From a virus (taxonomy: Duplodnaviria; Caudoviricetes), in the IMG/VR virus record IMGVR_UViG_3300034161_000018, positions 160,001 through 224,000 of that record: a stretch of 64,000 nucleotides of DNA. One strand, 5' to 3'. The position numbers were made by a program, and so were the translations under genes. This document shows, piece by piece, positions 1 through 64,000 of this stretch. How positions within the stretch are numbered: the first letter of the stretch is position 1; each line of letters starts with the position of its first letter. A model generated the notes under the pieces. The model was given only the letters and a program-made list of their open reading frames with translations, was not told the origin of the DNA and ran no database searches.

Positions 1-8662: not shown

Positions 8663-10351
8663 ATGGCAACTCTGAACCTGACCAAACTGGCCGAAGCTTC
8701 GATCATTCTGGACGGCGAGAAAGTAGCAGTGAAACGCGTTCTGAAAACCAAGGGCGAAATCATCATGGCGAACGGCGAGCGTCTGGCGCTGGAAAATGTT
8801 CGCGCTGTTGGCCGTGGCTTTGTTTACGACGCTCCGAAAAAAGCCGCAACCAAAAAGCCAGCCGCTGCCGCCACAACCAAACCGGCTGCCGCTGCATCGA
8901 AAGCCCCAGCAATGAGCAACGCAAACGGTAACGCGCTGGGCCGTGGCGCCCCGGTTACTGCCGACGATTTGCCAGTGGGCAAAATGATTACCACCAAAGA
9001 CGGCGAAAAGCTGGCCGTTGAAACTGTTCTGCCGAAAAAAGGCATCGTAAAACTGGCTGGCAATGTTCGCGTTGAACTGGCAAACATTGTTCGTCGCGGT
9101 CGCGGTTTCGTTGAACTGGACGTGACCGATGTTGTTCCGTCGTCGAAGCCTGCCGCAAAACCTGCCGCCACTAAACCGGCTGCAACCAAACCAGCGGCAA
9201 GCGGCAAAGCGGCTGCGCCTGCCGGTCATATGGCAATCGAACCGAAACAACTGCGCGGCGCTCGCGTAAAAGTTGGTGGCCGTTACGAAACCGTCGAAAA
9301 AATCTTTGGCTCGAAAGGCCAAGTGATGACCGACAAAGGCACCCGTCTGGAAGTTGCAAACATTCACCAGAAGGGCACCAAATACATTTACGGCGAAGTT
9401 GAAGCCGCACCTGTAAAACCGGCGGCAAAAACTCCAGCGGCAAAACCGGCTGCTGAACCGAAAGCTGGTGGCATTCGTCGTCGCGAAGAACCGGTTGACG
9501 TTTCCAAACCAGCGGGCAAAACCGCTGCCGCGAAAACCGAAACCAAACCGGCCAAGATCAAAAAGATCGAAGCCTTGACCACTGACGTTACCGAAGAAAT
9601 CCGCGAAATCGCAGCCGAGTCTCTGCGCAACGCAATCGCCAAACTTTACGACCTGAAATTCGTAACCAGCGGCGCCGTGTTCAACAACGAAGTGGTAACT
9701 TTTGAACTGACTTTCGCGGTCGGTTCGTACACCCCGAAACAAATCGCCGCTCTGCTGGCTGACCTGAAAGCCGAAGAAGATTCGGAAGACTTCGACGATT
9801 CGGAACTGAGCGGTTCGGACGACGACGATTCGGAAGAAGACGAAGACGATTCGGAAGATGATTCCGAAGAAGAAGACGACTCCGAAGAAGAAGACGATTC
9901 GGAAGACGATGATTCCGAGGAAGACGATTCGGAAGACGACGATTCGGAAGATGATGATTCGGAAGATGATGACTCCGAGGAAGATGATTCCGAAGAAGAC
10001 GACTCCGAAGAAGACGACGAGTTTGAAAACGATTCGGACGACGAAGAAGACGACGAAGAATCGGACGACGACATTGACGCAAAAGTTGCTGCCGGTGTTG
10101 CTGCTCTGGAGAAAAAGTTCGGCAAACATTCCTCGTTCCAAGCGTTTGCTGAAAACTACCTGCTGTCTGAGGAAGTTGAGAAAGCATTCGGCGACGACAT
10201 GACTGTTGGCGTGACCAAACTGAAAACCGAAAAAGGCGTTTACGTTCTGGTCGGCCTGCACGACGATGGCGACGTGATCCTGATTAACGGCAAAACTGCC
10301 AAGCTGAAAAAATCGACCATCGCCGCTGTTGCACGCATGGAAGAAGTTTAA
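8663..10351 (+). CDS. multi-domain protein: repeated small beta domains, PAAK linkers, long Asp/Glu tract
   Basis: three related ~50-aa repeats, acidic tract at about 9770-10075; ATG 8663 after GGAG. Confidence 0.85.
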   Translation: MATLNLTKLAEASIILDGEKVAVKRVLKTKGEIIMANGERLALENVRAVGRGFVYDAPKKAATKKPAAAATTKPAAAASKAPAMSNANGNALGRGAPVTADDLPVGKMITTKDGEKLAVETVLPKKGIVKLAGNVRVELANIVRRGRGFVELDVTDVVPSSKPAAKPAATKPAATKPAASGKAAAPAGHMAIEPKQLRGARVKVGGRYETVEKIFGSKGQVMTDKGTRLEVANIHQKGTKYIYGEVEAAPVKPAAKTPAAKPAAEPKAGGIRRREEPVDVSKPAGKTAAAKTETKPAKIKKIEALTTDVTEEIREIAAESLRNAIAKLYDLKFVTSGAVFNNEVVTFELTFAVGSYTPKQIAALLADLKAEEDSEDFDDSELSGSDDDDSEEDEDDSEDDSEEEDDSEEEDDSEDDDSEEDDSEDDDSEDDDSEDDDSEEDDSEEDDSEEDDEFENDSDDEEDDEESDDDIDAKVAAGVAALEKKFGKHSSFQAFAENYLLSEEVEKAFGDDMTVGVTKLKTEKGVYVLVGLHDDGDVILINGKTAKLKKSTIAAVARMEEV

Positions 10352-10365
10352 CGGCCAACTGATTC

Positions 10366-10393
10366 GGGGGCGGGTAACACCGCCTCCCCTTTT
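10366..10393 (+). terminator. intrinsic terminator
   Basis: GGGGGCGG-GTAACA-CCGCCTCCCC-TTTT. Confidence 0.7.
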
Positions 10394-10411
10394 CAAACCG
10401 GAGTGTTTGCA

Positions 10412-11311
10412 ATGAACATCAAACTACCGACGCCAAGCGAAATGCCGACGCGTCTTTTCGACCTTATGGTTCAGCGTTTTCAGATGGAACTGTTCAACGG
10501 TTTCTCTGCGCCGGACACCGCGTTGAATTCGTGGTTTACCGAAAAGCTGGATGGCCGCACCGTGCTGCGCGCAAGCTTCACTTTCGATTACGACATTGCG
10601 GTCGAAGGTGAACACCTGCCGAAAGTTATGGAACTCATGCTGCAAACAGTTCGGGGCGCCGGATGGTTTGCGGAAGTCCACAGCGCCACGCTGGATGTTT
10701 GCGAAATTGATTTTTCCGAACTCGGCGATTCCGAAGACGAAGAAGACGACGAAGACGAACGCGACCCGGACGACTTCGACCCCGCACACGATGCGGGCGT
10801 AATGCTTTCGCTGGATCGTCACGGCGAAGTTGAACCGCCAGCCGAACATTCTGCAAACGTTGACGCTGACGACGAAGACGATTCCGAAACTCAGTTCCGT
10901 GATGATTCGGAAACCGAATTGGAATTCGAGGACGAAGACGATTCCGAAGACGATGACGCCGAAGATGATTCGGTAGATTCGGACGACGATGAAGTTTCCG
11001 AACCGAAACCCGCGCCGACCGGCACCCGCATTCTGGTAGAAGCAATTTCAGAATTCGGTGACGCAATCAGCGCTGGCGCAATTGACTGGACAGATATTGT
11101 CGAGTTGGACGCGACCACTGTTGTGCTGGAACTAATGCGCGATGGAAAAGAACTAGAAATTGAAGTCGCCGCGAAGTTTGACGAAGCGTCTGAAACTCAA
11201 GACGTTGTGTTCCACGTCACGCCTTCGGAAAAACCGACTCTGCATTTTGCTAGTTTGAGTGCGCTCATGGCATACTTGAAAGAGGTCTACGGCGATGCAA
11301 CCAAAACATGA
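10412..11311 (+). CDS. highly acidic hypothetical protein
   Basis: D/E-rich central region; ATG 10412 after GGAG. Confidence 0.8.
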   Translation: MNIKLPTPSEMPTRLFDLMVQRFQMELFNGFSAPDTALNSWFTEKLDGRTVLRASFTFDYDIAVEGEHLPKVMELMLQTVRGAGWFAEVHSATLDVCEIDFSELGDSEDEEDDEDERDPDDFDPAHDAGVMLSLDRHGEVEPPAEHSANVDADDEDDSETQFRDDSETELEFEDEDDSEDDDAEDDSVDSDDDEVSEPKPAPTGTRILVEAISEFGDAISAGAIDWTDIVELDATTVVLELMRDGKELEIEVAAKFDEASETQDVVFHVTPSEKPTLHFASLSALMAYLKEVYGDATKT

Positions 11312-12275
11312 TCCGAGTATCGACCTTTCGGCAGTGATTGGCGCAATACCCAATCACCTGAAAGCCCGGTTTCACAAAGAAATCCACCACGCGTTCGCCA
11401 CAAACCTTTGTGTTTACGGCGCCGATTATGTCACGCATACGGTGATTCATTTCACCAGCGCCGAAAGCCCGCACGTTGCGTTGGCAATCGAAGACATAAA
11501 AGTGGAACTGGAAACCAGCGCGTGGCATATGGCCGTGCGCCAATCTGACCCGCAGTTCATCGAAGTTTATTTGTCGAGTAACGTTGTGCATGTTCAACCG
11601 CTGAACCTTTCCGCGTTTGCGGAAGCGACCGGCCTCGACATTAGCGACGTGCGCGCCGAACTTCCTGAGTCAGCGGCCAATCAACCAATCGAACCGGAAG
11701 TTGTGGCGCCGACCCCGGCCCATGACCACCACGTTTCCGGAATGTTGGCGCTGCAAATCTCTGAAAGGGTTTGCGTTGTTTTGGCTTCCGCGTTTCCCGA
11801 ACGAATCGCCAAGCCGCAAGCGGTGACGACTTCGGCAATCGGCCCGCACGTTTTGGTTACGGCCAACACTGGCGAACTGTTTGGCGTGTGGCCTGAAAAG
11901 GGCGAAGACGAAACCCCGGCGTTCCGGTTCGCGGTGCTGCTCGATCCGCAAACAATCCAATCCGAAATCATCCTCAATGGGTATTCGGAACTGGTGCTGC
12001 ACTTTGCGGATTATCTGGAACCGGAAAAGCCTCGGCGCTTCCAACTGTTCCGGCGTTTGACGGAAAACCCCCGCATCATGGCGCGGTTCCACGTCGCATA
12101 CCGGTTGGCCGAAATCATCGTGACGGAAAAAGATGGTGACGGCAAATCTGTAAAGACTATATCAGAGGCAACCGAAACGCAGTCGCTGTTTAACCTGCGC
12201 ATTGTTTCGGAAAGTGGCGCAAACGATTTCGTTGCGACCGCCGACGATATGGAAAACCTCATACTCACGCATTAA
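11295..12275 (+). CDS. hypothetical protein
   Basis: 326-aa ORF, GAGG RBS. Confidence 0.75.
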   Translation: MQPKHDPSIDLSAVIGAIPNHLKARFHKEIHHAFATNLCVYGADYVTHTVIHFTSAESPHVALAIEDIKVELETSAWHMAVRQSDPQFIEVYLSSNVVHVQPLNLSAFAEATGLDISDVRAELPESAANQPIEPEVVAPTPAHDHHVSGMLALQISERVCVVLASAFPERIAKPQAVTTSAIGPHVLVTANTGELFGVWPEKGEDETPAFRFAVLLDPQTIQSEIILNGYSELVLHFADYLEPEKPRRFQLFRRLTENPRIMARFHVAYRLAEIIVTEKDGDGKSVKTISEATETQSLFNLRIVSESGANDFVATADDMENLILTH

Positions 12276-12286
12276 AGGTGAAGGCA

Positions 12287-12574
12287 ATGCAAGTCGCTCA
12301 ATTCGCAGAAATCATAATGGCTTCGCTCGACCCGGCAGAATCTCCCGCTGGCATCATTGCGAACCATACCGAGCTGGAAGCGGTTGAGGCTTGCATTGCC
12401 CTAAACCTTTCGCTCGCCGCAAAAGAACTTTTCGTTGTTCCGATGAAAGATTCGGGCGACCTGTTGATTGTTCACGAACCGTCGATTGTGGCCGACCCGG
12501 AACTGCGCAACACCCTGATCGGAATAACTGTAAACGATGGATTCAAGCTTATTAAAAAGGAGCATTTGCTTTGA
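12287..12574 (+). CDS. hypothetical protein
   Basis: ORF; ATG 12287. Confidence 0.65.
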   Translation: MQVAQFAEIIMASLDPAESPAGIIANHTELEAVEACIALNLSLAAKELFVVPMKDSGDLLIVHEPSIVADPELRNTLIGITVNDGFKLIKKEHLL

Positions 12575-13878
12575 CTCCGCTAGACAGCCTGTTACACCGT
12601 TTGTATGAGCGGGGCGAATTGAAGTTAACGGCAGAAACCGGAAACATTCATTCGTATTCGTACACGTACTTCGGGCGCATTGCCGAACAACGTGTTGTGA
12701 TTAACCCGGCGATGGAAAAGAAACAATTGCTGCAAATCGTCGGGCGGGCAATGGAAGGAAGTCTGGCCGACATAGCAACTGTTTCGATGATATACAACGT
12801 TGGATACGGCCTGCCGAAAGACGCGGGCCTTTCCGAAGTTTGGGCGCATTACGCAACGGTAAGCCCAGCCGTTTTGGACTTCGACGAAGCATGCCGCAAA
12901 CTGAAAGCGGATTACCGGAACTGCTCCGCAATTGTTTGGCCGGAAGGTTTGACCTTGCCGGTTGAACGCATGGCCGGACGGCTTAGCCGACTGAAACCGT
13001 TTTCGGAAAAGATGCGCGATGTGTTTGTCTCTCCGATTGTCGCTGGCATTCGGGTGATTATGGTTTACCGAAAAGTTGGGGAAGGGGCGCCGCAATTGTA
13101 TGCCGCGTATTACCTCGACAACGGTTCACCGGTTTTAGAAATAGACGCCTTGGTCAAGCTAGGCGCTCCGGTTTACTTAGACGGAACGCAAAACAATAAG
13201 GCGGTCGATTCGTTTGTTCCGTTCGGAAAGGCACGACTAACAATTGTGACCGGCACCATTGCGATTCCGACGAAACTCCACAAGAAGGCTCGACAGTTCG
13301 GCAAGACCACGAAGGACGTTTTCAAAGCTTTGCTCGCTGACACCAGCGCCCGGAAAACTCTGGAAGCTTTCGATAATTCTTTCTATGTCGAACAACTGGC
13401 CGGTTTCCGCAAACGCATCCGCAAACTGGAAGCCAAGCTGAAAACTGTAAAAGGATTACGTCGGGTCAACTTTAAAGCGGAATACGAAACGGCTGTAACG
13501 CACCATGCGAACTTGAAAGAGGCGCTGGCGAAATCGAATCCTGAAACTGAATACGCTAATTACTTAGACACGTTACCTGAATCTTATCTTCGACTGGTAA
13601 CGACCAGCCAATATGATTGGAAGCGCGGCGAATTGTTTGTGTCCAAACTCGCAGCGACCACCCCTTCCGAAATGTTTGCCGCGCACGGTATGACCGAACT
13701 GGTCAACGCCGGTTTGAGGTTCGTTGGTTACGGTACGCAAAAGCGGATCGGCGAGGAACGCTTACGCAAACTTGCAAACGAATTTGAAGACGCGTTAGGT
13801 TTCAAGGTAACTGGATTGATCGTTCAACCCCAATCGGAAACTCCGCAATTCAAAGGTTGCCGGATATTTACCAACTAA
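12571..13878 (+). CDS. hypothetical protein, possibly a degenerate NAD-dependent DNA ligase adenylation domain
   Basis: ORF secure (AAGGAG RBS); LigA resemblance by eye only. Confidence 0.5.
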   Translation: MTPLDSLLHRLYERGELKLTAETGNIHSYSYTYFGRIAEQRVVINPAMEKKQLLQIVGRAMEGSLADIATVSMIYNVGYGLPKDAGLSEVWAHYATVSPAVLDFDEACRKLKADYRNCSAIVWPEGLTLPVERMAGRLSRLKPFSEKMRDVFVSPIVAGIRVIMVYRKVGEGAPQLYAAYYLDNGSPVLEIDALVKLGAPVYLDGTQNNKAVDSFVPFGKARLTIVTGTIAIPTKLHKKARQFGKTTKDVFKALLADTSARKTLEAFDNSFYVEQLAGFRKRIRKLEAKLKTVKGLRRVNFKAEYETAVTHHANLKEALAKSNPETEYANYLDTLPESYLRLVTTSQYDWKRGELFVSKLAATTPSEMFAAHGMTELVNAGLRFVGYGTQKRIGEERLRKLANEFEDALGFKVTGLIVQPQSETPQFKGCRIFTN

Positions 13879-13891
13879 GAGGAACAGAAAC

Positions 13892-14908
13892 ATGAACACT
13901 CCAACCGAACTGCGCAGCGAACAGGCTCAACAAGCTGACCAGATCAACGCAATCTCTCAGGCGTCCAACACCCAACAGTCGCCCGAACTGTCCGAACACG
14001 AAACTGTAAAACTGACTCATGCAGCGGTCGAAGAAATCGTGATTCCGGCAGAAGCCGACGACGAGCCGGACTTTGAAGACGACGAAAGCGAAGACACCGA
14101 AAGCGACAGCGACGAAACCGTCGTTCGCATCGTGCCAACCGCAACCGTTTACTTCCGCGCTCAAGATTCCGCGCTGCAACAAACTCTGGTTTCGGTTCGC
14201 AAACATACCGATTCCGAAGGCGAACAGTTCGACCTGTGCAACCCGATTGCCAGCGGCAAACGCAAAGGCAAACCGGCTGGAGCGGTCGGCATTCTCCGCC
14301 AACCAGTTGCCGAGTTCTTCAAATATTTGGGAACGGTAATTAACCAGAACGTGGTGTTCCTCGGCGCTCGCGAAAACTGTGAAGAATACATGGATCGCTT
14401 GTTCGTCCGTGTTGAAAACCGTTTGGCCGAATTGCTGTACGGCGCTGATCCATTCCTGATGGGCGAAGGTGAAGACACTTACTCCATCGAAAAAACCGAA
14501 CTGTTCTCGTGCTCGATCACGTTGAACACCGAACAGTCCGGTGAAGAAGTTATCGCTTACGTGAACGTCGCAATCAATGTTCACGTTGCACAACTGTTGG
14601 GCAATGTCGATAAAGCCGAAAACGTTTTGAAGCTTTATCAGAAGTTCCTGCAAACTGTGTTCGCCGAAGCCGGTATCGAAACTGTAAACATCGGAGTAGT
14701 ATTCGATGTTGAAAACTTCTCCGAAACCGACAGCCCGGCTTACCGTTTGTTCAACCTTCTGGTCGGCAATGCTCTTTCGGTGAAACCGCAAGCCGTAATC
14801 AGCAAACATTCGTTCAGCGGCCTGCCACACGAATTCGCATTCCAGCAAAACAGCGCGAACACGCTGGTACTGCTGGACACTCAAACCCCTCAAGTTCCAA
14901 AGGTGTAA
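13892..14908 (+). CDS. hypothetical protein with acidic N-terminus
   Basis: 338-aa ORF, GAGG RBS. Confidence 0.8.
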   Translation: MNTPTELRSEQAQQADQINAISQASNTQQSPELSEHETVKLTHAAVEEIVIPAEADDEPDFEDDESEDTESDSDETVVRIVPTATVYFRAQDSALQQTLVSVRKHTDSEGEQFDLCNPIASGKRKGKPAGAVGILRQPVAEFFKYLGTVINQNVVFLGARENCEEYMDRLFVRVENRLAELLYGADPFLMGEGEDTYSIEKTELFSCSITLNTEQSGEEVIAYVNVAINVHVAQLLGNVDKAENVLKLYQKFLQTVFAEAGIETVNIGVVFDVENFSETDSPAYRLFNLLVGNALSVKPQAVISKHSFSGLPHEFAFQQNSANTLVLLDTQTPQVPKV

Positions 14909-14914
14909 ACGGTC

Positions 14915-15487
14915 ATGGCCAAGAAAGAAAAAGTTGAAGTTGCAAAACCGCGCGGTAAAGTCGCCCGTTCCGAAAAAGTTGCACGTCGCCTGAATGGCGT
15001 CAGCGCCAAGACCCCATTCAAAATGTCGAAAGCTGTTTTCGGTATCGAAGCGGTCGCAAAAGTTCCGGTGAGCATTCAAGGCTTCATCGTTGAACAGTCG
15101 AAAGACATTGTGGCTTTCCGCCACAAACGCACCAGCGCATCGAAGCGTATGGTTGTAACCGTGTTCAACACCAGCGACATTCTGGAACTGTTCGGCGTTC
15201 CGGGCGAACCGGCTGAACTGACTGTGCTGATGGATCAAACCATTCGCAAAGCTCAAGGCACCATCGTCGCCAGCACCGCTGCGGGCGTTACCATTCAAAC
15301 CACCAGCGGCGAACAAATTTCGTTCTACCGCACGGCTGGCGTGAAAATCCAAATCAGCGCCGAAGACGAAGAAGGTTCGCAGCCTTCCAATCGCGGCCCG
15401 AAATCCGGCAAGAAAGCTCCGGTCGTTGACATCAAGTCCGGTGGTAAGAAAAAGAAAAAGCGTTCGGATGACGACGACGAACTCTAA
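14915..15487 (+). CDS. hypothetical protein with basic then acidic C-terminal tail
   Basis: 190-aa ORF ending KKKKKRSDDDDEL. Confidence 0.8.
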   Translation: MAKKEKVEVAKPRGKVARSEKVARRLNGVSAKTPFKMSKAVFGIEAVAKVPVSIQGFIVEQSKDIVAFRHKRTSASKRMVVTVFNTSDILELFGVPGEPAELTVLMDQTIRKAQGTIVASTAAGVTIQTTSGEQISFYRTAGVKIQISAEDEEGSQPSNRGPKSGKKAPVVDIKSGGKKKKKRSDDDDEL

Positions 15488-15602
15488 GTCAGCGCCGGTC
15501 GCAAAACTGTAAACCTGTACACGTCACCCGCCGAATTAAATGGTGCCTGCGGCTAAACAGGCACCAATCAAAACACCCAAACAATTTTCGGAGTTGTAAA
15601 CA

Positions 15603-16088
15603 ATGGCTAAGAAACAAGCAGCGAAATCGAAAGCGAAAAAAGCGATCACCCTCGATATGAACATCGTGAACATGGACGCTTTCATCAGCATGCTACTGGC
15701 CCTGCAAGAATCCGGCGCCACCGAAATCGACGAAGCGATTGCGTGGGCACAAGAACAGAAAGGTGAAGAAGCCGACTTCGAGGACGACGAAGACGACGAA
15801 GACGAAGACGACGATTCGGAAGATGATGATTCCGAAGACGACGACGATTCGGACGACGACGAAGACGAAGACGACGAAGACGACGAAGACGAAGATGATT
15901 CGGACGACGACGAAGACGACGAAGACGACGAGGAAGATGATTCCGAAGACGACGACGAAGACGACGAAGACGACGAAGATGACGACTTCGAGGACGACGA
16001 AGACGAAGACGACGACGAAGACGACGAAGACGACGAAGATGATTCGGACGACGACGAAGACGACGAAGACGAAGACGACGACGAGTAA
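15603..16088 (+). CDS. polyacidic protein (about 105 C-terminal residues almost all D/E)
   Basis: 161-aa ORF, GGAG RBS, GAAGACGAC tandem repeats. Confidence 0.8.
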   Translation: MAKKQAAKSKAKKAITLDMNIVNMDAFISMLLALQESGATEIDEAIAWAQEQKGEEADFEDDEDDEDEDDDSEDDDSEDDDDSDDDEDEDDEDDEDEDDSDDDEDDEDDEEDDSEDDDEDDEDDEDDDFEDDEDEDDDEDDEDDEDDSDDDEDDEDEDDDE

Positions 16089-16157
16089 TCCTGCAAACAC
16101 TTCGGCGCCGACTCTAGGGGAAACCTGAGCGAGTCGTAACAACGAAAAGTTTACCCT

Positions 16158-16189
16158 AAGCCCTCGACCCAAAAAGTCGGGGGCTTTTT
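16158..16189 (+). terminator. intrinsic terminator
   Basis: AAGCCCTCGAC-CCAAAAA-GTCGGGGGCTT-TTT. Confidence 0.8.
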
Positions 16190-16234
16190 ACGCGCAAAAT
16201 TTTACTTCCCAAAATCGAAACAAGGAATACAGCA

Positions 16235-16879
16235 ATGGCTGGCAAGAACGACGTAGTGATTCACAAAGGTAAAGAAGTTTCCCGTCTGCGCAAACAACTG
16301 CGCGCCCTGCAATCCGCCCAAACCGGCATCAACAAAGGCAGCGAAGCGCTGGCCGCTCAAATCGCCGACGTTGAAGCGCGCATCGGTGAAGTCGAAGAAC
16401 TGAACGGCGAAGCCGAAGCACCGAAAACCAAAAAAGCTTCCAAGGCCGAAGCCAAGCCTGCCGCCAAAGCTGGCCGCAAGTCCAAGAAAGACGCCGAAGA
16501 AGAAAAGCCGAAAGCCAAAGCTGGCCGCAAGCCGAAGAAAGACGCCGAAGAAGAAGCGCCGGTGAAAGGCAAGGCCGGTCGCAAGGCCAAGGCTGAAAAA
16601 GAAGAAACCAAACCGGCCAAGAAATCCAAAAAGGCCGACAAGGAAGAAGAAGCCAAGCCAGCCAAGAAAGTGAAAAAGGCTGACAAAGCGGCGAAGGAAG
16701 AAAAGCCTTCCAAGAAAGCTGACAAGAAATCGAAGAAAGCCGAGAAGGAAGAAAAGCCTTCCAAGAAAGACGGCAAGAAGTCGAAGAAAGGCTCCGAAGA
16801 AAAAGGCGGCAAGAAAGTGAAGAAAGAAAAGACCAAGCGTCAGGAAGCTGATGACTTCGACGAATTCGATCTGGACTGA
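16235..16879 (+). CDS. histone H1-like Lys-rich protein with N-terminal coiled coil
   Basis: KKA/KPSKK/EEK repeats; AAGGA RBS. Confidence 0.8.
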   Translation: MAGKNDVVIHKGKEVSRLRKQLRALQSAQTGINKGSEALAAQIADVEARIGEVEELNGEAEAPKTKKASKAEAKPAAKAGRKSKKDAEEEKPKAKAGRKPKKDAEEEAPVKGKAGRKAKAEKEETKPAKKSKKADKEEEAKPAKKVKKADKAAKEEKPSKKADKKSKKAEKEEKPSKKDGKKSKKGSEEKGGKKVKKEKTKRQEADDFDEFDLD

Positions 16880-16923
16880 TTCGACGCCGAGCGGCCTGTT
16901 AGCTAACAGCTAACGCGCACCAC

Positions 16924-16956
16924 AAAAAACCACTGACTAACCCTCAGTGGTTTTTT
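16924..16956 (+). terminator. intrinsic terminator, possibly bidirectional
   Basis: AAAAAACCACTGA-CTAACCC-TCAGTGGTTTTTT. Confidence 0.85.
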
Positions 16957-16973
16957 CATTTCTGGAGCAAATC

Positions 16974-17726
16974 ATGCACTGGCTACATTCCGTTGACCAA
17001 TTGGTTTACCACGTAGGTTCCACTAGCCACACAGTCGATGAATACTATCGCGTGTTGTGCGAACTTTTGGAAGATCGACAGTTTGCCGTAGTGTCGTCAT
17101 TCGCGGAAGCTAAACGCTGCGAAGGCTCAAACATTCTTGACGAAGCTATCGTCAAGGACAAGAACGAAAAACAGAATCATCGGCTGAAAGCGGAAGCCAA
17201 TCTGCTGCAAAACAAAAGCCGAAGCATTATTGCGACACCTGCCCTCGACGCCGCCCGGCTAGAGATTTGGGCAATCCAAACCCTCCTTTCGGAAATCGAA
17301 TCCGAACGTGCTTACAAAGACCTCCCCGCCCCTCTCGCCCACCAGAAAATCCAATACTACGAAAACATCCTCGACCTTGCGTGGAAAGCGTTTGTCGAAT
17401 TCAAATCGTATGGCGCCCTGAGTCCTGAATCCAATGCTCAAATGTTGGCCCGAGGTTTGGATTTCAAATTCGACCGTTTGGAAACCCGCGCCGCACTTTA
17501 CGCCTATGTTTGCACCGAAATGGGATGGGCACACCTTTCCCTAATGTCACCGATCTATTTGAACGACCTGCGAGAAACTGTAAACTCTAGACTAGAGAGC
17601 AGTGACGCAATGCAGAAATGTATTGCCACGCATCAATCTGGTTACATGGAGGCCATGCAAAATGGTATCGCAGAGTTTTCGGGAATTGGTAACAGCGGCA
17701 CAAGAAATCAAATATCAGCAAAATGA
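16974..17726 (+). CDS. hypothetical protein
   Basis: ORF; ATG 16974 after GGAG. Confidence 0.75.
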   Translation: MHWLHSVDQLVYHVGSTSHTVDEYYRVLCELLEDRQFAVVSSFAEAKRCEGSNILDEAIVKDKNEKQNHRLKAEANLLQNKSRSIIATPALDAARLEIWAIQTLLSEIESERAYKDLPAPLAHQKIQYYENILDLAWKAFVEFKSYGALSPESNAQMLARGLDFKFDRLETRAALYAYVCTEMGWAHLSLMSPIYLNDLRETVNSRLESSDAMQKCIATHQSGYMEAMQNGIAEFSGIGNSGTRNQISAK

Positions 17727-18006
17727 ACTGCGCACCGCCGCGTTCACTGAGTTCCGGTTCCAACACGGTGACGCGGAACTGGCGTTCTACGCATCGTTCA
17801 ACACCGAGACTTGCCGACTCGATTACAACATTGTGCAAAACGGTTTCGACGTAAAACTCGTTACCGACGTTGAACCAGCCGTGTTTGTTCAATACGGTGA
17901 ATTCATTCGGTTGCACGAAGCATGGGCCGCTGGCCTGAGTGATCGTCCGGTTTTCGTTTCGGAAATCCCTGAGCCTGAATATCAGGAACCAGAAGTGCCG
18001 GAATGA
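17662..18006 (+). CDS. hypothetical protein
   Basis: ATG 17662 after GGAGG; overlaps upstream gene end. Confidence 0.65.
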   Translation: MVSQSFRELVTAAQEIKYQQNELRTAAFTEFRFQHGDAELAFYASFNTETCRLDYNIVQNGFDVKLVTDVEPAVFVQYGEFIRLHEAWAAGLSDRPVFVSEIPEPEYQEPEVPE

Positions 18007-18653
18007 TAAACCTCTATTCGTGTGGCTGTCATGCAACCGGCGACATTCCGATCCTAACTCGTTGTGCAATTCATAACGGTTGGATCGTCGCCGCAATAGA
18101 TCATGCGAGACAACGCGAGGTTTTGAAAACGAAGCGGGTAACTGTTTGGCACGACACGCTGCCGAATAATCTACGCCAGCTTCCGGACGGGCGATTCCAT
18201 CATATCTTCGCCTACCCCGAACACGACATTCTGTACGCCACCAACAGCATGACGCGGAAAGCGTGGCGCGAATCCAATCTCGAATTGTTTGCTCAAATCA
18301 AACGGCTTTTGAAGCCGGGCGGTTACGCAACTTTGATCGTTGATTACTTCGCGCTGCACACGGTTCTGTATCAGGCCCGAATGGCAAAGCTGGATTTCAG
18401 GATTGGCCGGACGCTTTTCAAAGAGTTTGTTCCGGAACCACTCTACAGCCGGAAGTATGAGTTCACAGATGCAAAGGTCATGGTTGATCTTTACGTCGGC
18501 GAGAAAATCAAACTTCCTGAATCCGGCGAATTGGTTTTGGACATTAGTTCAATCCTGCTTGACCGAACCCTTAGACGCGCCAAGGACAATAAAGTTCTGG
18601 CGCTTTGCAGTTGTCCCCACCGCTTCAAACTTATAAAAGGAAACATGCGATGA
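18003..18653 (+). CDS. degenerate N6/N4 DNA methyltransferase-like protein
   Basis: LPDGRFHHIFAYPEH and KRLLKPGG resemble MTase motif IV region; DPPY absent. Confidence 0.55.
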   Translation: MINLYSCGCHATGDIPILTRCAIHNGWIVAAIDHARQREVLKTKRVTVWHDTLPNNLRQLPDGRFHHIFAYPEHDILYATNSMTRKAWRESNLELFAQIKRLLKPGGYATLIVDYFALHTVLYQARMAKLDFRIGRTLFKEFVPEPLYSRKYEFTDAKVMVDLYVGEKIKLPESGELVLDISSILLDRTLRRAKDNKVLALCSCPHRFKLIKGNMR

Positions 18654-19105
18654 ACGTAATCCTCACTGGCACCGCTGCCGACCTTGAAACTCTGGCAGCC
18701 GAAAGAACCGCCGCACGTTTGGCGAATGACGAACCGACATTCAACGAACTGACCTACATGCTCGGCGAAATTGACCGCAAGAAAGGCGGCAAGAAGTACA
18801 ACGCGGAAACCGTAGCGCTGGAAGTCGCCGCTGCTCTGGCCCAACAGTTCAACAACAACGCCGAAGACGAAAAGATTCAGAATCAGTTCGACCTGATCTG
18901 CAAACTGAAATCGAGTGCAAACTTCTACCTGCGTATGCTGCCGACTCCGCTGACCGAAGAAGAAATCGAAGCGCAGTTTGAAATCGCGGTCGCCAACGGC
19001 GCTACGCAAATCAACCACTTCACCACGCACTTCGATAAGCACTGGTTCGGTCGCACCACTCGTTCCGTAATCATCGAAAAAGCAAAAGCTCGTACCGGTC
19101 GTTAA
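18650..19105 (+). CDS. YqeY/GatB-like domain protein
   Basis: YLRMLPTPLTEEEI...NGA pattern; ATG 18650. Confidence 0.55.
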   Translation: MNVILTGTAADLETLAAERTAARLANDEPTFNELTYMLGEIDRKKGGKKYNAETVALEVAAALAQQFNNNAEDEKIQNQFDLICKLKSSANFYLRMLPTPLTEEEIEAQFEIAVANGATQINHFTTHFDKHWFGRTTRSVIIEKAKARTGR

Positions 19106-19111
19106 GGGGAT

Positions 19112-19780
19112 TTGACGGTGGCAAAGATCAAAGTTGGAAAAGTCGTTACGAAGCGCAAGCCTAGTACCAAACCGAAAAAGAGCGCCGCCGCCAAAGAAGC
19201 CGAGAACCGAACGAAGCGTCTCAAAACAGGCAAGGCTGCGAAAGCCAAACCGGCCAAACCAGATGGGGAACGCCGCGCATACGGGCACACATTCAAACTG
19301 AAAAAGTTTGATAGTCCGGGCATTCGCGCTTTGCCTGATACACCATTCACAAAGCAGGGTATGTCCCTGCCGAAACTTTTGCGCGGAACCCCACGGCTGT
19401 TTATCAACAACGCAATCAACGTTGACGCCCACGGTGCCGTAAAAAGATTGCGCACGAAAACCGGCAAGCCAATGCTGCGCGGCATTATGTGGTCGAGTGA
19501 TCCGCATCGCCCGTTCAAGGTTCGCCGTTATCACGAAACCTACATCATCGGTCTTGACGACAATCAGGACAAAGAAGTTCACACGCACCGGAAAGTTTTG
19601 GTACAGTGCCAGTGCGAGGCGTTCGTTTTCAACTTTGAATACGCAAACGCCACGGTCGGCGCATCCCGTTTGATTTATTCCAACGGCGCCCCGCCAGTGT
19701 ACACCAACCCAGGACTGATGCCCGGATTGTGCAAACACCTTGTCGCTCTCTACAAGATCGCAAAGGTTTACAACCTGTGA
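19112..19780 (+). CDS. SWIM zinc-finger protein with basic N-terminus
   Basis: VQCQCEAF...CKHLVAL (CxC...CxH). Confidence 0.75.
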   Translation: MTVAKIKVGKVVTKRKPSTKPKKSAAAKEAENRTKRLKTGKAAKAKPAKPDGERRAYGHTFKLKKFDSPGIRALPDTPFTKQGMSLPKLLRGTPRLFINNAINVDAHGAVKRLRTKTGKPMLRGIMWSSDPHRPFKVRRYHETYIIGLDDNQDKEVHTHRKVLVQCQCEAFVFNFEYANATVGASRLIYSNGAPPVYTNPGLMPGLCKHLVALYKIAKVYNL

Positions 19781-19896
19781 AATCGCTTTTATATTGGCTG
19801 TTCGGTATTTTATTCAGCGTTGGGTTTATTCTCGGCGCCGGTTTCGCCAACATCTGGCCTTACTTAAAATCATTGCTTCACGCATTGACTGCATAA
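19777..19896 (+). CDS. 39-aa membrane peptide (not in ORF track)
   Basis: GTGA-coupled; MKSLLYWLFGILFSVGFILGAGFANIWPYLKSLLHALTA fills the gap. Confidence 0.55.
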   Translation: MKSLLYWLFGILFSVGFILGAGFANIWPYLKSLLHALTA

Positions 19897-19906
19897 GGGG
19901 AACGTA

Positions 19907-20434
19907 ATGTCTCTCGGAAAACTGACGCTTCAAACGGTTCTGGATAATGGTCGCCGCATGGGCGCAGCCATTGAAGGAATCCGAATTCAGAATGTGAAAA
20001 TCGCATGGCCGAAAGACGACGATCCCGAAGCGCTGGCGGCGCACCTTGAATTCCGACGTTTCGCAATGCGCCAACTGGATGACGATCAAGTCAAATCCGG
20101 AATCGCAAACGTCGTCAACTACGGTGGCCCGGCTCACATCGAAGCCGCAAAACAATTGCCGCGTATTGCCTTGACGCAAAACCAAAAGATGGCAGCGCTG
20201 GCGTACAAGTATTACCAGCATGGCGAATGGCGCCCGAAGGCTGGCGACTTCTACACAACCGCACGCGCTGACCTTGAACTTTACCGCGTTGTGAAAATCG
20301 AAAACGAAATCGTCTACACTGAATACTGCCACTTGCCCGGCGTGCTTTCGGAATGGCCTCAAGACGGTTTCACCACGGAAGGCTTTGGCCCGCGCCGCGT
20401 GTACGTGCCGGAACATTGCTTCAACATTATCTAA
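19907..20434 (+). CDS. hypothetical protein
   Basis: 175-aa ORF with RBS. Confidence 0.75.
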   Translation: MSLGKLTLQTVLDNGRRMGAAIEGIRIQNVKIAWPKDDDPEALAAHLEFRRFAMRQLDDDQVKSGIANVVNYGGPAHIEAAKQLPRIALTQNQKMAALAYKYYQHGEWRPKAGDFYTTARADLELYRVVKIENEIVYTEYCHLPGVLSEWPQDGFTTEGFGPRRVYVPEHCFNII

Positions 20435-20444
20435 AAGGTGCGTT

Positions 20445-20678
20445 ATGTCATTTGGTGAAGTGTGGGAACTCGCAATAGCCGGTAGCCGAATCCGCCGAAA
20501 AGGTTGGAACGGGCCGGGGCAATACGTTTGGCTGGAAAGAGGTTTTGAAGGTTTCCAACCAGTGAACGTAATCCGAAATGCACAAGGGCAACTCCAACCC
20601 GGCTGGCTCCCTTCGATGGGCGACCTGCTGGCGAACGATTGGGAAACTTGTGACCCGACTGTGGGTGGTTTGACTTAA
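20445..20678 (+). CDS. DUF2829 family protein (Tad2-like sponge candidate)
   Basis: FGE...RIRRKGWNG...WLPSMGDLLANDW; ATG 20445. Confidence 0.75.
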   Translation: MSFGEVWELAIAGSRIRRKGWNGPGQYVWLERGFEGFQPVNVIRNAQGQLQPGWLPSMGDLLANDWETCDPTVGGLT

Positions 20679-20687
20679 CGGTGTGCT

Positions 20688-21701
20688 ATGTCCAGCGACA
20701 AAAACCTAACAGGTGAACAGATTCAACAGATTATGGATATGTTTTTGTATAAAGCATTAGAACCCATAATCATGAACACCAATGCGTTTGACGCGCAGGC
20801 TGAATATTTGCTGATGCTTATCGCTGCAAACGGCAAACGCAAACTCAGTAGTTTGGATCGTGAAGTTGTGGTTGAGTTGCTGGCGGCATACGTGGCACAA
20901 CCCGACCGGCGTAAAAAGTACGAACTCATTCGCGAGGCCCGCATCGAAAGATATTTCCTGCATGGTTTCGCGAAAAAGTTTGTGACGGACAATCTCGAAT
21001 TCGTCCGTAGTTACAACGAATACATTGAGGCGCCGACGGCTTCCGTCCGCAACTACCTCAATAACCGCGCTGCCATCATCGGTGATTGTGGACGCGCAGA
21101 TTTCTTTAATGCGGTTCGCGTTTCCAATGCGTACCTCAAACGCTTCTATGAATATCGGGAAACGATCATTGGTCATTACCTGAAACATAGCAGCAAACAA
21201 GCAAAGGCTTATGTCAGTCAGAGTCATGGCGGTTCGGATTTTCGGGACTTGCGCCAGTCGATTTTGAAAGCGGTGATTACTGCACTGGATAAGTACGATA
21301 GCCGGAAAGGCGCGCTGACCTCCTACATCAACTTCTGGATTTTCAACGCGGCCACTGGCTCGACCGAACATGAATACGGTATCGCCTACACGATTCCTCA
21401 AACACAGAAAAAGAAATTGTTTGAGAAACAGAGTAGCGAAGTAAACTTTAGTGTCAGCCTCGACGCACTGACCAAGAACGATGACGACGAAAACAATCTG
21501 GCGCTACACTCGACGCTAGGTTCTGACAACCAACTCGATGAAGACATTGAGAATATGGAAACCAGCCGAATCGTCCAAGCGCTTGCGAAATGCGTTGACC
21601 GGCGCGGCGTTGCCCGCCTGTGCCTAGACATTGGGGAGTATTTCAGTCCGGGCGAAATGCGAAAGATGCACGATCAAATGCTGAGCGAAGGGCTGGCCTG
21701 A
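20688..21701 (+). CDS. phage RNA polymerase sigma factor
   Basis: region 2: DLRQSILKAVITALDKYDSRKGALTSYINFWI; SLDA motif. Confidence 0.8.
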   Translation: MSSDKNLTGEQIQQIMDMFLYKALEPIIMNTNAFDAQAEYLLMLIAANGKRKLSSLDREVVVELLAAYVAQPDRRKKYELIREARIERYFLHGFAKKFVTDNLEFVRSYNEYIEAPTASVRNYLNNRAAIIGDCGRADFFNAVRVSNAYLKRFYEYRETIIGHYLKHSSKQAKAYVSQSHGGSDFRDLRQSILKAVITALDKYDSRKGALTSYINFWIFNAATGSTEHEYGIAYTIPQTQKKKLFEKQSSEVNFSVSLDALTKNDDDENNLALHSTLGSDNQLDEDIENMETSRIVQALAKCVDRRGVARLCLDIGEYFSPGEMRKMHDQMLSEGLA

Positions 21702-21759
21702 CCGGCCCCGGCAAAACTGTAAACACAACTTGTTATTTTCTCACGAAGGAATGCCAACA

Positions 21760-23178
21760 ATGGCTGCAAAAGGCTTTAAAGGTCTGAAACCAAAAACCGG
21801 GAACAAGGATTCGCTCCGCCTTGAGGAACTGATCGACGTTCACAAGTTCCCCGATGACAAGTGGCTTCAACTCCGCTTTATCGAAAAGGTTGACCCGCTT
21901 GTGGTCAAGCAGCACTGGATCAAAATTCTCGGCGGCAAAGACAAACGCGAAATCACCATTCCGCGTTTCTGCATCGCGTTCGATCCGCTCGATCCGGAAA
22001 CCCCGAAAGAAGGCATCACCTGCCCGTACTGCGAAATCAGTTCCGGCAAAGACGGCGCACAACGCGCTTCGGAATTCTTCCTTATCAACGCAATCGTGCG
22101 TGACATTCAGGAAGAAGAACCGGCGAAGAAAGCCAAGTACACCAAAGACGAAGAAAAGACCGGCTTCAAAGATATGCGGTCGAAATCGTGGACTCCGGTT
22201 CGCGTGATCCGTCTGCCGGGCACACTGGTCGCCCGTATTCAGGAATTGGGTGAAACCAATATCCAGAAAGACAAAAAGACCAAAGAGAAAGCGCAGTACG
22301 ACGCTTCCCATCCGAAGTACGGCTTCGATGTTCAGATCAAGTACAAACCGAAAGCGGCTGGCACCGACAAATATTCTTGCGACAAAGTAGACGGCGGTTG
22401 CACTCCGTTGTCGTCGGAAGAAAAAGAATACCTCGTTTACAAACTCGACGAAGCTCTACTCGACCAAGCTGGCCGCATGAGCCAGAAGGGCGCGAACGAA
22501 GATTTCAAACGCATGGAAATCGCCGGTGACATTCCGGATGACGACGATGACGATGACGACGACGCGCCGAAAGGCAAGAAGTCGAAAAAGAAAGGCCGGT
22601 CGCTCGACGATGACGACGAAGACGACGACATTCCGTCGAACAAGAAATCCAAAAAAGGCAAAAAGCCTTTCGAGGATGACGAAGACGACGAAGACGAAGA
22701 TGATGACGACGAAGACGAAAAACCGAAGAAGTCGTCGAAGTCCTCCAAGTCGAAAGTGAAGGACAAAAAGAAATCCAAGAAGTCGTCGAAAGACGATGAC
22801 GATGAAGATGACGACGAAGACGACGAAGATGAAAAACCGAAAAAGTCGTCCAAGTCCAAGGTGAAAGAAAAAGCCAAGTCGTCCAAAAAGAAATCATCGA
22901 AAGATGACGATGACGACGAGGATGATGAAGACGACGAAGACGAGAAACCGAAAAAGTCTTCCAAGTCCAAGGACAAAGCCAAGTCGAAAGACAAGGTGAA
23001 GCCGAAGAAGAAATCGTCGAAAGACGATGACGACGATGAAGACGAAGACGAAAAGCCGAAGAAGAAGTCGAAAGACTCCGGCAAGAAGTCCAAGTCCAAA
23101 GGCGACGACAAGAAGTCTTCCGGCAAGAAAAAGAAAAAGAAAGCCAGCTCGATCAACGACGATGACGATGACGAGTAA
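21760..23178 (+). CDS. single-stranded DNA-binding protein (gp32-like) with alternating K/S and D/E tail
   Basis: CPYC, FLINAIVRD, GFDVQI; directly upstream of RecA-like gene. Confidence 0.6.
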   Translation: MAAKGFKGLKPKTGNKDSLRLEELIDVHKFPDDKWLQLRFIEKVDPLVVKQHWIKILGGKDKREITIPRFCIAFDPLDPETPKEGITCPYCEISSGKDGAQRASEFFLINAIVRDIQEEEPAKKAKYTKDEEKTGFKDMRSKSWTPVRVIRLPGTLVARIQELGETNIQKDKKTKEKAQYDASHPKYGFDVQIKYKPKAAGTDKYSCDKVDGGCTPLSSEEKEYLVYKLDEALLDQAGRMSQKGANEDFKRMEIAGDIPDDDDDDDDDAPKGKKSKKKGRSLDDDDEDDDIPSNKKSKKGKKPFEDDEDDEDEDDDDEDEKPKKSSKSSKSKVKDKKKSKKSSKDDDDEDDDEDDEDEKPKKSSKSKVKEKAKSSKKKSSKDDDDDEDDEDDEDEKPKKSSKSKDKAKSKDKVKPKKKSSKDDDDDEDEDEKPKKKSKDSGKKSKSKGDDKKSSGKKKKKKASSINDDDDDE

Positions 23179-23191
23179 CACGTAACCGAAG

Positions 23192-23218
23192 AAGGGGGCC
23201 AAAGCGGCCTCCTTTTTT
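23192..23218 (+). terminator. intrinsic terminator
   Basis: AAGGGGGCC-AAAGC-GGCCTCCTT-TTTT. Confidence 0.8.
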
Positions 23219-23243
23219 CCGCCCATATTCAGGATTCGTGAGA

Positions 23244-24809
23244 ATGGCTAAAGCTACAGCAAAAGAAAAGGCGCCCGCTAAGAAAGCGGCTGCCAAAGAA
23301 AAGGCACCAGCGAAAAAAGCTGCGGCCAAAGAAGCCCCGGCCAAAGAGCCGAAGGTCAGCAAGGCAAAGGCTGCGAAAGAAGTAGTCGCCGAAGTTGAAC
23401 CGAAAAAGTTCTTCAACCCATACGCAAACATCGACGCCGAAATCGACGGCATGGAAAAGAAGTTCGGTCTGACTTCTATGTCCATTGCGGAAAAAGAAGA
23501 TCGGTTCGATACCGGCCTGTTGTGCTTGAACCTGCAAATGGCTGGCGGTCTGTTGGCCGGTGGCTGGTACACGTTCTTCGGCGGTGAACAATCGTGTAAA
23601 ACCACAACCGCAACTGCGGTACTCGGTTCGATTATTCGCCAAGTAAACTTTATCGGTCGTGCGGCATTCTTCGACTATGAAGGTTCGTTCTCTGCGGATT
23701 ACGCGGAAAGCATGTGGAAATATGCTGCGAACGGTCGCCCGCATACCGTGTCCGATGTTTTCGGTGTGAAAAACGAAGAAGGCGAGTGGATTGTTCCGCC
23801 ACGCATTCGTTACTACGCGCCTTCGGTCGGTGAAGATTTCTTCAACTACGTCGCCAAACTCGAAAAGACTTTGCCAGACGTTCTGTTGATCGACGGAAAC
23901 TTCTACTACATCTACGAAAACACGAAAGCGAACCAGAAGCTGACCAAGGGGCAATACGACAAAAAGTATTTCACCAAGTTCAACAAGTTCAAGGTTCCGG
24001 CGCCGCACGGACTGCCGCAAGCAATCGTTTTGACCGACTCCTATCCCGCAATGTTGCCGGGTCGGATGGACGACAAAGACGAAGGCACCGATGGTCTGGC
24101 TTCGCAAGCGCGTATGTTCTCGGAAGGGATCAAGCGCGTCAAAGGTGCAATGAAGCGGAAACGAATTGTGGTTTTGGGTATTAACCAACTCCGCAAAATT
24201 CCGATGGCAATGCACGGCCCGACCGAAGACGAACCTTGCGGCCAAGCGCTCAAGTTTTTCTCGGATGCGCGTTTCCGTATGACCTCCATTTCGATTCCGC
24301 ACGGCACCGTGAAGGGTTCGATGGAAGAAGAAGGTTCGCTTTCCGGCGAAGGCATCGACACTTACCGTTACATCCGCTGCAAAACTTTCAAGAACAAACT
24401 TGGCGGTGTGCAGGGCGCGACTTTCGATATGCGAATTCGCGTTGCGGACTCCAACGGGGAAGCGTCCGGGTTCTGCCGCGTTCACGACTGCTGGCAGTAT
24501 CTGAAAGCCACCGGTCAAATCAGCGGCCAGCGTAACAAAATCAAATTCGGCGAAAAGACTCCGTTCCCCGGAAAGGTTGTGTCTTGGCTGGAACTGAAAG
24601 CGCTGATCGACGGCGACAAAGAGCTTATCAAGAAAGGTTGCGCTAAACTCGCGCCGGGCAAAAAGCCTTTGCGCATTTACGAATGGTGCCGCGACCAAAT
24701 GGCTTCCGGAAAAGGCTACGCGCTGTATCTGGAAACCATCAAGAACAACAACACCAAGAAGAACGCAAAAGCTGCCGCTGGCGTTTCGGATGATTTGGAC
24801 GACGAATAA
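23244..24809 (+). CDS. RecA/UvsX-like recombinase
   Basis: DTGLLCLNLQMAGG, Walker A GGEQSCKTT, VLTDS, QARMFS, INQLR, GQALKFFSD. Confidence 0.9.
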   Translation: MAKATAKEKAPAKKAAAKEKAPAKKAAAKEAPAKEPKVSKAKAAKEVVAEVEPKKFFNPYANIDAEIDGMEKKFGLTSMSIAEKEDRFDTGLLCLNLQMAGGLLAGGWYTFFGGEQSCKTTTATAVLGSIIRQVNFIGRAAFFDYEGSFSADYAESMWKYAANGRPHTVSDVFGVKNEEGEWIVPPRIRYYAPSVGEDFFNYVAKLEKTLPDVLLIDGNFYYIYENTKANQKLTKGQYDKKYFTKFNKFKVPAPHGLPQAIVLTDSYPAMLPGRMDDKDEGTDGLASQARMFSEGIKRVKGAMKRKRIVVLGINQLRKIPMAMHGPTEDEPCGQALKFFSDARFRMTSISIPHGTVKGSMEEEGSLSGEGIDTYRYIRCKTFKNKLGGVQGATFDMRIRVADSNGEASGFCRVHDCWQYLKATGQISGQRNKIKFGEKTPFPGKVVSWLELKALIDGDKELIKKGCAKLAPGKKPLRIYEWCRDQMASGKGYALYLETIKNNNTKKNAKAAAGVSDDLDDE

Positions 24810-24829
24810 ACTTCCACTAGGCCGGAAGG

Positions 24830-24853
24830 GTGGGGGCTTCGGCCCCCGCTTTT
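24830..24853 (+). terminator. intrinsic terminator
   Basis: GTGGGGGC-TTCG-GCCCCCGC-TTTT. Confidence 0.9.
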
Positions 24854-24869
24854 CGTCTAAGTGCTTGAT

Positions 24870-24898
24870 TTGCCTCGGGTTGCAGGGTGTGGTACAAT
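24870..24898 (+). promoter_or_regulatory. sigma70-type promoter
   Basis: TTGCCT-17 nt-TACAAT with TGn extension. Confidence 0.8.
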
Positions 24899-24932
24899 AG
24901 CTGCGCCCAAGCGTCACCGACTGCAAGGCTTA

Positions 24933-24955
24933 ACACTTACGACTTAGAGGAAGTT
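24933..24955 (+). promoter_or_regulatory. 23-bp leader element, copy 4
   Basis: ACACTTACGACTTAGAGGAAGTT, 34 nt after -10, overlaps RBS of 24959. Confidence 0.85.
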
Positions 24956-24958
24956 TGA

Positions 24959-25375
24959 ATGGAAACCGAACAGCCCCGAATCGAATACGCAATCTCCGAA
25001 TCCCACAAAGGCAAACTGGTTCAGATTCATTTGATCCGAATGCCGGAAGACCGGAAGCGTCACCCGTTGAAAAGTTTGAACGGGTTCCGTCGTCGCATGA
25101 CAAAAATGTTTGCAGCCTACAGCGACAAACAGAAGGGCACCGGGAAGTCGCCGTGGCCACCTCGGAGTTTTCAAATTCAGTTCATCGAAGACCGGGAAGC
25201 CGAACTGGAAGCGTTTGCGGAAACCCCGGAGTTGCGCGACGCTTTGTACAAGGCAGAAGCACCTGACCTCACGCACGAAAACATTTTCGATTTCTATTCC
25301 AGTATCGGATACGATCACAAGCGTAACCGATTTGATTCGCTAGGAGCAAAGAATGGCGAAGGCCAAGAAAGATAA
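24959..25375 (+). CDS. hypothetical early protein
   Basis: 138-aa ORF, GAGG RBS. Confidence 0.75.
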   Translation: METEQPRIEYAISESHKGKLVQIHLIRMPEDRKRHPLKSLNGFRRRMTKMFAAYSDKQKGTGKSPWPPRSFQIQFIEDREAELEAFAETPELRDALYKAEAPDLTHENIFDFYSSIGYDHKRNRFDSLGAKNGEGQER

Positions 25376-26825
25376 AGGGCCGAAGTTAGGCCAAGAAGAA
25401 ATGGCGACGGGGATTGTCGGCGAAATTGTTGACACTCAAATCGAAGCGTTCACCGAAGGCGCGTTGACCGAATACGGTTCGCACGTTGTCGAAAACCGCG
25501 CCATTCCGGATTTCCGCGACGGACTGAAACCAGTTCACCGCGCAATTCTTTGGGCAATGTATGACCTGAACCTTTACCACAACAAGCCGTACAAAAAAGC
25601 GGCGCGAACTGTTGGTGACGTAATCGGTCGGTTTCACCCGCACGGCGACCTTTCCGCTTATGGCGCAATGGTCACAATTGCAAACACAAACATTCCGCTA
25701 GTCGATGGTTTCGGTGGCTGGGGCGATCACGTAGATGGCGCCGCTGCAATGCGATACACCGAAGCACGTCTCTCGAAATTCAGTGACCACTTCCTGCTTG
25801 ACCCGGAATACTTGGCCGTCGTTCCGAAAGTGAAAAACTTTTCTAACGACGCCGAGTGGCCGCGCTTCCTTCCCGCAAAACTTCCAGTCCAACTTTTGGT
25901 AGGCTCGCCAACGGTTCCCGCTTACGGAATCCGTGCGGGCAATCCGTCGTTTGGTTTGGAAGGTGTGGTGAAGCTGGTCAAGATGGCAATCAAGGGCAAG
26001 AAGATCACGCCCGAACTTTGCCACAAACATTTGCAAATCGAACTTCGCTGGGGCGGCAACTGCATCGCTTCCGACGAAGACATGATCGAGTTTTACCGGA
26101 CGGGTTACGGGAATCTGGAGTTTGAACCAGACCACGAACTGAACTACGCGAAGAAAGAATTCCGAATCCTTTCGACCAGTCCGGGCCGATTCAGTTCGGC
26201 TACAACAATCAGTTCGGCGCTCGGCAAGATTGCGGAACTGAAAGGCGTTAAATGGGTTGGCGACCGAAGCGCTGCCGGTGTTGGTAAATACAACATCTGC
26301 TACGCCGCGACATTCAGCCGCGTGAACGAAGACGAAATGTATGAACTCGGAAAAGAGATCATGAAAATCGTTTCCGGTCGCGGCCCGTATGAACTCGGCT
26401 GGACTCACCGTAAAGCGGACGACACTTCTTTCGCGCAAGGTGGCTTCGACCAGTTCATTACCATCTGGACGAAATACCGCGTTTCGCTGGAACTGGCAGT
26501 AATCAAAAACCGAATCAAGGTTGAGAACAAAAACCTTGCGCGGCAAGAACTGCTGGAATGGGCGGTGAAGAATCGCGAACTAATCTTTGAAGCTGTCCGC
26601 AGCAAAAAGGTTCACCCGGTTCAAGCACTGATGAAGTCCGGAAAGGTTGACGAAGAATTTGCGACCGAAGCCCTTGGCCTGCAAATCCTCCGATTGGCTG
26701 GACTCGACCTCTCCAAAATCAGAGAGAAACAAAAGGAGATTCAACAAATCATCAAAGACCTCAAAGCCGATTTGAAAGACCCAACGGATCGACTGGTTGC
26801 CCAACTGGACGCAATCAAACTTTGA
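25353..26825 (+). CDS. type IIA DNA topoisomerase subunit A (GyrA/ParC/T4 gp52-like)
   Basis: RAIPDFRDGLKPVHR, FHPHGD, AAAMRYTEARL (catalytic Tyr). Confidence 0.95.
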   Translation: MAKAKKDKGPKLGQEEMATGIVGEIVDTQIEAFTEGALTEYGSHVVENRAIPDFRDGLKPVHRAILWAMYDLNLYHNKPYKKAARTVGDVIGRFHPHGDLSAYGAMVTIANTNIPLVDGFGGWGDHVDGAAAMRYTEARLSKFSDHFLLDPEYLAVVPKVKNFSNDAEWPRFLPAKLPVQLLVGSPTVPAYGIRAGNPSFGLEGVVKLVKMAIKGKKITPELCHKHLQIELRWGGNCIASDEDMIEFYRTGYGNLEFEPDHELNYAKKEFRILSTSPGRFSSATTISSALGKIAELKGVKWVGDRSAAGVGKYNICYAATFSRVNEDEMYELGKEIMKIVSGRGPYELGWTHRKADDTSFAQGGFDQFITIWTKYRVSLELAVIKNRIKVENKNLARQELLEWAVKNRELIFEAVRSKKVHPVQALMKSGKVDEEFATEALGLQILRLAGLDLSKIREKQKEIQQIIKDLKADLKDPTDRLVAQLDAIKL

Positions 26826-26959
26826 CGGAACACGGTGGGGCCGGGATTTGGAACTGGAAAAGACGGGCGCGGGAATTGCGACTCGCGGTCAATAATTTCT
26901 CAGAACCACGCTGTATTTGCAGCACCCCGGCACCGCCGACCAAATAAAGAGGGACTATT

Positions 26960-28123
26960 GTGTTTGACCAATTGTTTGAAGTATTGGGCACGCTCGAAAG
27001 CGGGCTTGCAGACAAGACCCTTAAAAGTCCACGTCAAATCAAATCGTTGCTGACTTCGGCTATCAACCAAATCACAACGATGGTGCAAAACGGCGTCACG
27101 GTTCCAAAAGGTTCGCGTTCTTCGCTGAACACTTTGCGCCGCGTAATGTCGGATTGCCTTTCTGGCCTGAATACCGGAAACCTTTCGTATCCGGAACTGC
27201 GCCGCGTTTCCCGCGACAAGATCGGTCGTGAACACGCGCTGCTGAAACGTCTGGAAGTTGCAGACAAAAAGATGCCGTCCACTTTGGAGTTTGAAGACGA
27301 CGACACGGAACCAATGGCCGCGTCTGCTGTTGTGAAAGCCAAGATCAAGGAACTAGCCGCCGCACTGGCCGCTCGCTACGTGGTAAACATTAACCTCAGT
27401 GGTCAAGCTGCCGTAAAAATGATTCGCACCTGTGGCGAACTGACCGAAGTTCTGGAAAACAAACTGTCGCGCATGAGCGACCGTGACGTTAAAAAGATCG
27501 ACGCAGTAAATCTGGTCGCGACTCACACGCTGGAAGAACTTTCGGAAATGCCCCCGGAAGAACTGATTAAAAACCACGGTGAATCCGATGAACTGAAAGC
27601 ACTGGTCGCCAGCTACTCGAAGATTATGTCGAAGCTGCCTTCCACAATGCACAGTTCGTTTCAGGCTTTCGAGTTTGTGGTTGTGCCTTTGTTTAGCGCT
27701 TTGCAAACTGCGAACGGTGCGGCCCGCGCCAAGTTCCTGAATGCGATGCAGCGCGCCGGAATCAAGGTACGAATGATCGGGGATCACTACCCGGTTTTTG
27801 AAAAGCAATACCTGCTCGCGCTGGACTGCAAACGTTTGGGTATCCCGAAAGGTTTGAAGACCACCAAGGCGGGCAAGACCAAAACTGTAAACAACTCCAA
27901 GGCAGACAATGGGCCTGATACGATTGTTGGCGGTGTCCTCGACACAATCAATTCCGTATCCCCAATCAAATATGTTCCGGCCTCGACTCAATTGATTTCC
28001 AACCCACGTAATCCAGACGTTAAGCTGATGTGGATCGTTCCGGAAAATGTTCGGATCGCAATTCACAACGCGCTGCATACGTCCGAAGTGACGTGGGGGC
28101 TTCCGGCAGATATTGAGGCATGA
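26960..28123 (+). CDS. hypothetical protein
   Basis: 387-aa ORF, GAGG RBS, GTG start. Confidence 0.8.
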   Translation: MFDQLFEVLGTLESGLADKTLKSPRQIKSLLTSAINQITTMVQNGVTVPKGSRSSLNTLRRVMSDCLSGLNTGNLSYPELRRVSRDKIGREHALLKRLEVADKKMPSTLEFEDDDTEPMAASAVVKAKIKELAAALAARYVVNINLSGQAAVKMIRTCGELTEVLENKLSRMSDRDVKKIDAVNLVATHTLEELSEMPPEELIKNHGESDELKALVASYSKIMSKLPSTMHSSFQAFEFVVVPLFSALQTANGAARAKFLNAMQRAGIKVRMIGDHYPVFEKQYLLALDCKRLGIPKGLKTTKAGKTKTVNNSKADNGPDTIVGGVLDTINSVSPIKYVPASTQLISNPRNPDVKLMWIVPENVRIAIHNALHTSEVTWGLPADIEA

Positions 28124-28626
28124 AAAAGTACAAAGAAGGTAGTTGCACGATTTGCGAACAGCACTTCACTCTCCTTCATTGGCACCATACTGTCCCGCAA
28201 GCTTTGGGGGGAAAAGACAGTATGCAAATACCTCTGTGTTCGCAATGTCACAATTTGTTGCACGCGAATTCAGAGGCCGTTGTAGCGGCGCGCCGGGGAG
28301 GCAAAGCCAATACACGTACCTTCTGGAAAAACACCAGAGAAGAATCAAATGCGCAACCTTGGTTAGAAATCTTGGTAGACGCAATCGAAAACGCAGCTTC
28401 TGTAGTGGGGAAAAACTACATGATGCGTTTCGAGGCGCCAGCGCATTTGCATCGAGCACTGCAACTGTTCAAGATGGACAGTGGTGTCACCTCCTTGGAT
28501 CGGGCGGTGATACTCGCAATCAGTGAAACTTTAAGGGCTAAGGGCTACCTCAATGACAACAGTACAGAAGAACATCAACGCAAAAGTTCGGGCAACACTC
28601 AAACACCAAAAACCCCTTTGTGGTGA
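28120..28626 (+). CDS. HNH endonuclease domain protein
   Basis: CTIC...HWHHTVPQALGG...LCSQCHNLLH. Confidence 0.85.
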   Translation: MKKYKEGSCTICEQHFTLLHWHHTVPQALGGKDSMQIPLCSQCHNLLHANSEAVVAARRGGKANTRTFWKNTREESNAQPWLEILVDAIENAASVVGKNYMMRFEAPAHLHRALQLFKMDSGVTSLDRAVILAISETLRAKGYLNDNSTEEHQRKSSGNTQTPKTPLW

Positions 28627-29410
28627 TTGCTCAGGCTTCAAAGATGAACGACTGTTGGAAAACTGCAAAAGTGTTTGCGGTAAAGCTGACAAGATTACAA
28701 CATCCGAAGCGTGCCCGTCGTTCGCACCTGCCGTTCGACAACTCTCGGAAATTTCGCAGAAACGTTCATTCGAGCCAATGGTCGATATGATTGCGGAATT
28801 GCCCGACGACTCCCTTCGCGTTCTGGCTTCCATCCTCTACAACGAAAAGCGCACACGGAAAAACGGCTTCTTCTTCGGCCAAAAAGTTTACGTGCGTTAT
28901 CGCGGGGCCAATACGTCGAACTACCTTTCCAATTTCATGATCGCCCACGTCATGTACGTGAGCAACGAGCACTACCGTCTCATGTCTATGGATGGCCGGT
29001 GCGTTCTGACTTTTGGAATCCAGTGCAAGCCAAACATTTTCACCGTCGATCAGTTCGCAGACTTGCGGGCCAAGATGCTGAAAAAGAATAAGCTAGTCGA
29101 TCCTGACGTTGAGCGTCTTCTGTCCAAACGGTTCCAAGCCGAGGAAGAACACGAACTCAATCTCACGAAAGAAAGCGCCATTGGCAACGTCACCACAATC
29201 GACAAAGTGTTCAAGGAAAACGGCGTGCGCCGGTCGAAGAAAAAGACCACGACGCTCATTGACCTTGTTGCGAGTGCCGCAAGCGGTTACGACGTTTCCA
29301 AACAAGCTGGCAAATACGACCCCGAGGTTGAGCGCAACAAAGGAAAAGGCAAGTCAGAAAAATCTGGCGGCGATATTATCTTTTCCGTTGGCGCTGGCTC
29401 GGAGCTTTAA
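28553..29410 (+). CDS. hypothetical protein with N-terminal Cys cluster
   Basis: 285-aa ORF; CGDC...C...C...C. Confidence 0.75.
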   Translation: MTTVQKNINAKVRATLKHQKPLCGDCSGFKDERLLENCKSVCGKADKITTSEACPSFAPAVRQLSEISQKRSFEPMVDMIAELPDDSLRVLASILYNEKRTRKNGFFFGQKVYVRYRGANTSNYLSNFMIAHVMYVSNEHYRLMSMDGRCVLTFGIQCKPNIFTVDQFADLRAKMLKKNKLVDPDVERLLSKRFQAEEEHELNLTKESAIGNVTTIDKVFKENGVRRSKKKTTTLIDLVASAASGYDVSKQAGKYDPEVERNKGKGKSEKSGGDIIFSVGAGSEL

Positions 29411-29415
29411 AGGCG

Positions 29416-30540
29416 ATGGGACTTTCAGACCTAATCCGCGACGGACTCAAACATGACCCCGATTCAACAGAGGGGCGGTACGTCGCAGAAATTTGTGTGA
29501 AGTATGTGACTGGCGTTATCGACGCCTACGCTTTCCAACGCGACATTAAACGGGTGGACATTACTCAATCGAGTTTCAGCGGTCAAAAGTTTCGGCTGGA
29601 ACTGACAAAGAAGGCGTACTACCTTCTGAACCTGAAATACGCGGCGCTGAACCTGACCCTGAATGCGGTCAACGTGAAAATGTTAGAAACCCTTCACAAA
29701 GGTTTTGGCATTACGTTGCCCGACGTGCTGTTGTTGCGCACAATATTCAGTCGGCAGAAATTCCGTCGTGAAATGCGCGACAGTCCGCGTATGAATGGGA
29801 TCGACAAAAAGGCAATCGGCCCGCGTGACATGGAAAGAGTGCGCAGATTGTTTGCCACCTTCCAAGCGCCGGTAATGAAACACATCCGGAACAAGACGTA
29901 CAAGAAATTGCGGTTCGTGGCAAACTCGGAAAACTCCGAACACCGCGACCTGCACAGCGAGATTATGACGAAGGCACTGACCGTTTATTACGGAATGATG
30001 CCGACCACAAAGTCGGAAGCCCACGTCCTAAACTATTTGCGCCTGACCTGCACCAACCACGTTCTAAACATTATCGACTCCGCGACCACGGAGAAAAAAG
30101 GTCGGTTGAAGAACACCGGGAAAGACGGCTACGGCGGTTCAAACTATGAACTGAAAGTCGTTTCTGAAAACCAGCAATCCGTCGCTGGTGATGACATGGA
30201 GCCGACAGAGTTTGCCGGAACCATGAACGACAACAACCGATCCGACGCCACGAAACTGGAATCGGAAATAGTTGTGAGTCGTCTGCTGAACAAGTACAAA
30301 GGTCGGAAAAGGGCCGCGCTGAATATTCTGTGCGGCAACTACGATCAGAAGTTTACAAAGTGGCTTCTTGCACGGGGCCGAATCAAGGATGGTGAAGATC
30401 ACCAAGACTTGCAACAGCGAGTCGTTCACACAACCTTTATCGGTTTGCTGGCGGATTTCCTTGGCGTGTTGCGGGCAAGCTTTGAAAAGTTTGTCGCGCA
30501 CGTCGGTCGGAACTTGAAGTCTCACTTGGAACTTGCCTAA
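29416..30540 (+). CDS. second sigma-factor-like protein
   Basis: RDLHSEIMTKAL...VLNYLRLTCTNHVLNII resembles region 2; region-4-like start near C-terminus. Confidence 0.5.
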   Translation: MGLSDLIRDGLKHDPDSTEGRYVAEICVKYVTGVIDAYAFQRDIKRVDITQSSFSGQKFRLELTKKAYYLLNLKYAALNLTLNAVNVKMLETLHKGFGITLPDVLLLRTIFSRQKFRREMRDSPRMNGIDKKAIGPRDMERVRRLFATFQAPVMKHIRNKTYKKLRFVANSENSEHRDLHSEIMTKALTVYYGMMPTTKSEAHVLNYLRLTCTNHVLNIIDSATTEKKGRLKNTGKDGYGGSNYELKVVSENQQSVAGDDMEPTEFAGTMNDNNRSDATKLESEIVVSRLLNKYKGRKRAALNILCGNYDQKFTKWLLARGRIKDGEDHQDLQQRVVHTTFIGLLADFLGVLRASFEKFVAHVGRNLKSHLELA

Positions 30541-30884
30541 TGAAAAACCTTGAAGCACTTGCATTTGATTTGTGGCGGGATGATGCCAATGACTCTTTCA
30601 AGCGTCTGATGATGCTTGAGGTTCACCGATTGGCGGCAGCAAAGCACAATCAATCGGCCTCGAAAGTTTACTTCGAGCTTCGGAAGCAATACCCAAATGT
30701 TTCTGAAACGAATTTCAGCGACGCAGTTGCAGCACTCAAACAGTTTGACGCGATTGGGTACTACCCGATTAAAGGCGCGAAGGGAAATCACTTCCACCTG
30801 AATGCGGCACGCTCTGAGAAGTGGACGCAATACCAAACCTACGTCGCAGAAAACTTTCCTCACCTCTGCCAAAGAGCCAGTTAA
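30540..30884 (+). CDS. hypothetical protein
   Basis: 114-aa ORF, TAATG coupling. Confidence 0.7.
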   Translation: MKNLEALAFDLWRDDANDSFKRLMMLEVHRLAAAKHNQSASKVYFELRKQYPNVSETNFSDAVAALKQFDAIGYYPIKGAKGNHFHLNAARSEKWTQYQTYVAENFPHLCQRAS

Positions 30885-30887
30885 CTT

Positions 30888-32324
30888 ATGCTGCTGTATA
30901 GCCAAACTGCGGAATTGCGGGCGATCAGAACTCTGACCTCCCCAAAAATTGACGAGAGCGTCAGAAGTACGTGGCTAGGGCAGCTTAGTAAGGATTATTT
31001 TCACTTCGAGCCTTGCCAGCGGGCATTTGAACGAATCGACAAGTTGGCGAAAAAACGTTTCCGCATTATCTCTTTCAAGGCGCTGATTGAAGACCCAAGC
31101 CTCGACGAAGATATGCGGGACGTGCTTTCGACAATGAGCGAAAAGCCCGCAATCAAAAAGAGCCAGCGAAAAGAAACATTAGAAACGCTGGATAACTACC
31201 GCAAGATTCGCATCCTTTATTACGCTGCAAAGGACACGCTTGAAGCAATGGGGGAAACGGAAGTCGATGTTGATTCCCTCCTTGAAGAACACGCGCAGGC
31301 AGTAGCTCGCGCAAACATGAAAGGAGCACACGAAGAATTTTTCCTAAACTTCGGCGCCCACGATAGTTCGGACGCAATCATCGGCGACATTCTCGCTGGC
31401 AAGATTCGTCCGCGTATCAAGTCGGGCTTTCCGGAGTATGACGAACGATCAGGCGGCTTGCCTGAAAACGGCGTCATGATTATTGCGGCAACAACGTCGG
31501 GCGGTAAGTCCACAATCGCAATGATTATTTCCAAGATCATGTACCTCGTAAACAAAATGAGCGTACTGCGCATCACCTTGGAAATGCAGGAACTGCAAGA
31601 AACGCAACGTTTGTTTTCCAACCTCACTGGCATTCCACTTCGCCGGTTCACCCAAAACAAACTGACGATGGCCGACAAGGCATTGGTCAAGCGTAAGCAC
31701 AAAGAGTATGTAGCTCACGGCAAGAAACACGGCATCACCTACACAACTATTTCCCCGAAAGGTGAAATGACAATCGACGGCGCGCTGCGGATGGCAAAAC
31801 CATTCGGGCACAAAATCATTGTGATCGACTATCTCGGTTTGCTGGACGGCACCGATGGCGACGATCAGTGGAAGGCGCTCAACGCCGCTGCCCGAACTGC
31901 GAAAAACTATTCGCGTGAAACTGGCGCGCTGGTTATTCTGTTGGCTCAGCTTGACGATGCGACGGACAAGTTGCGTTACGCTCGCGGTATTAAGGAACAC
32001 GCGGACGTAATGTGGCAGTGGAACTACTCAAAACCGGAACAGCGCGAAAGCCGCGTGATTCCGATTCAAGTGTCGAAAGACCGGGACGCGGAACTGTACA
32101 CCTTCGACGTGGGCGAACGTTTCGACGTAATGAACGTGACCACGAACGGCGGCGCAGGCCAAGTCCACAAGCCGGATGATTCGGAAGATGAAGATAAGCC
32201 CAAAAAGGGCGGATTCGGAAAAGGTAAAAACAAGAAAATCGAAGGGAAAAAACTCAAAGGGAAAAAGTCTAAGTTCAAAGAGGACGAAGACGACGATGAC
32301 ACTGGGAAGGATGCTCTCTCCTGA
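30888..32324 (+). CDS. dnaB: replicative DNA helicase (DnaB-like)
   Basis: IKSGFPEYDERSGGL, Walker A TTSGGKS, TLEM, IVIDYLGLL, LLAQL. Confidence 0.9.
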   Translation: MLLYSQTAELRAIRTLTSPKIDESVRSTWLGQLSKDYFHFEPCQRAFERIDKLAKKRFRIISFKALIEDPSLDEDMRDVLSTMSEKPAIKKSQRKETLETLDNYRKIRILYYAAKDTLEAMGETEVDVDSLLEEHAQAVARANMKGAHEEFFLNFGAHDSSDAIIGDILAGKIRPRIKSGFPEYDERSGGLPENGVMIIAATTSGGKSTIAMIISKIMYLVNKMSVLRITLEMQELQETQRLFSNLTGIPLRRFTQNKLTMADKALVKRKHKEYVAHGKKHGITYTTISPKGEMTIDGALRMAKPFGHKIIVIDYLGLLDGTDGDDQWKALNAAARTAKNYSRETGALVILLAQLDDATDKLRYARGIKEHADVMWQWNYSKPEQRESRVIPIQVSKDRDAELYTFDVGERFDVMNVTTNGGAGQVHKPDDSEDEDKPKKGGFGKGKNKKIEGKKLKGKKSKFKEDEDDDDTGKDALS

Positions 32325-33021
32325 TGAACTCGTTTCCGGTTTTATTCCCCCGGTAGCAACACACGAAGCGCGGCCCACAAAGCCGCGTTTTCGCGTTCGG
32401 CGCCGAGATTCTTTCAATTTCCTTTCCGGAGTTTTCTTTGGCAACCCGCTTGGCTACCGAAACACGATGACGGTAGACATTGAGTTGCCAGCGGAAAAGC
32501 CCAAACCTATTTACCGTGACGGCATCAACTATCACGAAGCTGATGTGATTGCGGATAACGTTTTTGAAGTACCGGACGCGGAACTGTTGGCCTTCAACGA
32601 TCAGACGATTGACAAGGCCGAAGCGTTCAAACAAATCATGTATTCCAGCGCCGCAACATTGAGCGCAATGGACACCGCTTCTGATTACGTTGGTGCAGCG
32701 CTCAATGATGGCCTCGATTTAGGACTCGATATGGATGATCGCCCGTTTGCGGCTTTCGTCCATTTTTCACGTCTGGAGATTTTATCGCAAGCCGTCGAGC
32801 TTTTAAAAATCAGCGACAAACAAAAACGTTTGCTGCTGGGGTATCTGACCAAAGCAATGTCGGACAAAGCGGTCGAAGCAATGACTGCAATGGACAATGG
32901 CGAGAAAGCTAGACGTATGCTGCAAGCGCAGATGCACGCGGTTGTAAAACCTCAATCACGACAGACCGAGGAAATTGATCTTTACGACAAGAAACTCGGC
33001 CACAAGAGGGCGCGTCTGTGA
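32311..33021 (+). CDS. hypothetical helical protein, candidate terminase small subunit
   Basis: directly upstream of and GTGA-coupled to TerL; start uncertain (32311 or 32467). Confidence 0.45.
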   Translation: MLSPDELVSGFIPPVATHEARPTKPRFRVRRRDSFNFLSGVFFGNPLGYRNTMTVDIELPAEKPKPIYRDGINYHEADVIADNVFEVPDAELLAFNDQTIDKAEAFKQIMYSSAATLSAMDTASDYVGAALNDGLDLGLDMDDRPFAAFVHFSRLEILSQAVELLKISDKQKRLLLGYLTKAMSDKAVEAMTAMDNGEKARRMLQAQMHAVVKPQSRQTEEIDLYDKKLGHKRARL

Positions 33022-35939
33022 AGCTACGAGAAAAGAGCAAAAAGAAAACAAGCTCAAACATTATTGTTCCGAGCACGGAAATCATCACGCCGGACAACCC
33101 GTTCGACTATTTGCAAACGTTGAAGAAAGGCGGATTGAAATCTACGCACGGTGAAGACTTTGACCCGGCAGCGTTGGCATCCAGTCGAACGGTAATCGGT
33201 GCGGGCAACTATGACGATCAGGAAATCGACATTGCCCGACAGATTCGCGAAACGGTAGATTCCAAAATCATCGTCCCAAAGGATATGAAAATCGACGATG
33301 GGGATTTGCCCTGCGCTGCAAACTTTTACGAATGGGTTACAGAAGACCGATTCGGGGCCGTCGATGAAGAACGCCCATTCCTTGAACAGTTGATTTGGGG
33401 AATCGTAACGTTCAACGACGCATGCCCGCGCTGCTCCGATAACGAATGGTTGTATCACGATCACAAGGTCGATGACACGTACCGGAAGTTTGAAAGAAAA
33501 GTTGCACTGATGCACCACGGCGTTTGCCCGCATTGCAAAATGGGCCGTTCGGAATTGGTCACGTCCGGGCAAATGAAATTCATCAACGAACTCGCGGTGA
33601 ACGCGGGCCAGCGTTGTGTGATTGGAACCACGCCGGTTCTGACAGCCGAAGGTGTGTTGCGTATTTCGGAATGTTTACCGGATGCGCCGTATTACTTCAC
33701 CGATTTTGAAATGGATGTGCATAACGGTAATGAGTTGGAAACTACTTCCGATTTCTACCGCGCCAAACCAGAACTCATTATCCGCGTGAAACTTTCCAAC
33801 GGTGTTTCGATTGCGGGCACCGCTGACCATCCAATCCTTTGTGGCGAAACGTTTATCACATTGGGCGAGATTGCGATGGGCCAAGAAGTCGGAGTCGCAT
33901 ACGGCCAGCGCTGTTTCGGTTCCGGTGTTCTCGATTACGCTTTCCAAGTTGGCGCCCGGTTCAACGCGCCAGAAGTCAGCAAGACAATTCGTACCGCAAA
34001 TGTTTGGATGGTGCGGGATTTCTTGCGTGGCATGTTTCAGTCGAAGGAACGCGCTTTCCTTTCGATGTTGGCAATCTCAGACGTAAGCGCCCTGCTCTTT
34101 AACCTCGGCATTTATCATAGCATTGACGGCCCGGCAATTATTTTGACGGATGACGGCTTTGCCTTTTTACATGGCGACGGCAACGATCTTCCTTCCGGCA
34201 CCGTAATGGAAAAAGTTGTAGCCATTACGATGGAAGCCGAACAGGATACCTTCGATTTCACCTTGCCCCAAACTCACCAGTTTGTAACAGGCGGAATCAT
34301 CAGTCACAACTCTGGCAAATCTCACACAATCGGCGGATACCTTTACCCGTATCTGACTCACCGAATGTTGAAAATGCAAAAGCCCGCGCAGTTCTATCGC
34401 TTGGCGCGGACAACCGTTTTGCATGCCACGTTTGTTGCACTCACCTATGCGCAAGCCAAAGATACTTTGTGGACACCGTTTTACGGCGCGATCCTTTCGA
34501 GCCAATGGTTCCAGCAATATCACAGCATGCTCAAATTCTACGAAAACAAATACGGCGAATCGCTGCTGAAACTCAACGACACGTTCGTTGTTTACAAGCC
34601 GCGTGGCCTCATGGTTTATCCGGCTGGCCCGGACAAACGGGTTCTCCGTGGTCGTACACGATTCGGCGCCTCAATCGACGAAATCGCATACTTCGACAGC
34701 CAGAAAGATTCCACCAAAGTAAAAATCAACGCCCACGAAGTTTACGACGCAATGACGAACAGCCTGTATACCTTGCGGGCAGCGGCAGAACGTTTGATTA
34801 ACAACGGCGCCGACGACGTGTTCCCCGGTTACTCGATGAACGTAACGTCGCCGGTTGCGCGCAACGACATGATTCACACATTGTTGAATCGCGCAAAAGA
34901 TTCGCAATCCATGTATGGCATTCACCGGCCAACATGGGAAGTAAACCCGGACTTCCCGCGCAACTCCCGTTTGATTACGGAAGCGTATCGGAAAGACCCG
35001 GACTCGGCTGAGAAAAACTTTGGCGCCAACCCGCCACTGATTGCAAACCCGTTTATCTCAAACCACGATTTCATCACCGGCGCAGAAGACCGCGACCGGA
35101 AGTCTGTTGTGAAAATCGAAATCGTCATGAAGACTTCCCGTAAACAGGGCCAGTCGTTTATGTACGGTCAGGTGAAGAAAGTCAAAAAGTCTGCGTATGC
35201 GACAATGATGGCACTCGACGCCGGTTTGACAGACAACAGTTTTGCGATGGCTGGTGGCCGACCAGACGGGCTTAATTTAAAAGTAGACTTCGCAACCGAG
35301 ATTATTCCGCAGAACGGTTTCAAGATTAACCACAGTTTGGTTTACTCCGACTTGATCTTGCCAGTAATGGAAGCGCGTAATTGCAAAATCCTACTGGCCG
35401 ACCGCTGGAACTCGATCAAACTTCTGGACGACGCAAAGCTCGATATGGGCGATCCGGAAGACGATGAAGATACTTTCATTGCGAAACAATACAGCCTCAA
35501 GTATCGGGACATGGTTAGCGTGCGGACTTGCCTTGAACAAGGTATTATCCGTTTGCCAAAATCCGAAATCAAAGTCAAATCCTTGCTGGAAGTGCTTGAC
35601 TCGGAATACCGTGACTTCTACGACGGCAAACCAATTGCGCATTTGTTTAAGCAACTGTACACCATTAAAGACTTGGAAAAATCGGTCGGCAAAGGTGACG
35701 GTTACACGGACGATATTTGGCGCGCTGTTGCTTTGCTTCTTTGGGGTTTGATGGAAGAAGAATTCCAAGGCATTCTGCTTTCCGAACCTGTTCACTTTGA
35801 AAAAACCAAACCGGCTGCTCTCGGGTTCTCCCGTTTGTACTCGGGCGGTGGCGGCACAGTTGGATCAGGCCAAGGCGGCGGACAAGCAACTCTAATCAAC
35901 GGCGCACCACTCGGCGTAATGGCGCGCAACAAACGGTAA
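33018..35939 (+). CDS. terminase large subunit with intein
   Basis: Walker A GQR|SGKS split by intein; Walker B SIDEIAYF; nuclease ALDAG. Confidence 0.9.
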   Translation: MKLREKSKKKTSSNIIVPSTEIITPDNPFDYLQTLKKGGLKSTHGEDFDPAALASSRTVIGAGNYDDQEIDIARQIRETVDSKIIVPKDMKIDDGDLPCAANFYEWVTEDRFGAVDEERPFLEQLIWGIVTFNDACPRCSDNEWLYHDHKVDDTYRKFERKVALMHHGVCPHCKMGRSELVTSGQMKFINELAVNAGQRCVIGTTPVLTAEGVLRISECLPDAPYYFTDFEMDVHNGNELETTSDFYRAKPELIIRVKLSNGVSIAGTADHPILCGETFITLGEIAMGQEVGVAYGQRCFGSGVLDYAFQVGARFNAPEVSKTIRTANVWMVRDFLRGMFQSKERAFLSMLAISDVSALLFNLGIYHSIDGPAIILTDDGFAFLHGDGNDLPSGTVMEKVVAITMEAEQDTFDFTLPQTHQFVTGGIISHNSGKSHTIGGYLYPYLTHRMLKMQKPAQFYRLARTTVLHATFVALTYAQAKDTLWTPFYGAILSSQWFQQYHSMLKFYENKYGESLLKLNDTFVVYKPRGLMVYPAGPDKRVLRGRTRFGASIDEIAYFDSQKDSTKVKINAHEVYDAMTNSLYTLRAAAERLINNGADDVFPGYSMNVTSPVARNDMIHTLLNRAKDSQSMYGIHRPTWEVNPDFPRNSRLITEAYRKDPDSAEKNFGANPPLIANPFISNHDFITGAEDRDRKSVVKIEIVMKTSRKQGQSFMYGQVKKVKKSAYATMMALDAGLTDNSFAMAGGRPDGLNLKVDFATEIIPQNGFKINHSLVYSDLILPVMEARNCKILLADRWNSIKLLDDAKLDMGDPEDDEDTFIAKQYSLKYRDMVSVRTCLEQGIIRLPKSEIKVKSLLEVLDSEYRDFYDGKPIAHLFKQLYTIKDLEKSVGKGDGYTDDIWRAVALLLWGLMEEEFQGILLSEPVHFEKTKPAALGFSRLYSGGGGTVGSGQGGGQATLINGAPLGVMARNKR
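33615..34310 (+). mobile_element. intein (232 aa) in TerL Walker A, degenerate endonuclease
   Basis: N-terminal CVIGTTPVLT, block B TADHPI, C-terminal TFDFTL...ISHN followed by Ser. Confidence 0.92.
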
Positions 35940-35945
35940 ACCAAA

Positions 35946-36212
35946 ATGAAAGTTACCCTTGCGCAAGTAGAAGAAAACATTGTTCGCGAAGAAATCTGGA
36001 TTGTTCCGGGCACCAAAGCGACAATCGTTGCGTTGATTTGCAAAAACGGTTACGTCGCTACTGGTTTCAATAACTGCGCTGACCCAGCCGAGCACGATGC
36101 TGAATACGGTTTGCAAGCCGCACGCGAAGAAGCAATGAGCGACGTGTGGAAGCAATTGGGTTATGAGCTTCGCACCAAATTGCTGGAGGCGAAAGATGGC
36201 GGTCAAAGTTGA
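35946..36212 (+). CDS. phage gp49/gp66 family small protein (nucleotide-sponge candidate)
   Basis: KNGYVATG...CADPAEHDAEYG...AREEA...VWKQLGYEL. Confidence 0.7.
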   Translation: MKVTLAQVEENIVREEIWIVPGTKATIVALICKNGYVATGFNNCADPAEHDAEYGLQAAREEAMSDVWKQLGYELRTKLLEAKDGGQS

Positions 36213-36876
36213 TTCCTATAAGTGGTTCAAGTACGCCGGTCGGCATCTGATTTTTCCAACCGGCCACCCCGATCATGAACTCAGTTTGTTTGATGGTGAA
36301 ATCTACGGCTACAAGAAGTTCAAAGACAAACATTATGTGATCGACAAATCCAATCCGGAGATTCGTTTTGAATTGAAGGAAAAGGATGCGTTGCGCATTT
36401 TGAAAATGTCGGCGGGCTGGTCGGGATTGGTGCGCAAGGTTCCCGTAAAAGGCGGCATTGGCGGGAAAGACAAACCGGCGCCAAGTACGCAAGATACGAA
36501 AAACCTACACTTCCTCGAAATCGACAGTAGCAACCTGAAAGAAGCGGTTTACGACAAAAAGGAAAAAACTCTTTACGTCGGATTCCACACTTCCCCGGCC
36601 AAGTGGGCGTACCTGAATGTGACGCCTCGCGAAGTGCGCGAACTGGAAGAATCACCGAGCCAAGGCCGGTATTTCATCTACAAGATTCGCGAAGTGAAAC
36701 CGCAACATCGCGTTCGCTCAATGCCTACGCAAGCTGCTCCGATTCCGGAAGTTGAACCCGTTGCAGAAGTGCCGCCAGTAGCCAAACCGAAGAAATCGCA
36801 GACCGCAAAACAAGCGGTTAAAGATTTGCCGAAACCTGCTGTGGCCCCGGAAACAAAACCGAAACGACGGCGCTGA
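36196..36876 (+). CDS. KTSC domain protein
   Basis: IDSSNLKEAVYD...LYVGF...YLNV...LEESPSQGRYF; ATG 36196. Confidence 0.8.
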   Translation: MAVKVDSYKWFKYAGRHLIFPTGHPDHELSLFDGEIYGYKKFKDKHYVIDKSNPEIRFELKEKDALRILKMSAGWSGLVRKVPVKGGIGGKDKPAPSTQDTKNLHFLEIDSSNLKEAVYDKKEKTLYVGFHTSPAKWAYLNVTPREVRELEESPSQGRYFIYKIREVKPQHRVRSMPTQAAPIPEVEPVAEVPPVAKPKKSQTAKQAVKDLPKPAVAPETKPKRRR

Positions 36877-36930
36877 GAAAAGCGTAAAGACACATTGTCC
36901 AATCGCGGTTTTGTGAAAAGAGAGAACTGA

Positions 36931-38817
36931 ATGAAACTACGAAAACGCGGGGCTGGTGCTGCAATGCACACGGCAACTTCAACCGCCGCGCCGAAAACCC
37001 AAACCAATGCCGGTATCTTTACCGGTCGGCGTTTGGGGCCGGAACGTGACGAAATGGACGACAAAATGTCGGCGACGGCAGCGGTTGGCAATGGTATGAA
37101 AAACACCAGTGTCGCGCAGTTGCCAATCGAAATCGACATTGATCCACTGCTGAAAGATATTGTGTTCAGCGAAGACCTTGAACAGAAAAAACTGGTCATG
37201 CGTCTGTTTACCGACATTTACTACAACGACCCGACTGCCGGTTCGATTGTGGATATTAAGTCGAACCTGATGTTTTCCGAATTCAACCTCGGCGGCATTA
37301 TGGACAAAAAGGTCGCGCAGGCATTTGGCGAATCTTTGGAAAACCTAAACATCCGCAACCTGATGCCACACGCATTGGTTGACCACGATGTAAAAGGTGC
37401 ATTCGTTGGCTCGTTGCTGTACAACGAAAAGAAGAAAACGTTTGTCGATGTGATGCCACACGGTTACGAGAACTGCAAAGTTGATATGCTGCCGTTCTTC
37501 AACCAAGACCCGTTGATTACCGTCGCGTTTCCGGACGACGTGCGGGCGACAATGGGCGTGGACACTCCGCGACTGAAAGCATTGCGTGAGTATTTGGGCG
37601 CCGAAGTAATTGCACAAATCAGCAATGCCGCGCTGGAACTGGATGCGAAATCGACAATCTATTTGCCGCGTCAAGCATTCACAAACAGCACGGGCGTTTC
37701 GTATTACCGCCGCATTCTGCCGATGTATCTTTTGGAGAAAAACCTTTTCCGGGGAACGCTGGTTGAATCGGCCCGTCGCCAACGCGGTATTCTGCACCTG
37801 ACGCTTGACGGCGGCGGGGAATGGGAACCGACGGTTGCCGACTTTGAAATGATGACGCAACTTTTCCAAAATGCTGACGCCGATCCGTTGGGTGCAATCA
37901 TTGCAACCCGCTCAGGGATTAGCGCAGACGAACTTCGCCAAGGCGGCGATTTCTGGAAAGTGACCGACGTTTGGGATTCGACGCTTTCAATGAAACTGAA
38001 AGCACTCGGGATTTCCGAAGCGTTCTTGAGTGGTGACGCAACATTCTCCAACCAAGACACTTCTATGTCGTTCTTCATTGACGGCATTCGTGGTCAGCGT
38101 GATTTGTTTGTTCGCAAAATGCTGTACAACCGCATCTTCCCGTTGATTTCTGCGTTGAACGGTTTTGTAATCGGTCAAAACGGAAAGCTGACTCGACGCG
38201 GTAACATGCTGGACAAGATCGACCCGATGGGCAACATCGGCATTCTCAATGACGGTTCGCGTTTGCTGATTCCGTCTGTGCATTGGGAAAAAACTTTGAA
38301 GCCGGAAGGCGATCAGCAATACATGGATATGTTGCAAGCACTTACCGAAAAAGGTGTGCCTGTTCCAATTCGTGCAATGGCTGCCGCTGCTGGTTTCAAC
38401 ATCGAACGTCTGCTCGCCGATCAACAAGGCGACAAAGACCTGATGGAAGAATTGTCGAAGTACAACAAAGAAATCGCAGACATTAAAGCGAAGTACGGCC
38501 CTGCTGATGGTGGCGACGACGGTACTGCAATGGCTTCGGCTTTGGCAGGCGCACGCTATTTGCAAAACATTCAGAACGGTTCGCGCTCCGATGTATTGGC
38601 GCGCAATAACGGGAAAATGTTGGGCTTGGCATCGCGTGATTTCGGCGAAGACTTTGAAGTTGCTGGCATGACACACGACGGTAAACGCCGCTACCTGCAC
38701 GATCAGAAGAAAGGGCAGGAACGCGCAAACCGTAAAATCGTTAAGCAACTGCAATCTATTCGTTTGGCAAACAACACGCATTTGTCCCGAATGACCACTA
38801 CCCCGTTTAAAGGGTAA
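36931..38817 (+). CDS. probable portal protein
   Basis: 628 aa, two genes after TerL; YYNDPTAGSIVDI; assigned mainly from synteny and size. Confidence 0.6.
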   Translation: MKLRKRGAGAAMHTATSTAAPKTQTNAGIFTGRRLGPERDEMDDKMSATAAVGNGMKNTSVAQLPIEIDIDPLLKDIVFSEDLEQKKLVMRLFTDIYYNDPTAGSIVDIKSNLMFSEFNLGGIMDKKVAQAFGESLENLNIRNLMPHALVDHDVKGAFVGSLLYNEKKKTFVDVMPHGYENCKVDMLPFFNQDPLITVAFPDDVRATMGVDTPRLKALREYLGAEVIAQISNAALELDAKSTIYLPRQAFTNSTGVSYYRRILPMYLLEKNLFRGTLVESARRQRGILHLTLDGGGEWEPTVADFEMMTQLFQNADADPLGAIIATRSGISADELRQGGDFWKVTDVWDSTLSMKLKALGISEAFLSGDATFSNQDTSMSFFIDGIRGQRDLFVRKMLYNRIFPLISALNGFVIGQNGKLTRRGNMLDKIDPMGNIGILNDGSRLLIPSVHWEKTLKPEGDQQYMDMLQALTEKGVPVPIRAMAAAAGFNIERLLADQQGDKDLMEELSKYNKEIADIKAKYGPADGGDDGTAMASALAGARYLQNIQNGSRSDVLARNNGKMLGLASRDFGEDFEVAGMTHDGKRRYLHDQKKGQERANRKIVKQLQSIRLANNTHLSRMTTTPFKG

Positions 38818-38834
38818 ATGGTAAAACGGAAACG

Positions 38835-38879
38835 GCTACCCTAATTTATCCATACTGGTTGAGCTAGGGTAGCTTTTTT
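38835..38879 (+). terminator. intrinsic terminator after portal gene
   Basis: GCTACCCTA...TAGGGTAGC-TTTTTT. Confidence 0.75.
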
Positions 38880-38881
38880 CA

Positions 38882-39185
38882 TCGGTAGAGCCTTTTCTGT
38901 GGTTGTCGCCAACTTGAAGTTGGGTGACTTCAACTTGCCGAAACGAATAGATTTACCTCGTCCATAAGTCTGTTCCCGCAGACGCTCGGCTGCCCTAGCT
39001 CGGGCCAGTACCGAATTCTCTTTTTCGCCGCCTTTTGGTCGGACTACTCCTGAGAAGTTAAATCCTAAATCGCGCTGCTAACGAATGTAATGTGCTAGGA
39101 AGCGAAAGCAGTCCGTTGTCACATTGCTTTCTGAGCGGCAAAACGTAACTGGAACTTTTCGCGCGACCTGAACCTAAAAGGCGGC
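38882..39185 (+). ncRNA. candidate structured ncRNA A (multibranch domain plus 159-nt rod)
   Basis: no ATG-initiated ORF of 60 aa or more; many hand-folded stems with G-U pairs on + strand; GAAA tetraloop. Confidence 0.55.
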
Positions 39186-39236
39186 ACCTATTTCAAAACT
39201 GTAAACATGCTGCATACACTCACCGAGGAATTTCAA

Positions 39237-39611
39237 GTGGAAAGCGTCGCAATCCCCGCCAGTCAATACGAAAAGAGTTTTGTTGTCGGCCTGTTTGAAG
39301 GGCTTGCAGTAGAAGTTGTTTTCTTGAAGCACGGCGATGTGCCCGTCTACATTAACGAATCCGGTGAATCGGCTGTTGCTGAAACGGAACTGGTGCAAAT
39401 CACGCTTCCAACTTCCGAAGGTTCCGAAAAGATGGCGCAGACTCTGCGTGACGCGTTGCTGAAATTGCGTTCGCCAGATTCCAACACTGTGTTCATTCGT
39501 TCGGCAGACTTTGCGGAAATCAACAACAAGCTGTTTACGTTCGCCCAACTCTGCGTCGGCTTTGTCCACGCCAAATCTGTAACGGAAAATGAATCTGCAA
39601 CCTCGCAATAA
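39237..39611 (+). CDS. hypothetical protein
   Basis: GTG 39237 after GAGG (track start 39207 abuts the AAACTGTAAAC motif). Confidence 0.7.
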   Translation: MESVAIPASQYEKSFVVGLFEGLAVEVVFLKHGDVPVYINESGESAVAETELVQITLPTSEGSEKMAQTLRDALLKLRSPDSNTVFIRSADFAEINNKLFTFAQLCVGFVHAKSVTENESATSQ

Positions 39612-39633
39612 GTTTGACGACGCCGGTGACAAA

Positions 39634-39744
39634 ATGCTCAATGTTTTACTGAGCGCGCCGCCGTTATTTATGGAAGCGCTTTGCGCAATCATTCTGGTGG
39701 CCGGTTATTTCTTTTGGCCGGTTTCACAAATCTGTAAATACTGA
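39634..39744 (+). CDS. 36-aa hydrophobic peptide (not in ORF track)
   Basis: MLNVLLSAPPLFMEALCAIILVAGYFFWPVSQICKY; no clear RBS. Confidence 0.4.
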   Translation: MLNVLLSAPPLFMEALCAIILVAGYFFWPVSQICKY

Positions 39745-39745
39745 A

Positions 39746-40148
39746 TATGGGAAGATGCTTTCCCGAAAGAGCACTAACGGGTGCTGTCCTTCATCCGTTA
39801 TTGCGCCTGCGCTTCGGTGCCGCTCGTTGTTCCTGAGAGTTGGTTCTAGTAGTCGCCATAGGTGATCCGATTAGCGCCCAGCGTGAAGTGGTGCTATAAA
39901 AGCTAAACAACTTCCTCCGCAACCAAAGCGTTACCTTTACCTCCCTGCGTTTCTTAATGTCCTAAGAAGCGTAGTAAAAAGGACGTGACTTTCGTTTGTG
40001 CGGTAAACCCACGGGAATAGGGCCGTGTGGTCGGCTGTTACATTTTTGAAATGATCGTGCGTGATTTGGTCGATTTGCCGGGCGTAAGCGGCTCATTGAA
40101 TTCGTTTCCCCAAGCCGCGTTCGGAATCCCCACCAGCGCGGCTTTTTT
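39746..40148 (+). ncRNA. candidate structured ncRNA B (about 400 nt)
   Basis: TGTAAATA upstream, several G-U-containing stems, UUCG loop, terminator at 40112-40148. Confidence 0.55.
40112..40148 (+). terminator. intrinsic terminator
   Basis: AAGCCGCG...CGCGGCTT-TTTT. Confidence 0.65.
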
Positions 40149-41117
40149 ATGTCTGAAAAATGGAGTGTCACTATTATGGCCGGTTCTGAATCTGCTGCAA
40201 TTGAGCAACTCGACGAAAAAGAAATCTATCACAAGCAAGCGCGTGCAGGTAATCGCATCAAGCAAGTGATGGCAGCGCTGCATATGGAAATCAAAGGCTT
40301 GGATCAGCGGCGCACACAACTGGAACGCCAGTACGCGCAGCTTGAAGAAGCTTTGGAACTACAACAATTCTCGCCGCTGAATATCGGCAAGCGTGATTTG
40401 CCGGAACGCCCAAACAATCACCTCGGCCTGTGCAACGAAATTCCAATGCCCGGTGGCAGTGGTGACACGCCAATTGAATTCACTTTCAATGAAGCTGCGC
40501 GGGACGCATTCTTTGGCCCGCCGATGTTTGAAAGTGGCAAACACATTGACGACTGGCCTGCATCGACAATCGAAACTCCGGTCGAAGTAAAAGAACCTGA
40601 TTTCCTACCAGTGTTCCAGCTTGGCCCGCAAGACAAATTCTATCCACACACCATGCGCGGCGCAGATTGGAATGATGCACTGAATTTCGGTTGCAGCTTT
40701 CCGGAAGACACCGAAGGTTACTGGCGACACAATCCACAAAAGCCCGCTGCCGACGTTTACGAAAAACTTCCGTGGCCGGTTGCTCGCGACATTCCGGGTT
40801 ACAACCCGTTGGATTTCCACAAGCGTATGCGCGACGTTGAAAACCATTCAGCGACCGAGCGTAAAGTTTATCGCGGTATGACAATGCACCGCTGGCATGG
40901 TGGAACATTGGGCAATGCTGAATTCTGGCGTGGTTCATTCCGTTGGCCGGATTCGTATGGCAACTACATTTCCGAAGGCGTGCCACCGTCGCGACATTTC
41001 TTCCGTTTCATCATGACGGAACACGCGGAAATCTTCCCGAAACATCCAACGCTTTCCAATGAAGAATTCAACACCGTGTTCAATTGGTTGCCGAATATGA
41101 AACGAACGCCGGAATGA
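40149..41117 (+). CDS. hypothetical protein, N-terminal coiled coil
   Basis: 322-aa ORF; start codon uncertain. Confidence 0.75.
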   Translation: MSEKWSVTIMAGSESAAIEQLDEKEIYHKQARAGNRIKQVMAALHMEIKGLDQRRTQLERQYAQLEEALELQQFSPLNIGKRDLPERPNNHLGLCNEIPMPGGSGDTPIEFTFNEAARDAFFGPPMFESGKHIDDWPASTIETPVEVKEPDFLPVFQLGPQDKFYPHTMRGADWNDALNFGCSFPEDTEGYWRHNPQKPAADVYEKLPWPVARDIPGYNPLDFHKRMRDVENHSATERKVYRGMTMHRWHGGTLGNAEFWRGSFRWPDSYGNYISEGVPPSRHFFRFIMTEHAEIFPKHPTLSNEEFNTVFNWLPNMKRTPE

Positions 41118-41138
41118 TCCGGATTAAACTGTAAACTG

Positions 41139-41177
41139 AAACCGTGCATTCCAACATTCCGGAGTGCGCGGTTTTTT
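41139..41177 (+). terminator. intrinsic terminator
   Basis: AAACCGTGCATTCC-AACATTCC-GGAGTGCGCGGTTT-TTT. Confidence 0.8.
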
Positions 41178-41197
41178 CGTTTTTGGAGAATTTCATT

Positions 41198-41500
41198 ATG
41201 TGGGAACAAATGAGTGCGTCGCAGCAATTGCTCTACATTTGCAATGCTGCCGGAAACAAAAGCGACCGAATTGATATGGCAATGATTTGGCTGGTCGAAG
41301 AAAACATGCGCCAAGACGTGCGTGTGCGTTATACCGATTTGGTAAGCGCCGAAGCTTCGCTGGTCACGTATCGCGGTTTGTCTGACGAACAAATTCAATC
41401 GGTCGATACTTCGCAGCGCTACTATTTCAACATGCTGCACATGCCAGCCGAAGTTAAGGCCCGTTGTGCATGGCACGCGATTGAAAATGTTGATCCGTGA
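41198..41500 (+). CDS. hypothetical protein
   Basis: ATG 41198 after GGAG. Confidence 0.7.
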   Translation: MWEQMSASQQLLYICNAAGNKSDRIDMAMIWLVEENMRQDVRVRYTDLVSAEASLVTYRGLSDEQIQSVDTSQRYYFNMLHMPAEVKARCAWHAIENVDP

Positions 41501-41681
41501 GTTTCACCGCCAGATAATCAACCTGTTGCAAGAAGGGCAAATCAGTCTGGCGGCAATCTACGCCCACGAAAACCAAACCATCGAACTCGACGTTGCGCTT
41601 CTGGAGAAATTCATTCCGGAACAAACGCTTTCTGAATTCAACGAACTTGTGAGTGAGCTAAATGGCGGGGCCACCCTTTAA
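41487..41681 (+). CDS. hypothetical protein
   Basis: short ORF, ATG 41487. Confidence 0.55.
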   Translation: MLIREFHRQIINLLQEGQISLAAIYAHENQTIELDVALLEKFIPEQTLSEFNELVSELNGGATL

Positions 41682-42453
41682 CGCAACAAAACATTTGCAG
41701 CGCCAAGGTGTTGATCCGAAAATCACATACGCCGCTGTGGTCGTAAACAACAAAGACAAATCGAAACGTGGCCGTGTGCAAGCGCGTGTCATTGGTTTCA
41801 TGGACGGCATCGAAGATCAATTTCTGCCGTGGGCGATTCCGTCGAATAACTTTGGCGCCAACAAAGCGGCTGGCGTTGATCGTTCCGGATGGTTTGACGT
41901 TCCGCCCGTTGGTTCCAAAATCGGTTTGCGTTTCCCACTCGGCGATCCGCACCGCCCGATTCAAGACAATTACCCGATTGACGATTTAGTCATGATGGAA
42001 GAAGCGAAAACGAATTATCCTGACCGGAAAGTTTTACGCTTCAACAACGGGTTCTTCATTATCGTTGACACCAAAACCAACGAATTGCTTTTCAACAATC
42101 CCGGCGATATGCACATTACGATTTTGGGCGACTGTTCCCAAACCGTGATCGGTGACAGCATGCAAATCGTTTCCGGTTCCAAAGGTGACATTCCGGCGTA
42201 TCTGCTAAACGCGCCGGACACCAAGGTAAACGAAATCGCTGCGAAGAAAGCGGGCAAAGTGAAATTCAAAGGACTCGGCAAAAGCGGTGGTGGCAACCTG
42301 CACCACGAAGTCACAGGGGATTACACTTTGAAAGTCGGCGGTAATCGCAAAGTTGTGATCGGCGGAAACGATGATGTTCAAGTCGGGCGTAACCGAACTG
42401 AAAAGATTGGTGCAACCCATTCGATCAAAGCTGCACGTTCGGAGACAAACTGA
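41662..42453 (+). CDS. baseplate hub/central spike protein (T4 gp5 / VgrG OB-fold-like)
   Basis: AVVVNNKDKSKRGRVQARV, LPWA, VPPVGS; C-terminal VxG beta-helix repeats. Confidence 0.8.
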   Translation: MAGPPFNATKHLQRQGVDPKITYAAVVVNNKDKSKRGRVQARVIGFMDGIEDQFLPWAIPSNNFGANKAAGVDRSGWFDVPPVGSKIGLRFPLGDPHRPIQDNYPIDDLVMMEEAKTNYPDRKVLRFNNGFFIIVDTKTNELLFNNPGDMHITILGDCSQTVIGDSMQIVSGSKGDIPAYLLNAPDTKVNEIAAKKAGKVKFKGLGKSGGGNLHHEVTGDYTLKVGGNRKVVIGGNDDVQVGRNRTEKIGATHSIKAARSETN

Positions 42454-42635
42454 TGGCCTCAATGCCGAATACTCGTTTGTTCCTTTCGGGCGAATTGCTG
42501 GTTGGTGTTAAGCAATCCGACCCGAATCAGATTCAACTTTTGAAACGCAATCGTCCGTCGATCCTGTACCGGAAAAACACGCAATTCGCGACCGGGCGTT
42601 ATCTCAGTGAAGAACCGTCCACGTACCTACGATAG
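42453..42635 (+). CDS. small hypothetical protein
   Basis: 60-aa ORF, TGATG coupling. Confidence 0.6.
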   Translation: MASMPNTRLFLSGELLVGVKQSDPNQIQLLKRNRPSILYRKNTQFATGRYLSEEPSTYLR

Positions 42636-42656
42636 CCCGGCAAACGCTGGGCTTTT
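42634..42656 (+). terminator. intrinsic terminator
   Basis: AGCCCGGC-AAAC-GCTGGGCT-TTT. Confidence 0.75.
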
Positions 42657-42714
42657 CCGTTTGTGGCCTTAATTTACTTTTATACACCACTCATTCAACG
42701 TTGGGTATACGGAT

Positions 42715-43023
42715 ATGACAAGACTGTACGAACCAGTCGTCCTCGGAAAAGGAGTAACGATCAAATCGAAACCTTCTGATCCGATGCACGCGGTACGTGT
42801 GACGGATTTGAAGGAATATGCAAAAATGCAGAGAGTGGATTTCGTAAATGAAACCGCTATCTCTGTGCCAAGGTTGGCTGAAAATAATATCGTGCAAGTG
42901 TACGATTCCAATTCACAAGCGTTTACACCGGAACGGCTGGAGCAATTGACCGACACCATTGAAGTTGAATTCTTGGTTCCGGAAACTGGCTACATGCTAA
43001 TCTTTTCGGTAGGAGAACTTTAA
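42715..43023 (+). CDS. hypothetical protein, possibly tail-associated
   Basis: 102-aa ORF coupled to tail fibre gene. Confidence 0.65.
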   Translation: MTRLYEPVVLGKGVTIKSKPSDPMHAVRVTDLKEYAKMQRVDFVNETAISVPRLAENNIVQVYDSNSQAFTPERLEQLTDTIEVEFLVPETGYMLIFSVGEL

Positions 43024-43820
43024 TGGCGATTACGGTCGGCAGTCCTCTCAAAAAGGCGAGCGCATCTGTTGCGTACACTGTCGATGACCAAGAATTAAAA
43101 GGTGGTTTTCGTTGCGTTGCTTCCATTACGGAACGAAATGCAATTCCTATTGGTGGTCGTCGTCCCGGTATGATTGTTCGGGTTGTCGATGTTGATGCGG
43201 TTACAGACTGGACTTTGCCAATTAGCAGTTTGGCAAACAGCGCGTGGGTTGAACAACCGAAAGGTGGTGGCGGTGGCGGGGATGGTTACGTTCCTACTGC
43301 GGGCGGCGACATGACCGGCAAATTCAAACTCTCGAATACCGGCAGCATTGATTTCAACGGAAAGGCAAAACTCACTCTCAATTCCGAAAACGTGCTCTAC
43401 ACTTCGACCAGTCCGTCGAACGGTTTAGCGTTCAGTAACGGAACAGAAAACACAATCGAGTTCGACATTCAGACCGGCCAGATTACAGCGAAGACTGAAA
43501 TTGCGCTGTCGTCGGATAAACGATTGAAGAAGAAAGTCAAAACGATTGCCAACAGCTTGGATATTACCGAGCAACTGCGCGGTGTGTTCTTCACATGGAA
43601 GGCAACCGATGCAGATTCAATGGGCGTTATCGCGCAAGAATTGGAAAAGGTACTGCCGTTCCTCGTAACGAAAGGCAGTGACGGAAAGCTGGCCGTGTTG
43701 TACACCGCACTCGCCGGATTGTTTATTCAGAATATCAAAGAGTTGATTGAGCGCGACAAACTGAACGCTCAAACTATCGCTGAACTCCAAACTCAAATCA
43801 AAGAGTTGATGAATAAATGA
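43023..43820 (+). CDS. short tail fibre with C-terminal intramolecular chaperone (peptidase S74)
   Basis: SSDKRLKK...QLRGVFFTWK...GVIAQELEKVLP. Confidence 0.85.
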   Translation: MAITVGSPLKKASASVAYTVDDQELKGGFRCVASITERNAIPIGGRRPGMIVRVVDVDAVTDWTLPISSLANSAWVEQPKGGGGGGDGYVPTAGGDMTGKFKLSNTGSIDFNGKAKLTLNSENVLYTSTSPSNGLAFSNGTENTIEFDIQTGQITAKTEIALSSDKRLKKKVKTIANSLDITEQLRGVFFTWKATDADSMGVIAQELEKVLPFLVTKGSDGKLAVLYTALAGLFIQNIKELIERDKLNAQTIAELQTQIKELMNK

Positions 43821-44329
43821 ATGTCGTGTTTCTCGATATTGATGGCCCGATCCAAAATATGCGTTCCGCGTTTGCGGGTTTCGAGTATGATCCGGCCACC
43901 GTTGTAATCGTCAATGAATTTCTCCAGCACGAAAACGTCCGCGTTGTATTGGCTTCCACTGTTCGCATTCTTTGTAAGGATGCAGTCGGCGCCGAATCGC
44001 ATTTGCGTAAACGCTACGCCCTGCAAGGTTTCCAATTCCACGAACACTGGCGCACCGGAGAAAACTACGGTGGCGGTGAAGGCAATCGCGAACGTGAAAT
44101 CCGCGAATGGTTGGAATTGCATGAAAGCCCGGATGATGTTTATTTTTCCATTGACGACGACCCTGTAAATATCGAGAACGTGACACAATTCAAAGCCGAC
44201 TATAACGGCCTTCCTTATATTGAATTGCTGCGCATGCGTGGCGTTCATCATCCAAGTTCGGCGCACGCCGCTGTGACTTGGGCAGAATGGGAAGCGAAAA
44301 GAAATGTTCAGGATCGCAACCGAAGCTGA
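43817..44329 (+). CDS. HAD-superfamily phosphatase-like protein
   Basis: VVFLDIDGP, LASTVR, SIDDD. Confidence 0.8.
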   Translation: MNVVFLDIDGPIQNMRSAFAGFEYDPATVVIVNEFLQHENVRVVLASTVRILCKDAVGAESHLRKRYALQGFQFHEHWRTGENYGGGEGNREREIREWLELHESPDDVYFSIDDDPVNIENVTQFKADYNGLPYIELLRMRGVHHPSSAHAAVTWAEWEAKRNVQDRNRS

Positions 44330-44330
44330 C

Positions 44331-44741
44331 ATGACCGCGCCATTTCGTTACGAACTCCCCACACCAAAGATTGTGGAAGTAGCGAAAGGCGCGGTTTCTG
44401 TGCTTTCAAACCTGACGAAAGCTCTCGAAGACGACGTTAAATGGTTTGGAAATTTACAACGCAATGAGCCAGCATTGAGTCACCGGTTTATTCTGTTGGT
44501 TCACGAAAGCGAAATGGACTCGGCAGAAATCAGTCTGGTCGATGCGCTCAAACCGCTTGTGTGGATTGCCAAAATCGAAACAGGCATTCCGTACACCGCT
44601 GATTATAGCCTATACATTTCCGACATTGCGGCGCTGGGTTTGAATCCCGATCTGGTGAGCGAGTCGGACTATATCAACTCCCAAGTCCGCTACGCAAAGA
44701 AAGTGGTTTACATAAGAGGGAATTTTCATGGCGCTGTATAA
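44331..44741 (+). CDS. hypothetical protein
   Basis: ORF, ATG 44331. Confidence 0.65.
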   Translation: MTAPFRYELPTPKIVEVAKGAVSVLSNLTKALEDDVKWFGNLQRNEPALSHRFILLVHESEMDSAEISLVDALKPLVWIAKIETGIPYTADYSLYISDIAALGLNPDLVSESDYINSQVRYAKKVVYIRGNFHGAV

Positions 44742-46029
44742 ATTCAAAGGGGATAAAATTTCCTTCGAGGACGCTAACCCGACGTATGCACTCGACCTTA
44801 TCGTCGGTGACGAATTCATTTTGAACAAACACGGCAAAGGTTATCAGGTGTTCTTCGCGGCAGACACTTCGATCCCATTTGTAATCACGCCGAAAGAAGC
44901 GCGCCTTCTGCTGAAAGAAAGTACGGAATCATTAAACATCGTACCGAATCCGGCAAACCCTCCGTATCTGGATTACTCGCCGAAGTTTGCGATTGTTCCA
45001 AAGTTTTATGAATACTACAACGACCTGCTGTTCAACGGCGGTTGCCCTGTAGTGAAGTTTGAGAAAACTCGCGACAACAGTATTCTCGGTTTGGCCGTGC
45101 TGGAATGGCACAAAGGCAAACCGGTTTACACAATGAAGATCAACGAAAAGTCGATGGCGGACATTAAACTGTTCACCAACACTGTCGTGCATGAAATGAT
45201 TCACCTTTTCCTTTACGCGAAAGGGATCAAGCTCAACGACAAGTCGATCATCTTCGATTCGCACGGGCCAAACTTCCTTGCGGAAATGGCGCGTATCAAC
45301 GGGCGCGGTTTCAATATCGACGTTGTTGCATCTGGTGAAGCGTACAGCCACGAAGCGAGCGAAACGCTTTTCGGTATTGTTGTCGAACCTGCAAACCGCT
45401 CGTTCGGCATTCAGTGTTATTTCGCCCGCACCAGCATGGCCGATCAATTCGATTCTTTCGTCGATGCCTATTCGCTGGCGCATCCGAATGATTCGGGAAC
45501 GGAAATCTATTTGCTGAAAGGCACTGACCTACGCATGGCTGCGTATACCGCGTGGCCTGCGTCCGGCAAGATTCCGCCGCGAAATCTTTCCAAATGGTTT
45601 GGCGTTCCGGACGGCGGCATGTTTAAAGGCATGCGTCTCAAAGAAACCAAAACCGTGGGCGGCGGCGTAAACATTCCAACATTCAAGGATGTTCCGGAAA
45701 CCTACGCGTTGGGCTTTGCGCGCTTCCAACAGGCAATGCGCAAATACGGGGCTTCTGATACATTCCTGCGTGCGAAGTGGAACGAGTTTCCATTGCGCAA
45801 CCTAAACAAAATCATGGAAGCGGATTTGAAATCGACGATTGGCCGCGTGGCCCGGAATTCGATTACGCTTCCCGACCTGACCAACAAGTTGCAAGACATT
45901 GTTGATGCTTACGCCGGGCGTGTGCCAGAAGATCAATACAAAAAGATCATGCTGAAAATGCTCGCCGACAATGATCCGAAAAACGTGATGGCCGATGAAT
46001 ACGTGACGTTGAAGTTGACACGACGATGA
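44728..46029 (+). CDS. SprT-like zinc metalloprotease domain protein
   Basis: TVVHEMIH (HExxH)...HGPNF. Confidence 0.8.
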   Translation: MALYKFKGDKISFEDANPTYALDLIVGDEFILNKHGKGYQVFFAADTSIPFVITPKEARLLLKESTESLNIVPNPANPPYLDYSPKFAIVPKFYEYYNDLLFNGGCPVVKFEKTRDNSILGLAVLEWHKGKPVYTMKINEKSMADIKLFTNTVVHEMIHLFLYAKGIKLNDKSIIFDSHGPNFLAEMARINGRGFNIDVVASGEAYSHEASETLFGIVVEPANRSFGIQCYFARTSMADQFDSFVDAYSLAHPNDSGTEIYLLKGTDLRMAAYTAWPASGKIPPRNLSKWFGVPDGGMFKGMRLKETKTVGGGVNIPTFKDVPETYALGFARFQQAMRKYGASDTFLRAKWNEFPLRNLNKIMEADLKSTIGRVARNSITLPDLTNKLQDIVDAYAGRVPEDQYKKIMLKMLADNDPKNVMADEYVTLKLTRR

Positions 46030-54599: not shown

Positions 54600-56018
54600 T
54601 CACACGGCAACTTTCGCCTTGATCGCTGGATAGTGTTCGTAGCCGACCAGTTTGCAATCGCCGGTTTTCATTTCCAGAATCGAATTGAACTCGCCGGTGA
54701 TTTCCAATTGCGGGTGTTCGTATTTGAACGGGTCGCGTTCCAACTGTTCTTTCACTTGCGCGACGTGGTTGGTGTAAATGTGAGCATCGCCGATTACGTG
54801 CGTGAAGAAACGCGCTTTCATTCCGGTAACGTGGGCCAGTTGCGAAGTGAGCAAACTGTATTGCGCCAGATTGAATGGAATACCGAGGAACATATCACCA
54901 CTGCGTTGATACATTTCGCAATCGAGGAAATGTTTGCCGTCTTCGTCTTTCTCGCTCGACACATACCACTGCGCCAAAACGTGGCAAGGTGGCAGCGCCA
55001 TTTCTTCAAGCTGCGCGACGTTCCAACCACTCAGAATAATGCGACGGCCAGCCGCATGTTTTTCCAATTTGCCTTGCTGGAACAACAGTTCATCGCGGAT
55101 TTGTTTTTCGATCTTCGCGATTTGGTCAATCTTGCGCGTGATAACGATTTGCCAACCGTTATACATTTTGCCTTCGACGGTGTAACCCTTGTCCTGCCAA
55201 CCTTGCGGGTCGGCTTCCCATTCTTTCGAGTCGATGATTCGGGTGTCTTCCCAATAACGCCATTGCGTTCCGTACACCCGGCCCAATTCACCGCCGATCA
55301 AAACCTTTTCCGGAATGCCCGCGTTGGTCAGGTATTGTGATTGTTTGTTCAAACGGAATTCGTCGCTGCGTCCGTCTTCGCGCATCATGGAATCAACTTC
55401 AAGGAAGTCTTCCATTTTCTCTTTGGACAGTTTGCGAATTCGCTCAGCGTGGCTAAGCATACGCCATTCTTCGGTGCCCGGAATTACCCATTCGTCCCAA
55501 ATGCGCGTGCCGTTCTTTTTCATGGAACGAATATTGGAACTGCCGGATTTCATCCAATCCAGTTCGTCGTCCACCGCAAGGAAGTGAACGTATTTCGTTG
55601 TCAGCGCCGGGAAGTAAAGACGCAAATCGGTACGCATGATTACTTGACCGAACATCGAAATGGTTCCGGTGCCGGTGCGGTCGCCTCGGAATTCACCCTC
55701 TGCCAGAATGCGGCGCAGCCACAGCAAATAGTAAATGTCGATTTTGGTAAAGTCGGGCCTCGGGTCTGCCTTGATTTGAATCTGGTAGTTTGGGTCTTCC
55801 AACATTAAGGCAACCTGCGCCTTTTCGATTGCGTCATGGTCGGATGCGCTGAAAGTGCGAATGCGCAATTTCTGTTCGTTCGGATTGCCGTGGCCGAATT
55901 GTTCCATCGGGTCAAGTTCTTCGCTGGCCTTTGGTATTTCGTCGGATTGGCTCGGTACACGCGGAAGCGGTTCGCCAATCTTTTGCAGGTCAGCGAAAGT
56001 CAGTTTCTTATCGGTCAC
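54600..56018 (-). CDS. thyA: thymidylate synthase with N-terminal extension and insertions
   Basis: DRTGTGT, IWDEW, ALPPCH, YQRSGDMFLGIPFN, DAHIY. Confidence 0.95.
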   Translation of the reverse strand: MTDKKLTFADLQKIGEPLPRVPSQSDEIPKASEELDPMEQFGHGNPNEQKLRIRTFSASDHDAIEKAQVALMLEDPNYQIQIKADPRPDFTKIDIYYLLWLRRILAEGEFRGDRTGTGTISMFGQVIMRTDLRLYFPALTTKYVHFLAVDDELDWMKSGSSNIRSMKKNGTRIWDEWVIPGTEEWRMLSHAERIRKLSKEKMEDFLEVDSMMREDGRSDEFRLNKQSQYLTNAGIPEKVLIGGELGRVYGTQWRYWEDTRIIDSKEWEADPQGWQDKGYTVEGKMYNGWQIVITRKIDQIAKIEKQIRDELLFQQGKLEKHAAGRRIILSGWNVAQLEEMALPPCHVLAQWYVSSEKDEDGKHFLDCEMYQRSGDMFLGIPFNLAQYSLLTSQLAHVTGMKARFFTHVIGDAHIYTNHVAQVKEQLERDPFKYEHPQLEITGEFNSILEMKTGDCKLVGYEHYPAIKAKVAV

Positions 56019-56029
56019 GCTTTTCTCCT

Positions 56030-56326
56030 TTAGGCCAAAGCCAATTGATCTTTAAACAGTTGTCGGATTGCTTGAAACTCCGGTTCCGTCGAATCCGGAA
56101 TGTGCAGCAAGTGTGCAAGCTGGTGAACGATTCCATCATCACGCAAACAAACGTAAGTCGGAATCTCTTTTACGAAACAGATGAAACAGGCGAGGTGCAA
56201 CGCTCGCGGTATTACTTTGCGGAATTCATCATCGGTCATTCCGCACAGGATCAGGTATTGCTCACGCACTTCCTGATATGAAAACGTGAATGTCGAGTCT
56301 CCGACCTTGTAATCCATCATTTGCAT
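56030..56326 (-). CDS. hypothetical protein
   Basis: first gene of inverted block; start 56326 or 56320. Confidence 0.65.
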   Translation of the reverse strand: MQMMDYKVGDSTFTFSYQEVREQYLILCGMTDDEFRKVIPRALHLACFICFVKEIPTYVCLRDDGIVHQLAHLLHIPDSTEPEFQAIRQLFKDQLALA

Positions 56327-56357
56327 TCGCTCGGCTAATTTAACCATACACATACAA

Positions 56358-56367
56358 TTTACAGTTT
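56358..56367 (-). promoter_or_regulatory. AAACTGTAAA motif heading the minus-strand operon
   Basis: TTTACAGTTT on + strand; orientation follows transcription. Confidence 0.7.
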
Positions 56368-56378
56368 TGGAGCAGATT

Positions 56379-56672
56379 ATGGGGCGCCCCAATATCCGTC
56401 TGATGACCGACCTTTCCAACGGCCACGGCTGCTTTCCTCCGTTCCTTCCGGCGCAAGCATCGACAAACGTTTTCGTAAACGGTTTGGCCGAAGTGCGAAC
56501 CGGCGATTCTTACATGGTGCATTGCTGCCCCGGAATGGGATGCCATACAGGAAAAGCTTTACCGGGCAGTTCTACCGTTTACGTGAATGGGCGATTGGCT
56601 CACACGAAAGGCGCGGGAATTGATTGCGGCGACACGGCGGGGAATGGCTCCATGAATGTTTTTACAGGGTGA
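56379..56672 (+). CDS. PAAR-like spike tip protein
   Basis: GHGCFPP, STNVFVNG, H-CC...H-G...GSSTVYVNG...CG. Confidence 0.9.
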   Translation: MGRPNIRLMTDLSNGHGCFPPFLPAQASTNVFVNGLAEVRTGDSYMVHCCPGMGCHTGKALPGSSTVYVNGRLAHTKGAGIDCGDTAGNGSMNVFTG

Positions 56673-56675
56673 ACC

Positions 56676-57047
56676 ATGCCAGTCTATTCTGACGTAAACT
56701 TGTTTTTGGGCGCAGGCAGTCCAAACACATTGGTAACGGATGCGGATTCCGTCAACCAAAACATCATGTTGATTTGCACAACGCCGATTCGCTCCAAGTG
56801 GTTCCGCCCGCGCATCGGCTCCAACATTCCGGAATATCTGTTTGATCCAGTCGATGACATTTCGGCACAGAAAATCCGAACTGAAATTCTGACGCTATTC
56901 CCACGCAACGGCGAACTTCGGATTACGGTTGAATCTGTAATTGTGATTCCGGTTCCGGACGAACAAGTTCACTTCGTTTCGATGACTTACACTTCGCCGT
57001 ACCTCGACCCAAGCCGGGTGAAATTCGACTTCAATTTGGCGCGCTGA
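56676..57047 (+). CDS. baseplate wedge protein (gp25-like)
   Basis: SVNQNIMLI...WFRPRIGS...YLFDP. Confidence 0.85.
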   Translation: MPVYSDVNLFLGAGSPNTLVTDADSVNQNIMLICTTPIRSKWFRPRIGSNIPEYLFDPVDDISAQKIRTEILTLFPRNGELRITVESVIVIPVPDEQVHFVSMTYTSPYLDPSRVKFDFNLAR

Positions 57048-57049
57048 CC

Positions 57050-58495
57050 ATGAGCAAAGATTTTACAAGAACGGTAGTTGACTTTGAAGATGCGGTGAAA
57101 GAAATTCATCGCGAGTTAACCGAACGTGGTTCGTGGATCGACACGTTGCCGACAAACGTTGGCGAAACAATCATTTCGATGATCGGCGGTTCGGTCGCGG
57201 CGTCGCAACACCTCGGCATTATGTCGATGCGAAACGCGTTCCTCTCCACGGCTGTGCGGGACAGTTCGATTTACGCAATTGTGCGCCAGCAAGGTACACA
57301 CATTTCCCGCCGTATCAGTTCCAGCACAACCGTGCGTTTGAAAAACTCGTATCAGGAAGCGCTGTTTATTCCGATGTATAGTTCGTTCGACATTGGCGGT
57401 GTGAAGTATTACAACAGCACGCAATTGGTATTCACTGCCGGTCAGGAAATGGACATTGAACTGACGCAAGGCGAAGTGAAAACTCAGCTTTACGATTTGG
57501 ACACTGTTGCGCCGGACTTCCTTGAGTTCTTCCTGAATCAACCGGATTTCGTTGTGACCGACGATCTGTTTGTTTTCACGACTGACAAAGTGAGCGGCAC
57601 CACACGCGTTTGGGATAAAGCGGACGGCGGCCTGTTCAAGTTCGACGGTGACGATTACGTTTATTTCGGTTCGACAACTGCAAAAGGCGACGTGTCGTTT
57701 ATTTTCGGTGACGGCGAATACGGGGCGAAACTCCCACGCAATTCCGTGCTGACTGTGCGCTACGTTGTTTCGCAAGGTGAATCGGCAAACGGAATGTTGG
57801 CCGGTGTGCGTGCGCGGTCGATTCAATATCCGCAATTGTCTGGTCAAACCATCGCCCCAACAACTGGCGGTGCAAACGTAAAAAGCAGCGCGTATTACAA
57901 ACGCTTCGGCCCGCTGATGTTTCGTGCTCGCGACAAAGCAATCAGTGCCGACGAAATCCGCGCAAAGATTGCCGACTATCCGGGCGTTGCCGACTGCTGT
58001 GTTTTGGGCCAGCGAGACATTGCACCGCAAGATCGCACTTGGATGAACACCATGCGAATTTGCATTCTGCCCGAACAGCTTGATTCGTGGGGCGGTGCAA
58101 ACCCAAATCCGAAATCGGCAAGCTGGACAAACTTCTGCAAATGGCTACAACCGCAAATCCACGCAATGATTGAAATCGACACATGCAACCCGGTAAAGGT
58201 CATGGTCGCAGTTCGTGTTTTGGTCGCAGTTCTTTCGACTGCCGATCCTGACGCAATCAAACTGAAATGCAACGAAGCAATCCTCAAGCTGTTCCAGAAA
58301 CGCCCCGGCATTCTGAAACGGCGTTTGTCGAAATCCGACATTCGCGACGCGTGCAAAATTGATGGTGTCGATTACGTCGAAGTCGAATCTTTCAACGGTG
58401 AAGAATCCATCGTGTTGACCGATCCAACTTCTTACGTGGCGCTGCAAGGTACGCCGGTTATTAATGTCGTATACACCGAGCGCGAGAATTCGTAA
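57050..58495 (+). CDS. baseplate wedge subunit (gp6 / J-like)
   Basis: AFLSTA, FGDGEYG, TTGGA, RARDKAIS..D..A. Confidence 0.85.
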   Translation: MSKDFTRTVVDFEDAVKEIHRELTERGSWIDTLPTNVGETIISMIGGSVAASQHLGIMSMRNAFLSTAVRDSSIYAIVRQQGTHISRRISSSTTVRLKNSYQEALFIPMYSSFDIGGVKYYNSTQLVFTAGQEMDIELTQGEVKTQLYDLDTVAPDFLEFFLNQPDFVVTDDLFVFTTDKVSGTTRVWDKADGGLFKFDGDDYVYFGSTTAKGDVSFIFGDGEYGAKLPRNSVLTVRYVVSQGESANGMLAGVRARSIQYPQLSGQTIAPTTGGANVKSSAYYKRFGPLMFRARDKAISADEIRAKIADYPGVADCCVLGQRDIAPQDRTWMNTMRICILPEQLDSWGGANPNPKSASWTNFCKWLQPQIHAMIEIDTCNPVKVMVAVRVLVAVLSTADPDAIKLKCNEAILKLFQKRPGILKRRLSKSDIRDACKIDGVDYVEVESFNGEESIVLTDPTSYVALQGTPVINVVYTERENS

Positions 58496-61400
58496 TGGAA
58501 AAGATGACGTTTGACCAGCTCGAAACGGAAATGTTTACCTCGCAAGTTGTGTGGCAAGATTTCCTCGAAGCACTGGCGGACTTTTATCAGGAACAAGTGC
58601 GCGAACCAATGGAAGGTTTGCGTGAAGTCCGCAACATCACAGAAAAGACCGATCCGAATGTCGTGCTGTTGACGCTGCGCGACCTCGGCATTGATACGCC
58701 GCTGGATTTGATTTTGAATCCGGATCGTTTGATGAAATCGGTTTACATGATTCCGTTGATTTATCAGCATTCCGGTCTGGATTCAATGTGGCGCGTAATT
58801 GAGTTTATTCTCGGGCGCCGCATGTCTGTGCAATATCTCTGGACTCAGGATTACATTGATTTCTATCCGGAACCGTATGGCCCGCGCCGCGTCGATGGCG
58901 GAACGTGGTACAAAACCACGCACGTAAATCTGACAATGCAAACCACTGGTTCGGATGCCCGAATCATTCTGCCGCGTAATTCAACGCTGAAAGATCGTCT
59001 TCTTTCAGCGTTTTATTCTTATGCGCCGGTCAATCTGGTAATCGACAAATTCGCTTTCACGATTGACGTTGAATCCTCTGATCTGCAAATGAGCGCGGTT
59101 GTTGAAAAGCATCACCGCCGCGTAATGCGTTTCGGCGAGAACGGCACTGAGATTGATCCGGAAACCGGAAAGCCTGTTCGCCATTTCAGCATGGTCGGCA
59201 CTGACAAAATCGAAATGGGTGGCAGTGCCCAATACTACTTGGAAGAAAACGGTTTCCAATTCTTTCCTTCTGAGTGGTGGTCGGATAAACCCGGTTTGGT
59301 CAACTTCACCCCGGCTGGCCTCGCCAGTTTCGCCAACGTGCAGTTCGATACGACCGTGACTGTTTTCACAAAGTTTCTCGGTTACACCATTTCCAAACAA
59401 GTGTTGATTCAGAAAGCATTCGACGACATCCGGTTTATTCAAATCGAAGGCCCGGAAACAATTCAGGGTGGCGCGTATGCTGATTACACTGTGCGTTGTT
59501 ATCACGCGCACGGTAATGACGAACTCGATACGCAAATCACGCTTATGTCGCCGTATGCAAAAGCGGCATTCAATCGCGTGACCTGTGAAGACGTTTCCGC
59601 CGATCAGGAATTGGCATTGCACGCGGTTTATACTGTGGGTGGTGTTGATTACACGGCAGCGCTTTTGGTCGAAGTGAAACACGTTGATCCGAATCTGGTA
59701 TTGACCGACTTCTACATTGCGGGCGAAAAAGAACTGAATGAGAATTCGGTTTATCTGTTTCAGGCGAATGCGGTTTTCTCCGATGGCAGCGAACAAGCTG
59801 TTTTGTCGTCGTGGTCTACCAGTTCTTCCGTTGCGTATGCCGACAATAATGGACGCGTGACAACCGGCGTCACCGAAGGCCCGACTGACGTTTCGTTCAA
59901 AGCGAAATATACGTTCCGTGGCGTTTCGCTGGATCACACTTTCGATTCCACTGTTGTGCAAGTGTTGAATCCGTTGGTTGGCATTTCGATCCAAGGCCCG
60001 ACAATCGGATACGAAAACAACCGTTTGCAATTCAACGCATTGGGTATTTTCGCAGACGGGACAACCGGTGTCGTTGTCGCTGAATGGGCGTGCGAAGATT
60101 ACTATATCGGCGCCGATGGCATTCTGGAAGTCGGTACAACCGGCGACCGCGCAAAAGAAGTAATCGTGAAAGCGGCAGTGCGTGATTTCACTGCGGAACA
60201 TTCGGTAAACATCACACGCGATCCAATCGTGTTGACCAGCCTTGTAATTCAAGGGCCGGAAAACTTGCATGAAGGCGCAGCGGGTTCGTTCCAAGCATTG
60301 GCGATTTTCTCCGATGGCAGCAAGCAAGCGATTTCCCCAACGTGGTCGCTTGTTGATAATCCGACATGGGCAACAATTTCCAATACCGGCATCGTGGTTT
60401 TCAATGATCCGGAAGTTGGCCTTTTGGAAGTGCAGGCGGATTACCTGAAAGACGGTGTGCGCTACACGCAAACGAAAACCGTTGTGTGCATTGCGAAAAC
60501 CAACGTCATTACCGGGCTGATTGTTTCCGGGCCAAACCTTGTGAATGCGAATGAGCGAATTGTTTTAACCGCCACCGCGATTTACAAAGACGGCACAATG
60601 GAAACCGTTACTCCGAAATGGAGCGCGTCCACTCTGGATTCCAACGCGACTTACGTTGCTGCGGATGTTGTCGGTTCCGGTGTTGTGCAGGGCCGCGATG
60701 TTGATTCCGATATGGACGTAATCATTACGGCGCGCTACTTTCAGGAAGAAGTGAATTACAAAATCACCGTGCGTTACGTTGCGCCGATGGGGCCAGACAA
60801 ACCAATGACTTCGCGAATCAGCGGGCCACCAGTTTTCTACTCCAACGAAATCGCATCGTTTGCACAAATGATTCGCTTCGACCAGTGCCCGAATGAATTG
60901 GCAGTTTCATCTGATTGGTCACTCGACGTTGATTCGGATATTGCTTCGATTGACGCAAACGGATTCCTAACTGTGGAAGGCAACCGCGCCGCGACCATGA
61001 CGGTTACGGCAGTTTACACCTGCGGCGGTTACACGGTTACGGACAGTATCGTTGTTTCTTCTGTCGTTCGCGATTCCGCATACAGCACAATGTTGATGGC
61101 CGCGCCGGACACAATGGAGATTGGCGAAACTGCACAATTCAGCGCAGAAGTTTTCACACTCGCAGACGTTGTGGTTGTTGGCGGCGGTAAACTGGTGGCA
61201 TGCGAATGGGAAGTAATGACCGACTCGCTAAACATTCAGGTTTCCAGCAATGGCCTTTTGCGAATTGTTGGCCCGGTAGTGAATACCAGTTTCACAATCA
61301 AGGCCACGTACAACGACGGTTTCGAGACGATTGAAGTTTCCAAAACCGTTGCAGTCTCTGGCAGCGAACCGCTTTGGGGAACTGCGGCAATTGACGCAAG

Positions 61401-61707
61401 CAACGATGCGATTTTTGCAATGACTGGAAAACTGGTCGATGGCCGTTTCCAAATCAACGTTGGTGCCGGGCGTTATGGTTTCTTTGCGTATCCGCTGGTT
61501 TGGGGATTGGCAACTTTCAAAGAAGTCACCACGCAAATTGTCGGCGGTTGGGATGGTGCGACGTGGCCTGCGGATGGTTCCATTGGTTCGACTGCGGGGC
61601 CGCTCACAGTCAGCCGCGTTATTAACGGAATCACCACGCAATGGTACATCTACCGAACAAACTTTTCTGCAATTGGTAACACGGCGTTTGACGTTACCTT
61701 TTCGTGA
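58495..61707 (+). CDS. baseplate/tail protein with tandem Ig-like repeats
   Basis: repeated I-x-GP...F-x-A-x-A-x-FSDG...W-S units. Confidence 0.8.
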   Translation: MEKMTFDQLETEMFTSQVVWQDFLEALADFYQEQVREPMEGLREVRNITEKTDPNVVLLTLRDLGIDTPLDLILNPDRLMKSVYMIPLIYQHSGLDSMWRVIEFILGRRMSVQYLWTQDYIDFYPEPYGPRRVDGGTWYKTTHVNLTMQTTGSDARIILPRNSTLKDRLLSAFYSYAPVNLVIDKFAFTIDVESSDLQMSAVVEKHHRRVMRFGENGTEIDPETGKPVRHFSMVGTDKIEMGGSAQYYLEENGFQFFPSEWWSDKPGLVNFTPAGLASFANVQFDTTVTVFTKFLGYTISKQVLIQKAFDDIRFIQIEGPETIQGGAYADYTVRCYHAHGNDELDTQITLMSPYAKAAFNRVTCEDVSADQELALHAVYTVGGVDYTAALLVEVKHVDPNLVLTDFYIAGEKELNENSVYLFQANAVFSDGSEQAVLSSWSTSSSVAYADNNGRVTTGVTEGPTDVSFKAKYTFRGVSLDHTFDSTVVQVLNPLVGISIQGPTIGYENNRLQFNALGIFADGTTGVVVAEWACEDYYIGADGILEVGTTGDRAKEVIVKAAVRDFTAEHSVNITRDPIVLTSLVIQGPENLHEGAAGSFQALAIFSDGSKQAISPTWSLVDNPTWATISNTGIVVFNDPEVGLLEVQADYLKDGVRYTQTKTVVCIAKTNVITGLIVSGPNLVNANERIVLTATAIYKDGTMETVTPKWSASTLDSNATYVAADVVGSGVVQGRDVDSDMDVIITARYFQEEVNYKITVRYVAPMGPDKPMTSRISGPPVFYSNEIASFAQMIRFDQCPNELAVSSDWSLDVDSDIASIDANGFLTVEGNRAATMTVTAVYTCGGYTVTDSIVVSSVVRDSAYSTMLMAAPDTMEIGETAQFSAEVFTLADVVVVGGGKLVACEWEVMTDSLNIQVSSNGLLRIVGPVVNTSFTIKATYNDGFETIEVSKTVAVSGSEPLWGTAAIDASNDAIFAMTGKLVDGRFQINVGAGRYGFFAYPLVWGLATFKEVTTQIVGGWDGATWPADGSIGSTAGPLTVSRVINGITTQWYIYRTNFSAIGNTAFDVTFS

Positions 61708-61714
61708 GGCTTTT

Positions 61715-62332
61715 ATGATTGCACTGAATCCGGATTTGCGTTTGATTAAACCAACCGCAAAAACTCTGACCGTGACCAGTCGCATTGCAGGCCGTGAACG
61801 TATTGCTTTCAAGATGAAGGTTTTGGGTAACAACATCAGAACCTTCAAATTGAATTTCCTGCCACCGTGCGTTGAGTGGGTTGAAGTTTATTACAACGCT
61901 CGGCGCATGTTGACCGGCTATACGATTGTGGGCCAGCAACTTACATTCGACGTTCCCCATTCCGGGCGCGTCGATGTTATTTGCGACAATGAAGACCCAA
62001 CCGATTTGGAATGGTGCGAGATTCCAATCAAAAACATGATTTCGTACACCAGCCTTGTAGACGCAAACTACGGAACCGACCGGCGCGATGGCCCTGATAT
62101 TTGTCAGCGTGTTATCCCGGTTGTAATCGTGCAACCGTCTGCGGGCTTTTGTCGTTCCAGTTTGTATTTCGACACTTTGCTGTATTGCCCAATTAAAGGA
62201 TACGAAGGGCCGGACTCGATTACTTACGCAATCTTGAATGATAGCGGCCAAGTGTCAGAACCGAAATGTATCAACATCACCGTCGAATTGCCACCGCCGC
62301 CAGAACCTCCGGTTGTTCCGCCGACCCCGTAA
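61715..62332 (+). CDS. tail-associated protein with C-terminal Ig-like (Big_9-like) segment
   Basis: LLYCPIKGYEGPDSITYAI; ATG 61715 after GAGG. Confidence 0.65.
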   Translation: MIALNPDLRLIKPTAKTLTVTSRIAGRERIAFKMKVLGNNIRTFKLNFLPPCVEWVEVYYNARRMLTGYTIVGQQLTFDVPHSGRVDVICDNEDPTDLEWCEIPIKNMISYTSLVDANYGTDRRDGPDICQRVIPVVIVQPSAGFCRSSLYFDTLLYCPIKGYEGPDSITYAILNDSGQVSEPKCINITVELPPPPEPPVVPPTP

Positions 62333-62377
62333 TTAATTCTGGCATCCGTTTAATTTAACGGAAAAGGAGAAAGTTTT

Positions 62378-62635
62378 ATGCAAATCATGACTACTGGCCG
62401 CAAGGTGTTTGATCCGTTTGCGCCTGCTGTCCCGCAACAATCCGTCGCTTCTTCCGTTTCTTCTGACGCGGAACACAATCGCGAAATCGCAACCGCTTCC
62501 GCCCTGACGAACATGAATCCGAATCAGTGCCCGAAATGCGGTGCGATGATGGGTAACGGCATTCTGGCAGATGGCGAGAAAGTTTATTACTGCCCACCAT
62601 GCCGCGTTACTAACCCGATCCCGGTTCCGGTTTAA
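62378..62635 (+). CDS. small zinc-ribbon protein
   Basis: CPKC...CPPC; AAGGAG RBS. Confidence 0.7.
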   Translation: MQIMTTGRKVFDPFAPAVPQQSVASSVSSDAEHNREIATASALTNMNPNQCPKCGAMMGNGILADGEKVYYCPPCRVTNPIPVPV

Positions 62636-62646
62636 TAGGTTTTCAA

Positions 62647-64000
62647 ATGACTGACAAACTCATTCTACAAGACGCTGGACTGCGCGCAATCAACAATGCG
62701 AATGCGGGCGGCGTTTTGGTAAATCCGGTATTTTTCAAAGGTGGCGATTCTGCTCTGTCGCCCCTGATGGAGAATGCTACCGATATTCTCGGCAGCGTTG
62801 TAATCCAAGGAAATATTCACCACGTTGAGGTTGCCAGCGCAAACAGTGCTCGATTCTTTTTCGTTCTTGACGGAAACTCTGTCACGGTTGAAACCGAAAT
62901 CAAAGAACTGTGCGTCTATTTGGAAGGCGACATTCTGCTGGGCCGTTGCGTGTTCACCGAAGCAATCGTGCTGATTCCGAATGAGCTTTACGAAATCAGT
63001 GTCGTGCTCGCATCTACACGCGGCGACCTTTCTGCAATTAGCGTTGCATACGGCGATTACGAATCCATTCCAATCACTCCGTTCCTGTATCGTTTGCCAG
63101 CGCCAGCCGCTACGCAATTCAACGCGATTTCAGTTGCCAACGGTGTGACCAACGCAGCCGGGGGCGACTCGCCTATCATGGCTTTGCGTCACGGTTCGGG
63201 CGCTTTCCAGTGGGGCTTTACCGGACACACTCGCGTTTATTCCGCAAAACCAAAAACCGCAACCGTTTCCAGTTTCACGATTACGAGTTCTCAAGTTTTC
63301 GTGGATAAAGAAGTTGTGATTGTTCACGTTGTTGCAGGCACCGGCCTCGGCCAAACCCGCCGCTTCTATTACGAAGCATCCAACGGTTCGTTTATCGAAT
63401 CGGATGGTCGCAACCTGACCGATCTTGCGAATTGCACAATTGCAGTTTGGCGCGCAATGGGTGGCAGTGTGCAAGGTGGCGGTTCTTCGCTTCCTGACAA
63501 AACCAACGTTCCAGAAGATTGGGTTCTGATTTCAGGGCCGGGCGAAACCCCAGTGTGGGGGCCGCAAAAATCTGGCGCAAAAGTTTTGAATACGCTGTAC
63601 ACCGCACCTTCGCGGCTCGACGTAAACATCCTCAATTATATCGGCAACGGTGCGGAAGCGCGGTATAGCCTCGGTGAATTGAGTGTCGAAAACGCAAACT
63701 ACATTTACCCGGCACTCGGCGGCATCACGCAGCACCGTACCGCTTTCGACGTAAACGCGTCGGAATTGGAATTCGCCGAAAACATTCCTGCGGCTGTTGG
63801 TATTGACCTGCGCGTTTTCACAAAAGCGAGCAGCACCGGCACACGTTTGGAATTTACCAGCGATCACTTTGTTGGTGACGGGCAAACCGTTCGTTTCAAA
63901 CTGAAAACTGCAATTGCCGATGTGAAATACGTCTTTGCGTTTATGCAAGGTACGTTGCAGGCGATGAACGCCTACACATACGACAATCAAACTCAGGAAA
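62647..64000 (+). CDS. tail fibre/baseplate protein, truncated by window end
   Basis: starts MTDKLILQDAGLRAINNA; absent from the ORF track, consistent with no stop before the window end. Confidence 0.75.
   Translation, partial: MTDKLILQDAGLRAINNANAGGVLVNPVFFKGGDSALSPLMENATDILGSVVIQGNIHHVEVASANSARFFFVLDGNSVTVETEIKELCVYLEGDILLGRCVFTEAIVLIPNELYEISVVLASTRGDLSAISVAYGDYESIPITPFLYRLPAPAATQFNAISVANGVTNAAGGDSPIMALRHGSGAFQWGFTGHTRVYSAKPKTATVSSFTITSSQVFVDKEVVIVHVVAGTGLGQTRRFYYEASNGSFIESDGRNLTDLANCTIAVWRAMGGSVQGGGSSLPDKTNVPEDWVLISGPGETPVWGPQKSGAKVLNTLYTAPSRLDVNILNYIGNGAEARYSLGELSVENANYIYPALGGITQHRTAFDVNASELEFAENIPAAVGIDLRVFTKASSTGTRLEFTSDHFVGDGQTVRFKLKTAIADVKYVFAFMQGTLQAMNAYTYDNQTQE

What the first reader, a model, noticed from the sequence alone, without database searches (positions are those of the whole stretch)
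39027..39185. 159-nt rod with a central A-rich bubble: a phage-encoded 6S RNA mimic?
Hand folding gives one irregular hairpin. Stems: GCCGCCTTTT/AAAAGGCGGC (39027-36/39176-85, perfect); GGTCG/CGACC; GAGAAGTT/AACTTTTC (39052-59/39153-60). Then an unpaired bubble of 14 and 13 nt (AAATCCTAAATCGC / AAAACGTAACTGG), followed by GCTGCT/AGCGGC, GTAATGTG/CACATTGC and an apical GC-GAAA-GC loop. G-U pairs in three stems point to a + strand RNA. CCTGAG and CCTGAACC recall segments of proteobacterial 6S RNA (from memory). Established: 6S RNA mimics an open promoter and sequesters sigma70 holoenzyme. Inference: a phage with its own sigma factors could use such an RNA to silence host and early sigma70 transcription. 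I know of no described case.
Basis: partly seen in the sequence, partly recalled or inferred. Interest (0 to 1): 0.88.

Follow-up and report, generated by a model that had tools for sequence, protein, structure and literature searches.

The report
Folded leader RNA behind phage portal gene
The 159-base hairpin is real and is kept by compensating mutations in seven related giant phages, but it is the second half of a roughly 350-base folded RNA of a new family behind the portal gene, and nothing tested makes it a 6S RNA.

Summary
The rod at 39027-39185 is real. It folds better than all 200 shuffles (z -4.2). In 8 sequences from 7 related uncultured jumbo-phage lineages, 91.7% of its pair cells hold and 14 of 44 pairs show compensatory double changes. 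G-U pairs place it on the + strand. The 14/13-nt central bubble is conserved in sequence and predicted open.

It is not a free-standing gene. A second covariation-supported domain (rod A, 38854-39009) lies directly upstream. Both sit between a TAATTTA promoter-like motif behind the portal stop and an AAACTGTAAAC promoter motif in front of a 124-aa gene. No promoter separates the rods and no terminator follows rod B. A 366-nt contig from a wastewater run labelled RNA-Seq covers only the two rods, which hints at a stable RNA.

No Rfam family matches, including the 6S and pRNA models, even at E<=10. My best reading is a new two-domain structured leader or stable RNA that acts through a factor bound at the invariant bubble. 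A 6S-like RNA polymerase decoy remains possible (about 10%) but untested.

This scan earlier found positionally analogous portal-downstream rod RNAs in Lu11-like phages. Their sequences are unrelated to this one.

The parts
36931..38817 (+). Portal gene. The element lies directly downstream of it.
   Evidence: phrog_16240 portal, E 2.6e-237. Lu11, PaBG and HRDY3 portal genes match at 68-72% nt.
38834..38879 (+). Terminator-like hairpin (GGCTACCCTA ... TAGGGTAGC plus a T6 run), a possible end of the portal transcript. Its 3' arm is also the 5' arm of rod A.
   Evidence: Inverted repeat I1 and sequence. The stem has a mismatch and the T run is degraded in L032 and L002, so it is only weakly conserved. 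Its function is inferred.
38842..38849 (+). TAATTTAT promoter-like motif, about 5 nt before the 5' arm of rod A.
   Evidence: TAATTTA occurs 13 times in the genome. 9 copies lie in the 6.5% of the genome that is intergenic, all oriented with the downstream gene and mostly 20-50 nt before an SD and ATG. This copy is invariant in all 6 lineages that cover it. In Lu11-like relatives the motif overlaps the portal stop codon.
38854..39009 (+). Rod A: a Y-shaped domain with a basal helix of about 21 bp and two apical hairpins. One apical loop, TTGGGTGA, is invariant.
   Evidence: RNAalifold gives 48 pairs, 7 with double changes. 96.1% of cells pair, against 28-43% when slid, and 0/500 shuffles reach that. 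47 G-U cells. Model R2 hits only the subclade and one copy per genome.
39010..39026 (+). Single-stranded U-rich linker between the rods. It holds no promoter motif.
   Evidence: Unpaired in the single-sequence and consensus folds. No TAATTTA or CTGTAAA lies here.
39027..39185 (+). Rod B, the finding: an unbranched rod with a closing helix, a variable internal loop, an 8-bp helix, a conserved bubble, a 6-bp helix and a hypervariable apical stem.
   Evidence: Model R1 hits only the 7 subclade lineages and one copy per genome.
39060..39073 (+). 5' strand of the central bubble, conserved (AATCCTA..TCG).
   Evidence: Alignment A2, columns 41-54. Unpaired probability 0.61-0.77.
39140..39152 (+). 3' strand of the central bubble, conserved (AAACGTAA..TGG). 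It weakly resembles the phage promoter motif.
   Evidence: Alignment A2, columns 127-138. Unpaired probability 0.53-0.84. It matches AAACTGTAAAC at 7 of 11 positions, by my own count (local chance about 0.03), so this is a lead only.
39195..39206 (+). AAAACTGTAAAC phage promoter motif directly after rod B.
   Evidence: 31 exact AACTGTAAA copies and 59 CTGTAAA copies in the genome, nearly all oriented with the genes. The same core is annotated 'putative middle/late promoter' in Lu11. Invariant in all lineages.
39237..39611 (+). The 124-aa gene of unknown function that follows the RNA. Its real start is GTG 39237, with SD GAGGA at 39225-29.
   Evidence: Homologues were called at 122-127 aa. The ATG at 39207 is not conserved. 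AF2 pLDDT is 82, with no Pfam, PHROG or fold match.

Best explanation
Rod B is the 3' domain of a two-domain structured RNA (rod A plus rod B, about 330-380 nt) encoded on the + strand in the gap behind the portal gene.

Shown:
- Both domains are held by compensatory changes.
- Each is single copy and confined to one subclade of Lu11/PaBG-related jumbo phages.
- They lie between a TAATTTA promoter-like motif and the AAACTGTAAAC promoter of the next gene.
- No promoter lies between the rods and no terminator lies behind rod B.

Inferred:
- The RNA starts a few bases after TAATTTAT, so it begins with rod A. It then runs on as a long 5' leader of the 124-aa gene and accumulates as a stable fragment.
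- It works in cis on its own transcript. A protein, possibly RNA polymerase itself, recognises the invariant internal loop of rod B while the stems supply shape.
- The outcome is either a longer transcript life or read-through of the conserved terminator at 40112-40148. The next gene (ATG 40176) has no promoter of its own behind that terminator.
- It is not a member of the 6S family.
For: Structure and strand.

Constraint: nucleotide identity of the gap (68-88%) lies between the portal 3' end (79-93%) and the 124-aa gene (57-78%).

Layout: TAATTTA enrichment and orientation, and the CTGTAAAC motif. The consensus fold leaves the SD and start codon open and shows no terminator after rod B.

RNA hint: in a wastewater run labelled RNA-Seq cDNA, a 366-nt contig (depth about 9) covers about 38870-39236 only. 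The 870 nt of portal gene upstream have no cover, and the 124-aa gene has none beyond about 39250. A second run has a 151-nt contig that bridges rod B into the coding region.

Downstream terminator with SD and ATG directly behind it.

Positional analogues: distant relatives carry a rod of about 130-170 nt at the same place between the same motifs and a conserved terminator.
Against: - No transcript ends were mapped. The RNA evidence is two low-depth contigs of a library whose RNA nature is only on record, not verified.
- A second promoter directly after rod B means the gene can be expressed without the leader.
- The ribosome site is not sequestered, so no simple translational switch is visible.
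- No binding protein was identified. The neighbouring 124-aa protein has no recognisable fold.
- The cis versus trans question is open.
Confidence: 0.5

Rival explanations
1. Trans-acting 6S-like decoy. After release from the leader, rod B binds an RNA polymerase holoenzyme (host sigma70 or the phage sigma form) as an open-promoter mimic and shifts transcription.
For: - Rod, central open bubble and rod geometry at 159 nt.
- The phage encodes a sigma factor, as PaBG-group phages are reported to (PMC7412058).
- RNA-labelled contigs suggest a stable species.
- The 3' bubble strand, which corresponds to the non-template strand in 6S RNA (my knowledge of the E. coli 6S-holoenzyme complex), resembles the phage promoter core at 7 of 11 positions.
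- Unrelated rods occupy the same locus in sister clades, which fits recognition by shape.
Against: - No 6S-type Rfam model matches at E<=10, although controls ring.
- There is no own promoter or terminator. Rod B is always fused to rod A, which this model does not explain.
- The contig covers both rods and 50 nt beyond.
- The promoter resemblance is within chance (about 0.03 locally, and about one such match is expected per rod).
Confidence: 0.1
2. RNase III processing or stability module. The long duplexes are cut by host RNase III, or block exonucleases, so that portal-operon and downstream messages are separated and protected, as in the T7 intercistronic hairpins or lambda sib.
For: - Rod A has a basal helix of about 21 bp, almost without interruption, and rod B a closing helix of about 16 bp.
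- The position is between two transcription units.
- The RNA-labelled contig begins inside the basal helix of rod A (about 38870).
Against: - Invariant single-stranded loop sequences and about 320 nt of conserved architecture are far more than such sites need.
- The phage encodes no RNase III or dsRBD protein, though that does not exclude the host enzyme.
- The terminator-like hairpin before rod A suggests that portal transcripts mostly stop earlier.
Confidence: 0.15
3. Packaging RNA analogue. The RNA binds the portal or terminase during head filling, as phi29 pRNA does.
For: It is adjacent to the terminase large subunit (33018-35939) and portal genes. The size and the two-domain fold are loosely comparable.
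Against: - No match to the pRNA family in the all-Rfam scan.
- pRNA is known only from phi29-like podoviruses and is not encoded next to the portal gene there (my knowledge).
- No loop-loop complementarity with covariation was found here.
Confidence: 0.03
4. DNA-level element (cruciform, origin or protein-binding palindrome) rather than an RNA.
For: The perfect 10-bp terminal inverted repeat, and the overlap of its 3' arm with the GC-rich stretch upstream of the CTGTAAAC promoter.
Against: 12.6% of conserved pair cells are G-U and would be A-C on the other strand. The apical stem covaries freely. RNA-labelled contigs cover it.
Confidence: 0.03

Closest known systems
Bacterial 6S RNA (SsrS, Rfam RF00013 and related 6S families)
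   Same: An unbranched rod of about 160 nt with a closing helix, a large open central bubble and a terminal stem-loop. It is encoded by a genome that relies on a sigma switch.
   Different: No covariance-model similarity. It is not an independent gene and is fused to a second domain, without its own promoter or terminator. Holoenzyme binding and product RNA are untested.
Portal-downstream rod RNAs of Lu11-like jumbo phages
   Same: The same genomic slot directly behind the portal gene, the same two motifs (TAATTTA and CTGTAAA) and a rod-shaped fold of 130-170 nt.
   Different: No sequence or model similarity. In those phages both motifs precede a single rod, which is followed by a small hairpin and a strongly conserved terminator. 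Here two rods lie between the motifs and no terminator follows.
HK022 put RNAs (cis-acting processive antitermination RNAs; my knowledge, not tested)
   Same: Two adjacent stem-loop domains just downstream of a promoter and upstream of genes guarded by an intrinsic terminator. The loops and bulges are conserved.
   Different: put sites are about 70 nt in all, whereas this RNA has two domains of about 160 nt. No similarity test was possible, and read-through of the terminator at 40112-48 is not shown.
Lambda-type pR'-tR' short leader transcript ('lambda 6S', StxS; PMC7547250)
   Same: A late promoter followed by a short non-coding RNA before late genes. That layout is met exactly by the second gap (39729-40148) and by the Lu11-like relatives.
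   Different: Rod B itself lies upstream of the CTGTAAAC promoter and has no terminator. No Q-like factor was identified.
T7 RNase III processing hairpins and lambda sib (my knowledge)
   Same: Intercistronic irregular hairpins with an internal loop between upper and lower stems.
   Different: About three times longer, with invariant loop sequence and a branched partner domain. Cleavage is untested.
phi29 pRNA (Rfam RF00044)
   Same: A phage RNA of comparable size that is functionally tied to the portal. Here the tie is only gene neighbourhood.
   Different: No model match, a different phage type, and no evidence of oligomerising loops.

Membership tests
6S RNA (RF00013 and other 6S families in Rfam 15) | Scores with the family covariance model | tested here: not met
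   No hit at gathering score in the 64 kb. No 6S hit at E<=10 in 38700-39400. RF00013 finds nothing at E<=10 on the whole 275-kb genome, while 7 of 14 control genomes ring.
6S RNA | Rod of about 150-200 nt: closing stem, large single-stranded central bubble, terminal stem-loop | tested here: met
   159 nt and 44 conserved pairs in 6 collinear helices. The 14/13-nt bubble has unpaired probability 0.53-0.84 in 8 sequences.
6S RNA | Independent, abundant, stable transcript with defined ends | tested here: inconclusive
   No promoter motif lies between rod A and rod B and no terminator lies after rod B. An RNA-labelled contig covers both rods together and 50 nt beyond. No end mapping is available.
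6S RNA | Binds housekeeping-sigma holoenzyme and templates product RNA from the bubble | not testable with these tools
   Needs gel shift or co-immunoprecipitation and in-vitro transcription.
phi29-type packaging RNA (RF00044) | Scores with the family covariance model | tested here: not met
   The all-Rfam scan of the region at E<=10 returned only a chance miRNA hit at E=3.
Lu11-like portal-downstream rod RNA (unnamed family from earlier reports of this scan) | Sequence or structure homology to the rods in Lu11-like phages | tested here: not met
   Models R1 and R2 give no hit in 14 relatives' loci, in Lu11, or in three complete 300-kb relatives. blastn finds nothing.
Lu11-like portal-downstream rod RNA | Position directly after the portal gene, flanked by TAATTTA and CTGTAAA motifs | tested here: met
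Lu11-like portal-downstream rod RNA | Small hairpin and conserved intrinsic terminator directly after the rod | tested here: not met
   There is no terminator after rod B. In this phage that layout occurs in the next gap, 39729-40148.
put-type cis antitermination RNA | Makes the transcribing polymerase read through downstream terminators | not testable with these tools
   Only the layout fits: promoter-like motif, two stem-loop domains, and a conserved terminator at 40112-48 in front of a gene with no promoter of its own.
RNase III processing site | About 20 bp or more of near-continuous duplex, cleaved by RNase III | tested here: inconclusive
   The duplex length is met by the base of rod A (about 21 bp) and nearly by rod B (about 16 bp). 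Cleavage was not tested. The phage encodes no RNase III.

The most novel reading that the evidence does not exclude
Rods A and B form an RNA-polymerase-directed RNA. Either rod B's bubble presents a single-stranded imitation of the phage's own -10-type promoter (AAACGUAA against AAACTGTAAAC) and titrates or parks the phage-sigma holoenzyme, or the two domains ride on the elongating polymerase, as put RNA does, and license read-through of the terminator that guards the next structural gene. Either way it would be an RNA-based timer of late transcription in a jumbo phage.
Probability: 0.15. Interest if true: 0.85.

Novelty: new variant of a known kind. Interest (0 to 1): 0.5.

Why it matters
Conserved non-coding RNAs of jumbo phages are almost unexplored. 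This locus, together with the unrelated rods at the same place in Lu11-like phages, shows that the slot behind the portal gene persistently holds a large structured RNA framed by the phage's two promoter-like motifs. That points to an RNA-based layer in late-gene control, through read-through, stability or polymerase capture. It also gives a compact, covariation-validated target of about 350 nt for biochemical tests with host and phage-sigma RNA polymerase.

Tried and rejected
- Rfam, at gathering score on the window and at E<=10 on both gaps and on 7 relatives' loci: nothing except a chance miRNA hit.
- tRNA/tmRNA scan: none.
- Sigma70 promoter and terminator scan of 38000-40000: no promoter and nothing relevant.
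- Repeat or mobile element: single copy in the genome. The 10-mer GCCGCCTTTT recurs 5 times in the window, but without the element.
- The 18-mer scan of viral contigs and the 21-mer scan of metagenome contigs gave only chance hits apart from L002.
- A search of viral contigs with the 134-aa ORF found nothing.
- Sequencing runs: no listed holder is on record as RNA in the first search. The second search gave two runs labelled RNA-Seq with small shares, which were laid. They are contigs only, so no ends, strand or levels can be read.
- The 124-aa neighbour: no Pfam or PHROG family, and the AF2 model has no PDB or AFDB match better than E 0.01.
- Rods A and B are not detectable paralogues.
- The second gap is not homologous to the Lu11-type leaders.
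- Rod A loop (GGGUGA) pairing with UCACC before the SD: the partner is not conserved, so this was rejected.
- Bubble UCCU pairing with the SD: only 4 bp and both sides invariant, so it is untestable.
- Literature: no paper describing a phage-encoded 6S mimic surfaced.

Full report
Where the finding lies. The window is bases 160001-224000 of a 274,896-bp virus record with direct terminal repeats. It is a jumbo phage whose portal gene matches Pseudomonas phages HRDY3, Lu11 and PaBG at 68-72% nt. The finding (39027-39185) sits in a non-coding gap of about 420 nt. Upstream is the portal gene (36931-38817, phrog_16240) and downstream is a small gene of unknown function. The large terminase subunit lies further upstream at 33018-35939.

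The 159 nt fold into one irregular hairpin at -56.6 kcal/mol, z -4.19, and none of 200 dinucleotide shuffles does as well. The reverse strand folds less well, at -52.4 and z -3.3. The closing repeat is a perfect 10-mer. In a genome-wide 160-nt scan, windows over rod A's part of this gap are among the best-folding 25 of about 6,900 + strand windows, so the gap is unusual but not unique.

Relatives. Portal-based retrieval gave one close relative, L002 (portal 85% aa), and many distant ones at 56-61%. Only L002 shares the gap, at 71% nt. A search with the downstream protein found five more homologues at 55-96% aa, and their contigs were fetched. Together these give 7 lineages and 8 distinct rod B sequences. 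All carry a gap of about 400-425 nt between the portal gene and this small gene.

Covariation of rod B. RNAalifold predicts 44 pairs, 14 of them with compensatory double changes. Counting on that structure gives 91.7% of cells paired, against 35-57% when partners are slid by 1-3 columns. There are 14 double-change pairs against 2-4 when slid, and 0 of 500 column shuffles reach the observed values. The apical stem is almost completely replaced between lineages yet still pairs. 44 of 349 pair cells are G-U, so on the minus strand pairing would fall to 81%. The functional strand is therefore the + strand, the same as the genes. The central bubble (39060-73 and 39140-52) is conserved in sequence (AATCCTA..TCG and AAACGTAA..TGG) and predicted largely unpaired in every lineage. 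Covariation supports GGTCGG paired with CCTG-ACC.

Rod B is not alone. The whole gap folds into two adjacent domains (z -4.4; the consensus fold has 102 pairs, 19 with double changes). Rod A (38854-39009) has a basal helix of about 21 bp and two apical hairpins. It is supported on its own by 96.1% paired cells (28-43% when slid), 7 double-change pairs (0-2 when slid) and 47 G-U cells. Covariance models of rod B (R1) and rod A (R2) each hit one place per genome, and only in this subclade. They do not hit Lu11, three complete 300-kb relatives or 14 relatives' portal loci, and they do not hit each other. Nucleotide identity of the gap (68-88%) lies between that of the portal 3' end (79-93%) and that of the downstream gene (57-78%), so the gap is under stronger constraint than its protein-coding neighbour.

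Transcription signals. Two short motifs organise this genome.
- AAACTGTAAAC. There are 31 exact AACTGTAAA copies and 59 CTGTAAA copies. Nearly all are oriented with the local genes, on the - strand in the left arm and the + strand from about 152 kb on, and many lie 15-60 nt before a start codon. The same core is annotated 'putative middle/late promoter' right behind the Lu11 portal gene. One invariant copy lies at 39195-39206, directly after rod B.
- TAATTTA. It occurs 13 times. 9 copies lie in the 6.5% of the genome that is intergenic, all oriented with the downstream gene and mostly 20-50 nt before an SD and ATG. One invariant copy lies at 38842-38849, about 5 nt before the 5' arm of rod A.

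What is absent matters as much. No motif lies between the rods, no terminator follows rod B, and the ribosome site of the next gene stays unpaired in the consensus fold. The true start of that gene is GTG 39237, with SD GAGGA at 39225-29. The upstream ATG at 39207 is not conserved, and homologues were called at 122-127 aa.

A possible end of the portal transcript. The stretch GGCTACCCTA (38834-43) can pair with the 5' arm of rod A and is followed by a T6 run, which makes a terminator-like hairpin. The TAATTTAT motif sits in its loop. This pairing is imperfect in two lineages, so I treat it as an inference.

RNA evidence is weak to moderate. No run on record as RNA holds the stretch well. Two wastewater runs labelled 'METAGENOMIC RNA-Seq cDNA' hold relatives. 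In one, a 366-nt contig (depth about 9, roughly 87% identical) covers about 38870-39236, which is the two rods and the short spacer up to the start codon. The 870 nt of portal gene laid upstream have no cover at all, and the downstream gene has none beyond about 39250. In the other, a 151-nt contig bridges the 3' half of rod B into the coding region. Contigs cannot give ends, strand or levels, and the RNA nature of the library is only on record. Even so, cover confined to the gap, when the more conserved portal gene is not covered, is what a stable structured RNA would give and not what DNA carry-over would give.

Comparison with known families. No Rfam family reaches its gathering score in the 64 kb. 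At E<=10 the region gives only a chance miRNA hit at E=3, so no 6S family, no pRNA and no ribozyme or riboswitch matches. RF00013 run on the whole phage genome at E<=10 finds nothing, while it rings in 7 of 14 control genomes. The premise that the phage has its own sigma factor is correct. Window 20688-21701 matches phrog_17569 'RNA polymerase sigma factor' at E 1e-125, with a weak Sigma70_r2 hit and no region 4 hit. PaBG-group phages are reported to encode one (PMC7412058). The phage has no RNase III or dsRBD gene. The neighbouring 124-aa protein gave a confident AF2 model (pLDDT 82) but no informative fold match.

The wider clade. In almost all distant relatives the portal stop codon is embedded in TAATTTA. 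In one group AAAACTGTAAAT follows with a 17-18-nt spacer, and after 62-69 nt in others. Then comes a leader of 10-280 nt, which in the longer cases folds into a rod of 130-170 nt starting at the expected transcript start. After it come a small CCTTTG..CAAAGG hairpin, a strongly conserved intrinsic terminator, and the SD and ATG of the next gene. Earlier follow-ups of this scan (e1-5377044, e1-5377053) described these rods in other genomes as a new RNA family of unknown role. They are not homologous to rods A or B or to any Rfam family. The slot behind the portal gene therefore persistently carries a rod-shaped RNA, with the sequence replaced between clades.

The second gap in this phage. The promoter, RNA, terminator and gene layout reappears in the next gap. 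ATCTGTAAATA lies at about 39729, followed by about 400 nt of conserved structure (110 consensus pairs, 21 with double changes). The terminator is at 40112-40148, the SD at 40162 and the ATG at 40176. That gene has no promoter motif of its own behind the terminator, so its expression must depend on read-through.

How it most likely works. Shown: rod B is one of two covariation-supported + strand RNA domains, framed by promoter-like motifs, without its own start or stop signal, and more conserved than the adjacent gene. Inferred: the RNA starts just after TAATTTAT, so it begins with rod A. It continues into the 124-aa gene as a long leader and persists as a stable fragment. The pattern of invariant loop sequence combined with freely covarying stems is typical of a site read by a protein. 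Because the ribosome site is open, a simple translational switch is unlikely. The two cis mechanisms I consider most coherent are protection of the message by a 5'-terminal structured domain, and put-like modification of the transcribing polymerase so that it passes the terminator at 40112-48. I put about 0.5 on 'cis-acting structured leader or stable RNA working through a bound factor'. Rivals are an RNase III or stability module (0.15), a trans-acting 6S-like polymerase decoy (0.10), a packaging RNA (0.03) and a DNA-level element (0.03). The rest is unassigned.

A lead for the decoy idea. The 3' bubble strand corresponds to the non-template strand in 6S RNA and reads AAAACGUAAC. It matches the phage promoter core AAACTGTAAAC at 7 of 11 positions in the right orientation. 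About one such match is expected per rod by chance, so it is not evidence.

Verdict. The 6S interpretation is not supported by any test that could be run and is made less likely by the context, but it is not excluded as a mode of action. The element is a new structured RNA, a sequence family of its own and a positional analogue of the Lu11-type portal-downstream rods. Its function is unknown and it is of moderate interest.

Noticed in passing
window 39729-40148: The second gap holds another conserved structured RNA. It has the promoter motif ATCTGTAAATA, about 400 nt with 110 consensus pairs (21 with double changes) and a conserved intrinsic terminator at 40112-48, immediately followed by SD 40162 and ATG 40176. 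No Rfam hit. Contigs of the RNA-Seq-labelled run touch 39871-39936 (depth 13) and the invariant core 40055-40093 (depth 98, flanks unlike the window).
   Followed up: partly
whole genome, e.g. window 5475, 5564, 5593, 5748, 15507, 21717, 27885, 39199, 41129: The promoter-type motif (C/G)(A/G)AAACTGTAAAC has 31 exact AACTGTAAA copies, oriented with the genes, and no -35-like consensus. It has the same core as Lu11's annotated 'putative middle/late promoter'. Four copies stand in tandem at 5475-5748.
   Followed up: partly
window 38842, 42670, 56336, 62351 and 9 more in the genome: The TAATTTA(A) motif occurs 13 times, 9 of them intergenic and gene-oriented, 20-50 nt before an SD and ATG. It is under-represented overall (about 33 expected). 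It is probably a second promoter class of the -10-only type. The copy at 56336 shares the extended form GGCTAATTTAACCATAC with the one before rod A.
   Followed up: partly
window 20688-21701: A phage RNA polymerase sigma factor (phrog_17569, E 1e-125). It has only a weak Sigma70 region 2 match and no region 4 match, which fits promoters with no -35 consensus.
   Followed up: partly
L003-L020 and L035 (Lu11), first 100-350 nt after the portal stop: In Lu11-like relatives the portal TAA is part of TAATTTA. In one group CTGTAAAT follows with a 17-18-nt spacer, and after 62-69 nt in others. Then come a rod RNA of variable sequence, a CCTTTG..CAAAGG hairpin and a near-invariant terminator (ACCGCGCC...GGCGCGGT plus a T run) before the next gene. 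This is a lambda pR'-tR'-like layout.
   Followed up: partly
window 39207-39239 and 40149-40178: Two start codons need correcting. The small gene starts at GTG 39237 (124 aa), not ATG 39207. The next gene most likely starts at ATG 40176 (313 aa), not at ATG 40149, which lies in the terminator's T run.
   Followed up: yes
window 39589-39744: A 51-aa ORF overlaps the end of the 124-aa gene and has a hydrophobic stretch. It could be a small membrane protein or spurious.
   Followed up: no
window 24761-24960 (+) and 5961-6280 (-): These are among the most stable 160-nt folding windows of the genome scan (z -4.4 on the + strand, -3.3 to -3.9 on the - strand).
   Followed up: no

What the first reader, a model, noticed from the sequence alone, without database searches (positions are those of the whole stretch)
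39733..40148. About 400-nt structured RNA candidate with exposed anti-Shine-Dalgarno-like tracts
Bounded by TGTAAATA (39733-39740) and a terminator (40112-40148), with no convincing ORF. Stems: GGGAAG/TTTCCC; AGCAC/GTGCT (or alternatively TAACGG/CCGTTA); GCGC-UUCG-GTGC (39809-39820); TAGCGCC/GGTGCTA (39872-39896); a 12-bp CTGCGTTTCTTA/TAAGAAGCGTAG with two G-U (39945-39974); CACGG/CCGTG. Repeated G-U pairs favour a + strand RNA. Between stems lie CTTCCTCC (39911) and ACCTCC (39939), complementary to GGAGG SD sequences. Inference: a large ncRNA that may block strong SD sites, or a scaffold RNA like other large phage-associated ncRNAs. I cannot assign a family.
Basis: partly seen in the sequence, partly recalled or inferred. 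Interest (0 to 1): 0.78.

Follow-up and report, generated by a model that had tools for sequence, protein, structure and literature searches.

The report
New structured RNA in jumbo phages
The 400-base gap after the portal gene of this 275-kb phage holds a conserved, pseudoknotted non-coding RNA that matches no described RNA family; its function is unknown, and the suggested "exposed anti-ribosome-binding-site" tracts are mostly not exposed.

Summary
Window 39747-40148 (+) has no conserved ORF. It starts at a promoter-like motif and ends at an intrinsic terminator. I found the same element in nine distinct syntenic loci from a small clade of jumbo phages related to Pseudomonas phage PaBG.

In the conserved ~190-nt core, 29 of 49 predicted base pairs change on both sides, and 91.6% of cells are canonical pairs (35-41% when partners are slid). 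A ninth homolog that was not used to build the covariance model scored 123 bits.

Nothing matched in Rfam 15, and ARAGORN found no tRNA or tmRNA. The element is absent from PaBG, from three of its ~57-61%-portal relatives, and, by conserved-pattern scans, from 185,579 prokaryote species.

The first C-rich tract (CTTCCTCC) pairs with the P3 hairpin loop in a pseudoknot, with compensatory changes, and is not conserved as an anti-SD sequence. The second (CUCCC) is invariant and lies in an internal loop; its partner is unresolved.

Best reading: a new family of large folded ncRNA. Its terminator also gates the next gene, because no promoter motif lies between them. Expression and function are untested. 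A second conserved structured RNA lies just upstream (38855-39190). Another first-stage reader flagged this same stretch of the same genome.

The parts
39727..39740 (+). Promoter-like motif CAAATCTGTAAATA. It overlaps the last codons of the 51-aa ORF (39589-39744).
   Evidence: Variant of AAWCTGTAAAY: 13 copies in the window vs 0.17 expected, 12 on the + strand. Across the genome the motif points the same way as the genes and often lies 11-58 nt before ORF starts. Conserved in all homologs whose aligned stretch reaches it. The promoter role is inferred.
39749..39764 (+). P1, a 5'-terminal hairpin (GGGAAG / loop / CUUUCCC)
   Evidence: Present in all nine homologs, with a variable loop and one G-C to G-U change.
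39765..39872 (+). Conserved GAAAGAGCA linker followed by the variable 5' domain (P2 hairpins, e.g. 39775-39800)
   Evidence: Length 65-115 nt. Each homolog folds into 1-3 hairpins, but neither sequence nor shape is conserved.
39873..39895 (+). P3 hairpin (AGCGCC / GGUGCU) with a conserved 11-nt loop (C/U)AGCGUGAAGU
   Evidence: Stem pairs covary: AU/UA, GC/CG and CG/UA.
39910..39920 (+). Pseudoknot PK1, 3' strand. ACUUC (39910-14) pairs with GAAGU (39885-89); CGC (39918-20) pairs with GCG (39881-83).
   Evidence: A duplex of -5.8 to -11.7 kcal/mol forms in all nine homologs. Compensatory versions: GCAGU/ACUGC (L045), G.U (L041), GCAAAGU/ACUUUUGC (L002), GCAUC/GAUGC (L037), GCGA/UCGC (L049).
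39922..39931 (+). P4 5' strand (ACCAAAGCGU). This long-range helix closes the core.
   Evidence: Pairs with 40059-40070. 10 pairs, 5 with changes on both sides, 98.9% of cells paired.
39939..39945 (+). C-rich tract 2 (ACCUCCC). It lies in the 5' side of the internal loop between a 3-bp helix (39935-37 with 39979-81) and P5.
   Evidence: CUCCC is invariant in nine homologs. The flanking helices covary. It could pair with the loop at 40013-40022, but this is unproven.
39945..39974 (+). P5, a 12-bp hairpin
   Evidence: 10 of 12 pairs change on both sides.
39982..40058 (+). P6 domain: stacked helices, an invariant CGUUUG (39993-98) and an invariant apical loop GGGAAUAGGG (40013-40022)
   Evidence: Helices 4-7 contain 12 pairs that change on both sides. 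Loop conservation is shown.
40059..40070 (+). P4 3' strand (GCGUGAUUUGGU)
   Evidence: helix 1.
40071..40093 (+). Near-invariant CGAUUUGCCGGGCGUAAGCGGCU, including the short P7 hairpin (40077-80 with 40089-92)
   Evidence: The most conserved block. It can pair instead with the 5' half of the terminator (16 bp in the window). This alternative is predicted in 6 of 9 homologs.
40105..40113 (+). Conserved UUUCCCCAA just before the terminator
   Evidence: Conserved in most homologs, degenerate in L037 and L049.
40113..40148 (+). Intrinsic terminator: 9-11-bp G+C-rich stem, C-rich loop, U6-7 tail
   Evidence: Conserved in all homologs, with compensatory stem changes (GC/AU, CG/UA, UA/AU).
40149..41117 (+). 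Conserved AUGYC..UGGAG spacer, SD GGAG (40162-65) and the downstream 313-aa gene of no known family (true start ATG 40176)
   Evidence: The start MAGSESA and the SD are conserved in all homologs. No promoter motif lies between the terminator and the start codon. No Pfam or PHROG family matched.

Best explanation
Window 39747-40148 (+) encodes a ~400-nt non-coding RNA that founds a new RNA family. As far as I searched, the family is confined to a small clade of jumbo phages related to Pseudomonas phage PaBG.

Shown here:
- The element is conserved at the same place in nine distinct loci (after portal, a ~124-aa gene and a ~50-aa membrane ORF, and before a ~305-aa gene).
- Its structure is a 5' hairpin, then a variable domain, then a conserved ~230-nt core.
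- In the core, the P3 loop forms a pseudoknot with the following linker.
- In the core, a long-range helix P4 encloses P5 and the P6 domain.
- In the core, a near-invariant P7 block precedes a strong intrinsic terminator.

Inferred:
- It is transcribed from the phage-type promoter motif at 39727-39740, and also as the 3' end of the upstream two-gene mRNA.
- Most transcripts end at the terminator, giving a stable RNA capped by hairpins at both ends.
- The RNA acts through its fold (binding a protein, or acting as a scaffold or catalyst) rather than by antisense pairing of exposed C-rich tracts.

The terminator lies 14-28 nt before the SD of the next gene and no promoter motif lies between them. 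The same element therefore also limits that gene's expression to read-through transcripts.
For: - Homologs and conservation: nine distinct homologs show conserved blocks alternating with variable helices.
- Covariation in the core: 29 of 49 pairs change on both sides; 91.6% of cells are canonical vs 35-41% for slid partners; 0/500 shuffles reach the observed score.
- Independent homolog: L049, not used in training, scores 123 bits, E 1e-33.
- Strand: many G-U pairs are fixed on the + strand, and only the + strand folds better than shuffles, z -3.1.
- Pseudoknot PK1 has compensatory variants in five lineages.
- Promoter motif: 13 copies vs 0.17 expected, co-oriented with genes.
- The terminator covaries.
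- No conserved ORF.
- One copy per genome.
- No Rfam hit in the window or in seven homolog loci.
Against: - Transcription has not been observed. No usable RNA run was found, so the promoter, the transcript ends and RNA stability are all inferred.
- Overall nucleotide identity is no higher than in the flanking genes; the constraint shows only in blocks and in pairing.
- Only nine related sequences support the structure, so some covariation counts reflect shared ancestry.
- No partner protein or activity has been identified.
- The position directly upstream of one particular gene in 9 of 9 loci, and an alternative P7/terminator pairing in 6 of 9, fit a purely cis-regulatory leader equally well.
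Confidence: 0.55

Rival explanations
1. It is a purely cis-acting leader, either riboswitch-like or a protein- or RNA-sensing attenuator. The conserved core senses a signal. P7 holds the antiterminator strand, and when it is released that strand pairs with the 5' half of the terminator, letting RNA polymerase read into the 313-aa gene.
For: The element lies directly upstream of the same gene in 9 of 9 loci, with the terminator 14-28 nt before the SD and no promoter motif between. The P7 block resembles the terminator's 3' arm. It can form a 16-bp alternative helix with the terminator's 5' half in the window, and this alternative is predicted in 6 of 9 homologs when the 3' arm is blocked.
Against: In L041, L002 and L049 the terminator arms change together while the P7 strand stays invariant, so the antiterminator loses pairs. 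A 400-nt leader is unusually long. The regulated gene belongs to no known family and sits in a structural block, not with a metabolic or transport gene. No known aptamer matched.
Confidence: 0.25
2. This is the first reader's model: a trans-acting RNA whose exposed CCUCC-type tracts pair with strong Shine-Dalgarno sequences of host or phage mRNAs and block translation, in the manner of RsaE/RoxS.
For: CUCCC (39941-45) is invariant and lies in an internal loop between covarying helices. Further C-rich motifs occur before the terminator and in its loop. The 3' end has the look of an sRNA: hairpin plus U tail.
Against: Tract 1 is paired in PK1 and is not conserved as an anti-SD sequence. Tract 2 is complementary to the invariant GGGAAUAGGG loop of the same RNA. 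No site in the phage genome has extended complementarity. The size and the conserved tertiary-style architecture go far beyond what an antisense seed needs.
Confidence: 0.08
3. It is a processive antitermination RNA (working like HK022 put or Bacillus EAR) or a late-promoter leader awaiting a Q-like factor. In the first case the folded RNA modifies the transcribing polymerase so that it passes this and later terminators.
For: The promoter-leader-terminator-late-genes layout resembles lambda PR'-tR'. Another promoter motif sits directly before a terminator-like hairpin at 41126-41175.
Against: There is no similarity to the put or EAR models. It is 3-6 times larger than those RNAs. No antiterminator protein has been identified. 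Nothing here tests the idea.
Confidence: 0.05
4. It is not a functional RNA. Instead it is a DNA-level element (protein-binding sites, origin, packaging signal) or a small minus-strand protein gene.
For: Some blocks are invariant with no obvious pairing partner. Minus-strand ORFs of 40-80 aa exist in several homologs and share a short peptide motif.
Against: Compensatory double changes and + strand-only G-U pairs indicate selection on RNA pairing. The minus-strand frame is broken by 1-nt indels in 3 of 9 homologs, and the ORF ends are not conserved. The region is not at the genome ends, which carry the direct terminal repeats.
Confidence: 0.04
5. It is a diverged tmRNA-like molecule, as another first-stage note on the same stretch suggested.
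For: The size and the pseudoknots fit. The window's terminator loop reads UUCGGAAUCCCCACCA, which recalls a T-loop plus CCA end.
Against: ARAGORN finds no tmRNA, and no Rfam tmRNA model matched even at E<=10. The 5' end forms a local hairpin, not an acceptor stem. The T-loop-like string is not conserved in homologs. There is no conserved tag frame.
Confidence: 0.01

Closest known systems
Large phage-associated structured ncRNAs of unknown function (GOLLD, ROOL)
   Same: Phage-borne and several hundred nucleotides long, with a multi-helix pseudoknotted architecture, conserved unpaired blocks and no known partner.
   Different: No match to their covariance models. It is smaller (~400 nt). It is not next to tRNA genes; this genome has none. 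So far it is known only from nine loci of one phage clade.
Lambda PR'-tR' late leader ('6S' transcript) with Q antitermination
   Same: A transcript that starts at a phage promoter and ends at a strong terminator immediately before downstream late genes, so those genes need read-through.
   Different: From my own knowledge, the lambda leader is not known to be a conserved folded RNA. Here 29 of 49 core pairs covary. No Q-like protein or binding site was identified.
Riboswitch, T-box and attenuator leaders
   Same: A conserved folded domain followed by a terminator and then the SD of one particular gene. A candidate alternative pairing exists between the last conserved hairpin and the terminator.
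   Different: No aptamer family matched. The antiterminator pairing is not maintained in 3 of 9 homologs. The leader is unusually long, and the gene belongs to no known family and sits in a structural block.
C-rich anti-SD sRNAs (RsaE/RoxS of Firmicutes)
   Same: Several C-rich motifs, one of which (CUCCC) is invariant and may be unpaired; terminator-type 3' end.
   Different: It is four times larger. One C-rich tract is paired in a pseudoknot and not conserved. The probable hosts are proteobacterial (the nearest cultured relative infects Pseudomonas). No RsaE hit.
phi29 packaging RNA (pRNA)
   Same: A phage-encoded structured RNA encoded next to head-assembly genes (here the portal), with conserved loop-to-strand complementarities that could in principle form between molecules.
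   Different: No hit to the Rfam pRNA model, a different size (from my own knowledge pRNA is roughly 120-170 nt) and a different genome position. Nothing here shows portal binding or multimerisation.
sRNAs made from an internal promoter at the 3' end of a coding gene (DapZ/MicL type)
   Same: The promoter motif overlaps the end of the upstream ORF, and the RNA shares the mRNA's terminator.
   Different: Those are short seed-pairing RNAs. This one is a 400-nt RNA with conserved tertiary-style structure lying wholly outside the ORF.

Membership tests
Any Rfam 15 family (tmRNA, RNase P, 6S, SRP, GOLLD, ROOL, OLE, HEARO, pRNA, EAR, riboswitches, T-box and others) | Score at or above the family's gathering threshold, or any match at E<=10 locally | tested here: not met
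   0 matches in the whole window at gathering. 0 matches at E<=10 in 39400-40400. No match to the element in seven homolog loci at E<=1.
tmRNA | tRNA-like domain: paired 5' and 3' ends, T-arm, 3' CCA | tested here: not met
   ARAGORN finds none in the window or the genome. The 5' end is a local hairpin, the 3' end is a terminator, and the T-loop-like string is not conserved.
tmRNA | Conserved tag reading frame with a resume codon | tested here: not met
   No ORF is conserved in frame among the nine homologs.
C-rich anti-SD sRNA (RsaE/RoxS type) | Conserved C-rich motifs displayed unpaired | tested here: inconclusive
   Tract 1 is paired in PK1 and variable in sequence, so not met. Tract 2 is invariant in an internal loop but complementary to an internal G-rich loop, so open.
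Transcription attenuator or riboswitch leader | Conserved structured domain always upstream of the same gene, ending in a terminator before its SD | tested here: met
   9 of 9 loci.
Transcription attenuator or riboswitch leader | Conserved, mutually exclusive terminator and antiterminator pairing | tested here: inconclusive
   The alternative helix is predicted in 6 of 9 homologs. It is lost in L041, L002 and L049, where only the terminator arms co-vary.
Transcription attenuator or riboswitch leader | Identified effector (ligand, tRNA or protein) that changes termination | not testable with these tools
   Needs in vitro transcription or binding assays.
Independent ncRNA gene (promoter to terminator) | Own promoter directly upstream | tested here: inconclusive
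   A copy of a strongly over-represented, gene-co-oriented motif lies 9 nt before P1 and is conserved. That the motif is a promoter is inferred.
Independent ncRNA gene (promoter to terminator) | Intrinsic terminator at the 3' end | tested here: met
   A G+C-rich stem with a U6-7 tail, conserved and covarying.
Independent ncRNA gene (promoter to terminator) | Discrete transcript detected | not testable with these tools
   No run on record as RNA holds the stretch.
phi29-type pRNA | pRNA fold that binds the portal and forms a ring by loop-loop pairing | tested here: not met
   No hit to any Rfam model, pRNA's included, and the architecture differs. Binding and multimerisation cannot be tested here.

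The most novel reading that the evidence does not exclude
This is a previously unknown class of large pseudoknotted phage RNA that works as a ribonucleoprotein, scaffold or ribozyme during late infection (virion assembly or host takeover). It would be one half of a clade-specific two-RNA cassette, together with the second conserved structured RNA at 38855-39190, inserted between the portal and baseplate genes. Its loop-to-strand complementarities (PK1, and CUCCC with GGGAAUAGGG) might form between molecules to build multimers, as in pRNA or the ROOL and GOLLD assemblies.
Probability: 0.3. Interest if true: 0.85.

Novelty: new variant of a known kind. Interest (0 to 1): 0.62.

Why it matters
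Large RNAs with conserved tertiary-style architecture are rare, and past examples have led to new biochemistry (ribozymes, riboswitches, RNA cages). A 2026 review of jumbo phages mentions non-coding RNAs only once, for phiKZ (PMC13282480). Here there are two neighbouring ~330-400-nt structured RNAs with strong covariation in the structural gene block of PaBG-related phages. They offer a defined, testable entry point into RNA-based functions of giant phages. The locus also points to a candidate phage promoter consensus (AAWCTGTAAAY) for this group, and to a compact layout in which promoter motifs sit directly at terminator hairpins.

Tried and rejected
- **Rfam and ARAGORN:** Rfam at gathering and at E<=10 gave nothing. 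ARAGORN on the window and the whole genome gave nothing.
- **Sigma-70 promoter scan:** no site in 38500-41500.
- **DNA search of cultured phages:** blastn of the region found no match.
- **Pattern scans:** the 16-nt terminator-loop pattern in IMG/VR returned only chance hits apart from the known relative. Conserved-block patterns found only the known relative in IMG/VR and nothing in 185,579 species genomes.
- **Metagenome scan with the portal:** it added no new close relative.
- **Covariance model R1:** no hit in PaBG or in three IMG/VR records of phages with ~57-61% portal identity (two complete ~310-kb genomes, one 74-kb fragment); one 13-bit match at E 0.07 was treated as chance.
- **Expression:** no RNA holder was listed. 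Four wastewater runs labelled 'RNA-Seq cDNA' (RNA only a guess, two of them probably DNA) hold contigs of relatives. Contigs show neither ends, strand nor level, so nothing was concluded.
- **The 313-aa neighbour:** no Pfam or PHROG family. The AlphaFold model is poor (pLDDT 61). Foldseek against PDB gave no match at E<=0.001.
- **Trans targets in the phage genome:** no extended complement of the C-rich or G-rich conserved tracts.
- **RNA1 x RNA2 duplex prediction** on full-length sequences gave meaningless whole-length duplexes.
- **Structure-aware MAFFT modes** were not installed, so the variable 5' domain was not structurally aligned.
- **PK2** (CUCCC with GGGAAUAGGG) could not be tested by covariation because both sides are invariant, and it competes with the ends of P5 and P6 and with the 3-bp helix.
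- **Fremin et al. 2023** (PMC10690425): I could not check whether their catalogue contains this RNA, because no supplement text is held.

Full report
**Context.** The window is bases 160001-224000 of a 274,896-bp phage genome with direct terminal repeats. The portal protein (36931-38817) is 64.6% identical to that of Pseudomonas phage PaBG and about 57% identical to that of Lu11-type phages. According to its published description, PaBG relies on phage-encoded sigma-70-like factors (PMC7412058). My crude ORF map puts the genome at about 94% coding, and it has no tRNA genes. The finding lies between a 51-aa membrane ORF (39589-39744) and a 313-aa gene. That gene's conserved start is ATG 40176, preceded by GGAG at 40162-40165.

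**Homologs.** DNA searches of cultured phages found nothing. Homologs of the downstream protein led to syntenic contigs in IMG/VR, ENA and Logan assemblies. Together with the window they give nine distinct versions of the gap. In all of them the order is portal, a ~420-nt gap, a ~124-aa gene, a ~50-aa ORF, a 380-460-nt gap, then a ~305-aa gene.

**Conservation pattern.** The alignment (A2) shows invariant blocks alternating with variable helices. The conserved elements are:
- the 5' hairpin GGGAA.../...UUCCC;
- the P3 loop YAGCGUGAAGU;
- CAACCAAAGCG;
- CUCCC;
- CGUUUG;
- GGGAAUAGGGCYG;
- CGUGAUUUGGUCGAUU.GCC...GUAAGCGGCU;
- UUUCCCCAA;
- the terminator;
- the UUUUUUAUGYC..UGGAG spacer.

Overall nucleotide identity is no higher than in the flanking genes. 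The constraint is on blocks and on pairing, not on every base.

**Structure.**
- RNAalifold on the full alignment gave 80 pairs, 32 of them with changes on both sides.
- For the ~190-nt core (39908-40096) I built covariance model R1.
- On nine distinct sequences, 29 of 49 pairs change on both sides.
- 91.6% of cells are canonical, against 35-41% when the 3' partners are slid by 1-3 columns.
- No shuffle out of 500 reaches the observed covariation score (training set only).
- L049, found afterwards and not in the training set, scores 123 bits and adds further compensatory changes in P4.
- Many pairs are G-U in most or all sequences, which fixes the strand as +.
The three stems proposed in 39770-39830 fall in a variable domain that folds differently in each homolog.

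**The C-rich tracts.**

*Tract 1.* ACUUCCUCCGC (39910-20) is complementary to the P3 loop: GAAGU with ACUUC, and GCG with CGC. A loop-tract duplex of -5.8 to -11.7 kcal/mol forms in all nine homologs. It is kept through changes on both strands:
- GCAGU/ACUGC in L045;
- a G.U pair in L041;
- GCAAAGU/ACUUUUGC in L002;
- GCAUC/GAUGC in L037;
- GCGA/UCGC in L049.

Tract 1 is therefore one strand of a pseudoknot. Its C-richness is not conserved either.

*Tract 2.* CUCCC is invariant. It lies on the 5' side of an internal loop between two covarying helices. It can pair with the invariant GGGAAUAGGG loop at 40013-22, at -8 to -12 kcal/mol in all homologs. Both sides are invariant, and this pairing competes with the ends of neighbouring helices, so it stays a candidate. 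The phage genome holds no extended complement of the conserved tracts. GGGAGG itself is depleted: 19 copies against about 134 expected from length alone.

**Transcription unit.**
- The motif AAWCTGTAAAY occurs 13 times in the window against 0.17 expected, 12 times on the + strand.
- Across the genome, 43 of the 46 hits of the looser pattern AANNTGTAAA face the way the local gene blocks run (by my reading of the listed positions; the script's crude per-hit tally was 27 of 46). Many lie 11-58 nt before ORF starts.
- One variant, CAAATCTGTAAATA, ends 9 nt before P1 and is conserved in the homologs.
- Another copy sits before the ~124-aa gene (39196), and another directly after the 313-aa gene (41126).
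- I therefore read the motif as the phage's promoter element. This is an inference.
- The 3' end is a conserved, covarying intrinsic terminator with a U6-7 tail.
- No promoter motif and no sigma-70-like site lies between the terminator and the next start codon. The 313-aa gene can thus be reached only by read-through.
- No terminator-like site was found between the 39196 motif and this terminator, so the RNA should also form the 3' end of the upstream two-gene mRNA.

**Cis or trans?** The P7 block (40072-93) resembles the terminator's 3' arm. It can form a 16-bp helix with the terminator's 5' half in the window. With the 3' arm blocked, this alternative is the best fold in 6 of 9 homologs. It is not in L041, L002 and L049, where the terminator arms changed together and P7 did not. 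That leaves an attenuator or riboswitch-like reading open, at about 0.25, but unsupported by covariation.

The size, the pseudoknot, the many invariant unpaired blocks and the hairpin-capped ends fit a stable folded RNA better. Such an RNA would bind a partner or act through its structure, with gating of the downstream gene as a by-product. I put this at 0.55. The anti-SD sponge, processive antitermination, a DNA element or minus-strand ORF, and tmRNA-like readings are ranked lower, for the reasons given under rivals.

**Distribution and novelty.**
- The element occurs once per genome.
- R1 found no credible match in PaBG or in three IMG/VR records of phages with ~57-61% portal identity.
- PaBG also has no comparable gap at this locus.
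- Two conserved-block patterns found nothing in 185,579 prokaryote species genomes and nothing further in IMG/VR.
- The flanking small genes and the 313-aa gene match no known family and the 313-aa protein's only homologs are in this clade; the 313-aa protein could not be placed by structure.
- The whole block (RNA, two small genes, RNA, 313-aa gene) therefore looks like a clade-specific insert between the portal and baseplate modules.
- I found no paper that describes it. The large catalogue of phage structured-RNA candidates could not be checked.

**Limits.**
- No expression data could be obtained.
- Nine related sequences are enough to show a conserved structure, but not to settle tertiary contacts or function.
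- The 5' domain was not structurally aligned.

Noticed in passing
window 38818-39206 (core about 38855-39190, + strand): A second conserved non-coding region lies directly after the portal gene. Mean column identity is 74% over eight homologs. RNAalifold gives 99 pairs, 29 with changes on both sides, and many + strand G-U pairs. The strand UGAGCUAGGGUAGCU is both the 3' arm of the portal terminator (38823-38866, whose loop CUAAUUUAUCC is invariant) and the partner of GGCUGCCCUAGCUCG about 135 nt downstream. The two folds therefore exclude each other. No Rfam hit.
   Followed up: partly
whole genome; window copies at 5472, 5561, 5590, 5745, 14679, 15504, 17575, 21714, 27882, 39196, 39729, 41126, 56357(-): AAWCTGTAAAY occurs 13 times in the window against 0.17 expected, and the copies face the same way as the genes. 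It is a candidate phage promoter consensus for this PaBG-related group. By contrast, TAATTTA, which another note proposed as a late promoter, is not enriched (5 vs 3.6 expected), although all copies are on the + strand.
   Followed up: partly
window 5456-5822: A ~365-nt intergenic stretch carries four copies of AAACTGTAAAC within 285 nt, upstream of a gene starting near 5822. It may be a multi-promoter region or another non-coding element.
   Followed up: no
window 41126-41200: A promoter motif (41126-36) is followed immediately by a terminator-like hairpin (41138-41175) with a U run, then GGAG and ATG 41198. The next gene probably starts at 41198 (100 aa, as in homologs) and not at GTG 41144. 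A transcript started at this motif might begin inside the hairpin's 5' arm and so escape the terminator (my inference). The layout, with a terminator directly before SD and ATG, mirrors the 3' end of the RNA studied here.
   Followed up: partly
window 39207-39611: The ORF called from ATG 39207 more likely starts at GTG 39237. A GAGGA Shine-Dalgarno sequence plus GTG is conserved in homologs, and the promoter motif at 39196-39206 overlaps the ATG.
   Followed up: partly
window 40176-41117: The 313-aa protein downstream of the RNA has only eight homologs, all in this clade. It has a long N-terminal helix (residues 14-63), a disordered middle and a C-terminal domain with invariant YRG...HRW.G...WP motifs. 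No family or fold was assigned.
   Followed up: partly
whole genome: This 275-kb phage has no tRNA or tmRNA gene, whereas PaBG is reported to carry five tRNAs. GGGAGG is about seven-fold depleted (19 copies vs ~134 expected from length).
   Followed up: no
L038 4360-4459: A weak sub-threshold match to the Rfam trpB motif (34.8 bits against a gathering score of 59, E 0.3) lies between two genes of a relative. It is probably chance.
   Followed up: no
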